Source: a virus
Taxonomy: Duplodnaviria; Caudoviricetes
Reading direction: 5' to 3' (one strand)
Virus record (IMG/VR): IMGVR_UViG_3300005613_000093
Location: 1-50,254 of that record
DNA length: 50,254 bases
In this document: piece after piece, positions 1 to 50,254 of the stretch
Layout of the letters: each line of letters opens with the position of its first letter
Numbering within the stretch: position 1 is the first letter of the stretch
Position numbers and translations under genes: made by a program
Notes under the pieces: generated by a model
Told to the model about the DNA's origin: nothing
Databases searched by the model: none
The model's input: only the letters and a program-made list of their open reading frames with translations

Positions 1-1
1 G

Positions 2-205
2 GCAGAAGAATTATTTACTACATATAGATTTTCTTTATCTATTCCAAATGCTCCATTAGGAGATTTAAAGGATAGTATTGCCAAGCAATGTGCCTTGATT
101 GCAGTTAAAGAAATCAAGGAAGCCATTGACTGGCACGATTACGAGTTCCCAAACGAAGAGTACGACTATTGGGAGCAAGTTCAGAAAGAAATCCAAAACC
201 TTTAA
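2..205 (+). CDS. Partial small phage protein, 5' truncated (...AKQCALIAVKEI...YWEQVQKEIQNL)
   Basis: Open frame from the window start to TAA at 203-205, translated by hand. The motif resembles small Bacteroidota phage early proteins. Confidence 0.7.
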   Translation, partial: AEELFTTYRFSLSIPNAPLGDLKDSIAKQCALIAVKEIKEAIDWHDYEFPNEEYDYWEQVQKEIQNL

Positions 206-249
206 CAACCAAAAACCATGGTCGAAACTTTAATCCTTATTAACAGCCC

Positions 250-301
250 CCGATAGGGTACATATACGCTAAAACCCAACCAGCCAACTACCGATAGGGT
301 A
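250..301. repeat. 11-bp direct repeat CCGATAGGGTA (250-260 and 291-301)
   Basis: Two exact copies 41 bp apart in an intergenic region. Confidence 0.6.
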
Positions 302-343
302 TAAATTTTAAACTAACAATTAACTCTTTAACACCAAAAACAC

Positions 344-1015
344 ATGAAAAAATCAGCACAATTAATTATGATTCCTACTAATGAAAAAGCAAATGTTGGT
401 AGTATTGTTACAAGACCTTCTGATAATAGAATGGCTATTGTAAATGTATTGACTAAAGATGACCCTCAACCTTGTATTCATCAACACCTCTACATCCTAT
501 CAGATAAAGAGATTGAAGAAGGTGATTGGTTTTATGATTTAGATACCAAGTATATTAAGATTAAACAATCTTGGGAAAATTCACATTTAGATTTTAATTG
601 CAAAAAAATCATTGCTAGTACTAATAGGTCTTTAAATACATTTATTGAATCAAAAGATGGTAATTACACTGAACATGGGCAAGGTTATTTTAAAGAATTA
701 CCTCAGCCCCCACAATCATTCATTGAACATTTTGTATCTGAATACAACAAAGGTAATGTGATTACAGAGGTGATGGTTGAGTATAAAAGTATTGGTGCTT
801 ATGCTAATCCTAAGTATGATTCTGATTACCAATTAAAAATCAATTCAGACAACACCATCAACATCAGTATGCCAAAGGATAGTTGGAGTAGAGAAGAGGT
901 TAAACAACTTTTTGATAAATGGAATGATATTGTGTATAAAGGTTATTATGTAGCAAAGAAAGACCTTGAAACAGTTTTGGATTATTCAGATAAATGGATT
1001 GAAGAAAATCTGTAA
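344..1015 (+). CDS. Hypothetical phage protein, 223 aa
   Basis: ORF with A-rich upstream region. HLYILSDKEIEEGDW and CKKIIAST motifs resemble Bacteroidota phage hypotheticals. Confidence 0.75.
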   Translation: MKKSAQLIMIPTNEKANVGSIVTRPSDNRMAIVNVLTKDDPQPCIHQHLYILSDKEIEEGDWFYDLDTKYIKIKQSWENSHLDFNCKKIIASTNRSLNTFIESKDGNYTEHGQGYFKELPQPPQSFIEHFVSEYNKGNVITEVMVEYKSIGAYANPKYDSDYQLKINSDNTINISMPKDSWSREEVKQLFDKWNDIVYKGYYVAKKDLETVLDYSDKWIEENL

Positions 1016-1018
1016 GTT

Positions 1019-1378
1019 ATGAAAGCATTTGTATTAGCAAAATTAATCTCCGCCATGATCTTTGTAGAGAGTGGTGGAGATCCTCTTAGTTTTAATGCTA
1101 GAGAGCAAGCCGCAGGTGTACTGCAAATTAGACCTATTATGGTCGCAGAGTTCAACAGAATAGGTATTGAGTTTACTTTAGAAGATAGGTACTCTAAACA
1201 AAAATCTGTTGAAGCATTTAAGAAATGGGTAGAGATTAAGAATTATACCAACCCAGAGATTATTGCTAGAAAGTGGAATGGTGGCCCTAATGGTCATCTT
1301 AAGCAATCTACATTAAACTACTGGCAAAAGGTATCTAATCTGTTTTATCCTAAATACCATAAATGCGAACTTAAATAA
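1019..1378 (+). CDS. Lysozyme-fold protein (lytic transglycosylase / i-type lysozyme-like)
   Basis: Catalytic-type Glu in MIFVESGG, GVLQI motif, C-terminal ARKWNGGPNG...YWQKV, hydrophobic N-terminus. Confidence 0.75.
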   Translation: MKAFVLAKLISAMIFVESGGDPLSFNAREQAAGVLQIRPIMVAEFNRIGIEFTLEDRYSKQKSVEAFKKWVEIKNYTNPEIIARKWNGGPNGHLKQSTLNYWQKVSNLFYPKYHKCELK

Positions 1379-1419
1379 TTAATATGGTTCCATAGCTCAG
1401 CTGGATAGAGCAACTGCCT

Positions 1420-1451
1420 TTTGCAAAATTTCCTAAGTTTTTATATATTTG
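1420..1451 (+). promoter_or_regulatory. Bacteroidota primary-sigma promoter at the intron 5' end, upstream of the HNH gene
   Basis: TTTG (1420-1423), 20-nt spacer, TATATTTG (1444-1451). Matches the -33 TTTG / -7 TAnnTTTG consensus; ATG follows 17 nt later. Confidence 0.65.
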
Positions 1452-2074
1452 TAAAAATATAAAAGAATATGGAAACAACAATGGAGCCTTTATTTTGGAA
1501 TATTGAGAAGATTATAAGTAAAGGTGATTATTATTACTGTATTGTTAAAGAACACCCAAATAGAACAAAAAACAATTATGTTCTTTTGCACAGAGTAATA
1601 ATGGAAAATCACATAGGAAAACTTCTTAATACTAATGAGATTGTACATCATAAAAATGAGAATAAAAAAGATAACAGAATTGAAAATTTAGAAATCTTTT
1701 CTGTATCAGAACATAGTAAACATCATAGGTCTAACATTGGAAGATCTATGTTAAAGTTAAAGTGTCCTGAATGTTCTACTATTTTTGTGAAAGAAAAAAG
1801 AAGCACTCATATAGGTAAAAAACAGGGAAAATATACTTGTTGTTCTCCTAAATGCAGAGGTAAATTTTCAAGAAAAATACAACTCAATAGAGAAACAAAT
1901 AAAGTGAAGAATGCTATATCGGGGAACATCCTAAGAGAGTTTAACTCTCTGGACAATCCCGAGGAAACTGTCTTATAACAGGATCCGTAGAGACTATACG
2001 CATTCCACCTGAAATGGTGAAGAGATAGTCCAGACTACAACCTGAAAAGGGCCATAGTAATATGGAGTAGTAAG
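1421..2074 (+). mobile_element. Group I self-splicing intron (654 nt) in the tRNA anticodon, carrying a homing endonuclease
   Basis: 5' exon ends in U and the intron ends in G. Core elements: P-like TATCGGGGAAC, Q AATCCCGAG, R GTAGAGACTATAC, S AAGAGATAGTCC. P3 GAATGC/GCATTC, P7 GACTA/TAGTC, plus P8 and P9 hairpins. Confidence 0.9.
1469..1978 (+). CDS. Intron-encoded HNH homing endonuclease with C-terminal Cys-rich (Zn-binding) domain
   Basis: LHRVIME...IVHHKNENKKDNRIENL HNH motif; CPEC and CCSPKC; lies inside the group I intron. Confidence 0.9.
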   Translation: METTMEPLFWNIEKIISKGDYYYCIVKEHPNRTKNNYVLLHRVIMENHIGKLLNTNEIVHHKNENKKDNRIENLEIFSVSEHSKHHRSNIGRSMLKLKCPECSTIFVKEKRSTHIGKKQGKYTCCSPKCRGKFSRKIQLNRETNKVKNAISGNILREFNSLDNPEETVL

Positions 2075-2165
2075 CTAAGCAGTAGGTCTCAGGTTCGAAT
2101 CCTGATGGGACTACAATTAAAGGTTCTTGATGTCACCTAAAGCTCAAGATTTTTTGGTACAATAG

Positions 2166-2200
2166 ATAGGGGGAGAAATCCCCCTATTTATCTTTTATTC
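2166..2200 (+). terminator. Rho-independent terminator after the tRNA
   Basis: ATAGGGGGA-GAAA-TCCCCCTAT hairpin followed by a T-rich tract. Confidence 0.8.
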
Positions 2201-2215
2201 TTTAACTTTATAAAT

Positions 2216-2482
2216 ATGCAAGAATTAGTATTTAATGACAAAAAAGTTATCTTAGAGATAGCTAAATCTATGGGTTTTTTCTTAGTTGAAGACTTATGGG
2301 ATGATGAAGGTTATCTTACATTTCAGTTAATTGGTGAGTTACATGAAAAAGAACTAACATTAACATGGAATAAAGATGAACACATCAGCCATAATTTTGC
2401 TGTAGCTTCTAAAATTCTGTTTAAAGCAGGACAAAAAGCTAAATTTTATCAAATCTCAACTTTACCTTATATAGCATTATAA
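2216..2482 (+). CDS. Hypothetical protein, 88 aa
   Basis: ORF in a tightly packed gene array. Confidence 0.7.
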   Translation: MQELVFNDKKVILEIAKSMGFFLVEDLWDDEGYLTFQLIGELHEKELTLTWNKDEHISHNFAVASKILFKAGQKAKFYQISTLPYIAL

Positions 2483-2483
2483 T

Positions 2484-2786
2484 ATGAACAAGATTAAACA
2501 ACCTAAAATTATCTTACCTCAAGAAGAACCAAAATGGAAACTTGTTAGAGGAAGAGATGGGTTAACTAGACAATCAGAAAAAATACTATGGTTGGAGTTT
2601 AATGAAGATGGAACTTTTAAATCTAAGCACGATGAACCAGCAGTTGGTAGATCATTACTTATGTCACCATTTAGTATGTTCTTTGCTTGGCAAACAACAG
2701 AAATTACTGAAATTCTAGAGCAAACAGAGGATTACCTTAAATTTAAAACACTTAACTCAACATATGAATTATGGAAGCTATCTTAA
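2484..2786 (+). CDS. Hypothetical protein, paralog of 4865..5215
   Basis: Shares MNKIKQ, WKLVR, PAxGRSLxMSPF and FKTLNSTYEL with 4865..5215. Confidence 0.8.
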   Translation: MNKIKQPKIILPQEEPKWKLVRGRDGLTRQSEKILWLEFNEDGTFKSKHDEPAVGRSLLMSPFSMFFAWQTTEITEILEQTEDYLKFKTLNSTYELWKLS

Positions 2787-2995
2787 AATTTAATCTACCA
2801 GAAGAAACTAGTGATTTTGAATTAGCAGTTAATGCAGTAAAAATGTATTCTATTATTTGGGGTCTAGACCAATGGTTACGCGGAAATACTAAGTATGCTT
2901 CAGATAATATAAGTAGTGATACTTACAAAGCATATGAGGAATGTAGAGAAAAGCTTCATGAATTAATGAGTGACTATAACATAAACTTTGACTGA
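2771..2995 (+). CDS. Hypothetical protein, 74 aa (MEAILKFNLPEE...)
   Basis: Overlapping, apparently coupled ORF. Confidence 0.7.
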   Translation: MEAILKFNLPEETSDFELAVNAVKMYSIIWGLDQWLRGNTKYASDNISSDTYKAYEECREKLHELMSDYNINFD

Positions 2996-3264
2996 TGATA
3001 CAGTATAAAAATCGCTATGGAGACATTTTCACTTTTACTAAGACTGAAGATGGAAATATACTGTGGCAAGGTAACTTTGAATATATTAGATATTCTTATT
3101 TAAATGACCTTGTTGGCAATCAACTTACTATGATTGACCCTAGTGGTGGCCCTTATTTAACAATAGGCTCAAATATGGGGCTTTTTGATGAGTCTTTTAA
3201 AGGATTATTTATTAAAGGCTTTAGTAAAACACCTGAAGGGTATTTAATAATAACTAAAGAATAA
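2995..3264 (+). CDS. Hypothetical protein, 89 aa (YKNRYGD...IDPSGGPY)
   Basis: TGATG stop/start coupling. Confidence 0.75.
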   Translation: MIQYKNRYGDIFTFTKTEDGNILWQGNFEYIRYSYLNDLVGNQLTMIDPSGGPYLTIGSNMGLFDESFKGLFIKGFSKTPEGYLIITKE

Positions 3265-3269
3265 AATTT

Positions 3270-3734
3270 ATGAACACAAACTATGAAAAGGACTTTGTGC
3301 CTTACGAACAAGCATTAGCACTTAAAGAACTTGGATTTGATGAACCTTGTTTTGGTCGATATTATTACAAGGAATCATACCCTATGTTAAATCCCCAGTC
3401 AGAAGAAACGGAACTTGTTTTTGAATTTGGTCAATATATTAAACAAACAAAAGTTACTATACTTGCCCCACTCTACCAACAAGCATTCAGATGGTTTAGA
3501 GAGAAGTATGGTCTAAGAAATTCTATTACAGATTTCATTGATGATGAAACAGGTATTGAGTGGGATTATGAAATTGCCATCATCGGGACTGATGTAGATG
3601 AAAAAGGTAATTACAATCCTATTGTAGATTATTCAACAGATGATGAAACCAGAAAATTTAAAACATACGAAGAAGCTGAACTTGCTTGTCTTAAAAAACT
3701 AATTGAATTAACCTTCAAAACCAAAAACAAATGA
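3270..3734 (+). CDS. Hypothetical phage protein (FVPYEQALALKELGFDEPC...APLYQQAFRWFREKY)
   Basis: ORF ending in the shared TFKTKxK tail. Confidence 0.75.
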   Translation: MNTNYEKDFVPYEQALALKELGFDEPCFGRYYYKESYPMLNPQSEETELVFEFGQYIKQTKVTILAPLYQQAFRWFREKYGLRNSITDFIDDETGIEWDYEIAIIGTDVDEKGNYNPIVDYSTDDETRKFKTYEEAELACLKKLIELTFKTKNK

Positions 3735-3991
3735 GCAAACAAACAGCAGTAGAATGGTTGGCAGAAAAGTACAACTATGTTACTTGGATGCGTAATCGTG
3801 ATGAAATATCAGCGGGAACGGCTGATGAATGGAGAAAGCGTTATTTAGACCAAGCCAAAGAAATGGAAAAGGAGCAGATGGAAGATGTGTGGCACGATAG
3901 CAGAGTTGAAGATTTTGGCGACGACTATATTGGAAAGCAAACATCATTTAATGATTACTACAACGAAACCTATAAAACCAAAGAGAAATGA
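3731..3991 (+). CDS. Small 'KQTAVEWL' family protein
   Basis: Similar to 4435..4650 and 4647..4868; ATGA overlaps at both ends. Confidence 0.8.
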   Translation: MSKQTAVEWLAEKYNYVTWMRNRDEISAGTADEWRKRYLDQAKEMEKEQMEDVWHDSRVEDFGDDYIGKQTSFNDYYNETYKTKEK

Positions 3992-4287
3992 AACAAGAAG
4001 AACTTTACAAGCTAGCTTCTGATTTATGGATTCAAACTTTTGAACAAGACAAAATTGACCAAGAATCAGATTTTAAATTTAGTACAGATGACAGAATGTT
4101 TTGGATTAATGGTTTTATGAAAGCCGCTAATTTGTTTGGCGATATAGATAATTTACCTAGTCCTCAACAGTTAGAAGAAAAAGGGCAATTGATGGGCGAA
4201 ATGTTTAATAAATTATTTTATAGCCAAAAAAACTTAAACCCAGAATATGGTCAAATCATTTCAGATAATTTTGACGATTTAACATGA
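3988..4287 (+). CDS. Hypothetical protein, 99 aa
   Basis: ATGA overlaps at both ends. Confidence 0.7.
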   Translation: MKQEELYKLASDLWIQTFEQDKIDQESDFKFSTDDRMFWINGFMKAANLFGDIDNLPSPQQLEEKGQLMGEMFNKLFYSQKNLNPEYGQIISDNFDDLT

Positions 4288-4448
4288 ACAACCAACAGCA
4301 GCCTAAAATAATTTTTACCACCAAAGAAGGAAATGGATTAAACGATATGAATAATGCATTTCAGAACTTTGAAAAGATATGCAATCATTATGGCTTTACA
4401 GTCCAAGATATTAAAATTGTTAAAAAGCAAGAAGATGAAACAAAGTAG
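4284..4448 (+). CDS. Small hypothetical protein, 54 aa (MNNQQQPKIIFTTKEG...), absent from the ORF track
   Basis: ATGA overlap with the upstream stop; fills the gap before ATG 4435. Confidence 0.6.
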   Translation: MNNQQQPKIIFTTKEGNGLNDMNNAFQNFEKICNHYGFTVQDIKIVKKQEDETK

Positions 4449-4650
4449 TATTGATTTCCTAGAAGATTGCTATGAAGCCGGTGGGGCAGACCAGTTTATA
4501 TGCTATACAGAATGGCCCCTAGCAAGACAATTACATAAACAAGAGATCATGGAAGCATTTTATGAAGGAATGAGATGTCAAAATTTTGACCCTAATATGG
4601 GTAGAGCAGAGCAATACTACAACGAAACCTTTAAAACCAAAAACCAATGA
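4435..4650 (+). CDS. Small 'KQTAVEWL'-related protein; start revised from 4354 to 4435 (MKQSSIDFL)
   Basis: N-terminus aligns with paralogs; shared AEQYYNETFKTK tail. Confidence 0.7.
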   Translation: MKQSSIDFLEDCYEAGGADQFICYTEWPLARQLHKQEIMEAFYEGMRCQNFDPNMGRAEQYYNETFKTKNQ

Positions 4651-4868
4651 AACAAATTAGTGCCGTAGAATGGTTAATAGAGCAATTTGAAACAATAGTA
4701 TTTTACAGTGAAGAAGCTAAAGAAAATACTATTAAACAAGCCCAACAAATGTTTGAGGAGCAGATAATTGATGCTCATATTCATGGTCATAATGCTTCAT
4801 CAAGTGTTATTAAAAAATATGATGCAGAACAATACTATAAGGAAACCTTTAAAACCAAAGAGAAATGA
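4647..4868 (+). CDS. Small 'KQTAVEWL' family protein
   Basis: MKQISAVEWL...AEQYYKETFKTKEK. Confidence 0.8.
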   Translation: MKQISAVEWLIEQFETIVFYSEEAKENTIKQAQQMFEEQIIDAHIHGHNASSSVIKKYDAEQYYKETFKTKEK

Positions 4869-5215
4869 ATAAAATTAAACAAAATAAAATCCCAATGATA
4901 TTAGAAGACAATGTATTAAAGGTTGCCGTGGAACAAGGTGTAATTGAAAAAGAGTATAATTGGAAGCTAGTTCGTGAAAAAGATAACCTAACTAAACAAT
5001 CTAAGGAAGTAATATGGATTGAATGGGATGAAAACAGTAGGTTTAAAGCAAAACATGATAAACCTGCTATTGGTCGCTCTTTAATTATGTCCCCATTTAA
5101 TGACTTTTTTACTTGGCAAACAACTGATATCAAAGAGATTCTAGAACAAAGGGAAGATTATATTAAGTTCAAGACACTAAATAGTACTTATGAATTATTT
5201 AAGACAAATGATTAA
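4865..5215 (+). CDS. Hypothetical protein, paralog of 2484..2786
   Basis: Direct sequence similarity. Confidence 0.8.
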   Translation: MNKIKQNKIPMILEDNVLKVAVEQGVIEKEYNWKLVREKDNLTKQSKEVIWIEWDENSRFKAKHDKPAIGRSLIMSPFNDFFTWQTTDIKEILEQREDYIKFKTLNSTYELFKTND

Positions 5216-5801
5216 CTCTATTTTATTTTGGAAAGGTGAAAAAAAGGGTATGATTCATACTCGTGATATTATCTTAGATGATTTTAGGTATATCTTCTTT
5301 CCTAAAGGATTTCATGAAAAGTATGGTTACTTAGGTTGCGTGCCTTATGAAAATGATGGAGATGTTTTTAAGGCGCTCTATCCTATAGTCTTAGCCATGG
5401 ATTACAAAGCCAAGCCTAAGTGGTGCCCTAGGTGGTTTTTAAGGTTCTTAGATGTATTTGGTAGTGATAAATCTATTGTTAGAGTTAGAAACCGCAGATT
5501 ACATGATTTGCACAAGAAGCTTACAAAGGGTATTACATTCTATGATTACAAAACTAAGTGGCATGATTATGATTTAAGAGTATCAATATCTGCACCACAA
5601 GACATTTGTAATCTGGAAGATGCCATTACCATTCATTTTTATGATCGAGGTTATAGACAAGAACTACTTGATGAGATTAGAGCTGTAGAACCTGATTTTA
5701 AATATGAGTGGTGGTCTACTCATAAACTGCAAGACTACAATGATACGCTTAAACCAAAAGAAGATGAAGAAGAAAATAAAACTAATGGGGATAGCTGGTA
5801 A
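5208..5801 (+). CDS. Hypothetical protein, ~197 aa (likely start MINSILFW)
   Basis: Long ORF; start chosen to minimise overlap. Confidence 0.7.
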   Translation: MINSILFWKGEKKGMIHTRDIILDDFRYIFFPKGFHEKYGYLGCVPYENDGDVFKALYPIVLAMDYKAKPKWCPRWFLRFLDVFGSDKSIVRVRNRRLHDLHKKLTKGITFYDYKTKWHDYDLRVSISAPQDICNLEDAITIHFYDRGYRQELLDEIRAVEPDFKYEWWSTHKLQDYNDTLKPKEDEEENKTNGDSW

Positions 5802-6414
5802 AGCTGGCTCAGGTAAAGATACTGTAGGTAAAATTATACAGTTTTTAACATTAGATGATGATGTATTTTCTAAAACAAATAGAGATTGTATAGCTGACTT
5901 AGAGCATAAAGCTTATTGTGCTTCTCAATCTAAGTGGAAAATTAAAAAATATGCTTCAACTCTAAAGAAAATTACTTCTATAATCCTAGGCTGTAAAGTA
6001 AATAAACTAGAAGATAGAGAGTTTAAGGAAAAAGAACTAGGTAAACAATGGCAAGTAATAGACTATACCTTAACACCAAGATTACTTTTACAAAGACTTG
6101 GAACAGATGCAGCAAGATATGTACACCCTGATATATGGGTTAATGCTCTGTTTAGTAAGTTTAAAAAGAAATCTAGGTGGATAATTACAGACGTAAGATT
6201 TGATAATGAGGTAAGAGCTATACAAGAAAGAGGTGGTATAGTAATTAGAGTTAATAGGGATAAATCAAAAGACAGCACTGAACACTCTAATCACCTATCA
6301 GAAACTGCACTAGATAACTATGAAGGATTTGACGTTATTCTTAATAATAACGATACTCTTGAAGACCTTATAGAAGAAATAAGGCAAATTTTAATCAAAT
6401 ATAAAATCAAATAA
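5764..6414 (+). CDS. Deoxynucleoside monophosphate kinase (T4 gp1-like)
   Basis: P-loop GKAGSGKDT, TPRLLLQRLGTD, ITDVRFDNE, HLSE; start revised to MKKKIKLMG. Confidence 0.88.
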   Translation: MKKKIKLMGIAGKAGSGKDTVGKIIQFLTLDDDVFSKTNRDCIADLEHKAYCASQSKWKIKKYASTLKKITSIILGCKVNKLEDREFKEKELGKQWQVIDYTLTPRLLLQRLGTDAARYVHPDIWVNALFSKFKKKSRWIITDVRFDNEVRAIQERGGIVIRVNRDKSKDSTEHSNHLSETALDNYEGFDVILNNNDTLEDLIEEIRQILIKYKIK

Positions 6415-6416
6415 AT

Positions 6417-6779
6417 ATGCAAAACGAAGTTAAAATAAAAAGAAAACTTGTTCAGCTTAATGCTATTCACCATAATGTAACTACATCATCTTATAAGTCT
6501 TTTAGGGACTTAAATAAAGATGTAAAAGTGGATTCTAGACTACTTAGCTATCTTAATAAAAATGAGATTTTAGCTAAGAAAAACAATAAAATTGTTTGGA
6601 ATAATAGCATTAAACCTAATCCTGCTTTAGCTAGAACTTATCAAAACTACATAGACCAAGTTAATAAGTACCATCGTAAATCTAGAAAAAAATCTAATGA
6701 AAAGGTACAAGTACTAGGTTCTAATCAAGACAAGAAAACTTTTAGTGTGTTTTGGGGGTTAATTAAGTTTAATTATTGA
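6417..6779 (+). CDS. Basic hypothetical protein, 120 aa
   Basis: Lys/Asn-rich ORF with C-terminal FSVFWGLIKF. Confidence 0.7.
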   Translation: MQNEVKIKRKLVQLNAIHHNVTTSSYKSFRDLNKDVKVDSRLLSYLNKNEILAKKNNKIVWNNSIKPNPALARTYQNYIDQVNKYHRKSRKKSNEKVQVLGSNQDKKTFSVFWGLIKFNY

Positions 6780-6856
6780 TTATAACACTTTTAGTCAATA
6801 TATACCTTTACAAAATGACTAAAAAGTAAACTAATAACTTTACATTTTTAAAACCC

Positions 6857-6886
6857 AAAAGCCCTACTTCGGTGGGGCTTTTTATT
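6857..6886 (+). terminator. Rho-independent terminator with C(UUCG)G loop
   Basis: AAAAGCCCTAC-TTCG-GTGGGGCTTTTT. Confidence 0.85.
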
Positions 6887-6892
6887 AAAATT

Positions 6893-7261
6893 ATGAACAA
6901 CAATATCAGTCCTTGGGTAGTTGTAGGATTGAATATGTCTAAAGAAAGTAGAATTAAATCCTTTGTAACTACCATTTGTAAACATTATAAGATATCTGAA
7001 AGTGATTTAAAGCTAAAAAGTAGAAAGCAATCAATAGTTAATGCTAAAAAAGCTTTATCTTTTTACTTACATCATAATTTTAGATTGACAGAACAGCAAA
7101 TAGCTGATGAATTTAAACTAGGTATTTCTAGAAGCTGTATTCATCATCATAAAGTAGATTTTAGAAGATTACTTGAGGTAAAAGACCCAGATGTAGTATC
7201 TTTACAGTCTAAACTAGACAACCATTTAAAAAAATACGATGATATACTTAGTTTCAAATAA
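6893..7261 (+). CDS. DnaA C-terminal (domain IV)-like HTH DNA-binding protein
   Basis: ICKHYKISESDLKLKSRKQSIVNAKKALSFYL...QIADEF...SRSCIHH resembles the DnaA domain IV pattern; start revised to ATG 6893. Confidence 0.65.
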   Translation: MNNNISPWVVVGLNMSKESRIKSFVTTICKHYKISESDLKLKSRKQSIVNAKKALSFYLHHNFRLTEQQIADEFKLGISRSCIHHHKVDFRRLLEVKDPDVVSLQSKLDNHLKKYDDILSFK

Positions 7262-9104
7262 CAGCTTGATAAAGAGCGAAATATCTACACCATGTTCAAT
7301 AGATGACGTAAAAGAATGGTGTAAACACAACAAAATAAGAGGCATAGATACAGAAACTATTGGCAACTGTTGGGATGGGTATATTTTTACTCTTCAAATA
7401 GGTAATGCTGATACACAATTTGTTATTGACTGTACATATGCTAATATCCTAGACCTTAAAGAAGAACTAGAAGACCCTGAAGCTATTAACATTCTTCAGA
7501 ATAGTAAATATGACGATAAGTTCTTCTTTGCTAAAGGAATAAAACTAGGATACATTTGGGATACTTTTTTAGCAGAATGCATCTTAACTACTGGATATGA
7601 AAATAGACAGCTTAGGCTTGACTATGTAGTATCTAAATACTGTGGAGATAAGTACCAGTTAGATAAATCAGTAAGAGGTAAAATTAACTGGGCAGGATTA
7701 ACAGATGATGTTATTAAGTATGCTGCTTATGATGTTATTGCTTTGGAAGAAGTAATGAATAAACAAAAAGCAGAACTTGAGAGATTAGATTTAATGCCTG
7801 TAGCTGATTTAGAGTTTTCTTGTTCTAGAATATTTGCTGAAATGGAATATGTAGGCATGAAACTAGATGTTAATAAATGGCTAGAGCAAGCTAATGATAG
7901 AGAAAAAAATGCAGATAGATTTGAGAAAGCTCTAAATGAATACATTCTAGATAATCCAGACAAGTATAATAACTTTATAGATAGACAGTTAAACTTATTT
8001 GAACCAGGATTTAAGACAAATATTACATGGTCTTCTCCTAAACAAGTGCTTGATGTACTACTATCTTCTGGTATTAAAGTAGATTCTGTTAATGAAAAGA
8101 TTATTGAAAAGTACAAGGCTAAACATTCAATAGTATCTCTTTACCTAGACTATAAAGAAAATCAAACTGCAATAAGCAAATTTGGTAAAGAGTATCTTAA
8201 GTGGATAGTTCCTGAAACTAAAGCTATACATACCTCTTATTGGCAAATTCTTGCTACTGGTAGAGTGTCTTCAGGTATGAAAGATGAAGCACCTAATATG
8301 CAACAACTTCCTGCTTTAAATGAGGTAAGAAATTGTTTTATAGCTAGAGATGGTTATAGTTATGTAGACTGTGACTACTCTGCTATGGAACTTGTAATTG
8401 CTGGTTGTGTAAGTGGTGAAGAGTCTTGGGTAGAAGCATTTAATAATGGATTAGATTTACATTCTGTAGTAGCTGAAGCAGTGTATAAAGACAAATGGGT
8501 AAACTCTGCTGAAGAAAACTGTGAGTACATGAAATCTAAACAAAAATGCGATTGTAAAGAGCATAAAGGAATGAGAACTAAAATCAAAACTTTAAACTAT
8601 TTAGCTCTTTATGGTGGTGGTCCACAAAAGTTAAGTGACTCTATTAATATTCCATTAGCAGAAGCTAAAGAAATTATTAGCACTTATTTTAAAGGATTGC
8701 CTAAGCTTACTGGATTTTTAAATATGCTAAAAACATATGGTAAAAGGAACTTAATGATTAGAACTAAACCTCCATATCGTAGAATTAGATTTTTTGAAAA
8801 TCCACAAGATGACCCTGCTGTATATTCTCAAATTGAAAGACAAAGTGGTAACACCTACATTCAGGGCACTGGTGCTAATATAACTAAGCTATCTATGGTT
8901 AAAATGCATGAAGAAAGACTTAAGCATAACATTGATGTTAAGTTTGTTTTACAATTGCATGATGCTATAGTATGTGAAGTTAAAGATGAACAAGCTGATG
9001 AGTGGTTTAATATCCAAAAACAATGTATGATAGATGCTTTTAAAGAAGTTATAGGCTATCCTATTGATGTTGATGGGTATATAGCTAAACATTGGAAAAA
9101 ATAA
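7239..9104 (+). CDS. polA: Family A DNA polymerase with 3'-5' exonuclease
   Basis: ExoI DTET, ExoIII YAAYD, TGRVSS, PNMQQLP, motif A DYSAMEL, motif B RTKIKTLNYLALYG, motif C LHDAI. Confidence 0.95.
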   Translation: MIYLVSNNSLIKSEISTPCSIDDVKEWCKHNKIRGIDTETIGNCWDGYIFTLQIGNADTQFVIDCTYANILDLKEELEDPEAINILQNSKYDDKFFFAKGIKLGYIWDTFLAECILTTGYENRQLRLDYVVSKYCGDKYQLDKSVRGKINWAGLTDDVIKYAAYDVIALEEVMNKQKAELERLDLMPVADLEFSCSRIFAEMEYVGMKLDVNKWLEQANDREKNADRFEKALNEYILDNPDKYNNFIDRQLNLFEPGFKTNITWSSPKQVLDVLLSSGIKVDSVNEKIIEKYKAKHSIVSLYLDYKENQTAISKFGKEYLKWIVPETKAIHTSYWQILATGRVSSGMKDEAPNMQQLPALNEVRNCFIARDGYSYVDCDYSAMELVIAGCVSGEESWVEAFNNGLDLHSVVAEAVYKDKWVNSAEENCEYMKSKQKCDCKEHKGMRTKIKTLNYLALYGGGPQKLSDSINIPLAEAKEIISTYFKGLPKLTGFLNMLKTYGKRNLMIRTKPPYRRIRFFENPQDDPAVYSQIERQSGNTYIQGTGANITKLSMVKMHEERLKHNIDVKFVLQLHDAIVCEVKDEQADEWFNIQKQCMIDAFKEVIGYPIDVDGYIAKHWKK

Positions 9105-9112
9105 ACTAAATC

Positions 9113-9313
9113 ATGGCAGATATCACAATGTGCAAAAATGAGAGTTGTCCACTCAAACTCTCATGTTATAGGCATTTGGCTCAGCCAAATGACTTGTTAC
9201 AATCATATGCAAAATTTGAGTGGGAAAAAGATGAAAATGGGGTAATAAGTTGCCCTGGATTTTGGAAATTTAATATAGAAAAACATGACGCAAGAACAAA
9301 AAGAACTAATTAG
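9113..9313 (+). CDS. Small Cys-rich phage protein (MADITMC-x4-CP-x4-CYR)
   Basis: Cys pattern suggests metal binding. Confidence 0.7.
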   Translation: MADITMCKNESCPLKLSCYRHLAQPNDLLQSYAKFEWEKDENGVISCPGFWKFNIEKHDARTKRTN

Positions 9314-9662
9314 AAATACACTTACTAGACTAAAAAATGAAGGTTATGTAGGTGTGTCTTTATGTTTTGATGGTAGTGGTGATGATGGCAGTTTTAATTA
9401 TTCTTCTGTATTTAGAACTGATGATGGTTTTGATATAGATGATGATTATTCTGATGGCTATAATAATGACGCAGATGAATTATTTTCTCTTGGTTATGAA
9501 GCAGTAGCATCTACAGATCATGATTGGTATAATAATGATGGTGGATATGGTTGTGTAAATATTTGCTTGTTAACAGGTAATATTAAAGTTCATATGAATA
9601 TTCGTGTGACTGATACAAATTATTATGGATTTGATTATCAAGCTAAAGAATTTACAAGATGA
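9285..9662 (+). CDS. Acidic hypothetical protein (DUF6878-like)
   Basis: FDGSGDDG and DWYNNDGGYG motifs; family name recalled, not searched. Confidence 0.6.
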   Translation: MTQEQKELIRNTLTRLKNEGYVGVSLCFDGSGDDGSFNYSSVFRTDDGFDIDDDYSDGYNNDADELFSLGYEAVASTDHDWYNNDGGYGCVNICLLTGNIKVHMNIRVTDTNYYGFDYQAKEFTR

Positions 9663-10027
9663 GTCCATTAAAACATTCAGAACTATCAGTTAAAAAATTT
9701 GGAGGAGAATACACAGATTATTTACCTATCCATGAATTTCTAGATATGACTAAAACACACTATGTTGGTTATCAACATAGAGCTATATTACATAATACTT
9801 TTGGTATTTATATATGTGAAAAAGTGTTTGGTGCATTTATAGTAAATTCAGAAGGAAAGAAAATAGAAACTAGATACATTGTTATTAATCACATCAAAGA
9901 AGATCTAGGTTTTGTGCCTACCATAGAACAATGGGTAGGTTGTTTACCTTTTAAACCTTGGATGGGAGGCCAAACTGTAAGCCAAACTACAAATACAAAA
10001 CTCAATCTTGAAGAAATTTTAAAATGA
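9659..10027 (+). CDS. His-rich hypothetical protein (DUF6915-like)
   Basis: SVKKFGG..DYLPIHEFLD..K, HRAILH..FGI, NSEGK, HIKEDLG; family name recalled, not searched. Confidence 0.65.
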   Translation: MSPLKHSELSVKKFGGEYTDYLPIHEFLDMTKTHYVGYQHRAILHNTFGIYICEKVFGAFIVNSEGKKIETRYIVINHIKEDLGFVPTIEQWVGCLPFKPWMGGQTVSQTTNTKLNLEEILK

Positions 10028-11139
10028 CAAAAGATGAAATACAACATTTAGCAAAACAGACTTTTTTAACTCATAAAAGAGGCATATTACATATTTCAAT
10101 GGGTGTTGGTAAAACTAAAATCGGAATAGATTTAATAGAAAACTCCCATCAGAAAATACTTGTAGTAGCACCATTTACATCAGTTTTAGATTCTTGGAAA
10201 GAAGAATTTATTAAATGGGGTAAATCAGATAGTAATGTTGTATATACCACTACAGCTTCCTTGGGGAAACACACTAAGAATACATTTGATTTAGTAATAT
10301 TAGATGAAATTCATCTGTATTCTACTAATCAATTATCTAAGGTACCTGCAGGGCCATTATTAGGCCTTACAGGTACTCTTAGTGATAATTCTAAAGCTGT
10401 AATTAAAGAGCAACTAAACCTTGATGTTATATATTCATATGATATTGAGAGAGCTATTAGAGATGGTATCATTGCTGATTATAGAGTTAAAGTTGTAGAG
10501 GTCTCTCTTGATGATACACACAAGTATATCGAAGGAGGAACTAAACTAAAGCCCTTTTTAACTACAGAAAAGGCACAATACGATTATCTAACAAAGCAGT
10601 TTAATCAAATTAAATTTGCAGAATGGAATGCCATAGGTGCTGATAAAAGAAAGTATGCTCTAATTAAAATGCAGTTTGCATCCAAGAGAGCAAAGCTAAT
10701 CTATTCTTGCAAAAGTAAAATTGATGCTGCAAATAGGATAATTTCTAAGCATTCTAACGATAGAATTCTTATCTTTACAACATTAACAGATAGTGCTAAT
10801 CAACTCTCTGAACACCAATACCATTCAAAAGCTGATAAGAAAAACCTAGACAGGTTTTCTGATGGAGAAATTGATAGACTAGCAGTAGTCAATATGGCAA
10901 ATGTAGGCTTGAATATTAAGCCTCTACACAGAGCTGTAGTTCATCAATTTCAAAGCTCAGAAGAAACAGCTCAACAAAGAATGGGTAGGTTACTTAGACT
11001 GGAGTATAACAATCCAGAAAAGATTGCAGAGATTCATGTAGTATGTGCTGTTAATACTGTAGATGAGGATTGGGTTAAGAGTGCTTTAAAAAATGTTCCT
11101 AGGTCTAAATTAGAATACATACACTATAAAAATTTATGA
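10024..11139 (+). CDS. Superfamily 2 (DExH) helicase
   Basis: Walker A MGVGKT, LDEIH, LTGT, motif VI QRMGRLLR. Confidence 0.92.
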   Translation: MTKDEIQHLAKQTFLTHKRGILHISMGVGKTKIGIDLIENSHQKILVVAPFTSVLDSWKEEFIKWGKSDSNVVYTTTASLGKHTKNTFDLVILDEIHLYSTNQLSKVPAGPLLGLTGTLSDNSKAVIKEQLNLDVIYSYDIERAIRDGIIADYRVKVVEVSLDDTHKYIEGGTKLKPFLTTEKAQYDYLTKQFNQIKFAEWNAIGADKRKYALIKMQFASKRAKLIYSCKSKIDAANRIISKHSNDRILIFTTLTDSANQLSEHQYHSKADKKNLDRFSDGEIDRLAVVNMANVGLNIKPLHRAVVHQFQSSEETAQQRMGRLLRLEYNNPEKIAEIHVVCAVNTVDEDWVKSALKNVPRSKLEYIHYKNL

Positions 11140-11393
11140 TGGAACAAGTAATAAATAAGCAAGTAGATAACTTGCTAACAGACGATGAAGTTCTTTTCTT
11201 CTATAAGATAGTAGAAGTAGATATGACACAAGAAGAAAGACAAGACCCTAACACATATGTAGAAAAGATTAATGCCTTATCTAGACCTAAAAGAACCACC
11301 ACAGACCAAGTAATTTGTGTTATACCTGCTTTTATACTTCAAATGGAAGAAGAGGATGCAAGATTAAAGTATAAAAACATGGGAATCTTATGA
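11136..11393 (+). CDS. Hypothetical protein, 85 aa
   Basis: ATGA coupling with the helicase gene. Confidence 0.65.
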   Translation: MMEQVINKQVDNLLTDDEVLFFYKIVEVDMTQEERQDPNTYVEKINALSRPKRTTTDQVICVIPAFILQMEEEDARLKYKNMGIL

Positions 11394-11566
11394 TGACAAT
11401 TTTAGTAATTGTTTTGTTAATTGTAAGCTATATGGCTATAACAATGCATAGTGTTTCATTAGTAGATGATGGAAAATACGTGAAAATTGTATGGGTGTCA
11501 GAAAAGATTAATACTGATGGAATGCCTTATACAAGAGTAAACTCAATCATTATATGGAAATACTAG
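11390..11566 (+). CDS. Small membrane protein, 58 aa (MMTILVIVLLIVSYMAITM...), absent from the ORF track
   Basis: ATGA overlap, N-terminal hydrophobic helix, fills the intergenic gap exactly. Confidence 0.65.
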   Translation: MMTILVIVLLIVSYMAITMHSVSLVDDGKYVKIVWVSEKINTDGMPYTRVNSIIIWKY

Positions 11567-12000
11567 AAGTTGTAGAACTATTAAACAAAATGCAAGATGA
11601 GGGCTATATTAAAGTCCTAAACTGGGAAACCAGAGAACTAATCCTTTTACCTAAAACAGAAACTAAAGTAGTCCATCCTGTTGATGAATGGATTGATGCT
11701 TATAGAAATATGTTTAAAGGTAAAAAACCTGGTGCTATGGGTGATAGAAATGCCTGTATTGTTAAGATGAAAGAGCTGTTTTTGAGAAGACCAGATTTAA
11801 CCCAAGAAAAAGTTCTTAGGGCCACTGAAAAGTACATTCAAGTAGAGTCTAATCAAAGATGGAAATATCTTATGCAAGCAGATTATTTTATCTCCAAGAA
11901 CCAAGGTAATACCAGAGATGGTAGGGTATCTAAGCTTGAAGCTTATTGTGATGAGCTAGATACCAATGAACCTCAAAATTCTTTTATACATGATATTTGA
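11554..12000 (+). CDS. Putative replication organiser / helicase-loader-like protein
   Basis: Directly upstream of the DnaB-like helicase; helical C-terminus (VLRATEKYI...YLMQADYFI); function inferred from position. Confidence 0.45.
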   Translation: MEILEVVELLNKMQDEGYIKVLNWETRELILLPKTETKVVHPVDEWIDAYRNMFKGKKPGAMGDRNACIVKMKELFLRRPDLTQEKVLRATEKYIQVESNQRWKYLMQADYFISKNQGNTRDGRVSKLEAYCDELDTNEPQNSFIHDI

Positions 12001-13096
12001 TAGAGCATTAAGTAGAATTAGGGATAATATGCATAATGAGCATAACTGCATCCCTTGGGGTTTACCTAGATTTGAGAATGTAGTGCCAGGCATTATGCAA
12101 AAAAAGTATTATCTTATTACGGCAAATTCTGGTGTAGGTAAAACTCAGTTTACTGATGCTTTCTTTATGTATAGACCTATAGATTTTATTCTTAATTCTC
12201 AAACAGACATTAAGCTTAAAATCTTTTACTACTCATTAGAGGTTGATAAAGAATCTAAGATTATTCAAGGTATTGCTAAGAAGATATACTATGATTACAA
12301 TATGGTAATCCCATTCAATAAAATCCTATCTATGAATAAACATAGGATTTCTGAAGAGGAATACTCTATCATAGCATCTACTAAGGAATACTTTGAAAAG
12401 CTAGAGGATTTTGTGTATATCTATGATAGCACTATAAATCCTTACGGTATCTTTAAGCAAATGCTAGATTATGCTAAATCACATGGCACTATCCACAAGA
12501 AACTAATAACAAAGAAAGTGCGAGATGAGAGTACTGGAGAAATTAGAGAAGAAGAAGTAGAGATATTTGACTACTATACTCCTAATAATCCTAAAGAGTA
12601 TGTTATTATTATTGTGGACCATGCTGCACTATTAAATTCTGAGCAAGGATTAAGTATCAAAGGCACTATAGAAAAGCATAGTAACAATATGGTACAGCTT
12701 AGAAATAACTTTGGATTTACTCCTGTGCTTATCCAGCAACAAGCAGCTGCTATGGAGGAATTAGATACTTATAGAGGTCAAACTTTAGAATCTAAATTAA
12801 TTCCTAGCTTATATGGTTTGGGTGAGACTAAACTAACTGGTAGAGATGCTGATATTGCACTAGGAATTTTTAGCCCTGCTAGGTATGAATTAGATGTATT
12901 TCGGAACTATAAAATTTCTTTATTACAAGATAATTTCCGATCTTTACATGTGCTGAAATACCGTAGTGGCAGTCCAAATGGTGTAGTAGGTATGTATTTT
13001 AATGGTGCTACAAACTACTTTGAAGAGTTACCTAAACCAGGTGACCCTAAACTTGAAGAAATTTACAGAAAACAGCATGAAAAACTTAAAGCGTAA
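11990..13096 (+). CDS. dnaB: DnaB-like replicative helicase
   Basis: Walker A ANSGVGKT, YSLE, IIIVDH, RDADIALGI, LKYRSG; start revised to MIFDRAL. Confidence 0.85.
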   Translation: MIFDRALSRIRDNMHNEHNCIPWGLPRFENVVPGIMQKKYYLITANSGVGKTQFTDAFFMYRPIDFILNSQTDIKLKIFYYSLEVDKESKIIQGIAKKIYYDYNMVIPFNKILSMNKHRISEEEYSIIASTKEYFEKLEDFVYIYDSTINPYGIFKQMLDYAKSHGTIHKKLITKKVRDESTGEIREEEVEIFDYYTPNNPKEYVIIIVDHAALLNSEQGLSIKGTIEKHSNNMVQLRNNFGFTPVLIQQQAAAMEELDTYRGQTLESKLIPSLYGLGETKLTGRDADIALGIFSPARYELDVFRNYKISLLQDNFRSLHVLKYRSGSPNGVVGMYFNGATNYFEELPKPGDPKLEEIYRKQHEKLKA

Positions 13097-13238
13097 TACC
13101 GTAGAACAAGATATAGTAGATTTTATAGAAAGAGGTGGACCAACTATAACACATAAAAGTATTATGGAAAGGTTTAATGTTACCTTAGACTATATTAAAT
13201 CACTTATCTGGAGATTAAAAAGAAAATATCGTAACTAA
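13077..13238 (+). CDS. Small basic HTH-like protein, 53 aa
   Basis: ITHKSIMERFNVTLDYIKSLIWRLKRK; start revised to ATG 13077. Confidence 0.55.
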   Translation: MKNLKRNTVEQDIVDFIERGGPTITHKSIMERFNVTLDYIKSLIWRLKRKYRN

Positions 13239-13250
13239 ATCAACAATTAT

Positions 13251-13928
13251 ATGAGTACACTTGTAGGTATTGTAGGTCAAAGTGGGACAGGTAAGTCCAC
13301 TTCGATTGAAACCCTAAACCCCAAAGAAACTGTAATTATCAATGTTTCTAACAAGCCACTGCCATTCAAAGGATGGAAGAGTAATTACACTCAAGGCAAA
13401 TTATCTGAAGGTGCTAACTATATCTCAACAGATGTAGCAGCAACTATAGTTCAAGCTCTTAAGTATATTAGCGATAATAGACCAGAGATTAAATATGTCA
13501 TCATTGATGACCTTCAGTACTTAATGTCTTTTGAGTTTATGGCTAAGGCTAAAGAGAAAGGCTTTGAGAAATTTACAGACATTGGTAAGAATACTTTTGA
13601 TGTATTGAATGCAAGTCGTCAGCTTAGGGATGACTTAATCATTTTTGCAATATATCATGAGGAAAGTACCAGTGAAAACTTTAATCCTAAACGGAAAATT
13701 AAAACCATAGGTAAACTCCTAGATGATAAAATCACTTTAGAGGGTTTGTTTACCATAGTTTTCTTTACTGAAGTTAAGATTGAAGAAGACCAGAAGCCAC
13801 ATTATTATTTTGTAACTCAAACTGATGGTGTGACTACTGCAAAAAGTCCAAGAGGAATGTTTGATGAGCTTCTCATTCCTAATGACTTATCCTTTGTGTC
13901 CACAAAAATTAACGAATATTACAACTAA
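13251..13928 (+). CDS. AAA-family ATPase (AAA_24 / Sak4-like phage recombination ATPase)
   Basis: GQSGTGKST, VIIDD, TTAKSPRGMF. Confidence 0.85.
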   Translation: MSTLVGIVGQSGTGKSTSIETLNPKETVIINVSNKPLPFKGWKSNYTQGKLSEGANYISTDVAATIVQALKYISDNRPEIKYVIIDDLQYLMSFEFMAKAKEKGFEKFTDIGKNTFDVLNASRQLRDDLIIFAIYHEESTSENFNPKRKIKTIGKLLDDKITLEGLFTIVFFTEVKIEEDQKPHYYFVTQTDGVTTAKSPRGMFDELLIPNDLSFVSTKINEYYN

Positions 13929-13933
13929 TTAGT

Positions 13934-14272
13934 ATGAAACAAATTCCTATTAGTACTAGAGACTTGAAAATCTGGTATGTGCTGGACTGTATGTCAGCAG
14001 ATGAAATCGCAGTAAAAATTAACAATACCTATGGTATTAACTGCAGTGGTGATGATGTAGTAACTTTACTCAGAGAGAGAAAAGTTCAAACAAGAAATAT
14101 CAAGAGAACTGCAGCTACTTTTCAGTTTGTAGACCCTGATATGGTTGTAGAAGAAGCTTGTGCTGCTTATAGTGCTGAGCCTTCTGAGCCTGAAACAGCT
14201 GATATTAGCACATTACAACATGCAGGTATTCCTCAATATGAAATATCTGATATTTCTTCAGCAAGTATCTAA
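13934..14272 (+). CDS. Hypothetical protein, possible N-terminal HTH
   Basis: ORF; MSADEIAVKIN segment. Confidence 0.6.
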   Translation: MKQIPISTRDLKIWYVLDCMSADEIAVKINNTYGINCSGDDVVTLLRERKVQTRNIKRTAATFQFVDPDMVVEEACAAYSAEPSEPETADISTLQHAGIPQYEISDISSASI

Positions 14273-14300
14273 GTATTAACCCTTTTAATTTAAAACAAAT

Positions 14301-14876
14301 ATGATTAATCTAAATGACAACTCCTTTGATGGAGGTAGTAGTGTTCAAATTTTCAATGATGGTGTAGCAGGTCTAGTAAGAAATGTAAGACTAGACAGAA
14401 TTGAAGCTAAAGCTGCTGGTGACCAAGCATCTGCTCCTGATTATAAGCTTTTCTTTAAAGATTCTAATGGAGCAGAAATCAACATGGCTTTCTGGTATCT
14501 TGACCAAAACAGAGATACTTTTGCTAAAGACCTAGAAAAACAAGGTAAGGCTCTTAAACACCTTATCCATTGCTATCTAGGGGAAGAGTATCAATTCCCT
14601 GCTTTTAATTCTCCTAAAGAACTTCTTGATGGCTGTATGAAAATTATTCAGCCTAAGATTGCTGCTATGGTAAGAGTATATTGCACTTATGGTACTACTT
14701 TGTATCCTAAGAAATATATTCAAGTTAGAAGCTATGTTCCTTTCATTGAATCAGAACTAGTTCCTGTAAGTGATACTCGCCTAAAAGCTAATAAGATTGA
14801 CCAGATGGCTAGACTAGAAGAGGATACTCCTATTATGTCTGCTGGTGATTTTACAGCTTCAAGTGACGTTATCTAA
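14301..14876 (+). CDS. Putative single-stranded DNA-binding protein
   Basis: Lies between the ATPase and primase, beta-rich core, acidic tail, followed by a terminator; function inferred. Confidence 0.55.
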   Translation: MINLNDNSFDGGSSVQIFNDGVAGLVRNVRLDRIEAKAAGDQASAPDYKLFFKDSNGAEINMAFWYLDQNRDTFAKDLEKQGKALKHLIHCYLGEEYQFPAFNSPKELLDGCMKIIQPKIAAMVRVYCTYGTTLYPKKYIQVRSYVPFIESELVPVSDTRLKANKIDQMARLEEDTPIMSAGDFTASSDVI

Positions 14877-14901
14877 TTATTAGATGTAACTTTGTAATAA
14901 T

Positions 14902-14927
14902 GGGGGCCTAATAAGCCCCCTTTATTA
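14902..14927 (+). terminator. Rho-independent terminator
   Basis: GGGGGC-CTAATAA-GCCCCC followed by TTTATT. Confidence 0.75.
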
Positions 14928-14929
14928 TC

Positions 14930-15943
14930 ATGATTAATCTCAACAATTTAGATTACAATTTACTCTCCTCTGAACTTATATTAGAAAAAGTATCAGAGTA
15001 TCAAATCTTTGCATTTTATATACCTAAATTGCAGTTAAATACTGCTACATCTAGTCCTCTAAGGGATGATGATGTACCATCATTTAGTGTATTTTATGCT
15101 AGCTCTCTGGATAAATTACTATTCAGAGATTTTGCTACTAAAGAAAAGGGTGATTGTTTTGTATTTGTTTCTAGATTATTTGGTTTAGATTACTATGGAG
15201 CTTTACAAAAAGTAGCTAATGATTTTGGTCTTATAGAGAATGATATTGTGGGCAGAAAAAAGAAAAAAATTAAAATACCAAAAAACATTAACTACAAAGA
15301 AAAAAGTAGGACACATATAGGAATTAAAATCCAGGAATTTACACTTAGAGATTTACACTTTTGGAATTCATTTGGGGTAAGCAAAGCTACACTAAACAAG
15401 TATAATGTGTTTAGCTGTAAATATGTATTCTTAAATAATTCTATTATAGCTGTAGATAATATTGTAAATCCAGCATATGCCTACTTAGAAAGCAAAGATG
15501 GTATCTATACATATAAAATTTATCAACCTTTTAACAAAAATCAAAGATTTATATCCAACGTAGATAAATCTGTATGGCAGGGATGGACACAACTGCCTAA
15601 AGAAGGTGAAAAGCTCATAATCACTAAATCTTTGAAAGATGTTATGGCAATTACAGAACAGGTAAAGATACCTGCTGTATCTCTTCAAGCTGAAACAACT
15701 GACCCTAAGCCTCATATTGTTAAACAGCTGAAGAAAAGGTTTGATAAAGTGTATCTTCTATATGATAATGACTTTAATAAGGAAGTAAACTGGGGTAGAA
15801 AATACGGAAGTGAGATAGCTTCTAAATTTAAGCTTCATCAAATAGAAATACCTAGTGAATACAAGTCAAAAGACTTTTCTGACCTAGTAAAAAACCATGG
15901 AAGAAACTCTTCCATTTCATTAATTAATTCCCTAATTTTTTAA
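14930..15943 (+). CDS. dnaG: DNA primase (DnaG-like TOPRIM)
   Basis: Degenerate zinc-ribbon SPLRDDDVPSF...KGDCFVFV, TOPRIM IITKSLKDVM and LYDND, C-terminal KDFSD. Confidence 0.85.
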   Translation: MINLNNLDYNLLSSELILEKVSEYQIFAFYIPKLQLNTATSSPLRDDDVPSFSVFYASSLDKLLFRDFATKEKGDCFVFVSRLFGLDYYGALQKVANDFGLIENDIVGRKKKKIKIPKNINYKEKSRTHIGIKIQEFTLRDLHFWNSFGVSKATLNKYNVFSCKYVFLNNSIIAVDNIVNPAYAYLESKDGIYTYKIYQPFNKNQRFISNVDKSVWQGWTQLPKEGEKLIITKSLKDVMAITEQVKIPAVSLQAETTDPKPHIVKQLKKRFDKVYLLYDNDFNKEVNWGRKYGSEIASKFKLHQIEIPSEYKSKDFSDLVKNHGRNSSISLINSLIF

Positions 15944-15960
15944 ACAACTAAATTTAATTT

Positions 15961-16356
15961 ATGCGTACTATTCGTGTTATCTCAACTCAATCTGACCGTG
16001 CTCAATCTGTAGAATCTGCTGCTTCTACTTGGGGTGAACTTCAATCTGCTTTATCTGGAATTATCAACAATGTTAATGACATGAAAGCTATTGTTCGTGA
16101 AACTCGTGTATCTTTGGAATCTTCAGAAGCTCAACTGCCTGAAGGTAACTTTACTGTTATCTTAAGCATGAAGAAAATTGCTTCTGGTAACGAAACTCGT
16201 TACAGTGATTCTCAGCTAAAAGAATTGAGAACTAAATTGAACAATTTGTTCAATGACCTTCTTGATGAAGATGAGGATGAAACTCCTGCTAACGGTATTT
16301 CTGCTGAAGAAGACAGAGATATTGCTAGATTGCGTGAGCAAGGTTTAATTTCCTAA
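15961..16356 (+). CDS. Putative ubiquitin-like (beta-grasp) protein with C-terminal extension after Gly76
   Basis: Beta-beta-alpha-beta-beta pattern (RTIRVIS / QSVES / TWGELQSAL / KAIV / LPEGNFTVILS) ending KKIASG76; first gene of an E2-JAB-E1 run. Confidence 0.7.
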   Translation: MRTIRVISTQSDRAQSVESAASTWGELQSALSGIINNVNDMKAIVRETRVSLESSEAQLPEGNFTVILSMKKIASGNETRYSDSQLKELRTKLNNLFNDLLDEDEDETPANGISAEEDRDIARLREQGLIS

Positions 16357-16380
16357 GTAGCTATGCTATGATTTAAGAAT

Positions 16381-16415
16381 AGGGTAGGGATTAATTTCCC
16401 TACCCTTTCTTATTT
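16381..16415 (+). terminator. Rho-independent terminator/attenuator between the Ubl and E2 genes
   Basis: AGGGTAGGGA-TTAATT-TCCCTACCCT, perfect 10-bp stem followed by TTCTTATTT. Confidence 0.8.
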
Positions 16416-16431
16416 ACCTAAATATAACCAT

Positions 16432-17823
16432 ATGACAGAATTAGAAAAATTATTATTAACAATACCTGAATCTGGGTATACTTTAGAACAAGCAGTTTCT
16501 GAAGCAATTCCAGGTAATTTAGTTCCTTTTGATGATACCTTTTCTTTAACTATTGACGACCCAATTGTTAAAGAAAGTAAAAGTGTGATTTTAGTAGTAT
16601 GTGCACATAACCCCTGGTTTGACCATTCTATGAGTTTAGTAGTAGACCCTGAAACTAGAAAAATAATACATGTAGTATCTAAATATGATCCAGACTGTCA
16701 ATATTTTAGGAATTCAAATGACTACTATCTATTATTTACTCCTTTAAGTGAAGAAGAAATTAATAATGAACATTTAATAGAAAATCTAAATTCAAAATTA
16801 GGAGAATTTCAAAATACAAGACATCTTAATGTTTATAAGGACTTTGCTTTAAACTTACTTAAACCTATTTTAGATGAAGTACATGGAGAGAATTATGACT
16901 TACAAATTAAAGATGGGAGTCTTCATGTACTTATAAGATATCCTTTAATCACAATAACAAATAGAGACGAAAGCTCTAGAGATATTGAAGAGCTGTATTG
17001 TGTATTGATATTTAATAGTGAGCTTAAATTAACAGACTTTCAAGGCTTCAGAGCCAAGTTTAATTTCCTAGATGTTAAAACTAAATATGCACACTCTCAT
17101 CTAAATAGTAGAGATTTAAGTAATTTGTTCAGAGTAACAAAATTTTGCACAGGTAGTACAGTTTTAACTATCCTAATAAATGACTTTAATGAAAGTTTTA
17201 ATAGCGATAGATTTGATTTATTGCTTTATCAAATAGATAACTTTGTTAGGTATGAATCCATAGAAGGTACTCCATATAGGTATTTATCAAATACTAATAA
17301 TGATAACTTAAGAGTACTAGATTCACCTTCTGTTTCACCACAAGATGTTAAAAACGAAGCTCTTAGATTTTTTGAAGATTTAGCAGTTAATTCTTCTATA
17401 TATCAGCCTATGTTTTCTACCTCTTTAAATTCAGATGGAAACTTATCTATTAAGCTTTCTGCTACTCACTCTTTAGCTAGAGCATTATCCCCCTATTCAA
17501 GAGTGCATTCTGTATATGATGAAAATTATAATGTCTTTCGTAATATAGGAGAGCAATATGATGATAGTTATAATTTACAAGAATTTAATCGCTCTCTTGA
17601 AAACACCACTTATAAAACCTTTAGAAATACCCCAATAAATTATGAAGCAGAAATTAAAAACCCAGAAAACGGAGCTACAGAAACAGAATTCTGCTCCCAA
17701 GAATTATACACATATGTCCTCAGAGAATTCCAAAACAAACTTAAACAGCAATATGAATTATTACAGGCCAAAGATTTATCTCTCCCAGAACATATTAAGC
17801 AAAATTTGGTATCTCTGTCATAA
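16432..17823 (+). CDS. Putative prokaryotic E2 (UBC-fold) conjugating enzyme, multidomain
   Basis: Central LIRYPLITI...YAHSHL (H221/H223)...FCTG (C239) followed by helices; Ubl/JAB/E1 context. Confidence 0.6.
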   Translation: MTELEKLLLTIPESGYTLEQAVSEAIPGNLVPFDDTFSLTIDDPIVKESKSVILVVCAHNPWFDHSMSLVVDPETRKIIHVVSKYDPDCQYFRNSNDYYLLFTPLSEEEINNEHLIENLNSKLGEFQNTRHLNVYKDFALNLLKPILDEVHGENYDLQIKDGSLHVLIRYPLITITNRDESSRDIEELYCVLIFNSELKLTDFQGFRAKFNFLDVKTKYAHSHLNSRDLSNLFRVTKFCTGSTVLTILINDFNESFNSDRFDLLLYQIDNFVRYESIEGTPYRYLSNTNNDNLRVLDSPSVSPQDVKNEALRFFEDLAVNSSIYQPMFSTSLNSDGNLSIKLSATHSLARALSPYSRVHSVYDENYNVFRNIGEQYDDSYNLQEFNRSLENTTYKTFRNTPINYEAEIKNPENGATETEFCSQELYTYVLREFQNKLKQQYELLQAKDLSLPEHIKQNLVSLS

Positions 17824-18922
17824 GATTAATACTGTAGAATGGTCTGGTATTGTTTTCTGTAAAACAGAAGGTCATCCAATTGAACCTGAAACTTTTAGCA
17901 TTAGAGCTATAGATATTTTGCCTATGCATAAAGGTGAACCTACATATACTGAATTTGAAATTGATGAAAGAGTAATTGATGCTTATGATAATAATCCAGA
18001 ACTAGAGGATTGTAAAATGGGTATTATTCACTCTCATGTCAATATGGGAGTATTCTTTAGTAGTACAGATTCTTCTACTTTAGATGCTTATGCTAAGCTT
18101 TCTAACTTTTGTATTTCTCTTATTGTAAACAATAAAGGTGAGATGGTAGCTAAAGTTGCCTATCCTTTGAATTCTAAAAGCAAAAGATACAGTAAGCAGT
18201 ATAAAAACTCTGAAGGTCAATGGGTATCTATTGACAATAAAGAAGAAGAATATGATAATTTACATGTAGTAGCACTAGACCTTGAGATAGTTAAAGAGAT
18301 GGAAGAGTTCTTTGTGACTATGACTGATAAAGCTATTCAGTCTAGCACTATTAGGCCTTCTACTACTTATGGTGTATATGGAAATTACAACTATGGTGAT
18401 GATTATGATTATGATACTAAAACATATAATCAATCATTTAACACATCCAATTCATCTTATGGTAAAGTATCTAGTCCTAAACTATTTGATGATAAGCCTT
18501 ACTATAAGGAGGTAGTTAATAACACTACAAACAATAAAAATGTTTATACTGCATCTGAAGTAAATAGCTTTTTATGTAAGTTGCTTTTCTTGGATGAATC
18601 TTATAAATCAATTGATTTAGATAGATGTGTTTCTAAAATGGCTGATGACCATTTCAAAAGCATAGATAAAGATATGTATGCTCATCATATGGAAGAAAAG
18701 ATTGAAGACTGTTACAAAGAAGTTTTTAACATTAAATCTACTTATCTTGACCTAAATCCTTTGGGAGATTTCTTACAAGATGCCATGGAAACATGTTTAG
18801 ATAGTATGACTAATACAGCAGATGTAAGTAACGATATCTATGAGCTTATCTATGGAGTACTTTGTGACTACTATGCAGAAGAAATAGATTTCAATAATAG
18901 TTTTCCTAAATCAAATAACTAA
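17753..18922 (+). CDS. JAB/MPN+ (JAMM) metalloprotease with long C-terminal region
   Basis: Glu in VEWSG plus exact HxH-x7-S-x2-D motif (HSHVNMGVFFSSTD); start may be 17714 or 17753 rather than 17642. Confidence 0.88.
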   Translation: MNYYRPKIYLSQNILSKIWYLCHKINTVEWSGIVFCKTEGHPIEPETFSIRAIDILPMHKGEPTYTEFEIDERVIDAYDNNPELEDCKMGIIHSHVNMGVFFSSTDSSTLDAYAKLSNFCISLIVNNKGEMVAKVAYPLNSKSKRYSKQYKNSEGQWVSIDNKEEEYDNLHVVALDLEIVKEMEEFFVTMTDKAIQSSTIRPSTTYGVYGNYNYGDDYDYDTKTYNQSFNTSNSSYGKVSSPKLFDDKPYYKEVVNNTTNNKNVYTASEVNSFLCKLLFLDESYKSIDLDRCVSKMADDHFKSIDKDMYAHHMEEKIEDCYKEVFNIKSTYLDLNPLGDFLQDAMETCLDSMTNTADVSNDIYELIYGVLCDYYAEEIDFNNSFPKSNN

Positions 18923-19608
18923 TGACAGAGAGATTTAAAGACGCTGTATGGTTGCCTAAAGCCCAGTCCCACTACATTACTGTAGGTGGGGCTGGGGGCA
19001 TAGGCTCAGTAGTAACCTTTCTTCTATCTAGGATAGAACCACAGCAAATTGCAATTTATGATGATGATACTGTTGATACTATAAATTTATCTAATCAGTT
19101 GTTTTGTAGTAGGCATGTAGGATTGCCCAAAGTATCTGCAGTATCTTCTGTTTGTTATGATTTTAGTGGTTATGCAAAAATACTTTTGCTACAAGAAAAA
19201 CTAACTTCTGCATCAACAACTAGTGAGGTTATGTTTAGCTGTTTTGATAACATGGAAGCTAGACAAACTATGTTTGACCTATTTGTAAGGGATATGGATA
19301 TGTATGCAAATCAAGGTGTAGAGCCTATTTTTATTGATGGTAGATTAACAGCAGAACAGTTTTATATTTATGTTGTTACCAGAGATAAAGTAGATAGGTA
19401 CAAAGAAACTCTCTTTCCTGATTCAGAAGCAGCAATGCTTCCTTGTGGCTTTAAAGGTACTACACATAATAGTTTTATGATTGCTAGTAAAATGGTTGCA
19501 GCATATACTAATTTTTGTGCTAATCTTGTCACTGAAGAACCTATGAGAGAGGTGCCTTTTTGCATTGAAAATGATATCTTTACTATGACAGAAATAATAA
19601 CACTTTAA
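18922..19608 (+). CDS. ThiF/MoeB/E1-like adenylating enzyme
   Basis: GAGGIGS, YDDDTVDTINLSNQ, GLPKV, CFDNMEAR, IDGR; candidate catalytic Cys175 (LPCG); no Zn CxxC pairs. Confidence 0.92.
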   Translation: MTERFKDAVWLPKAQSHYITVGGAGGIGSVVTFLLSRIEPQQIAIYDDDTVDTINLSNQLFCSRHVGLPKVSAVSSVCYDFSGYAKILLLQEKLTSASTTSEVMFSCFDNMEARQTMFDLFVRDMDMYANQGVEPIFIDGRLTAEQFYIYVVTRDKVDRYKETLFPDSEAAMLPCGFKGTTHNSFMIASKMVAAYTNFCANLVTEEPMREVPFCIENDIFTMTEIITL

Positions 19609-19612
19609 AGAT

Positions 19613-20515
19613 ATGATAAACTTTGGAAACCAAATAAGAAGAATTAATATTAGATTAAAACCAACATCTGTTAAGATTAAATATGATGGTGAATATTGTA
19701 TTTATTCTTCTTCACAAGCTAGTAGAGTAGTAGATAATTGTTTTTTTATGCACAATCTAGCTAGGTCTACTCCATATTTTAGAAAAAGCCTTATAACTGA
19801 AGTAGGAGCTATAAAATACCGTAATTTACTAAGTTTTAATGACATATCTAGGAATATAGAAACCAGAGAAGCTCTAAATTCTAATCAAATCTCAGAAATT
19901 GAAAAGAACTTTCTAGGGGATATAAATAGATTTTTAGAAGTTACAAATGATTTTCATATTATAGATTGTCACTATAGTACTCCATTATCTGAATTTTCAG
20001 CAGAATTGTTTAGTGATATTAGAGCAAGACGTATAAGGAATAGAGCTGGTAATTATTTATTTGGTGGTGGTTTGTTTGGAGTTTATGAGAATAATAGATT
20101 AACTATACTAGCAGCATTAGTTATTAAAACAGAAGCAGTACAACTACCTAGACTAGTAGCATTACATAATTTTGCAGATATTGAAAACCCACATTCTCTA
20201 GAAAATGTAGATGACTTGTTTAAGATATATGTTCAAGCAGGTTTTGACTATAAAGATACTGAGTATAAAAACTTAAGAAAAGTTTATAGGAAACATCTAT
20301 TACCTTTTGCAGCAGAGAATAATATCAAAATAGAAACAGTTCCTGACTTAAATCAATTACTAACAATTCAGGTAGGAGTTCCTGTATATAGTAATAGATT
20401 TGAAAAGGCAGAAAAAGAAGCTATAGTTATTAAAAATGCAATTAATGCTTATTTAGCTGAGAATAGAGAAGAGCTGTTTATTCTAGAAGATGCTGTAGAA
20501 CACACACTATGGTAA
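19613..20515 (+). CDS. Hypothetical protein, 300 aa, directly downstream of E1
   Basis: ORF starting 4 nt after the E1 stop. Confidence 0.7.
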   Translation: MINFGNQIRRINIRLKPTSVKIKYDGEYCIYSSSQASRVVDNCFFMHNLARSTPYFRKSLITEVGAIKYRNLLSFNDISRNIETREALNSNQISEIEKNFLGDINRFLEVTNDFHIIDCHYSTPLSEFSAELFSDIRARRIRNRAGNYLFGGGLFGVYENNRLTILAALVIKTEAVQLPRLVALHNFADIENPHSLENVDDLFKIYVQAGFDYKDTEYKNLRKVYRKHLLPFAAENNIKIETVPDLNQLLTIQVGVPVYSNRFEKAEKEAIVIKNAINAYLAENREELFILEDAVEHTLW

Positions 20516-20940
20516 TGATTTATTTTATTCCTGGAAATGTACCCTCCTTGAAGAATTCCAAAGTGAAAACTTCAAGGGGGATATTTCCTTCTAAAACAGT
20601 TACTAAGTACTTACAAAACTTAGGAGTTAAATCTTATTCAGTTAGAGATAAGAGAGTAGATGAATATAAAACAAAGCCTAATCTATTTAGGCAACACCTA
20701 GAGTCATTTCCCACTACTCTTAATTATCCTATAGAATTAGGATTTCATTTTGTACGAAAGACTAAAGCTAACTTTGATTTTAATAATGCTACCCAGATTA
20801 TACAGGATTTAATGGTAGCACATAATTTTATTGAAGATGACAGCATGAAGTTTTTCATTCCTTATGCATACAAGATAGATGATAATTACTATTCTGTAGA
20901 TAAGGAAAACCCAGGTGTTTATTTAAAACTAGAAATTTAG
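20509..20940 (+). CDS. RusA-like Holliday junction resolvase
   Basis: IPGNVPSLKNS, FDFNNATQIIQDLM...IEDDS. Confidence 0.7.
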   Translation: MVMIYFIPGNVPSLKNSKVKTSRGIFPSKTVTKYLQNLGVKSYSVRDKRVDEYKTKPNLFRQHLESFPTTLNYPIELGFHFVRKTKANFDFNNATQIIQDLMVAHNFIEDDSMKFFIPYAYKIDDNYYSVDKENPGVYLKLEI

Positions 20941-20941
20941 T

Positions 20942-21127
20942 ATGAGTGATGTAGTAAAATCTCCAGATTTATCAAAGATGGTTGGAGTAATCGTAGATGA
21001 AAGGACTACTATTTATTTTAAAATAGGAACTCCTGTAGAACAAATCAAAAAAAAAGTAGAGCTTTATAAAAAAGCTTTAGAAAAATCAACAAATAATATA
21101 GTAGTAACACATGATGAAAACTTATAA
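20942..21127 (+). CDS. Hypothetical protein, 61 aa
   Basis: Tightly packed ORF. Confidence 0.65.
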   Translation: MSDVVKSPDLSKMVGVIVDERTTIYFKIGTPVEQIKKKVELYKKALEKSTNNIVVTHDENL

Positions 21128-22154
21128 CCTACCAACTCTAAGCTTTAGTAGACTAGCTCTTTTTGATAGGAGTCCTTATCAATACCATAAAAAATACATC
21201 TTAGGAGAAGAGGTTGAAAAGGACACTACTGTATTAGATATTGGTTCTGCTGTAGATTGCTTAATCACTCAGCCTGATGACTTTCATAATCTTTTTGTAG
21301 TTAGCACTGTTAAAGAGCCTACTGCTATGATGAGAGATTATGTAAAATACTTGTTTAAGTATTATATTTTCTTCTCTCAAGAATATCCTATGCCTGACTT
21401 AGAAGGTATTGATATTGTGGGAATGGCTGAAGAAAAAGCATATCATGAAGCAGGATTTAAAATATCAAAAGATGCAGTAAAAGAAAGATTTTCTAAAGAA
21501 GGTGCAGAGTATTTTAACTTTTTAATAAAGTCTCAAGGTAAAATGACAATTAGCTTTGAGAACTTTACTAAAGCCCAGCAAGCTGCTAATATCCTTAAAA
21601 CTAATAAGTTCACTGCTAAATACCTATCAGAAACTCTTGCAGGAAATAAAGAAAGATTCTATCAACTAGAAGATGAATTTACTTTTGATGGTGTTTCTTA
21701 CAGGTCTAAGCTAGATTGTGTTATTGTTGACCATGATGAGAAAACAATTCAACCACTAGATATTAAGACTACAGGAGATTCTCCATATGCTTTTGTTAAA
21801 TCTATGCATAGATATAGATATGACTTGCAAGCTGTAATATATAGTCACTATATATCTACTAAATTTATTGTAGATAAAAACTTAACAGGTTATACCATAT
21901 TACCATTTAAGTTTATTGTGATTAATGTAGAGTATCCTAATAATCCTTTGATATTTAAATTTAGTAATGAAGATTTTATGGCTGCAAAGCTAGGTCTTAA
22001 AGCTGGATATAATATTCGTGGAATATGGGATATCATGGATGATTTAGAGTGGCATATTAGTAATGACCTTTGGGAATACAAAAGGAATGTATATGAAGCT
22101 GATGGAGAAATAACAACTAATATGTATGATAAAAATAAAGTCTCAGAAGAATAA
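21111..22154 (+). CDS. PD-(D/E)XK exonuclease (RecE/ExoVIII-like)
   Basis: LSFSRL, GSAVDCL, SKLDCV...LDIKTT, YDLQAVIY. Confidence 0.85.
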   Translation: MMKTYNLPTLSFSRLALFDRSPYQYHKKYILGEEVEKDTTVLDIGSAVDCLITQPDDFHNLFVVSTVKEPTAMMRDYVKYLFKYYIFFSQEYPMPDLEGIDIVGMAEEKAYHEAGFKISKDAVKERFSKEGAEYFNFLIKSQGKMTISFENFTKAQQAANILKTNKFTAKYLSETLAGNKERFYQLEDEFTFDGVSYRSKLDCVIVDHDEKTIQPLDIKTTGDSPYAFVKSMHRYRYDLQAVIYSHYISTKFIVDKNLTGYTILPFKFIVINVEYPNNPLIFKFSNEDFMAAKLGLKAGYNIRGIWDIMDDLEWHISNDLWEYKRNVYEADGEITTNMYDKNKVSEE

Positions 22155-22761
22155 GGCTTCTTTTTTAATTCTGCCTATGCTAGGACCAGACCAGTCATAT
22201 TTTGATTGGTCTGGATTCCTAGTTAATTGCTATGTTCAGGATTCAAATTATCCAGAGTATAATAATCATATAGTTTTATTACTAAAATATCCAGAGTATC
22301 TTAACAGTAATAATCTAAGCAAGATTATTGAAATGGAAAATAAGCTTCATGCAGACTTAGGTCATCTACTTGTAAAAAGGTATGAGCCAGATACACATCA
22401 TTCAGTATTTATATACAATGTTCCTAAGGAATACCAAGATGATTATGACTGGTTTATGTATAGTAGATATTCTAAGATGTCTAAGCAATACAAAGAGAAA
22501 GTTATTAAGTTTCATGAAGATACTAGCTTAGTAGGAATTACAGGTGTACTTCACAGAAATAAATCTATGCTAATGAATGTTCACAAGAACTTAGGTTGCA
22601 TGGCTGAGAAATGTAAGTGCAACTTTATGAACTATCTTAAATGTAATAACTTTAGTCCTTACACTTTTGACTTTAATAAAGCAGAGGTATGGGGTGCTAT
22701 AGACAATAGTGAATTCTTAGACATAGATATACAGGATTATAAAAACATAAAAGTAGAATGA
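22126..22761 (+). CDS. Hypothetical phage protein, 211 aa
   Basis: ORF with Cys cluster CMAEKCKC...C. Confidence 0.7.
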   Translation: MIKIKSQKNKASFLILPMLGPDQSYFDWSGFLVNCYVQDSNYPEYNNHIVLLLKYPEYLNSNNLSKIIEMENKLHADLGHLLVKRYEPDTHHSVFIYNVPKEYQDDYDWFMYSRYSKMSKQYKEKVIKFHEDTSLVGITGVLHRNKSMLMNVHKNLGCMAEKCKCNFMNYLKCNNFSPYTFDFNKAEVWGAIDNSEFLDIDIQDYKNIKVE

Positions 22762-23408
22762 AGCCTACAACAATTACACAATTAGGTGATTGGTATCAGG
22801 AGTTCCCTAAGTTTTGGGAATCTCCTGGTGTCAATGACATTATTAAGTATATTTCCAAAGAATATCAACTCCATAAAGTATACCCAGAACCTAGTAATAT
22901 ATTCAGAGCTTTTGAGCTTTGTCAATACAAAGATTTAAAAGCAGTGATTATAGGCATGGACCCATATAATAATGGTAATGCAACAGGACTAGCTTTTGGT
23001 GTTAATACTATATCCATTAATCCTAGCTTGGTTAAAATAAAACAAGCAATAGAAAGAGAGGTATATAATAATTTACTTTTAGAGTTTGATTATTCTTTAG
23101 AATACCTAGCAAAACAGGGAGTATTACTATTAAATAGTGCACTTACTGTAAGACATGGACTAGCAGGTTCTCATAGTAAGATATGGGCTGACTTTACTAA
23201 GTCATTACTTATACAAATTTCTGTACATCGTGAAGATGTTTTATGGTTTTTGTGGGGCAATGATGCTAAACAATTTAAGCAGTATATTTATCCTTCACCA
23301 GAAACTCTTATCTTTGAAGCAGAACACCCAGCTTATGCAGCTAGACAAGGTAGGCCATGGAGTTCAAACAATCAATTTATTAACACAAATCACATAATCA
23401 AATGGTAA
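22758..23408 (+). CDS. ung: Uracil-DNA glycosylase (family 1)
   Basis: IIGMDPY, ATGLAFG, QGVLLLNSALTV, LWG, EHPA. Confidence 0.93.
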   Translation: MKPTTITQLGDWYQEFPKFWESPGVNDIIKYISKEYQLHKVYPEPSNIFRAFELCQYKDLKAVIIGMDPYNNGNATGLAFGVNTISINPSLVKIKQAIEREVYNNLLLEFDYSLEYLAKQGVLLLNSALTVRHGLAGSHSKIWADFTKSLLIQISVHREDVLWFLWGNDAKQFKQYIYPSPETLIFEAEHPAYAARQGRPWSSNNQFINTNHIIKW

Positions 23409-23932
23409 CATCACCACAAACAATTATTGAGTGGCTTAATCTACTCCCAATGCCCTATAAAACTCAAGCTATTAGTCACACTAATCCTAGTAGCTATCAA
23501 GCTAAAGCCAATAATATGCTATCAGCTTTAGGTTCAGCTTTTAATTGGAGCTATACTATAGAAGGATTTGAATACTGGGCAGCAATAGCTAGAAGCTATA
23601 ATGATAATAATAATATTAGTTTTGAAGAATTGTCTAACTTAGTTAGGAACTGGGGAGCAGAAAAAGGTATTAACAATGCTGCTAATCAGTTTATGAAAAC
23701 TGTTGAAGAGCTAGGAGAATTAGGTAGAGCTATTCTTACTAATGATATAGATGAAGAAAGAGATGCCTTTGGTGATGTCCTAGTATGTCTTATCATTCTA
23801 GCTAATATTAGGAATCAAAACCTAGTATCATGTCTAGATGAAGCATATAATGTAATCAAAGACAGAAAAGGTAAAACTACCGAGTCAGGAACATTTATTA
23901 AATCTGAAGACAATGTTAGCGAAAAAATCTAG
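23402..23932 (+). CDS. MazG-like NTP pyrophosphohydrolase fused to an N-terminal Trp-rich domain
   Basis: KTVEELGEL...DAFGDVLV...AYNVIKDRKG in the C-terminal half. Confidence 0.85.
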   Translation: MVTSPQTIIEWLNLLPMPYKTQAISHTNPSSYQAKANNMLSALGSAFNWSYTIEGFEYWAAIARSYNDNNNISFEELSNLVRNWGAEKGINNAANQFMKTVEELGELGRAILTNDIDEERDAFGDVLVCLIILANIRNQNLVSCLDEAYNVIKDRKGKTTESGTFIKSEDNVSEKI

Positions 23933-24107
23933 TCCTATAGTTGATATAGAAATAAAAGATTCCTTTGGAGTAGTTCAATTTTGCAATGTAAGTACAAGAC
24001 AATTAGCTGTACTATACAAGATGCATAAAGTACAAGAGCTTGTTAAAGAGTTTCCTAATGATGCTGACTTAGGAAGAGAAATAAGAAAGTTAATAGTAGG
24101 GCAGTAA
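23913..24107 (+). CDS. Hypothetical protein, 64 aa (PNDADLGREIRK)
   Basis: Last ORF of the + strand block. Confidence 0.65.
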   Translation: MLAKKSSPIVDIEIKDSFGVVQFCNVSTRQLAVLYKMHKVQELVKEFPNDADLGREIRKLIVGQ

Positions 24108-24117
24108 TGCCCTACTA
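24094..24117. terminator. Hairpin at the convergence of the two transcription blocks
   Basis: TAGTAGGGCA-GTAA-TGCCCTACTA perfect 10-bp stem containing both stop codons. Confidence 0.75.
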
Positions 24118-27100
24118 AAACTTCACTTCCATAGCTTTAATTACTTCTTCAGGAGTAAATATATTTTTATTTAAACCAAAGAGCTTAAGCAGTCTAGCTA
24201 CTATTTTATAGTCACCTTTTTCCCAAGCTCCAGTTCTTTTTTCATAAGTTTCAAATGGGTCAAATAATTGCCCTGTTAATCTAAGAACTTTTTCTATTAC
24301 ACTCTGAGAAGCCATTGGGTTTTTAATAACCTTATAGTTAGCAATTGGATTAATAAAACCATTCAATTCTTGATTTAACCTCATACTAAATAGTAAAGGA
24401 TAAGCTAACAATTTCTTATCATCATCATCACCACCTTCATACAATGATCCTAGTATCATAACTATTAAACCAGTAGTCAGCATCATACCCATATCTCTAG
24501 AAGCTCTTAATAGATTCTTTTTCTCCAAAGGAGTTAGGTTATCACTAGAACTAAATGGAGATAACTCTTTTAACATATCCATAGTTTGAGTCCTAGCAAG
24601 TCTAACGAATGTATTAAAGTAACCTTCAGTTACATTACCTAACTCTTGGTCTATACCAAAGGCTTTGAATCTTCTCTTTAGACCTGGGACAAAAAATTTC
24701 CTGTACATTAAAAATAGTCTTCCATACCAATATCTCTCTGCTACTACTTTGTCAAAGTTATTATAGACACCATGCAATCTTTTATTAATAGCATGTAAAC
24801 TATTTTGTATGTCTATATCTATCATCTTATTATCAGATAGGTTACCTTCTAGTTGTACACCATCTTTTAACTTAATAATACCATCCTTGCCTAGCTCATA
24901 AGCATCATATAAAGAGATTTCTTCTGTTTTACCATTTACAGTTCTCTTCACTTTGTTTCTCTTAAGCATAGCTAATAAAGTCTGAACTTGTATAGCATGC
25001 TCACCTTGGTTTTGTAAAAAGAACCAAGTATCTGTAGACCATAGCTTTTTGAATGTAGATTGTGAAACCTTCCTTCCATACTTATCTAAGTATTCTCCTT
25101 GCATAGGGTTCCACAAATCAATAAGCTGACCAATAAAAGATTTATTTACAGGTTCAGTAAAGTCTTTTACATAGTTACCTACATTTATATCATATGTTAG
25201 TTTAGCCCATGCAATTTCAGCAGTATTAAAATAATCTCCAGCAGCTGCTTCAATACCTACTTGGGCATTAGCTTGCAAGTAGTTAGCTGCAGAACCTATA
25301 GGATTACCACCAATCTGAGTAAAAGAGCCAAATGCCATTAAGTTATTAGCTACTTTATTTAAATCTATAGTCTTTCCAAATGCTCCTACTTTAGCTTCAA
25401 TCATATTTATACCGTATATCTGCATATCAATAAATGCAGATAACAAAGCTGCTATATTATTTCCATCATTCTTTTTTACATACTGCTCCCAGTTAGTAAT
25501 ACCTGCTTTTTTAGCAGCTTCACTAATTATTCTTCCACCTAGTACATCAGTTTTAAGAGGTGGAGCTTCTTTTACAGATTGCAATGCTGCTTCTCCTAGT
25601 GATGCTGCTTCATTAGATGCTTGGAATTTAAGAGAAGCTTGGTCAAATAATAATATAGAAGATATTAAATCTAATGATACATCATCAGCTGGCATGCTAT
25701 TAGTGTATAGAACAGGAATTACTTTCATCCCTTCTACTTTTTCTCCAAACTGTTGAATATCTCTTTCAGTGAACTTAACTAAGTTTCTCCAAGAATCTCT
25801 TACATAATTAATAGCACCATTCTCTACTAGTCTATCAATAGATGTCTTAGCTATAGAAGGAAGAATATATCCTCTTCTAGTTCCTTCTGGAGTTCTTTGC
25901 TGTGCTTTAAAATAAGTACTAATTAGATAGTCATAATAAGACTTTTGAGCAGGATTACTTTGTATTGAATTATACCTAGGGTCACCATATTTTGATTTAG
26001 ATGGTACAGAAAAATCTCTAGAGTAGTACATTTTACCATTAATCTCTACTTGATTATTCTTTAACCAGTATTCAAATTCTTTTTCAGTAATTATTTTTCT
26101 ATCTACCAGCTCCTTCTTTTCTTCAATTAAAGTTTTTCTACCTTTTTGTATTACTACTTTTTCTCCAGTTTTAGGATTAGTAATTACTTTGTCTTCAAAT
26201 GGTAGAGCTTGTGTATTTTGAGCATACCAACTTTCAATAAACTTATTTTTAGCACCAGGGTCAGTAATATTACCAGCCTGTTCCCACATTTTTGATTCTT
26301 CTAAGTTGTAGGCAGCCATATCTATTTCTTGGATAAAAGCCATCTTATCTACCATTGATTTACTACCATGGTCATATACTTTAACTCTAGTGTAAAATGG
26401 TTTATTAAAGGCTGCTACATTATCCTTTGATGCTGTTGATTTAGAAGCATACTCTTTGAAAACTAGTGATGCTTGATTAGCAGTTCTTAAACTTATTTGT
26501 CTAGCATTTTCAAAAGCTTTCTTTAATGTCTTAGCAAATAATGCTACAATAGGATTATTACTAGATATAGCAGGAGTTAAAAGATAATCTACAAAAGGTA
26601 TATCTCTATTAGAACCATTTTCTAAAGCATGTAGCAGTGTATCAAAAGTTACACCTTCTTCTCCTATATCTCTTTTTAGTTCATTAACTCTTTTCTCTCT
26701 AGCTTTGTATGCAGCACTTTCAGGATTAAGCCTAGCCATTATAGCTTCATTCTCTTTAAGTTCCTTAAGATATGCTGTATTAGCTTTAGCAGATATAGAT
26801 TTAGTTAACTCACCAGCAATTACAGAATTAATATTCTCCTTGTAGAGTAAGTCAATTCTATTGAATGCTCTAATGATTTTATCACACATATCCAATGGAG
26901 AGCCAGGTTTAGAATCTACAGAACCAATTTCTCCAGATATAAAGCCTTGGATTTCTGCTATTATAGGTCTAAACATTTCAATAGTTTCCTTACTGGTCAT
27001 CATCTTTGTAATGATTTCAGAAGGGTCTGTTATTTTACCATCATTGATATCCTGTATAAATCTACTAAGCTGTTGAACAGCTCCAGGATATTTTGTAGTA

Positions 27101-28371
27101 CCTACAAAAAGAGAATGGATATCTTTAATAAAGCTTGTAATTACTTTTGTTTTTTCAGTAGTATTTATTTTTTCTTTTAATTGACTAATTAAATACTTCT
27201 CTGCTCTGTTAGGCCCTTTTCTTTCAAGATATATTATTCTAGCCTCAAGAACCTTTTTTACTTTATCAAGTAATTTATCATAGTTAGTGTAAGTATGAAT
27301 CTCAACTTCTTCAGAAGTATCTTCTGCTGGACTAACCTTTTCTAAAAATTCTCTTGAAGAATCAAGGTAAAACATTGGTTCTTCTTTAACATCTGTAACT
27401 ACACTATCATCTGTATTAGTAATCTGAATAGGAACAATACCTAATTCTTCATCTATAGCAAAAGTAAATCCTTGACTAATAGCTAATCCTTTATATATAG
27501 ATAACTGAGCAGCATGTCTTTCTTTCTTAGATGACCTTTTTGTTCCATCTGATTTTTTAAAAGGTCTATCATATTGGTTATCAAATGTTCCTTTTTTATA
27601 AGGCATAAACCTACCACTACTAGGGTCATAGTTAGTAGGATTGACACTAGATTTTAAGTCAAAAATTCTAAGACTACCATCAGGATTAACTATTACAATA
27701 TCAGCAGTACCAGCTAATCCAACTTCTTCATTAAAGAAAGTCATTTGAGTTAGTATGACACTTCCAGGAAATTTTTCCTTAAACCTTGTCATTATCTCAA
27801 ATGTTTTATTTGCTACATCTTCAGTAAGTAAAATCTGTTTACCACTTTTAGTAATGTAATCTACTAGAGCAGATTTAGCTTGGTCTAAAGTACTACCTTT
27901 AACTACTTCTGATAGGATAAAGTCTACTTGATTTCCCCACTCTCTATTGTTTTCATACAGAGCTTCATCTCCTTCAAACCTATAGTAACCATCATTTTGT
28001 GATTCTATGTAAGATGTAGTTCTCTCTAAAGCCTTGTTAGTTTTAGCAATCTTGTATCCAGTATCATCTTTAATAATTTCACCTTGAAGCATCAGTAGTT
28101 TTTCTACAGCTTCTTTCATCTCTTTAGGTGCAGGAACACCATATTTTGAAGCATATCCTTCAAGCTGGTCTTGGTATATTTGTACATCACTAGGACTTAA
28201 TTGATTGTACTCTAAATCATAGATAGGATTTATAGCATCTAAGAATTCAGTTACTTGAGTCATAGAAGGTATTTCATAGCCATTAGCTATAAAAACTTTG
28301 TAAGCTCCAAATACCCCTAGGGCATCTTCAAGTACTCTCCATTCAGGAGTATTTTTATTAGGACATGCCAT
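24115..28371 (-). CDS. Large predicted virion/ejected protein, 1418 aa, with N-terminal PD-(D/E)XK nuclease-like domain
   Basis: MACPNKNTPEW start as in crAss-like large proteins; AGTADIV...FDLKS...QLSIY motif; C-terminal hydrophobic helix. Confidence 0.75.
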   Translation of the reverse strand: MACPNKNTPEWRVLEDALGVFGAYKVFIANGYEIPSMTQVTEFLDAINPIYDLEYNQLSPSDVQIYQDQLEGYASKYGVPAPKEMKEAVEKLLMLQGEIIKDDTGYKIAKTNKALERTTSYIESQNDGYYRFEGDEALYENNREWGNQVDFILSEVVKGSTLDQAKSALVDYITKSGKQILLTEDVANKTFEIMTRFKEKFPGSVILTQMTFFNEEVGLAGTADIVIVNPDGSLRIFDLKSSVNPTNYDPSSGRFMPYKKGTFDNQYDRPFKKSDGTKRSSKKERHAAQLSIYKGLAISQGFTFAIDEELGIVPIQITNTDDSVVTDVKEEPMFYLDSSREFLEKVSPAEDTSEEVEIHTYTNYDKLLDKVKKVLEARIIYLERKGPNRAEKYLISQLKEKINTTEKTKVITSFIKDIHSLFVGTTKYPGAVQQLSRFIQDINDGKITDPSEIITKMMTSKETIEMFRPIIAEIQGFISGEIGSVDSKPGSPLDMCDKIIRAFNRIDLLYKENINSVIAGELTKSISAKANTAYLKELKENEAIMARLNPESAAYKAREKRVNELKRDIGEEGVTFDTLLHALENGSNRDIPFVDYLLTPAISSNNPIVALFAKTLKKAFENARQISLRTANQASLVFKEYASKSTASKDNVAAFNKPFYTRVKVYDHGSKSMVDKMAFIQEIDMAAYNLEESKMWEQAGNITDPGAKNKFIESWYAQNTQALPFEDKVITNPKTGEKVVIQKGRKTLIEEKKELVDRKIITEKEFEYWLKNNQVEINGKMYYSRDFSVPSKSKYGDPRYNSIQSNPAQKSYYDYLISTYFKAQQRTPEGTRRGYILPSIAKTSIDRLVENGAINYVRDSWRNLVKFTERDIQQFGEKVEGMKVIPVLYTNSMPADDVSLDLISSILLFDQASLKFQASNEAASLGEAALQSVKEAPPLKTDVLGGRIISEAAKKAGITNWEQYVKKNDGNNIAALLSAFIDMQIYGINMIEAKVGAFGKTIDLNKVANNLMAFGSFTQIGGNPIGSAANYLQANAQVGIEAAAGDYFNTAEIAWAKLTYDINVGNYVKDFTEPVNKSFIGQLIDLWNPMQGEYLDKYGRKVSQSTFKKLWSTDTWFFLQNQGEHAIQVQTLLAMLKRNKVKRTVNGKTEEISLYDAYELGKDGIIKLKDGVQLEGNLSDNKMIDIDIQNSLHAINKRLHGVYNNFDKVVAERYWYGRLFLMYRKFFVPGLKRRFKAFGIDQELGNVTEGYFNTFVRLARTQTMDMLKELSPFSSSDNLTPLEKKNLLRASRDMGMMLTTGLIVMILGSLYEGGDDDDKKLLAYPLLFSMRLNQELNGFINPIANYKVIKNPMASQSVIEKVLRLTGQLFDPFETYEKRTGAWEKGDYKIVARLLKLFGLNKNIFTPEEVIKAMEVKF

Positions 28372-31300
28372 TAGTTACAATTATTTATTAGTTCAATAAC
28401 ATCTGAATCTGCTACATTAGCAAAGATATTAAATAAAGTAGTAGGTTTATCAAGGTTAACTCTTTGTACAGGATTACTTGCAAACTCCTTAAATCCTTCT
28501 ATATCTTGTTTACTTCCTAATATGTGGATTTGTTCTGGTTCAAATACTACATATTCGTTAGAACCTTCTTCTTTAGGAATTTGTGGTAAAACAGAATCAT
28601 AATTGTTTTTAACTAAATTATTTGTAAATTCTTCAGCTTCTTCTTTATTACCTAGTTTAGTTTGTTCTTCTATATCCTTTGAATCTGCATTATAAGGATT
28701 TTCTACATTAAGAATTGAAGTTACAATATTGGGTTGTTTTTTATACAAAGATTTCCACCAATCAATTAAATCGTTTTTAGTCTCATTAAAGTAGAAACCT
28801 TTTCCATAGAATCCATAGTTTAAAGTATTGCTTGATATTTTACTTTTGTCAAATGAATCTATAGAAGAATTAGTTGCATGATAAACAATATCCTTTACTT
28901 TACTATCAGGGAATATACTATCAAGATATTGAGAATACTGTTCAAGTGTTCCTATAGAAGCTAATTCAGGATTAGATTCAAATAGTTCTTGTACACCTGG
29001 CTTAATAGATGGTTTTTTATATCCCTTACCTAGCATAGTACCTAAATCAATAGGATTATCTATTACTAACATAGAAGATAATTCTTCCATACTAGTATTA
29101 GGGTCTAACTCAGAAGGAATTACTTTTTTATTCTCATTGCCTAGTAATGACTTCAAGTATTCAGATACTCTCCTTAAGAATGTTTTAATAGCATTCCAAA
29201 GACCTTTTTCTTGTTTCAAAGATTGCTGGTCAGCAGCATACTGTCCTATTAAATCTACTATAGTTTCTTCTAGTTGTTGCTCATATGTTAGCTCAGGATA
29301 TAGTTTCTTAACCTTCTCAAAAGTGCTTCTTCCTATCTCAGTTTTACTAATTTGAGATACTAAGTTTTTATACAATAAAGGATTTTGAACTTTAATTATA
29401 GCTATAAATGGGTGAGCAAACTCATGGAAAGGAGTGTCTAACTTAGCTTTGTTAGGATTAATTAAAACCACACCATCTTTGAACTGTCCTAAACCAGGAA
29501 TAGATGTATCATATTTCCAGCTTATACCAAATTTATTAGATAGTTTATCTAAGATATTTGTTAAAGCAGCTTGGTTAATAGGCTGTTTTGAAGATGATTT
29601 TGATTGATTTTTCCTTTTCATTACTAATTCAACAGCTTTATCTCTAGAAACATTAAAAGTAGTCATTAAAGTTTGAACTTCTTTCTCTTGACTAGGAGTT
29701 AAAGTAGTTGGCTTTTCTGAAGGAGTACTTGTTGCTTTTGGAAAAGCAGAGCTTACACTACTAGGTGCAGGTGTAGCTGCAGGTGTAACTGAAGGAGATA
29801 GGAGTGGATTAAAACTTTGGTTTATTTTAGCAAGAGCTGCTAAAATAGCATTTTCCTGCTCTGTAGTAGCTTCTTCTGCAGAAGCTATTTCTGCATCAGT
29901 AGTAGCACTTTGTTTTGCTTCTCTTATTATTCTAAATGCTTCTAATTCTTCAGTAGTCCAAAACCAAGGAGCTATAGACTTTTCTAAGTAAGGATTAACT
30001 GGAATATAAGTAGCAGCTCCTCCAGTCATCTCTGAAGCAAAAAGATTATTATCTGAAGTATTACGAGAGTACTTAAGGTCTGTTTCAACATTACCATTTT
30101 TATCAAGTCTTATTTCATTTCCAGTATGTAGTATATCTAACTTAAATAATACTTTAGTAGCTCCCCCTTGTCCATCTTCCATTGTAACTTGAATAAAAGG
30201 AGGATATATTATTTTACCATTCTTTTCATCAAATAATCCAGTAGTACCAAGGATAGCTTTATTTATACCCATTATTTTTTTTATCTCCTCTGCAGTAGCA
30301 CCCTTTTTTACTCCTTTTTTAAGATTAAAAGTAAGAGTTTTTTTAATGCCATCATAAAATACAGGAGCTTCTTCTTTGACGAGAGCTTTTACATCTTCTG
30401 CAGTAGCCTCTCCTAAACTTTCTAATCTTCTTATTTCTGCTATATCTACTTTTGAACTATTTACACTTAAAATGACATCTAATTTATTTCCTTTTAAGTA
30501 AAAGTTATTAGGTGCATATCTTGCAAATAGTTCTACAAACTCATGTACAAGTTTTTCTTTTGGTACACCAAACACTTCTTCAAAAGAACCTTGTCCATTT
30601 GAAAATAAGTCTTGTACTTTATCTAAACCTACAGATATGTTTTTAAGGAATATTGGAGCAATTTGTCTAATGAAAGTATCAGATTTAAACAAACCTGCAT
30701 CTTTCATCATAAGATACATAAATGCTTCTGCTGCAAAATGTTTTGCTTCTGGGTCAGGAGATGTAGCTAATAACTTAAAATCATCAATAAGTCTTTCTAC
30801 ATAGTCAGGGTTATTCTTAGTTCTAGAGTTAAATGCTAGCTTATGTAAAGTCAATCCTTTAAGATTAGACCTGTTCTTTTCTCCAAAAGGAATTTTATCA
30901 GCAATTAAAGCTCTTAGTAAAGCATTATTTTTAAACTCTTCTTTTTGTAGAAGTTTAGAATGTAGATTTACTAAGTCTTCACTAAATAGACTATTGATGT
31001 CTGGGTTTCTAATATTTTTAATTTGTCTGTAAGCTCTCATACTTAAGAAAGCTAGTAGAGCTTTCCTCATACTACTAGCATTCTCTTTATAGTTTAAGAA
31101 GTTGTCCTTAAATGAGATGCTAGCCATATCCATTATTTCCCTCCCTGTCTTGGTTTCTAGGACAAAAAATTTCCCAGAGTCCTCTAACATAAGAGTAAAA
31201 ATCTTAATGTTAGTACTTAGTATCTTATCCCCCTTAATCATAGGAAGGACATCCATAGGAAGATTTTCTATTTTAGCTTTAGGGTCTCTTTCAATCTCAA

Positions 31301-34300
31301 AATCTTCTATCTTATCTCCTTTTGTACCTTTCTTTTGAACTACGGCTAGTCCTAGTTTTTCTAAGCTATTTCTGATATTATAGTTCTCAGCAAAAGTAGG
31401 CTTAAGTCCTCTAGCTAGACCAATTAAATCAGATAGATTTCTCAGGTAGTCAGAAATTTCTACAGAAGAAAACATTCTTTGTAAAGAAACCATCTGTATA
31501 TAATTATACTGACCTTCATTTAGACTAGAGCTACTGGGGTCTTGGCTATACTTTAATGCCTCTATAAGATTAGGTTCATTAAAATCAACTATAAAGTCAG
31601 GGTTAACACCTTCTTCATTACCTACAGTAGTTTTGATTTTTTCAAAGTATTTACTTATTTCAAGTAAATATACTCTAGCCTTGTTAGTTTTATTTTTCTC
31701 TAAATCAGATTTATTAGACTGAAGTGCAGATACTACATCTACTAAAGCAGGTTGTTTTTGGGTAAGCACAGCTAAGTTAAAAGGTTCACCCATACCAATT
31801 CTAAGTAGTACAGAGCCTAGTGTTTCATAGGACAAGTTAAACCTAGCAGCTTTAGGGTCTTTACCATTATCTGTCATAGCAGATATAATCTGGTCAATTA
31901 AGTCATTTACCCTTACTCCTTGTTTATTAAGAATTTCTCCTTTAGGGCCTACAGTTAATTCAAAACCATCTGAAAGGTCTTGGATAAAATTCTGAAATCC
32001 AGGATTCTTTTTAAGGAAAGCTTCACTAAATTTTACTTTATGTTTATGTAGCCTTTGGAACATAAGGTTAAATACAGCTGCAGGGCCAATGTTTTCTTTA
32101 CCAGTATCATTAGATACAGCTGCTGCATTTTTAGATGCAGCATCATGAATGCCTTCTAAAATAGTTTCATCTTCAATACCTTCTTGACCAAGTCTTTCTT
32201 CTAATGCATCAAAGTCTTTAGTAGATGTAGTAGTATTTCCTATCTCTTCATTAGAGTTATTATAGATTAAAGAACCTGTTAAAGGAATAAGCAAGTTGTT
32301 AATCTCTGATATAGTTATAGGGTTAATAGCACTAAAGTCTCCTTTTTCATAAGCATCCCTATTATCTTTAACTCTTTTCCCAAACTCTTCTTTAAATTTC
32401 TCTTCACTTGCAGGATATCCAAAATGCTCTAAAGATTCAATACCTATTTCAGTTTCTATATCTCTTAGAGTTTTATTAATTCTTCTAATGCTACCTTTTA
32501 GTTCTTTGATTTCTTCAGGAGTTAGAGTTACCTCTTCCTGTATAGCAATTTGTTTAAGTGTTGCTGCAACAAAAGTAGCATCTTTATTCTTCTGCTCTTC
32601 AGAATATTGAGGTAATGCTGTTACAGAATTAGGTATAGAATTATCTTCACTTACTTCATCCCCACTAAAATAACTTTCAATTATATCGTTAATTTCTTGC
32701 AGGGTATCTTCATAAGCATCTAATCTGCCTTTTGATACTTTCTTCTTTAGTTCCTCTTTAGTTTGACTTAGCATCTGTCTAAGCAACTGATATGGTGTGC
32801 TATTTTGCAGTCTTAAGTCTCTTTCCTTTTTTACATCCTTAGCTTGAGAGTTTTCTCTTATATACTCTTGCCTAGCTTGTTCAATAGAATCTTCAAGCTT
32901 TTCTGCTTTTAAGTACTGACCAAACCAATGAGGTTTATTATTAAGGCTAAAGAAATCAAAAGTTCTTAAGTACTCAGCATCAACGTCAAAGTCAGCACCA
33001 GACAATTTAAGAATCTCATAAGGTAGCATGATTTGATTGCCTGTTTCCATAGGCAAGAAATCTACAACCTTAAAGTAACCCATAGAGTGTTTATCCTGTG
33101 TTGGAATCCTAACACCAAACATTTCCAGTAGTTCAGAAGGAATATTATCACCAGGCTTTAAACCTAAATGTTCAGCAAACTGTGCACTGATTTTTATCTC
33201 AGTATATAGATTACCATTATCATCTGTCTTACGGAACTCTAATCTTCTAGTAGTTACTTTACCTGCATACTTTTTAGGGTTTTCTTGGAATTCATAGTCA
33301 GTTATAATCTTACCATTCATTTCCATTACACCACTACCAAAGTCAGATATTAATGTTAGCTTATGTCCAGGAGCTTTTACTTTTAAAGTATTCTTGGATA
33401 TATAAGATAAGAACATTGACTCTAGTTTGTCAATAGTAGAAGGCATGTTTAAGTTAAACTCAGGCTTACCTGATACAGACAAACTTTCAGAAACCATTTC
33501 AATTAAGTAAGGGTCTGCTCCAGTTTGCATTAAGTTATCCTTAAACATACTAAGTAAGTACCTATATCTAGGAATATTGTTTTCAATAATAGTTTTTCTC
33601 ATTTCTTCAAAGCCTCTCTTAGCTCTATCAGCTACAAGCTTTTCAAAACTATCTACTACATTTCTTAAGGTAGTTTGTTTACCTAAAACATTTGCTTTAG
33701 TATCTAGCTTTTGTTCAGAGAAAACTGTGTTTAAAAGCTGAGTAGGGTCTACAACTTTACTCTTAATAGAATCAGTTTTTACTTGCTCTTTGAAAGATTC
33801 ATCATCTACTTGAATTGGGTCTAAGTTCCAAGTAAATCCTATTTCATTATTTCCTTCTACAGTACCTACATTAGCTTTCATGGTTTTGATAGCAGAGTCA
33901 AATATTAAAATGTCTATGTTATCTAACTCTAACTTATTAAGCAAATCATGATTAGCTCTAGCTGAAGGAATTGGTTTCCATAAACTATGTAACCTTTGGT
34001 ATAGTTCTCTTTGTAATATTAAATTTCCTTGTCTTCTAGCTTCAAAGATTCTGTCATATAGTTCATCAGCTTCTTTTCTATCTTCAGGAAGCATATAAGA
34101 AGTTTCAGACCTTAATAAAGTTTTAATAGATGTTTTATCATAGAAGTATCTATTAACACCTACAATCTTTCTGGGGCTTACTAAAGCATTAAAGTGCTTA
34201 AGGGTTCTAACTTCTGCTAAACTAGCTCTGTAGCCTTTCTCCATCTTCTCATATATCCTAGCTACCTCTTTAGGTAACTTACCAGAGGACATCAAATATT

Positions 34301-37300
34301 TATTGATATACCAATTTAAAGTACCTAAGTTTTGAGCATCTGTTGTATCTTGTTCATCTAAACCTTCAATCTTTTTATCTTTAACAGTATTCTTATCATG
34401 TCTATCTTTAGCTAAAATACTTTTTACAATAGCTACTCTTGTAACTCCAGTTCCTAAAGAAGGTCCTGCTGCAATAAGTCTTGAGTTTCTTTTTACTACA
34501 TCTGTAGGATCTTTAAACAACATAGCATAATCTCCATTGACTAACATATTGTAAGTCATAGAGTTTATAAAGTCATTAAAGAAGAAATCAGATAATGCAG
34601 CCATATCAACACTACCATCACTATTTTCGTAGTACTCAGGAAGAAGTCTGTTTTTATATGTTACTTGTTGTTCAGATTCTCCAAAATCAATACTTTTTAA
34701 TCCTGTTTCTTGATTAACTAATTCAGTTTTAAGATTAAAGTTCTTTTCTAATTCTGTTTGTAACCATTTAGAAAATCTAGGAGGAAGCTTTGCTTTATCT
34801 GTTGCAAAGGCTGTAGGAAATACTAATTTTTTATATTTAGAATCAAGAATACTCTGAATAGCTTCAGTATTTAATCTAACAAACTCATTAAAATCTTCAT
34901 CAGTATCTTGCCAAAAATCTCCAGCCTTTTGTCCTTTTTTAGTTATAATAGGAAGAGCATTAGGATTTTTGTTTCCTTTGCTGTCTGTTCTTATTAATGC
35001 TTGAGTTGTAGATACATTTTTATCTGTACCTAACATTTCAGCATTTTCAGTAAATATAAATCCTGTATCTCTATTATTAGGAGCAGTACTTTTAGTATAA
35101 AATTGAGAGCTTATAGAAACTTGAACTCCATTTTCTGTTTTAGTTTCTACCTCTATAGGAGTAATAAGTCTATTCCTAGAATTAGAAATCCTTTTTACAT
35201 ACTTATCAAATAAGCTAGGAGCATACTGATTTTTAATTAATCCTTTGATTTGTTCTGCATTGGTAATAGGTTTACCTTGTTTAGCATCTTGTAGTACTTT
35301 AACATATAATGCACGGTCAAGCTTCATCAACTCCTTAAACTGGAAGAAATCATGGCCTTTGCCTTTAGTATAATCTCTCTTACCTTTTTTATCAATTATA
35401 TAATGGTAGCCTTCAATATCATAAACACTTTGTCCTTGTTCATCTTGCTTATCATTATTTAAGATAAAGCCTACTTCTTTTTGAACATTACCAATTCTGT
35501 TGTACTCTTGTAAGAAAGCATTATAAATGTACTCTACACCTAACTTAGTTAGTTGTCCATTAGAATCTGAGAATTTTTGTACTGGTAGCTGAACAGCATT
35601 TTGAGTATTCTTAGCTTCATTAACCCCTACAACAATAGGGGCTGATGCTCTCTCTTTCTTTCTATTTACTCTTCCATCTTTTAATACAGCACCTGGAAGT
35701 CTAAACTTTTTCCTTAAAGTGTTACCAGCAGAATTAGCAAAGAAAGCTAGTGCTTGTATAAGTTTTCCTTTACCATCTAATGAACCATAAGATGTACCAG
35801 AAGAACCTTTAAAAGTTTGTTCAAATAATTGCTGCTCACCATCAACATCTACTTCTTCTAGAGAAGCAACTCTCATACCATCAATAATATATGATGCTAA
35901 GTTATTAAGTAGCTCTACAGAAAAGTCATAATTTTCATCTGTATCAGTACTAATATTACTGGTTTCAGCACCACTCTCATCTACTGAATTTTGTAGACCA
36001 AGAAGATAAGGGTTATTCTTAATAGTCTGATACATGTTTTTAGCAAGGTAATACTCATAAGGAGTTCCCTCTGCAGCCATCATACCTAAAATTATTTCTG
36101 CTCCTTTTTCATCACTTTCTTCTTCTCTAATAGCTATAATTAAATTTGCAGCAGACTTAGCTCTTTTCTTCCATTTTTCTGTTTCACTAGTTAAATAAGA
36201 AGGCTGAATGTAAGAATAGATGCTTTTACCTTCAGAGTTTTGGAAAGTAACAGAAGCAACTGTTTCATCAAATACAGTATTTGAAGCAGCCATTTTTTTA
36301 AACCTTCCTATAGCAGCAGTATCTTCTTGTTCAGAATCTGGTTCTGTATTTAATTTTTTAACAAAAGGATTGTTGCTAGGACTTTGAGCTATTGACCTTC
36401 TTATTTCAGTAACATCTTCGGAAGTAAATCCTGGAGTATCTTGGAACAATATATACTCAGACATTAAATCTAAGTAATAAGGTTTAATAATATCATCTCC
36501 TGTAGCAATTGCTTCATTAATAACTGTTAAGTTCTTACTAACAATACTATGCCTAATATATCCTTTAGATAGAGAAATTCCTAAACTTAAAAATAGTTTT
36601 TGAATTTCATTTATAGCATCAGTTAAACCTTCAATACTAGCTACTATAGTTTCATTATTAAAGATTGTTCCAATATTAGTAAGTATTCCCATTGTTCTTG
36701 TTTCTTCATCTTCTAGTCCACTATTAATAAAACTTCTTGCCCACTCATCTACTTGAACTGCACTGTCATCTTTTACATTTGACCTATATGCTTTTAACTT
36801 CTTTGACTTATTATCATAGATAACTACAACTTGTGGTACTTTATTCTTTTGGAATGAAGTAGCAAAATTTGAGAATAATGAAGACCTACTTAAAATAGAA
36901 ATGTCTGTATTATTTCTAGAATCAAAGTTTACAAACCCTAAAGAATGTAACTCAGTATTTATACTTGAGGTAAGATGATTATAGAAAGCATAGGCTGATG
37001 GGTTATTTTCAGCAAAAGCCTTAAGCTTAGGAAGCATATCTTTTATAGGAGTATTTGCTAATACTCTTTCTACTCCAGTATAAATTCTGAAAGCATTAGA
37101 AGACATTCTGAACTTTTCTTGGCTTAGGTCAGCAAATTCTCCAAATCCAAACTCATCTACACCTTCAGTAGTAAAAGCAATAAACTGCCTCATTCTAGAA
37201 CTTAATGTTCCAAATCCACCTATCTCTGCAATATTTTGGTCAAAGTTTCTTTCACCTACCTCATTATCAAAGTAGTCTTCTAATTCTTCTTCTTCAGTAG

Positions 37301-40300
37301 TTTTTAAGTTAAACAGAGCTAGTCTCTTGCTAACTTCTTCAGCTATACTTTTTATGTTCTCTGCTTCTTGTAAAGATTCAGATACATTTTGAATAGTACT
37401 AAGAATTTTTGAAGCTTTAGCAGTGTTACCACTATCAGCTAAAGCTTTCAGTTCATCTCTAAAAGTTGCAGGACTATAATAATTAGTAGCCATATCACTA
37501 ATCAGATTATAAATATCTGATTCAGTAATTCTACCTTTTTCTTTTTCTAAACTAAGTGCTTTGGATGCAATTGTATTTATAATCCTTTCACTTTGAACAG
37601 AGTTAAAGTAACCTTGTTGAACTTGGCCATCAATAAAAGCTTTTTTCCTTTTAATCAAAGAAAAAGCTGGCTCTCTAAATTTTACTAAAGGGTTAAAAGG
37701 TTTAGAGTTTTTAAACTTACCAGCATAAATATCTTGGAATAGTAAATCTAAATCACTTTGGTTATCCTTAATAATACCTAAAAGCTTTTTAATCTTGTCA
37801 AATAGAATACCAATTAAACCTTTTGGTTTTTCACTATCCTTCTTAACTGCATAGCTTTTAAATCCTTCAGCCATTTGTTCCTCTAACCAAAGATTTTCTA
37901 GTTCTTTTCTAGTTAGTTTGGCAAATGATGATGATGAGTTTCTAAGATTTATAATATCTTGATTAGTAGGATTACCATATTGTTTTCTAGCAGCTGCGTA
38001 GTAAGCATTAATTTGAGTAGGACTTAGCAAAGTTCTAAACACAGCATGAAAAGCTTCATGGTATTCAGTACCTACTCCTGCTTTTTCAGATAGATAAACT
38101 ACATTATTAAAGAATGCTCCCCAAGTTATACCATTGTTCTTAACATTAGTTAGGATGTTTCTAACATCTTGAATAGAGAATACACCATTTGGATTTTGTG
38201 GTGTTCTCATATTCAGCATTCTAGCTAAGTTACTTTCTGCTGTTTGCATGTTAATCCTTTCAACAGCTTCTGTAGGACTTATACTAAAAGGAGCAGGTTC
38301 ATTACTATCATCTTTAGGAATAAGACTATCTCTTTCTTGGATTAATCTATTATACTCATCACTATTCTGTAATCCAGAAAGAGCTAATCCAAGTAAATCA
38401 GCATCTATCTCTTGTATTCTTTGTGCCTTTTGCTCATCAGTCATACTACTTGCAGGAGTACTTTCTAAAGCAGCTAGTTCTGCATAAGCACTGCTATCTT
38501 TTCTACCAACTTCTTCAAGAGCTTTCATAGCCTGCTCTTTAGTCATTGTACCCTTTTTAACAGCATCTACATATTCTGCATCATATTTAGCATTGATTAC
38601 ATCTTTAATATCTATACCTAATGTAGTTCTTGCACCACCCCCCATTTCAATTATTTCAGCAGGAATTTTTAATTCTGTTCCTAAATAATCTAATGTTAAC
38701 ATCCCATTAGAATAACCAATAGGCATTTTTTCCCAGCCTAAAACATCTGTTAAATATTCTCTAAATTTTATTAATTGTGTTTTAGCATTTCCTTGTACAA
38801 GAACATAGTTTGTTAAAGGTATATTTATAGCTAAGTCTTCTTGTCTTCCTTTTTCTATATCAGCTATAGTATCTGTACTTCCAGCAGGTGCTGATGGTGG
38901 TGGTGGAGTAGAAGTTGCTGATTTTATTTTTCTTTCTAATATTGTATTTAGGTCTCTTTTTTTATTATCAGGAATAGGTGAATCTTGTATTACCTTTCTT
39001 AACTCTTTAACAACCCTATCACTTTTTAACTGTTCTGGTGTAGATGAATTAATTAGAGTTAAAAGTTCATTATATATTTCCTGTTGTTTATTTTCAGGAG
39101 TACCTGAAGTATTCTCAGGATTAGTTTCTGTTCTTTCTTTTAAACTTTTAGGTCTTAGTACTATGCTAGGGGTTAAGCTTACATTTAACCTCATCTGTCC
39201 CATGTTCTCAACTACACTATCTTCGCTTACCTTATCTACTCTAGAAAAGAATCCACCTATACGAATAGGCTGACCTTTATCTAGTAAGAAAGGTTTTCCT
39301 CTTTCAGCTTCTAATTTTATTTTACCATTGATAATATCTATTAATTTATCATAACTGTTAACTGGTGAAGAAGTTTTTCCAAATCTGGCCATTAATTTAC
39401 CCTCTTCATTAACTGAAAGATATAGGTCTACATATTGTTTATCTTTAATTCCAACTACATCTAAAGCTAAAGAAACATATCCAAACTTACTGATTTGAAT
39501 CTCTGCAGTAATGGATTTTGACAAAGCAAATGTTGCATCTGGATTAGCAGTATTTGTTAATAAAGATAAAAAGAAGTCATTGTTATTCTCATCTCTAAAA
39601 GTAACTCCACGGTCTGAAGGATGTATTGGAATGCCTTTATCAGTAGTAACACCTCCATCTTTTATTTCTTCCTGTCTAGTTTTAATTAAGTCTACTAGTC
39701 TGCTAAAAAGAGTTTTTCTCTCATCTGTAGTAGTTATTTTTTTATTTTCAGCAGAAGGAAAACCTATAGATAAGAAAGAATACTTTGATGTTTGAGTAGG
39801 TTTGTTAACCATCATAACATACTGTCCAGTTATTCCTTCATAATTTTTATTTGATGCTAGTAACTCTTCATATATTTGAATTACTGCTGTAGCCTCAGCA
39901 CCTTCTAACAAAGTCCATTTTCCATCTTTTTTAGCATATGCTTTAAAGTCATCACCTGAACTTCTTCTAATTATTAATTGAGAAGTGTTTTGTTTTTGAA
40001 CTTTTTTACCAGCTTCAACTGTTTCATAAGTATAAGTAATTCCATACCCTTCATCAGGTACAACTGATATATTAGGTCTTTCTTCTAATGGTACATCTTT
40101 TAGAACTTTATATGGAAAGTTTTTATTAGTATAAAATAAGTTATTAATAAACTCTGTACTTGCTCCATTATTTGTTTCTAGCTCTTTAAATAGCTCTAGC
40201 ATAGTAGCATAGTAAGTTTGAACATTCAATCCTTCTGCAGATACTTGTGGTTCTTGAGAACCATCAGTATTATTAATAATATCAACAAAAGAAGAATTTA

Positions 40301-43300
40301 GTTCATATAAGTGCTGAAGATTATAAGCATTAAAGTTTTGCCCATCAGACATTACAAATCTTCTAGGGTCTAATACTCCACCTATTTTTACTTCTTTACC
40401 ATTTATATTAATGTAGGCTACTGCACCTTTACCTTTCATTCCTACAATTCCTTTTTGGACTTTTACAGCAGGATTACCATTAGCATCTGTTAAGTTACCC
40501 CCTTCAGGATAATCTTCTACTTTAATATAAATTCCTTTATATAGTTGTTCTTGAGTTAAAGCTTCAACTGCATCTATATCAGCTTGAGGTACAAACTTAG
40601 TATCAATGTATATCTGTCCAAATTTAGAAGCATTTTCTATAACAGGTACACCTGTAGGAATAACTGCATTAACAGCTTCTAACTGAGCTATAATATTATC
40701 TAGTTTAGTAATTATATCTTGTAACTGACCACTATCAAATATAGCTTGGTAGTCGCTATTAATTTCAGTACCAGTAGTATCTTTAATTAGTTTTTCAAGT
40801 TCAGCTAGTTTTTTCTTTACATACTCTTGTTTTGATTTAGTCTTAGCTATCTTAACTGGAACAGAGTCAGTGGGTTCAAAACTAGGAGGTAAGTTATTAT
40901 TAAATTCTTCAAGCCATGCTTTTGCAGTATCTGATTTTAATCCTTCAAAAAGTTTTTCATCTATACTTACACCATCATCTTCTGGAATATCATATTCTTC
41001 TTCAATAGCTTCTTGTAAATTAGAACTATCATTGATAGCTATACCTGCATTCTTTAATCTAAGACCAAGAGACTCATAAGCTTTCTTTTGTATATCTTCT
41101 AAGATAAGTTTATCAATATTTGGGTCATCTACACCTGCAAGGGTAGCCATTAGAAATTCAGGCTCTATATAACCTTTACGTTGTAGTTCTGTTAGTTTAT
41201 CTAAACTTTTAATAAACTCTTCTCTACCTTCTTTTGTTATAAGTCTGTTAATCTCTCCTATGAATGTTTCTCTTCTTTGAGAAAGTTTTTCTAAATCTCT
41301 TAGTGCTACACCTAGATTTTTTCTATCAGCAGGATTGTCAAAATAATATTTTTCAACCTTTTCTGCTAGTTCACTTAGCTTTAATACAGTATCTCTAAAA
41401 GAATCAAAATCTCTTAGATATTCAGGAGCTTCTAATGCATTAGTTTTTCTAGCATTAAACTCTTGTTGTTCTAGACTAGAAATCTCTTTTTGCATTTGGT
41501 CAATCTTCTGTTGCTGCTTATCAATTCTTTCTTGGTTAGCAACACCAGATAATTGCATTGTTATTAGTCTTTTCTTAGCAGCTTCTAATCTACTAAGTTT
41601 ACGATTATATTCACCTAGCCATGCTTTTTTAAAGTTAAGCCTGTTGTTGGCTCTCATAATATCCTTAACACCTCTAGTATCTACAGTGCCTATCATATTA
41701 GATATCAATTTGGAAAGGTCTTCTTCTCTCCTATCAATATCTTGAACAGTAGCTAAGCTATAAGCAAGTCCATCTTGGATGTATTCATTATCAGTATTAG
41801 CTAGTACCCTAGCTTCATTAATACTATCTTTAATAGTTCTAGATCTTTTTAGTAATGCTTCTTTTAATTCTGACTTTCTTTCTTGAATTTCTTTTTCAGT
41901 GATATTATCATAATCAAACATATCAGCAAACTCTGTATCAGTCATTCCATCAATGGTATCATTAATGTTATCTTCTACAGTTTGGTAATCACCAAGCTTC
42001 ATTCTAAAGTTTACATCTGAAAAGAAAGCCTCATGTTCTGCACTTTTAGCAGTAAACATATCTCCAACTTGAGCAGCTTCATTATATTCTTTATTAGCTT
42101 TATAAGCTATAGCAGCATGATTTACAAGAGCTTTAATCCTATCAGGAGTAGACATGTTATTAGCCCTTTCCAAGTACTCAGCTCTTTTAGTTTTAAGAGG
42201 GTCTCTTAAAGCATCCCAAATACCACCTTGCCAACCTAATCCTTTACCTTTAGAGCTAGGACCTACAAATCCTGCTCCACCTATAATCATTCCAATAATA
42301 CCTTCTTCCCAACCTTCTTGGCTACCATATGTTTCAGCCATTCCTTCTCCTAAGGATGAAACTAAATCAAAAAGTTCTAGTTTGTTATCTTCATCTAAAT
42401 ATTTAGAAACATAATCTAAAGCTCCTTTATTTACAGAACCTTGCATCATTTCTTCCCAAACACCTTCAGTAAAAGGTTTCTCTCCTAGTTTATATAGTTT
42501 ACTACCTATTCTTTCTAATCTAGTTTTGGCAAGAGCCTTTTCTACAAAGTCTAGTTTTTTAACTTCTGCTACAGTTTTACCCATGCCTTTAGCAACTCTG
42601 AGTAGTTCTCTCTTAGATAAATCACTAGTCCTTACTAATGACTTAGCAACTTCATCTGCCTTATTAGGATTAAATAATTTTCCTAATATAGAACCTGACT
42701 TAGGCCCAAAGGTTTTAGGTAATGTAACCACATTACTCATACCTACTAATGCAGAGTTAAGAGCAAACACACCATTGGCTACATTATATATTTTATCCAT
42801 AGCACCAGCTATTTCAGCTTCAGTAGGCTCAAAGCCATTTTCTGCTATGTAATCATTAATGTAGTTTTCTTTTGCTTCATTAGCAAAGTGTCTAGCTTCT
42901 ACACCAGCTTCATAAAATGTACCAGTAACCATTTTTCTGCCTACACCTAGTACATTGTCAGCTACTTTTAATCCTTTTACTTTGCCAATAAGTTTAGTAG
43001 CATCAGCTACTTTAGAACCTTTTCCTAAAGCTTTAAGTGCTCTTGTAGCTCTACTCAAAGCTAAAGGAGTGGCTAATCCAGCTGATGCCATTTCAGTAAG
43101 TACTGCTCCTGCTACAAATGACATTCCTGATAAAACATCATTTGCCCAGAAGTTAGCAGTACTCATTTTTTGCAGTAGATTATAATCTTCCACTTCCTTT
43201 CTTAAGTAGTTAGGAAGAGCTTCATCCATAGCTTCATTAGCTTCATCTAAAGCTCTTTGGAAGGCATTATCATATACATTTTTAAAGCTTCCTGTAGCTG

Positions 43301-43766
43301 CTCCATATAGTAAACCAGGAAACATAGCTAAACCACCTATTACATTTGTAGCAGTTTTACCTACAAATTTAATAGTACCATTAGCCCACTTATCAACAGT
43401 ACTTTGACTCTCACCAAATAAATCTTCTATGTCAGCACCAATGTAAGGTGACTGTCCATATTTTTCAGAATATAACTTGTATTGTTCAGCTTCTTTACCT
43501 GTAAGTACTTTTGGTGAAGTAGTAGTTGATAAATCAGATGGATTATAAGGTTGAGTTTCAAAGTAATCTTCATACTTTAATCCAGGATTAGATTCTTCAA
43601 ATACTCTTCTAGCGGTGGTTTCTCTTACATTTTGTTCAAGTGCAGAAGAACCTCCTATTTCTCTTGAAACTATATCTCTAATATCTTGTTGTTCTTGTGC
43701 TGCTGCTTTTCTTGCAGGATGCTCAATCCATTCCCACTGACCTGTACTTTGGTTAAATTGCCACAT
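28371..43766 (-). CDS. Giant multidomain virion RNA polymerase (crAss-like, two-barrel), 5131 aa
   Basis: RIPTQDKHSM and catalytic GADFDVD (32979-32993), AMTDNGK; HExxH at 38046-38060 and 29412-29426; N-terminal hydrophobic Gly/Ala helices; C-terminal ART-like domain. Confidence 0.9.
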   Translation of the reverse strand: MWQFNQSTGQWEWIEHPARKAAAQEQQDIRDIVSREIGGSSALEQNVRETTARRVFEESNPGLKYEDYFETQPYNPSDLSTTTSPKVLTGKEAEQYKLYSEKYGQSPYIGADIEDLFGESQSTVDKWANGTIKFVGKTATNVIGGLAMFPGLLYGAATGSFKNVYDNAFQRALDEANEAMDEALPNYLRKEVEDYNLLQKMSTANFWANDVLSGMSFVAGAVLTEMASAGLATPLALSRATRALKALGKGSKVADATKLIGKVKGLKVADNVLGVGRKMVTGTFYEAGVEARHFANEAKENYINDYIAENGFEPTEAEIAGAMDKIYNVANGVFALNSALVGMSNVVTLPKTFGPKSGSILGKLFNPNKADEVAKSLVRTSDLSKRELLRVAKGMGKTVAEVKKLDFVEKALAKTRLERIGSKLYKLGEKPFTEGVWEEMMQGSVNKGALDYVSKYLDEDNKLELFDLVSSLGEGMAETYGSQEGWEEGIIGMIIGGAGFVGPSSKGKGLGWQGGIWDALRDPLKTKRAEYLERANNMSTPDRIKALVNHAAIAYKANKEYNEAAQVGDMFTAKSAEHEAFFSDVNFRMKLGDYQTVEDNINDTIDGMTDTEFADMFDYDNITEKEIQERKSELKEALLKRSRTIKDSINEARVLANTDNEYIQDGLAYSLATVQDIDRREEDLSKLISNMIGTVDTRGVKDIMRANNRLNFKKAWLGEYNRKLSRLEAAKKRLITMQLSGVANQERIDKQQQKIDQMQKEISSLEQQEFNARKTNALEAPEYLRDFDSFRDTVLKLSELAEKVEKYYFDNPADRKNLGVALRDLEKLSQRRETFIGEINRLITKEGREEFIKSLDKLTELQRKGYIEPEFLMATLAGVDDPNIDKLILEDIQKKAYESLGLRLKNAGIAINDSSNLQEAIEEEYDIPEDDGVSIDEKLFEGLKSDTAKAWLEEFNNNLPPSFEPTDSVPVKIAKTKSKQEYVKKKLAELEKLIKDTTGTEINSDYQAIFDSGQLQDIITKLDNIIAQLEAVNAVIPTGVPVIENASKFGQIYIDTKFVPQADIDAVEALTQEQLYKGIYIKVEDYPEGGNLTDANGNPAVKVQKGIVGMKGKGAVAYININGKEVKIGGVLDPRRFVMSDGQNFNAYNLQHLYELNSSFVDIINNTDGSQEPQVSAEGLNVQTYYATMLELFKELETNNGASTEFINNLFYTNKNFPYKVLKDVPLEERPNISVVPDEGYGITYTYETVEAGKKVQKQNTSQLIIRRSSGDDFKAYAKKDGKWTLLEGAEATAVIQIYEELLASNKNYEGITGQYVMMVNKPTQTSKYSFLSIGFPSAENKKITTTDERKTLFSRLVDLIKTRQEEIKDGGVTTDKGIPIHPSDRGVTFRDENNNDFFLSLLTNTANPDATFALSKSITAEIQISKFGYVSLALDVVGIKDKQYVDLYLSVNEEGKLMARFGKTSSPVNSYDKLIDIINGKIKLEAERGKPFLLDKGQPIRIGGFFSRVDKVSEDSVVENMGQMRLNVSLTPSIVLRPKSLKERTETNPENTSGTPENKQQEIYNELLTLINSSTPEQLKSDRVVKELRKVIQDSPIPDNKKRDLNTILERKIKSATSTPPPPSAPAGSTDTIADIEKGRQEDLAINIPLTNYVLVQGNAKTQLIKFREYLTDVLGWEKMPIGYSNGMLTLDYLGTELKIPAEIIEMGGGARTTLGIDIKDVINAKYDAEYVDAVKKGTMTKEQAMKALEEVGRKDSSAYAELAALESTPASSMTDEQKAQRIQEIDADLLGLALSGLQNSDEYNRLIQERDSLIPKDDSNEPAPFSISPTEAVERINMQTAESNLARMLNMRTPQNPNGVFSIQDVRNILTNVKNNGITWGAFFNNVVYLSEKAGVGTEYHEAFHAVFRTLLSPTQINAYYAAARKQYGNPTNQDIINLRNSSSSFAKLTRKELENLWLEEQMAEGFKSYAVKKDSEKPKGLIGILFDKIKKLLGIIKDNQSDLDLLFQDIYAGKFKNSKPFNPLVKFREPAFSLIKRKKAFIDGQVQQGYFNSVQSERIINTIASKALSLEKEKGRITESDIYNLISDMATNYYSPATFRDELKALADSGNTAKASKILSTIQNVSESLQEAENIKSIAEEVSKRLALFNLKTTEEEELEDYFDNEVGERNFDQNIAEIGGFGTLSSRMRQFIAFTTEGVDEFGFGEFADLSQEKFRMSSNAFRIYTGVERVLANTPIKDMLPKLKAFAENNPSAYAFYNHLTSSINTELHSLGFVNFDSRNNTDISILSRSSLFSNFATSFQKNKVPQVVVIYDNKSKKLKAYRSNVKDDSAVQVDEWARSFINSGLEDEETRTMGILTNIGTIFNNETIVASIEGLTDAINEIQKLFLSLGISLSKGYIRHSIVSKNLTVINEAIATGDDIIKPYYLDLMSEYILFQDTPGFTSEDVTEIRRSIAQSPSNNPFVKKLNTEPDSEQEDTAAIGRFKKMAASNTVFDETVASVTFQNSEGKSIYSYIQPSYLTSETEKWKKRAKSAANLIIAIREEESDEKGAEIILGMMAAEGTPYEYYLAKNMYQTIKNNPYLLGLQNSVDESGAETSNISTDTDENYDFSVELLNNLASYIIDGMRVASLEEVDVDGEQQLFEQTFKGSSGTSYGSLDGKGKLIQALAFFANSAGNTLRKKFRLPGAVLKDGRVNRKKERASAPIVVGVNEAKNTQNAVQLPVQKFSDSNGQLTKLGVEYIYNAFLQEYNRIGNVQKEVGFILNNDKQDEQGQSVYDIEGYHYIIDKKGKRDYTKGKGHDFFQFKELMKLDRALYVKVLQDAKQGKPITNAEQIKGLIKNQYAPSLFDKYVKRISNSRNRLITPIEVETKTENGVQVSISSQFYTKSTAPNNRDTGFIFTENAEMLGTDKNVSTTQALIRTDSKGNKNPNALPIITKKGQKAGDFWQDTDEDFNEFVRLNTEAIQSILDSKYKKLVFPTAFATDKAKLPPRFSKWLQTELEKNFNLKTELVNQETGLKSIDFGESEQQVTYKNRLLPEYYENSDGSVDMAALSDFFFNDFINSMTYNMLVNGDYAMLFKDPTDVVKRNSRLIAAGPSLGTGVTRVAIVKSILAKDRHDKNTVKDKKIEGLDEQDTTDAQNLGTLNWYINKYLMSSGKLPKEVARIYEKMEKGYRASLAEVRTLKHFNALVSPRKIVGVNRYFYDKTSIKTLLRSETSYMLPEDRKEADELYDRIFEARRQGNLILQRELYQRLHSLWKPIPSARANHDLLNKLELDNIDILIFDSAIKTMKANVGTVEGNNEIGFTWNLDPIQVDDESFKEQVKTDSIKSKVVDPTQLLNTVFSEQKLDTKANVLGKQTTLRNVVDSFEKLVADRAKRGFEEMRKTIIENNIPRYRYLLSMFKDNLMQTGADPYLIEMVSESLSVSGKPEFNLNMPSTIDKLESMFLSYISKNTLKVKAPGHKLTLISDFGSGVMEMNGKIITDYEFQENPKKYAGKVTTRRLEFRKTDDNGNLYTEIKISAQFAEHLGLKPGDNIPSELLEMFGVRIPTQDKHSMGYFKVVDFLPMETGNQIMLPYEILKLSGADFDVDAEYLRTFDFFSLNNKPHWFGQYLKAEKLEDSIEQARQEYIRENSQAKDVKKERDLRLQNSTPYQLLRQMLSQTKEELKKKVSKGRLDAYEDTLQEINDIIESYFSGDEVSEDNSIPNSVTALPQYSEEQKNKDATFVAATLKQIAIQEEVTLTPEEIKELKGSIRRINKTLRDIETEIGIESLEHFGYPASEEKFKEEFGKRVKDNRDAYEKGDFSAINPITISEINNLLIPLTGSLIYNNSNEEIGNTTTSTKDFDALEERLGQEGIEDETILEGIHDAASKNAAAVSNDTGKENIGPAAVFNLMFQRLHKHKVKFSEAFLKKNPGFQNFIQDLSDGFELTVGPKGEILNKQGVRVNDLIDQIISAMTDNGKDPKAARFNLSYETLGSVLLRIGMGEPFNLAVLTQKQPALVDVVSALQSNKSDLEKNKTNKARVYLLEISKYFEKIKTTVGNEEGVNPDFIVDFNEPNLIEALKYSQDPSSSSLNEGQYNYIQMVSLQRMFSSVEISDYLRNLSDLIGLARGLKPTFAENYNIRNSLEKLGLAVVQKKGTKGDKIEDFEIERDPKAKIENLPMDVLPMIKGDKILSTNIKIFTLMLEDSGKFFVLETKTGREIMDMASISFKDNFLNYKENASSMRKALLAFLSMRAYRQIKNIRNPDINSLFSEDLVNLHSKLLQKEEFKNNALLRALIADKIPFGEKNRSNLKGLTLHKLAFNSRTKNNPDYVERLIDDFKLLATSPDPEAKHFAAEAFMYLMMKDAGLFKSDTFIRQIAPIFLKNISVGLDKVQDLFSNGQGSFEEVFGVPKEKLVHEFVELFARYAPNNFYLKGNKLDVILSVNSSKVDIAEIRRLESLGEATAEDVKALVKEEAPVFYDGIKKTLTFNLKKGVKKGATAEEIKKIMGINKAILGTTGLFDEKNGKIIYPPFIQVTMEDGQGGATKVLFKLDILHTGNEIRLDKNGNVETDLKYSRNTSDNNLFASEMTGGAATYIPVNPYLEKSIAPWFWTTEELEAFRIIREAKQSATTDAEIASAEEATTEQENAILAALAKINQSFNPLLSPSVTPAATPAPSSVSSAFPKATSTPSEKPTTLTPSQEKEVQTLMTTFNVSRDKAVELVMKRKNQSKSSSKQPINQAALTNILDKLSNKFGISWKYDTSIPGLGQFKDGVVLINPNKAKLDTPFHEFAHPFIAIIKVQNPLLYKNLVSQISKTEIGRSTFEKVKKLYPELTYEQQLEETIVDLIGQYAADQQSLKQEKGLWNAIKTFLRRVSEYLKSLLGNENKKVIPSELDPNTSMEELSSMLVIDNPIDLGTMLGKGYKKPSIKPGVQELFESNPELASIGTLEQYSQYLDSIFPDSKVKDIVYHATNSSIDSFDKSKISSNTLNYGFYGKGFYFNETKNDLIDWWKSLYKKQPNIVTSILNVENPYNADSKDIEEQTKLGNKEEAEEFTNNLVKNNYDSVLPQIPKEEGSNEYVVFEPEQIHILGSKQDIEGFKEFASNPVQRVNLDKPTTLFNIFANVADSDVIELINNCN

Positions 43767-43826
43767 ATGTTGTAAGTGTTTTGTATATATACGATAAAAG
43801 TAAAAAAAAGTTGTAATATTAACTAA

Positions 43827-45884
43827 TTAATTAGGAATAGCTAAAGCTCCACCTGTAAAACCAGCAGTGTTAAAAGTAGACCATTGGTTAAAACTTAATT
43901 TACCATTCTTAGCAGCAGGTTTAGCTGAAAAGCTTCCTAGGTCATGGTAGGCTATAATTAAATCTTGAGGAGATAATTCATAATCTGCCATTATTTTTTT
44001 AGACATTGAATTAATCTCATCTATACTTCCTGTAAAATCTATAGCAAAAGATTTTTTAGGAGATAAAAATATAACAGACCCTCCTCCATATTTTCCATAA
44101 GTGGCTTTTCCATTTTTAGCGTTAGGAAATATAAAGTGTGTAGCATTAGATTTTTCAGTTTTATTTGTTTTAGGATTTCTAACATCATATGCTACAGTTG
44201 TAGGTAGACTTGCTACATTATTTTTAAAACTATATTTTTTAGAACCATCTGGTCCTATAGTAAACATAGGTGATGTTTTACCATTCCAATTAATATCTGA
44301 GTACCTATATTGTCTTAATGGAGACATAATTTTAAATCCTTGATATACTTCATCATCTGTAGTCCACCCTTCAGTATTATTACTAAAATTGTAAGAACCT
44401 GGTTTTAGCTTAGTGTTTTTCAAAGGTTTTTCACTATTAATTACAGACAAAGGTTGATATGTTACTAATACCTTACCATCTGCTGTCTTTTTATATAAAG
44501 GTAAGAATGGGTCATTTACTGTACTACCAGGACTTCCAGCAGGTTTTTTATCTCTTATAGTTTGATGTATATAGTTAAAAGCTTCTTGTCTCATAAAATC
44601 TCCAGAGGTAGATGCATTTCCATCTAAATTAGGATGACCACTAACATCTGTATCTAAAAGAAAATGTCCTATTCCTCTTGCTTGATAAGAGTCTTTAGCT
44701 CTAGAGTTACCTACATTTTTAATAGGGATATACTCAAAGCCTTGATTTCTATCAAACTTATTCATATACCTCCAATGACCAAAACCATTTCTTCCTAACT
44801 CTTGAAATTGTCTAGGTTCTACATATACTGGTTCTTTTTTAGGAGCAGCTTCTTTTGCTGGAGGAGGAGTAACTTTTGGTGGAGGTGAAAGTTTAATTTG
44901 TTTAGCTTTATCTTCCACAGCTTCACTTTCTAAATCTCCTATACCTAAGTAATTGACAAAAAATCTATTTGCCCAAGAAGGTATATTACTAGCAAGTAAT
45001 AGTGCTTCATCTGTAGCACTAGATACTGCATCGCCTATTGAGCTAGCAGTTTCTTCTACTGCATTACCTATTGAACTAGCAGCTTCTTCTACTTTAGAAT
45101 ATAACTCTTGAAACTCTTCGGTTAAACTTATAGAAGGGTTTTCTTCTTTTACTTTATCTAGTGCTGCTTTTGTTTCTGTTACAGTTTGTTTAGCTGTATT
45201 TACTTTTACTGGTCCAGGTATGTTTTTACTAGTTAAATCAATACCTATTTTTTTACTTACATTATTAATACCCTCTTGTACAGTTTTAGGTTTTGGAGGA
45301 GTATTAGCTACATTAAAACTGGGTGTGGTGCTTTTAGGCTTTTCAGGAAAATTTATATTTTCTGATACTTGAAATACATTATCTAAACCTGCAGCTCTCA
45401 TAAATTGTTGTGAAGCATCATTTGCAGGTCTTTGTAGTATTGGTGGAGTACTAGGTTTAGCAGATTGTTGAACTGCAGGTTTTACAGCTGCAGGTTTTTC
45501 TTGAGCTTTTTGAGCAGCTTTACTAAACTGAATATGGTAATGAATTTCATTACCTTCTCCATGAGGTAGAATACTTACTCCATATTTTTTGGCCCAAGTA
45601 TTACCTTCATTAGTTTGAGTAATCCAAGTTACAAGTTTATGGCCTTCATCATCATACCTAACATCAATAGCTCTACCTTCAAGATGTGTTTTAGATGCTC
45701 TTCCTAATTTCTTATCTTCTTCTTCTGTACTAGTAGCAGAAGTTATAGTAAAAGGAAAAGAACTTACTTCTTTAAGAGCAGTGGAAACAGTAGGAGAAAC
45801 TTTTCTTTCAGTAATTTCATCTGATTTATATCTTACATTACCTTTTGGTAGTCCTCCTGGGAATACTCCTACTTGGGGGTCCAA
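43827..45884 (-). CDS. Predicted virion protein with N-terminal peptidase M15 (Hedgehog/DD-peptidase fold) domain
   Basis: ITSA...THLEGRAIDV...HYHIQF Zn-ligand motifs, Pro/Ala/Lys-rich linkers, unknown C-terminal domain. Confidence 0.75.
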   Translation of the reverse strand: MDPQVGVFPGGLPKGNVRYKSDEITERKVSPTVSTALKEVSSFPFTITSATSTEEEDKKLGRASKTHLEGRAIDVRYDDEGHKLVTWITQTNEGNTWAKKYGVSILPHGEGNEIHYHIQFSKAAQKAQEKPAAVKPAVQQSAKPSTPPILQRPANDASQQFMRAAGLDNVFQVSENINFPEKPKSTTPSFNVANTPPKPKTVQEGINNVSKKIGIDLTSKNIPGPVKVNTAKQTVTETKAALDKVKEENPSISLTEEFQELYSKVEEAASSIGNAVEETASSIGDAVSSATDEALLLASNIPSWANRFFVNYLGIGDLESEAVEDKAKQIKLSPPPKVTPPPAKEAAPKKEPVYVEPRQFQELGRNGFGHWRYMNKFDRNQGFEYIPIKNVGNSRAKDSYQARGIGHFLLDTDVSGHPNLDGNASTSGDFMRQEAFNYIHQTIRDKKPAGSPGSTVNDPFLPLYKKTADGKVLVTYQPLSVINSEKPLKNTKLKPGSYNFSNNTEGWTTDDEVYQGFKIMSPLRQYRYSDINWNGKTSPMFTIGPDGSKKYSFKNNVASLPTTVAYDVRNPKTNKTEKSNATHFIFPNAKNGKATYGKYGGGSVIFLSPKKSFAIDFTGSIDEINSMSKKIMADYELSPQDLIIAYHDLGSFSAKPAAKNGKLSFNQWSTFNTAGFTGGALAIPN

Positions 45885-48613
45885 AGCTGGCCTTGTTGTA
45901 TTGGTGACTTTCCCATAGAGGTACCTCCCTGACCTCCAAAGTTTTTTTGTGCTCTTCCTTGTTCTAATTTACCATATCCTAATAATACTAAAGCTTCTTG
46001 GTAGTCTTGAACATCATTAGGGTCTAATACTTTTCCTGAGGGAGTTGTAATAGTCGTAAAAGGAATTATTTGACCATTTTCATATTTTCCTAAAGCTACT
46101 CTACCTGTGTTAGTAGTTTGAACTCCAAATTCATTTCCTTGTTTATCCTTAAAAATTATTACTTCATTTTCTTTAACTGATTTTTCTTTATTTGCCTCTT
46201 TAGCATCAAAGAAAAGATTCAATAAACCTAATTGGTCTTTATCAATTGCTGCTGAAGCATACCAAGCTGCACCTACATCTCTATATTCAGGAGCATCATC
46301 AGTTAATAACTCAGATACAATCTGACTATATTTAGTTGGGTTATCTTCATTATTATAAATTAAAGATACTTGAGAAAAACTATTAGGATTAGATTCATCT
46401 GTCATAGCTGTAAGAACTATCATTGGGATTCCAAAGTTATTTACTTCAAAAGCTACATCAGTTATCTTAAAGTTATTTCCATTAAAATCTTCTCCTTTAT
46501 ATAATGACTCTTCAAAAACTTCTTTAGCAGTTCCTTTATTCCTATAATCCTTTCCTCCTTTACCTACTAAAGCAGCAGTTTTCTGTAACAAATCAGCAAG
46601 TTCTACAGGATTTTGTAGTAACTCTAAATATTCTTTAGATACTGCTTTTAAAGTTCCAGCTTTTTCACCTTCAGTAGTTTCTTTAATAGTTTTTAGCTCT
46701 TTAACAAAACTAAACTTATCGTCTTTAATTGCCTTTTCTTGATAATCTAAATGTCTCAAAGCTTCACTATATATTGGAGTGGCTTTTAAACCATCACTAT
46801 CTTCTCTTCTACCTGGATATCTTGTTGTATTAGCAGAAGGCCCTGACTTTTCTGATGTAACTGTTCCAGAAGAACTTTCATAAAATGCATACTTACCATT
46901 TTGTAATTTTTTTAATGCGCCCTTGTCTAATAAAAATTGTAATCTGAGGTCAGAGTCTAGTTGGTCTTGGGTAAACTCATTGTAAAAAGCAGGCTCTCCT
47001 GACAATGCGTTTCCTCCATATTCATTTCCTATAGTTTTAATAGTATTACCTACTATCAATAATTCAGCTGTTTTTTTAGTATCTGCTCCTGGCATAACCA
47101 CTTCAGCAAGCTTATCAAATACTTTTTGCTTTTCTGCAGCTAATGCTTGAAGACTTTTACTTTCATTGTAGTTTTTTAGAACACCTTTGGTAACATCTAA
47201 AGCTGCCTGGTCTCCAGGGTCTTGAGAAATACCTATAAGCTGCTGATATAGATTATTTTTAATAGCATCTATCTGGTCCTTATTCATACCATTTTTAGCA
47301 AAGTAACCATTTTCACCTAAATAATAGTCAGGACTAGTAATAATCATATTAGCTGTATAAGGATTAGTTACTAATTCAACTAATTTTTGTTTTTGAGTTG
47401 GGTCTTTTACTCCATTTGCAGCTTCTGTAAGCATTTCGTCTAGAACTACTCCAAAAGAACCTTCTCCTGTTATATTCCCATCAGCTCCAGAATATACTAT
47501 ACTTCTTAGTGTGGGAGAGTAATTTTCATCTGTACTTGCTTTATTTAACTCCTCAAATAACCTTTTATCTGCTTCTCGTAGTTTAGTAACAGCCATTGTA
47601 CTATTTGCAGTTATATCATTAGATACAAGCTCTAAATCTAAATCAGAAGCTGTTGCTCCTTGTGAAGATATAGAGTATGTTCTATCTTTTGCTGCTTGTA
47701 GTTCTTCTGCTCTTTTTCTAGCATTAGGGTCATCAATTTCTCTAGTACTACCAGGTTGTTCAGTTTCTTTTCTATAAAATCCTTTACTTACTGTATTACC
47801 GACTAACTCTTCAAGCTCTTCTAAAGTTGTATATCCTCTTCCTATTATATTACCTTGTTCATCCCTCCTAAGCTTAAACTCTTTTGCGTAGTAATCTTGT
47901 TCATTAGTTCCCTCATACATTCTTTTAGCAAATTGTTTAATAGCATTCGTTGTAAATGAATTGGTTAAATCAATAGCTTCTACAGATGTACCATCAGGGC
48001 TTTGCCACATTGTTGTACCAGTGCTAGGGTCTGTAACAAACTTACCTTCACCATATGTTTGTTTTAAAGAAGGTTTTAAGTAATTAAGAAGATTTTCAGT
48101 TATGTACTTTTCAGTGTTATCTTGAATAGGTGCTTTAATATCTTCTATCTTAATATCAGAACCTTTTTTCCACCCCCATTCTCCTGTTTTAGGGTCTTGT
48201 TCCATTAAACCTTTAAAATATAATGAGATGGCATTTTCTTTTCCTAACCAAGGTTCTACATTTTTCTTGTATGCAGCATGGTGTTGAATAATACTTTGGA
48301 ATACTGGGTCAGTATTATATTCTCTATTTAAAGATTTTAATTGTTGAGCTATAGAACCATAACCACTTTTATCTTGTTCTAATCTAGAGCTTAGTGAAGA
48401 TACATCTCTACTAAATTTTTCTCTATACTGTTGAGCTTCTGGTTCATACCAAGGAGCAGATTCTATCTTTAAATCTGCTGAGCCTAATTCTCCTCTAGTA
48501 GTATCTAATCCTTTTTGTTTTTCCTGTAATGCCTTATACATAAAGTCCAAAGGCATTGGAACAAACTGTGACTCATAAGGAGTCTCTACTGGTGTTATAA
48601 ATCTTACAGCCAT
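45869..48613 (-). CDS. Predicted internal virion (cargo) protein, 914 aa
   Basis: N-terminal YESQFVPMPLDFM plus coiled coil as in crAss-like cargo proteins; position upstream of the vRNAP gene. Confidence 0.6.
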   Translation of the reverse strand: MAVRFITPVETPYESQFVPMPLDFMYKALQEKQKGLDTTRGELGSADLKIESAPWYEPEAQQYREKFSRDVSSLSSRLEQDKSGYGSIAQQLKSLNREYNTDPVFQSIIQHHAAYKKNVEPWLGKENAISLYFKGLMEQDPKTGEWGWKKGSDIKIEDIKAPIQDNTEKYITENLLNYLKPSLKQTYGEGKFVTDPSTGTTMWQSPDGTSVEAIDLTNSFTTNAIKQFAKRMYEGTNEQDYYAKEFKLRRDEQGNIIGRGYTTLEELEELVGNTVSKGFYRKETEQPGSTREIDDPNARKRAEELQAAKDRTYSISSQGATASDLDLELVSNDITANSTMAVTKLREADKRLFEELNKASTDENYSPTLRSIVYSGADGNITGEGSFGVVLDEMLTEAANGVKDPTQKQKLVELVTNPYTANMIITSPDYYLGENGYFAKNGMNKDQIDAIKNNLYQQLIGISQDPGDQAALDVTKGVLKNYNESKSLQALAAEKQKVFDKLAEVVMPGADTKKTAELLIVGNTIKTIGNEYGGNALSGEPAFYNEFTQDQLDSDLRLQFLLDKGALKKLQNGKYAFYESSSGTVTSEKSGPSANTTRYPGRREDSDGLKATPIYSEALRHLDYQEKAIKDDKFSFVKELKTIKETTEGEKAGTLKAVSKEYLELLQNPVELADLLQKTAALVGKGGKDYRNKGTAKEVFEESLYKGEDFNGNNFKITDVAFEVNNFGIPMIVLTAMTDESNPNSFSQVSLIYNNEDNPTKYSQIVSELLTDDAPEYRDVGAAWYASAAIDKDQLGLLNLFFDAKEANKEKSVKENEVIIFKDKQGNEFGVQTTNTGRVALGKYENGQIIPFTTITTPSGKVLDPNDVQDYQEALVLLGYGKLEQGRAQKNFGGQGGTSMGKSPIQQGQLWTPK

Positions 48614-48619
48614 TGGTTA

Positions 48620-50254
48620 TTATTTAATAGGTTCAAAGTTCTCAGTTTCAGGATTCCACTTAAATCTTTTTCCATTTGGTGCAGTGTAGCTACCATCATT
48701 ATAGGTAGCTACACCTGCAGGAGCTAATTTAGGTACTAAAGTTCCATTAACATTGTCATATCCTATGATAGCAAAATCTCCAGTTCTTAGTTGATTTAGC
48801 AACTGGTCTTGCATTTCTTTAGCTCCCATATCTTTAGAGAATCCTTGTATATTTCTACCAACTCCAGCTGCTGCTTCCATTCCTAGTTTCCATCTATTTG
48901 AAATAGATTGGTCTTTCATTAAAGCATTTTTCTCAGCTTGAGCTGCTCTTAGTTGAGCTTCTTGGTTCATTAATCCAATATTTTGAGAATCAATTCCATA
49001 TCTAGTTTGAGCTACTTGAGAACCAATTTGAGCACCAGCACTAGGCATAGAAACACCTACATTAGCTAAATAACTTCCTTGTGTAGGAGCACCCATTCTT
49101 ATAGCTTGTCTTGTATTAGCCATAGCTTGATTACCTGCTGCTCTTTGTAAAGCTACTGGTGTATAATCAAACTTTTTAAACTTAGGTGCTGCTGTATAAG
49201 TAGGGTCTGGAGCAAAAGCTGCTGCAGCTATATTAGCTAATGGGCCAAACATAGAACCTACACCACCAGCAATATAGTTACCCATAGGTGATTTATATTC
49301 AGGTAATGGTGGTGGAGTAGACTTAGGTTTACCTGCAGGAAATGTTTTATACTCAAGTTCAGGAGAAATCTCAGGTGATTTTAAGCCAGTTAACTCTACT
49401 TCATTACTCATTAAACTAGGTAAAGAAGGTTTAGAAGTAGTTGTTGGTATTGGCAATAATCCTGCTTTTACACTATTTAAAGGTAAAGCATTAATTTGTT
49501 GGTTTAGATTTAATAAACTAGGTTGAGCTAAATCTCTTAAACCATATTTAGTATTTCCACGACTTACGTTAGTATTTTCAATATCAGCGTTGTATTGTTC
49601 TTCAGTATATGGCCCTTGTAAAAAAGGAGCAATACCTCCAGGTTGTTGTAATCCCAAATAGTTGCTAAATCTTTGATTTACATTATTATTTCCTGTTAAG
49701 GCTTCTTCCTGACTTCCATAATCTAAACTCATTCCGTAAGAAACATTAGGAATATTAGTTCTACTTAACCAGTTTTTTCTTTCATCTGGTGTCATAGAAT
49801 AATTAGGATTGAAACTTCTACTAACACTAGGCATTATACCTTGAGGATTAACACCCCCTAAATATGTTGCTTGTTCCATCAAACTTGGCCTATTTATCCT
49901 AATTGGTCTTATATTACTACTATTAACTAAAGAAGTTGCTCTAGCAGCATTAGCATTAGCTTGGTTACCAATAGCTAAAGCATCTGCTCCCTGATAAACT
50001 CCAGATTCAATTGAATCATCATTTAATATAGTTTCCAAAGTTCCTGTAGTATCAGGAAGATATCCTTGCTTTTGCTGATAATACAACTTACCACCATTTC
50101 TTTTTAAAACAGGATATTGATTAACTTGAGATAAATAATTATCAGCTAAAGAACCTCCCATTTGATACATTCTACCACCACCTCTCATAGTTGCTGGTGC
50201 TCCTTGTTGTTGACCCATCATACCTTGCTCAGCTGGAGGAGCAGCTTGTTGCTG
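48620..50254 (-). CDS. Predicted internal virion protein, low complexity, 5' truncated by the window edge
   Basis: Frame stays open to the window end; Gln/Pro/Gly-rich with xxGG motifs and Gly/Ala hydrophobic segments. Confidence 0.65.
   Translation of the reverse strand, partial: QQQAAPPAEQGMMGQQQGAPATMRGGGRMYQMGGSLADNYLSQVNQYPVLKRNGGKLYYQQKQGYLPDTTGTLETILNDDSIESGVYQGADALAIGNQANANAARATSLVNSSNIRPIRINRPSLMEQATYLGGVNPQGIMPSVSRSFNPNYSMTPDERKNWLSRTNIPNVSYGMSLDYGSQEEALTGNNNVNQRFSNYLGLQQPGGIAPFLQGPYTEEQYNADIENTNVSRGNTKYGLRDLAQPSLLNLNQQINALPLNSVKAGLLPIPTTTSKPSLPSLMSNEVELTGLKSPEISPELEYKTFPAGKPKSTPPPLPEYKSPMGNYIAGGVGSMFGPLANIAAAAFAPDPTYTAAPKFKKFDYTPVALQRAAGNQAMANTRQAIRMGAPTQGSYLANVGVSMPSAGAQIGSQVAQTRYGIDSQNIGLMNQEAQLRAAQAEKNALMKDQSISNRWKLGMEAAAGVGRNIQGFSKDMGAKEMQDQLLNQLRTGDFAIIGYDNVNGTLVPKLAPAGVATYNDGSYTAPNGKRFKWNPETENFEPIK

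Follow-up and report, generated by a model that had tools for sequence, protein, structure and literature searches.

A ubiquitin-like precursor in a predicted crAss-like phage conjugation cassette, and the candidate second protein in its tail

The 50,254-nucleotide stretch of phage DNA analysed here (the window; Caudoviricetes, IMG/VR record IMGVR_UViG_3300005613_000093) carries a small gene whose product is predicted to fold like ubiquitin over its first 76 residues, to reach a glycine there, and then to run on for another 55. Activation by an E1 enzyme requires a free C-terminal carboxylate on the ubiquitin-like protein (Ubl), and a Ubl that never ends at its glycine must therefore be processed. 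The locus thus raises two questions, namely whether the JAB protease encoded downstream makes the cut, and whether what is cut off is a disposable cap or a protein in its own right. The parts of the gene are as follows.

15961..16356, + strand: pro-Ubl gene, 131 aa, comprising a beta-grasp domain and a fused 55-aa tail
15961..16188, + strand: ubiquitin-fold (beta-grasp) domain, residues 1-76, the predicted mature tag (AF2 model, VIA-align, Foldseek)
16186-16188, + strand: codon of Gly76, the predicted cleavage and activation site, with the putative cut at Gly76/Asn77
16189..16353, + strand: tail, residues 77-131 (helix 83-102, acidic linker, helix 115-126), the predicted released cargo

Translation of 15961-16356 (+) bears out the initial annotation in giving 131 residues with glycine as residue 76, preceded by KKIAS and followed by 55 more. 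An AlphaFold2 model built from 24 close relatives (mean pLDDT 78) has the strand and helix order of a beta-grasp across residues 2-70, with low confidence at residues 74-76 and 106-112. The top VIA-align match of this model was FAT10 (Z 9.6, rmsd 2.0, 72 aligned); chains of ubiquitin, ISG15, DIX, UBX and MoaD scored equally well or only slightly lower. The best Foldseek match (E 1.3e-3), of the same fold class, fell just short of that tool's threshold. Sequence searches with the Ubl gave chance-level matches only in Pfam, no relevant match in the PDB, and in PHROGs a single family without known function (phrog_15560, E 5.6e-7). IglG (NCBIfam, E 0.006) was considered as an identity and rejected, the match lying far below the cut-off.

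A profile search over 1.84 billion representatives returned 1032 relatives at E<=0.001, and we aligned the query with the best 150 of these 1032 cluster representatives (151 rows in all, with domain identities to the query of 25-70% and a median of 42%). Invariance of the glycine among homologs was the check named by the initial annotation; the column holds Gly in 150 of the 151 rows, as against 118, 96 and 12 for three control Gly columns. The one exception, P0191, has Asp in the column and Gly one residue later. At the profile-aligned site of 51 loci Gly is present in 49, and the motif is visible by eye in the other two. An ending in SG rather than GG, also remarked on earlier, proves to be the family norm, with the motif K-[VTI]-K-[SA]-G; the query's clade has Ala at position 74, where 141/151 relatives have Lys. 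The emphasis on a glycine at exactly 76 holds for the query but not for the family, in which 76 is only the modal position (52/151, range 71-106); the length match to ubiquitin reflects domain size, and the number itself carries no weight.

Immediately after the glycine conservation ends: 17 different residues occupy the next position among the 151 (Asn in 17 of them), and the indels of the family cluster there. None of the 151 relatives ends on the glycine, the tails running from 1 to 241 aa with a median of 80. Nine have ten or fewer residues after it, and some of these nine shortest may be truncated by contig ends, while those in cassette loci have real stop codons.

The genes around the pro-Ubl gene, on the same strand, are these.

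14930..15943, + strand: DnaG-type primase, the upstream neighbour, with weak Pfam CHC2/Toprim matches; also upstream of the Ubl gene in related loci
16381..16416, + strand: intrinsic-terminator-like hairpin with T run (10 pairs, 6 G-C), between the Ubl gene and the enzyme genes
16432..17823, + strand: E2-like protein, 463 aa, with His221-Ser-His223 and Cys239 (codon 17146-17148) as predicted active site
17642..18922, + strand: JAB/JAMM metallopeptidase, longest ORF 426 aa, start at 17753 likelier; Glu66, His130, His132, Ser140, Asp143
18922..19608, + strand: minimal E1 (ThiF-family adenylation domain), 228 aa, with Cys175 (codon 19444-19446) at the predicted crossover-loop position
19613..20515, + strand: 300-aa ORF directly after E1, fast-evolving, of uncertain cassette membership

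The order Ubl-E2-JAB(-E1) is kept in 35 of the 35 loci tabulated, as separate ORFs throughout. In the JAB protein each residue of the motif E...HxH-x7-S-x2-D (E66, H130, H132, S140, D143) is conserved in 35/35 loci, and an E[WY]SG motif is present in 50/50. The window's own JAB falls below the Pfam Prok-JAB cut-off, 24 of 27 members match at E<=0.01, and the best PDB matches of the JAB profile are Rpn11 and JAMM1 (E 0.009-0.03). Several relatives (L numbers are our handles for loci) have the JAB gene interrupted at or just after His-x-His: L040:4815-5039, L046 at about 4892-5140, L036 at about 3969-5060, L085 at about 6830-7970, and phage Fpv1 (L089:3776-4771). Rfam identifies the insert in L040 as a group I intron (RF00028, at 59.5 bits, which exceeds the gathering score); that of L046 resembles it by eye and has no Rfam score, and the Fpv1 insert contains an endonuclease ORF. 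Introns sited at the catalytic residues would be consistent with a gene whose function has to be kept.

The E1 consists of one ThiF domain (Pfam ThiF, E 1.7e-14, above cut-off), its nucleotide-binding residues are invariant across the loci tabulated, and Cys175 is found in all 33 complete genes (33/35 loci, the other two being cut by contig ends). Against the ThiF/MoeB equivalog models it scores 42.8 bits where the cut-off is 275 (TIGR02356) and 27.7 where it is 266. In L022, L024 and L090 (the gut Steigviridae phages DAC15, PhiCrAssBcn1 and PhiCrAss001) the E1 is extended at its N-terminus by an acidic stretch of about 100-150 aa. The 300-aa ORF behind E1 has no family match, and an ORF of similar size occupies this place in the five annotated phages that we viewed.

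In the 463-aa protein both Cys239 and the upstream His223 are conserved in 35/35 loci. The N-terminal half of its model bears a weak likeness to E2/UEV/RWD folds, best to UBE2J2 (Z 5.8, rmsd 4.0, 127 aligned), and titles of this kind account for over half of the 50 rows, in a tie with unrelated folds; Foldseek returned nothing at E<=0.001, and the Pfam and PDB sequence searches were negative. It is the fold hint, the motif and the context together that lead us to call the protein E2-like. A second JAB had been considered for its His-Ser-His motif and was rejected (profile comparison probability 1.5%). The E2-like ORFs of L039, L043, L044, L052, L053, L056 and L057 reach 579-719 aa, against 340-470 in most others, the extra length being a long N-terminal part.

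With this setting, we consider it very probable that the phage JAB cuts between Gly76 and Asn77. There is precedent in two bacterial systems: the portion of the Bil study consulted has BilC cutting BilA between Gly97 and Ala98, and E. aridi BilA with an Ala-Gly, that is non-GG, end before its cut (10.1101/2023.09.26.559546), and the corresponding portion of the Bub study has BubCD cutting BubAB after Gly229, which frees the E2 BubB (PMC11601596).

The second question concerns the tail. The initial annotation had called the extension helical and acidic, and in the AlphaFold2 model residues 83-102 form an amphipathic helix and 115-126 a short C-terminal one, joined by an acidic, low-confidence linker (106-112); the net charge of the query tail is -8. 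The annotation had also expected the extension to be variable, which is true of its length (1-241 aa) and of its first residue (17 kinds) but does not describe it fully. Tails of about 40 aa or more are present in 135/151 relatives, 63 of them acidic and 9 basic. In two clades of close relatives dN/dS was 0.118 and 0.122 over tail residues 79-102, 0.24 and 0.15 over the Ubl domain, 0.30 and 0 over the last tail helix and about 2 over the linker, the values coming from few, non-independent pairs (21 and 6). On these rates the first tail helix is under purifying selection.

A profile built from 52 fused tails of 41-75 aa runs from an amphipathic helix through an acidic stretch to a short helix at the end. 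Of 83 longer tails it matches 18, for the most part at the C-terminus, compared with 0-2 in ten shuffles. The longer tails have extra modules in front, including a SAP/HeH-like helical domain and Lys/Ala-rich stretches; of the 50 relatives scanned, five have SAP matches, one above the cut-off and four below it. The tail is thus a module of conserved plan, helix, acidic linker and helix, to which inserts may be added. A T-R-Y-S-D-type tail start is common to the window's clade and L040/L048, the E1 proteins of which have 36-37% identity to the window's E1 and are placed elsewhere in the E1 tree.

In some relatives the place of the tail is taken by a separate gene. Among the 35 tabulated loci the four in which no hairpin immediately follows the Ubl stop are those with very short tails, and in three of these four a separate 39-46-aa ORF comes next, with the hairpin after that ORF. 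Further loci of this kind came from a scan seeded with short-tailed Ubls, and hence biased to them (26 loci; L064, L083 and L084 duplicate L063 and L082, and each was scored once). In total the split arrangement was seen on 10 contigs, each with a Ubl having 1-3 residues after the glycine, an ORF of 39-82 aa, and then the terminator; seven of the small ORFs are distinct, and several are coupled to the Ubl stop through a TAATG overlap. Since the Ubls of these split forms retain 1-3 residues after the glycine, processing would still be needed. L051, the fourth of the loci lacking that hairpin, had been taken for a short-tailed Ubl and was dropped from the set: seven consecutive A residues behind the Gly codon (L051:3915-3933) shift the frame between the Ubl and a tail-like sequence in another frame, through assembly error or slippage.

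The L082 stand-alone ORF matches the fused-tail profile at 19.5 bits (E 6.7e-5), ranks first of 1509 small ORFs and is equalled by 0 of 500 shuffles. The other six match weakly (ranks 4, 10, 17, 37, 82 and 99 of 1509, with 1, 32, 16, 35, 278 and 73 of 500 shuffles, in the same order, reaching their scores), and among them only that of L065 is clear of its shuffles (1/500). As judged from these profile scores, homology of the tail gene is clear in one lineage (L082), and position suggests it in the remaining ones. The ESM Atlas held no usable match for the query tail or for the L082 ORF. L075 has a one-residue Ubl tail and no tail gene at the locus, so the tail module can be lost, and together with the tails of only 21-23 residues in L068 and L069 it indicates that the full tail is dispensable in some lineages. 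In a tree of the E1 proteins (49 of 50 loci) the split forms make three supported groups within one unresolved clade that they share with fused forms; the tree gives neither the direction, fusion or fission, nor the number of events. The earlier suggestion that the released peptide may have a role of its own gains support from the selection on the tail helix and from these apparent separate tail genes.

We therefore favour, with a probability of roughly 0.7, the reading that the gene fuses a Ubl tag to an acidic two-helix protein, that the phage JAB likely separates them, and that the tail is a second working protein. Were the cut to occur and the tail simply to be discarded, as a safety cap or as an aid to folding or stability in cis, one could understand why type II BilA, in the part of its description consulted, needs up to nine extra residues only (10.1101/2023.09.26.559546), why L075 makes do with a single residue and no tail gene, why tails differ so widely in length and charge, and why most stand-alone ORFs match the tail profile weakly. 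A cap acting in cis could not, however, function as a separate gene, and the L082-084 ORF fits the tail profile and lies between the Ubl stop and the terminator; with a dN/dS of about 0.12 in the tail helix and tails of about 40 residues or more in 135/151 relatives, we regard a discarded pro-peptide as unlikely. More improbable still is that beta-grasp and tail are never separated, the former being a built-in docking domain in a protein of two domains and the glycine a structural hinge. The tail is indeed conserved like a domain, and many of the nearest folds to the Ubl model (BAG1, UBX, DIX, Dsk2) are integral Ubl domains, but the glycine lies in a low-confidence linker and is nonetheless the best-kept residue of the family, relatives with tails of 1-3 residues retain the same motif, E1 needs the free carboxylate, and the adjoining JAB is intact. 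These points leave the uncleaved protein very little probability.

It is also improbable, in our judgement quite strongly so, that the processed Ubl is a sulfur carrier of the ThiS/MoaD/Urm1 type, acting as a thiocarboxylate in base or cofactor modification and not as a protein tag. In its favour, the E1 is an adenylase of the ThiF family that stands alone, and cultured phages carry it under that annotation; genes of nucleotide metabolism surround the cassette; and JAB release of fused ThiS/MoaD-like carriers has been proposed by Iyer et al. in the section of their study consulted (PMC1779556). Against this, the E1 falls far below the ThiF/MoeB cut-offs given above, the cassette always includes the Cys-bearing E2-like gene, and no sulfur-transfer gene was found among the window ORFs scanned, a subset from a contig that is a partial genome. 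Finally, the mature end might be other than Gly76 (Gly-Asn77, for example), or a host protease might cut and the JAB only deconjugate; the sections consulted on Bil do describe its JABs as deconjugases too (10.1101/2023.09.26.559546). Asn77 cannot be the reactive end of the family because 17 different residues are found at that site and Asn in only 17/151, and in Bil and Bub, as far as the portions consulted go, it is the operon's own JAB that carries out maturation (PMC11601596, 10.1101/2023.09.26.559546), so that this alternative has next to no weight.

If tag and tail both work as free proteins, their supply relative to that of the enzymes becomes of interest. The stem-loop proper of the terminator-like element lies at 16381-16406. 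Hairpins of at least -15 kcal/mol strength occur within 75 nt after the Ubl stop in 31/35 loci, after JAB in 9/35 and after E1 in 0/33; in L025 the post-Ubl hairpin is located inside the next gene. The codon bias of the Ubl gene, of the high-expression type, is the strongest among the 19 window ORFs examined (7/10 Arg codons are CGY, 0/10 Ile codons ATA). The Ubl gene is covered by RNA-library contigs in three of four runs; two of these contigs, from one study, end at 16371-16373, just 5' of the hairpin, and one from another study crosses it. We set the RNA contigs aside as evidence of termination, since contigs cannot show ends or levels. A promoter scan gave a chance-level count (64 vs 54 +/- 7.6). 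It is fairly probable, from hairpin and codon bias, that the arrangement yields abundant tag plus tail and scarce enzyme. A second terminator-like hairpin (window:14902-14920) follows a 191-aa ORF upstream of the primase (region 13934-14876), which has raised codon bias and no family match; our guess from its acidic C-terminus is an SSB-type protein.

In gene design the locus recalls the eukaryotic UBA52 and RPS27A-type fusions, in which a ubiquitin-fold unit likewise stands N-terminal to an unrelated small protein. In those fusions a deubiquitinase frees both parts in 1:1 amounts. The likeness is one of gene-design analogy only; the cargo here is without known family, and no sequence relation is claimed. 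Closer in gene content is type II Bil, with which the cassette shares four separate genes ordered Ubl, E2, JAB, E1, a pro-form Ubl cut (here putatively) after one conserved Gly with a non-GG end, and Cys-based E1 and E2 without E3 (here predicted). It differs in that Bil is a host-encoded anti-phage operon and this a phage cassette; in that the Bil E1 is IAD-AAD-CYS, according to the portion of PMC11601596 consulted, and the one here a 228-aa single adenylation domain; in that usually 41-241 conserved residues follow the glycine here (55 in the query), against up to nine in the BilA described in the parts consulted; and in having an E2-like protein of 463 aa with extra domains and a terminator between Ubl and enzymes.

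With type I Bub (6E.1), in the portion of its description consulted (PMC11601596), the cassette shares a long fusion cut by JAB after a conserved Gly, which frees a second functional protein, and a minimal E1 domain of the homodimer type. Bub, however, has Ubl-E2 and JAB-E1 fusions where all four genes are unfused here, its cargo is an E2 (BubB) and not a small acidic helical protein, and its E1 uses Tyr and its E2 Ser where conserved Cys residues are found in both proteins here; no DUF6527/BubE Pfam match was found among the 12 neighbouring proteins scanned, where a diverged copy may be present. The cassette thus falls outside Bil (by E1 architecture, tail length and phage location) and outside Bub (by fusions and Tyr/Ser chemistry). 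PRTRC/class 6d, as presented in the sections of PMC1779556 consulted, likewise has a small Ubl with conserved terminal Gly, a stand-alone E1, a Cys E2-like protein and a JAB, but its E2 is described as being without the usual upstream His, which is invariant here; the E1 scores 26.8 bits with the PRTRC model, for which the cut-off is 144.75, and no PRTRC model (TIGR03736 family) was among the 25 families listed, of 41, for 85 Ubl members at E<=0.05.

The same sections set out bacterial Ubl operon classes 6a-6e and, for phages, only the lambdoid tail-assembly Ubl-JAB pair (PMC1779556), and the consulted portion of PMC11601603 gives N-terminal additions to bacterial Ubls and not C-terminal cargo. 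Our literature search found no phage-encoded Ubl-E2-JAB-E1 cassette among its top-ranked results, which were partly swamped by eukaryotic ones, subscription papers and most supplements being outside its range; a term search of the main text of PMC7886860, PMC6235969, PMC8375218, PMC10172136 and PMC7824862 returned no description of such a cassette.

From the assembled genes we would picture the cascade as follows. A JAB cut after Gly76 would arm the tag and release the tail. E1 would then adenylate Gly76 and form a thioester at its Cys175, from which the tag would pass to Cys239 of the E2-like protein and, in the manner of Bil, on to protein lysines with no E3 involved; taken jointly, and argued by analogy, these steps are rather likely. 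Terminator and codon bias would keep tag and tail plentiful and enzyme scarce. The freed tail, produced in a 1:1 ratio to the tag, would act in trans as a small adaptor that binds proteins. That it has some independent role in trans is a proposition toward which the evidence leans; that it serves the cascade itself, for instance by bringing targets to the E2, is a more tentative idea. Just as speculatively, the targets might be DNA-bound proteins met in the middle, replication phase of infection, because the longer tails add a SAP/HeH-like domain and Lys/Ala-rich linker, and because the cassette lies in the middle-gene module of PhiCrAss001.

Where, then, is the cassette found? E1 homologs occur in 76 GenBank phage records, and those opened belong to Steigviridae, Fipvunavirus or are unclassified; a close-relative scan of a prokaryote genome collection gave one short contig. 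With the Ubl, E2-like and JAB proteins as queries, PADLOC gave no match at E<=0.001. By the homology of its cassette and neighbouring genes to Steigviridae and Fipvunavirus, and by its very large opposite-strand ORFs, the window itself appears to be crAss-like. These ORFs (window:24115-50221, - strand) comprise two of 1418 and 5131 aa and three of 533-914 aa, sizes that one would expect of the virion cargo or RNA polymerase proteins of crAss-like phages; a single PHROG family, without known function, was matched. Two small ORFs at window:2484-2786 and 4865-5215 are paralogous and match the same PHROG (38150, no assigned function).

The window's Ubl gene sits in a phage replication module (DNA polymerase, helicases, a Sak4-like protein, primase, RusA, exonuclease), and in the part of PMC8375218 consulted, which does not name the cassette, a module of this type makes up the middle genes of PhiCrAss001 transcription. 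PhiCrAss001 (NC_049977) has the orthologous cassette gp79-gp78-gp77-gp76 in the same order after its primase; gp79 has the domain end K-x-K-S-G, with Gly89 equivalent to Gly76, and a 135-aa tail. In the gene table consulted (PMC6235969 Supplementary Data 2) gp76 is ThiF, gp77 has a metalloprotease domain, and gp78 and gp79 are blank. A label in a PhiCrAss001 supplementary figure, considered as a proteomics result for gp79, was rejected as such; it marks a CRISPR-spacer hotspot. In cultured phages the E1 is annotated as 'thiamine biosynthesis protein ThiF'.

Among prokaryotes, Ubl conjugation has been demonstrated in the host defence systems CBASS Cap2, Bil and Bub. Here viruses would possess the same conjugation kit, conserved as a cassette in a lineage with cultured, abundant gut phages, where it is currently mislabelled as thiamine biosynthesis. 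The precursor logic has precedent in Bil and Bub, and the gain here is the evidence that the tail is selected and can stand alone. The pro-form defines a construct, residues 1-76 (to Gly89 in gp79), and the remnant to be sought by mass spectrometry, and through the relatives with split genes the tail, formerly an assumed cap, becomes a candidate independent protein. CrAss-like phages may even, though we offer this as conjecture, run a thioester ubiquitination cascade of their own, with the freed cargo, which some lineages would encode separately and others extend by DNA-binding modules, as the adaptor that aims it at its targets; the gene would then be a virus-encoded counterpart of the eukaryotic ubiquitin-fusion genes, a highly expressed ORF supplying a tag and a small protein in equal amounts.
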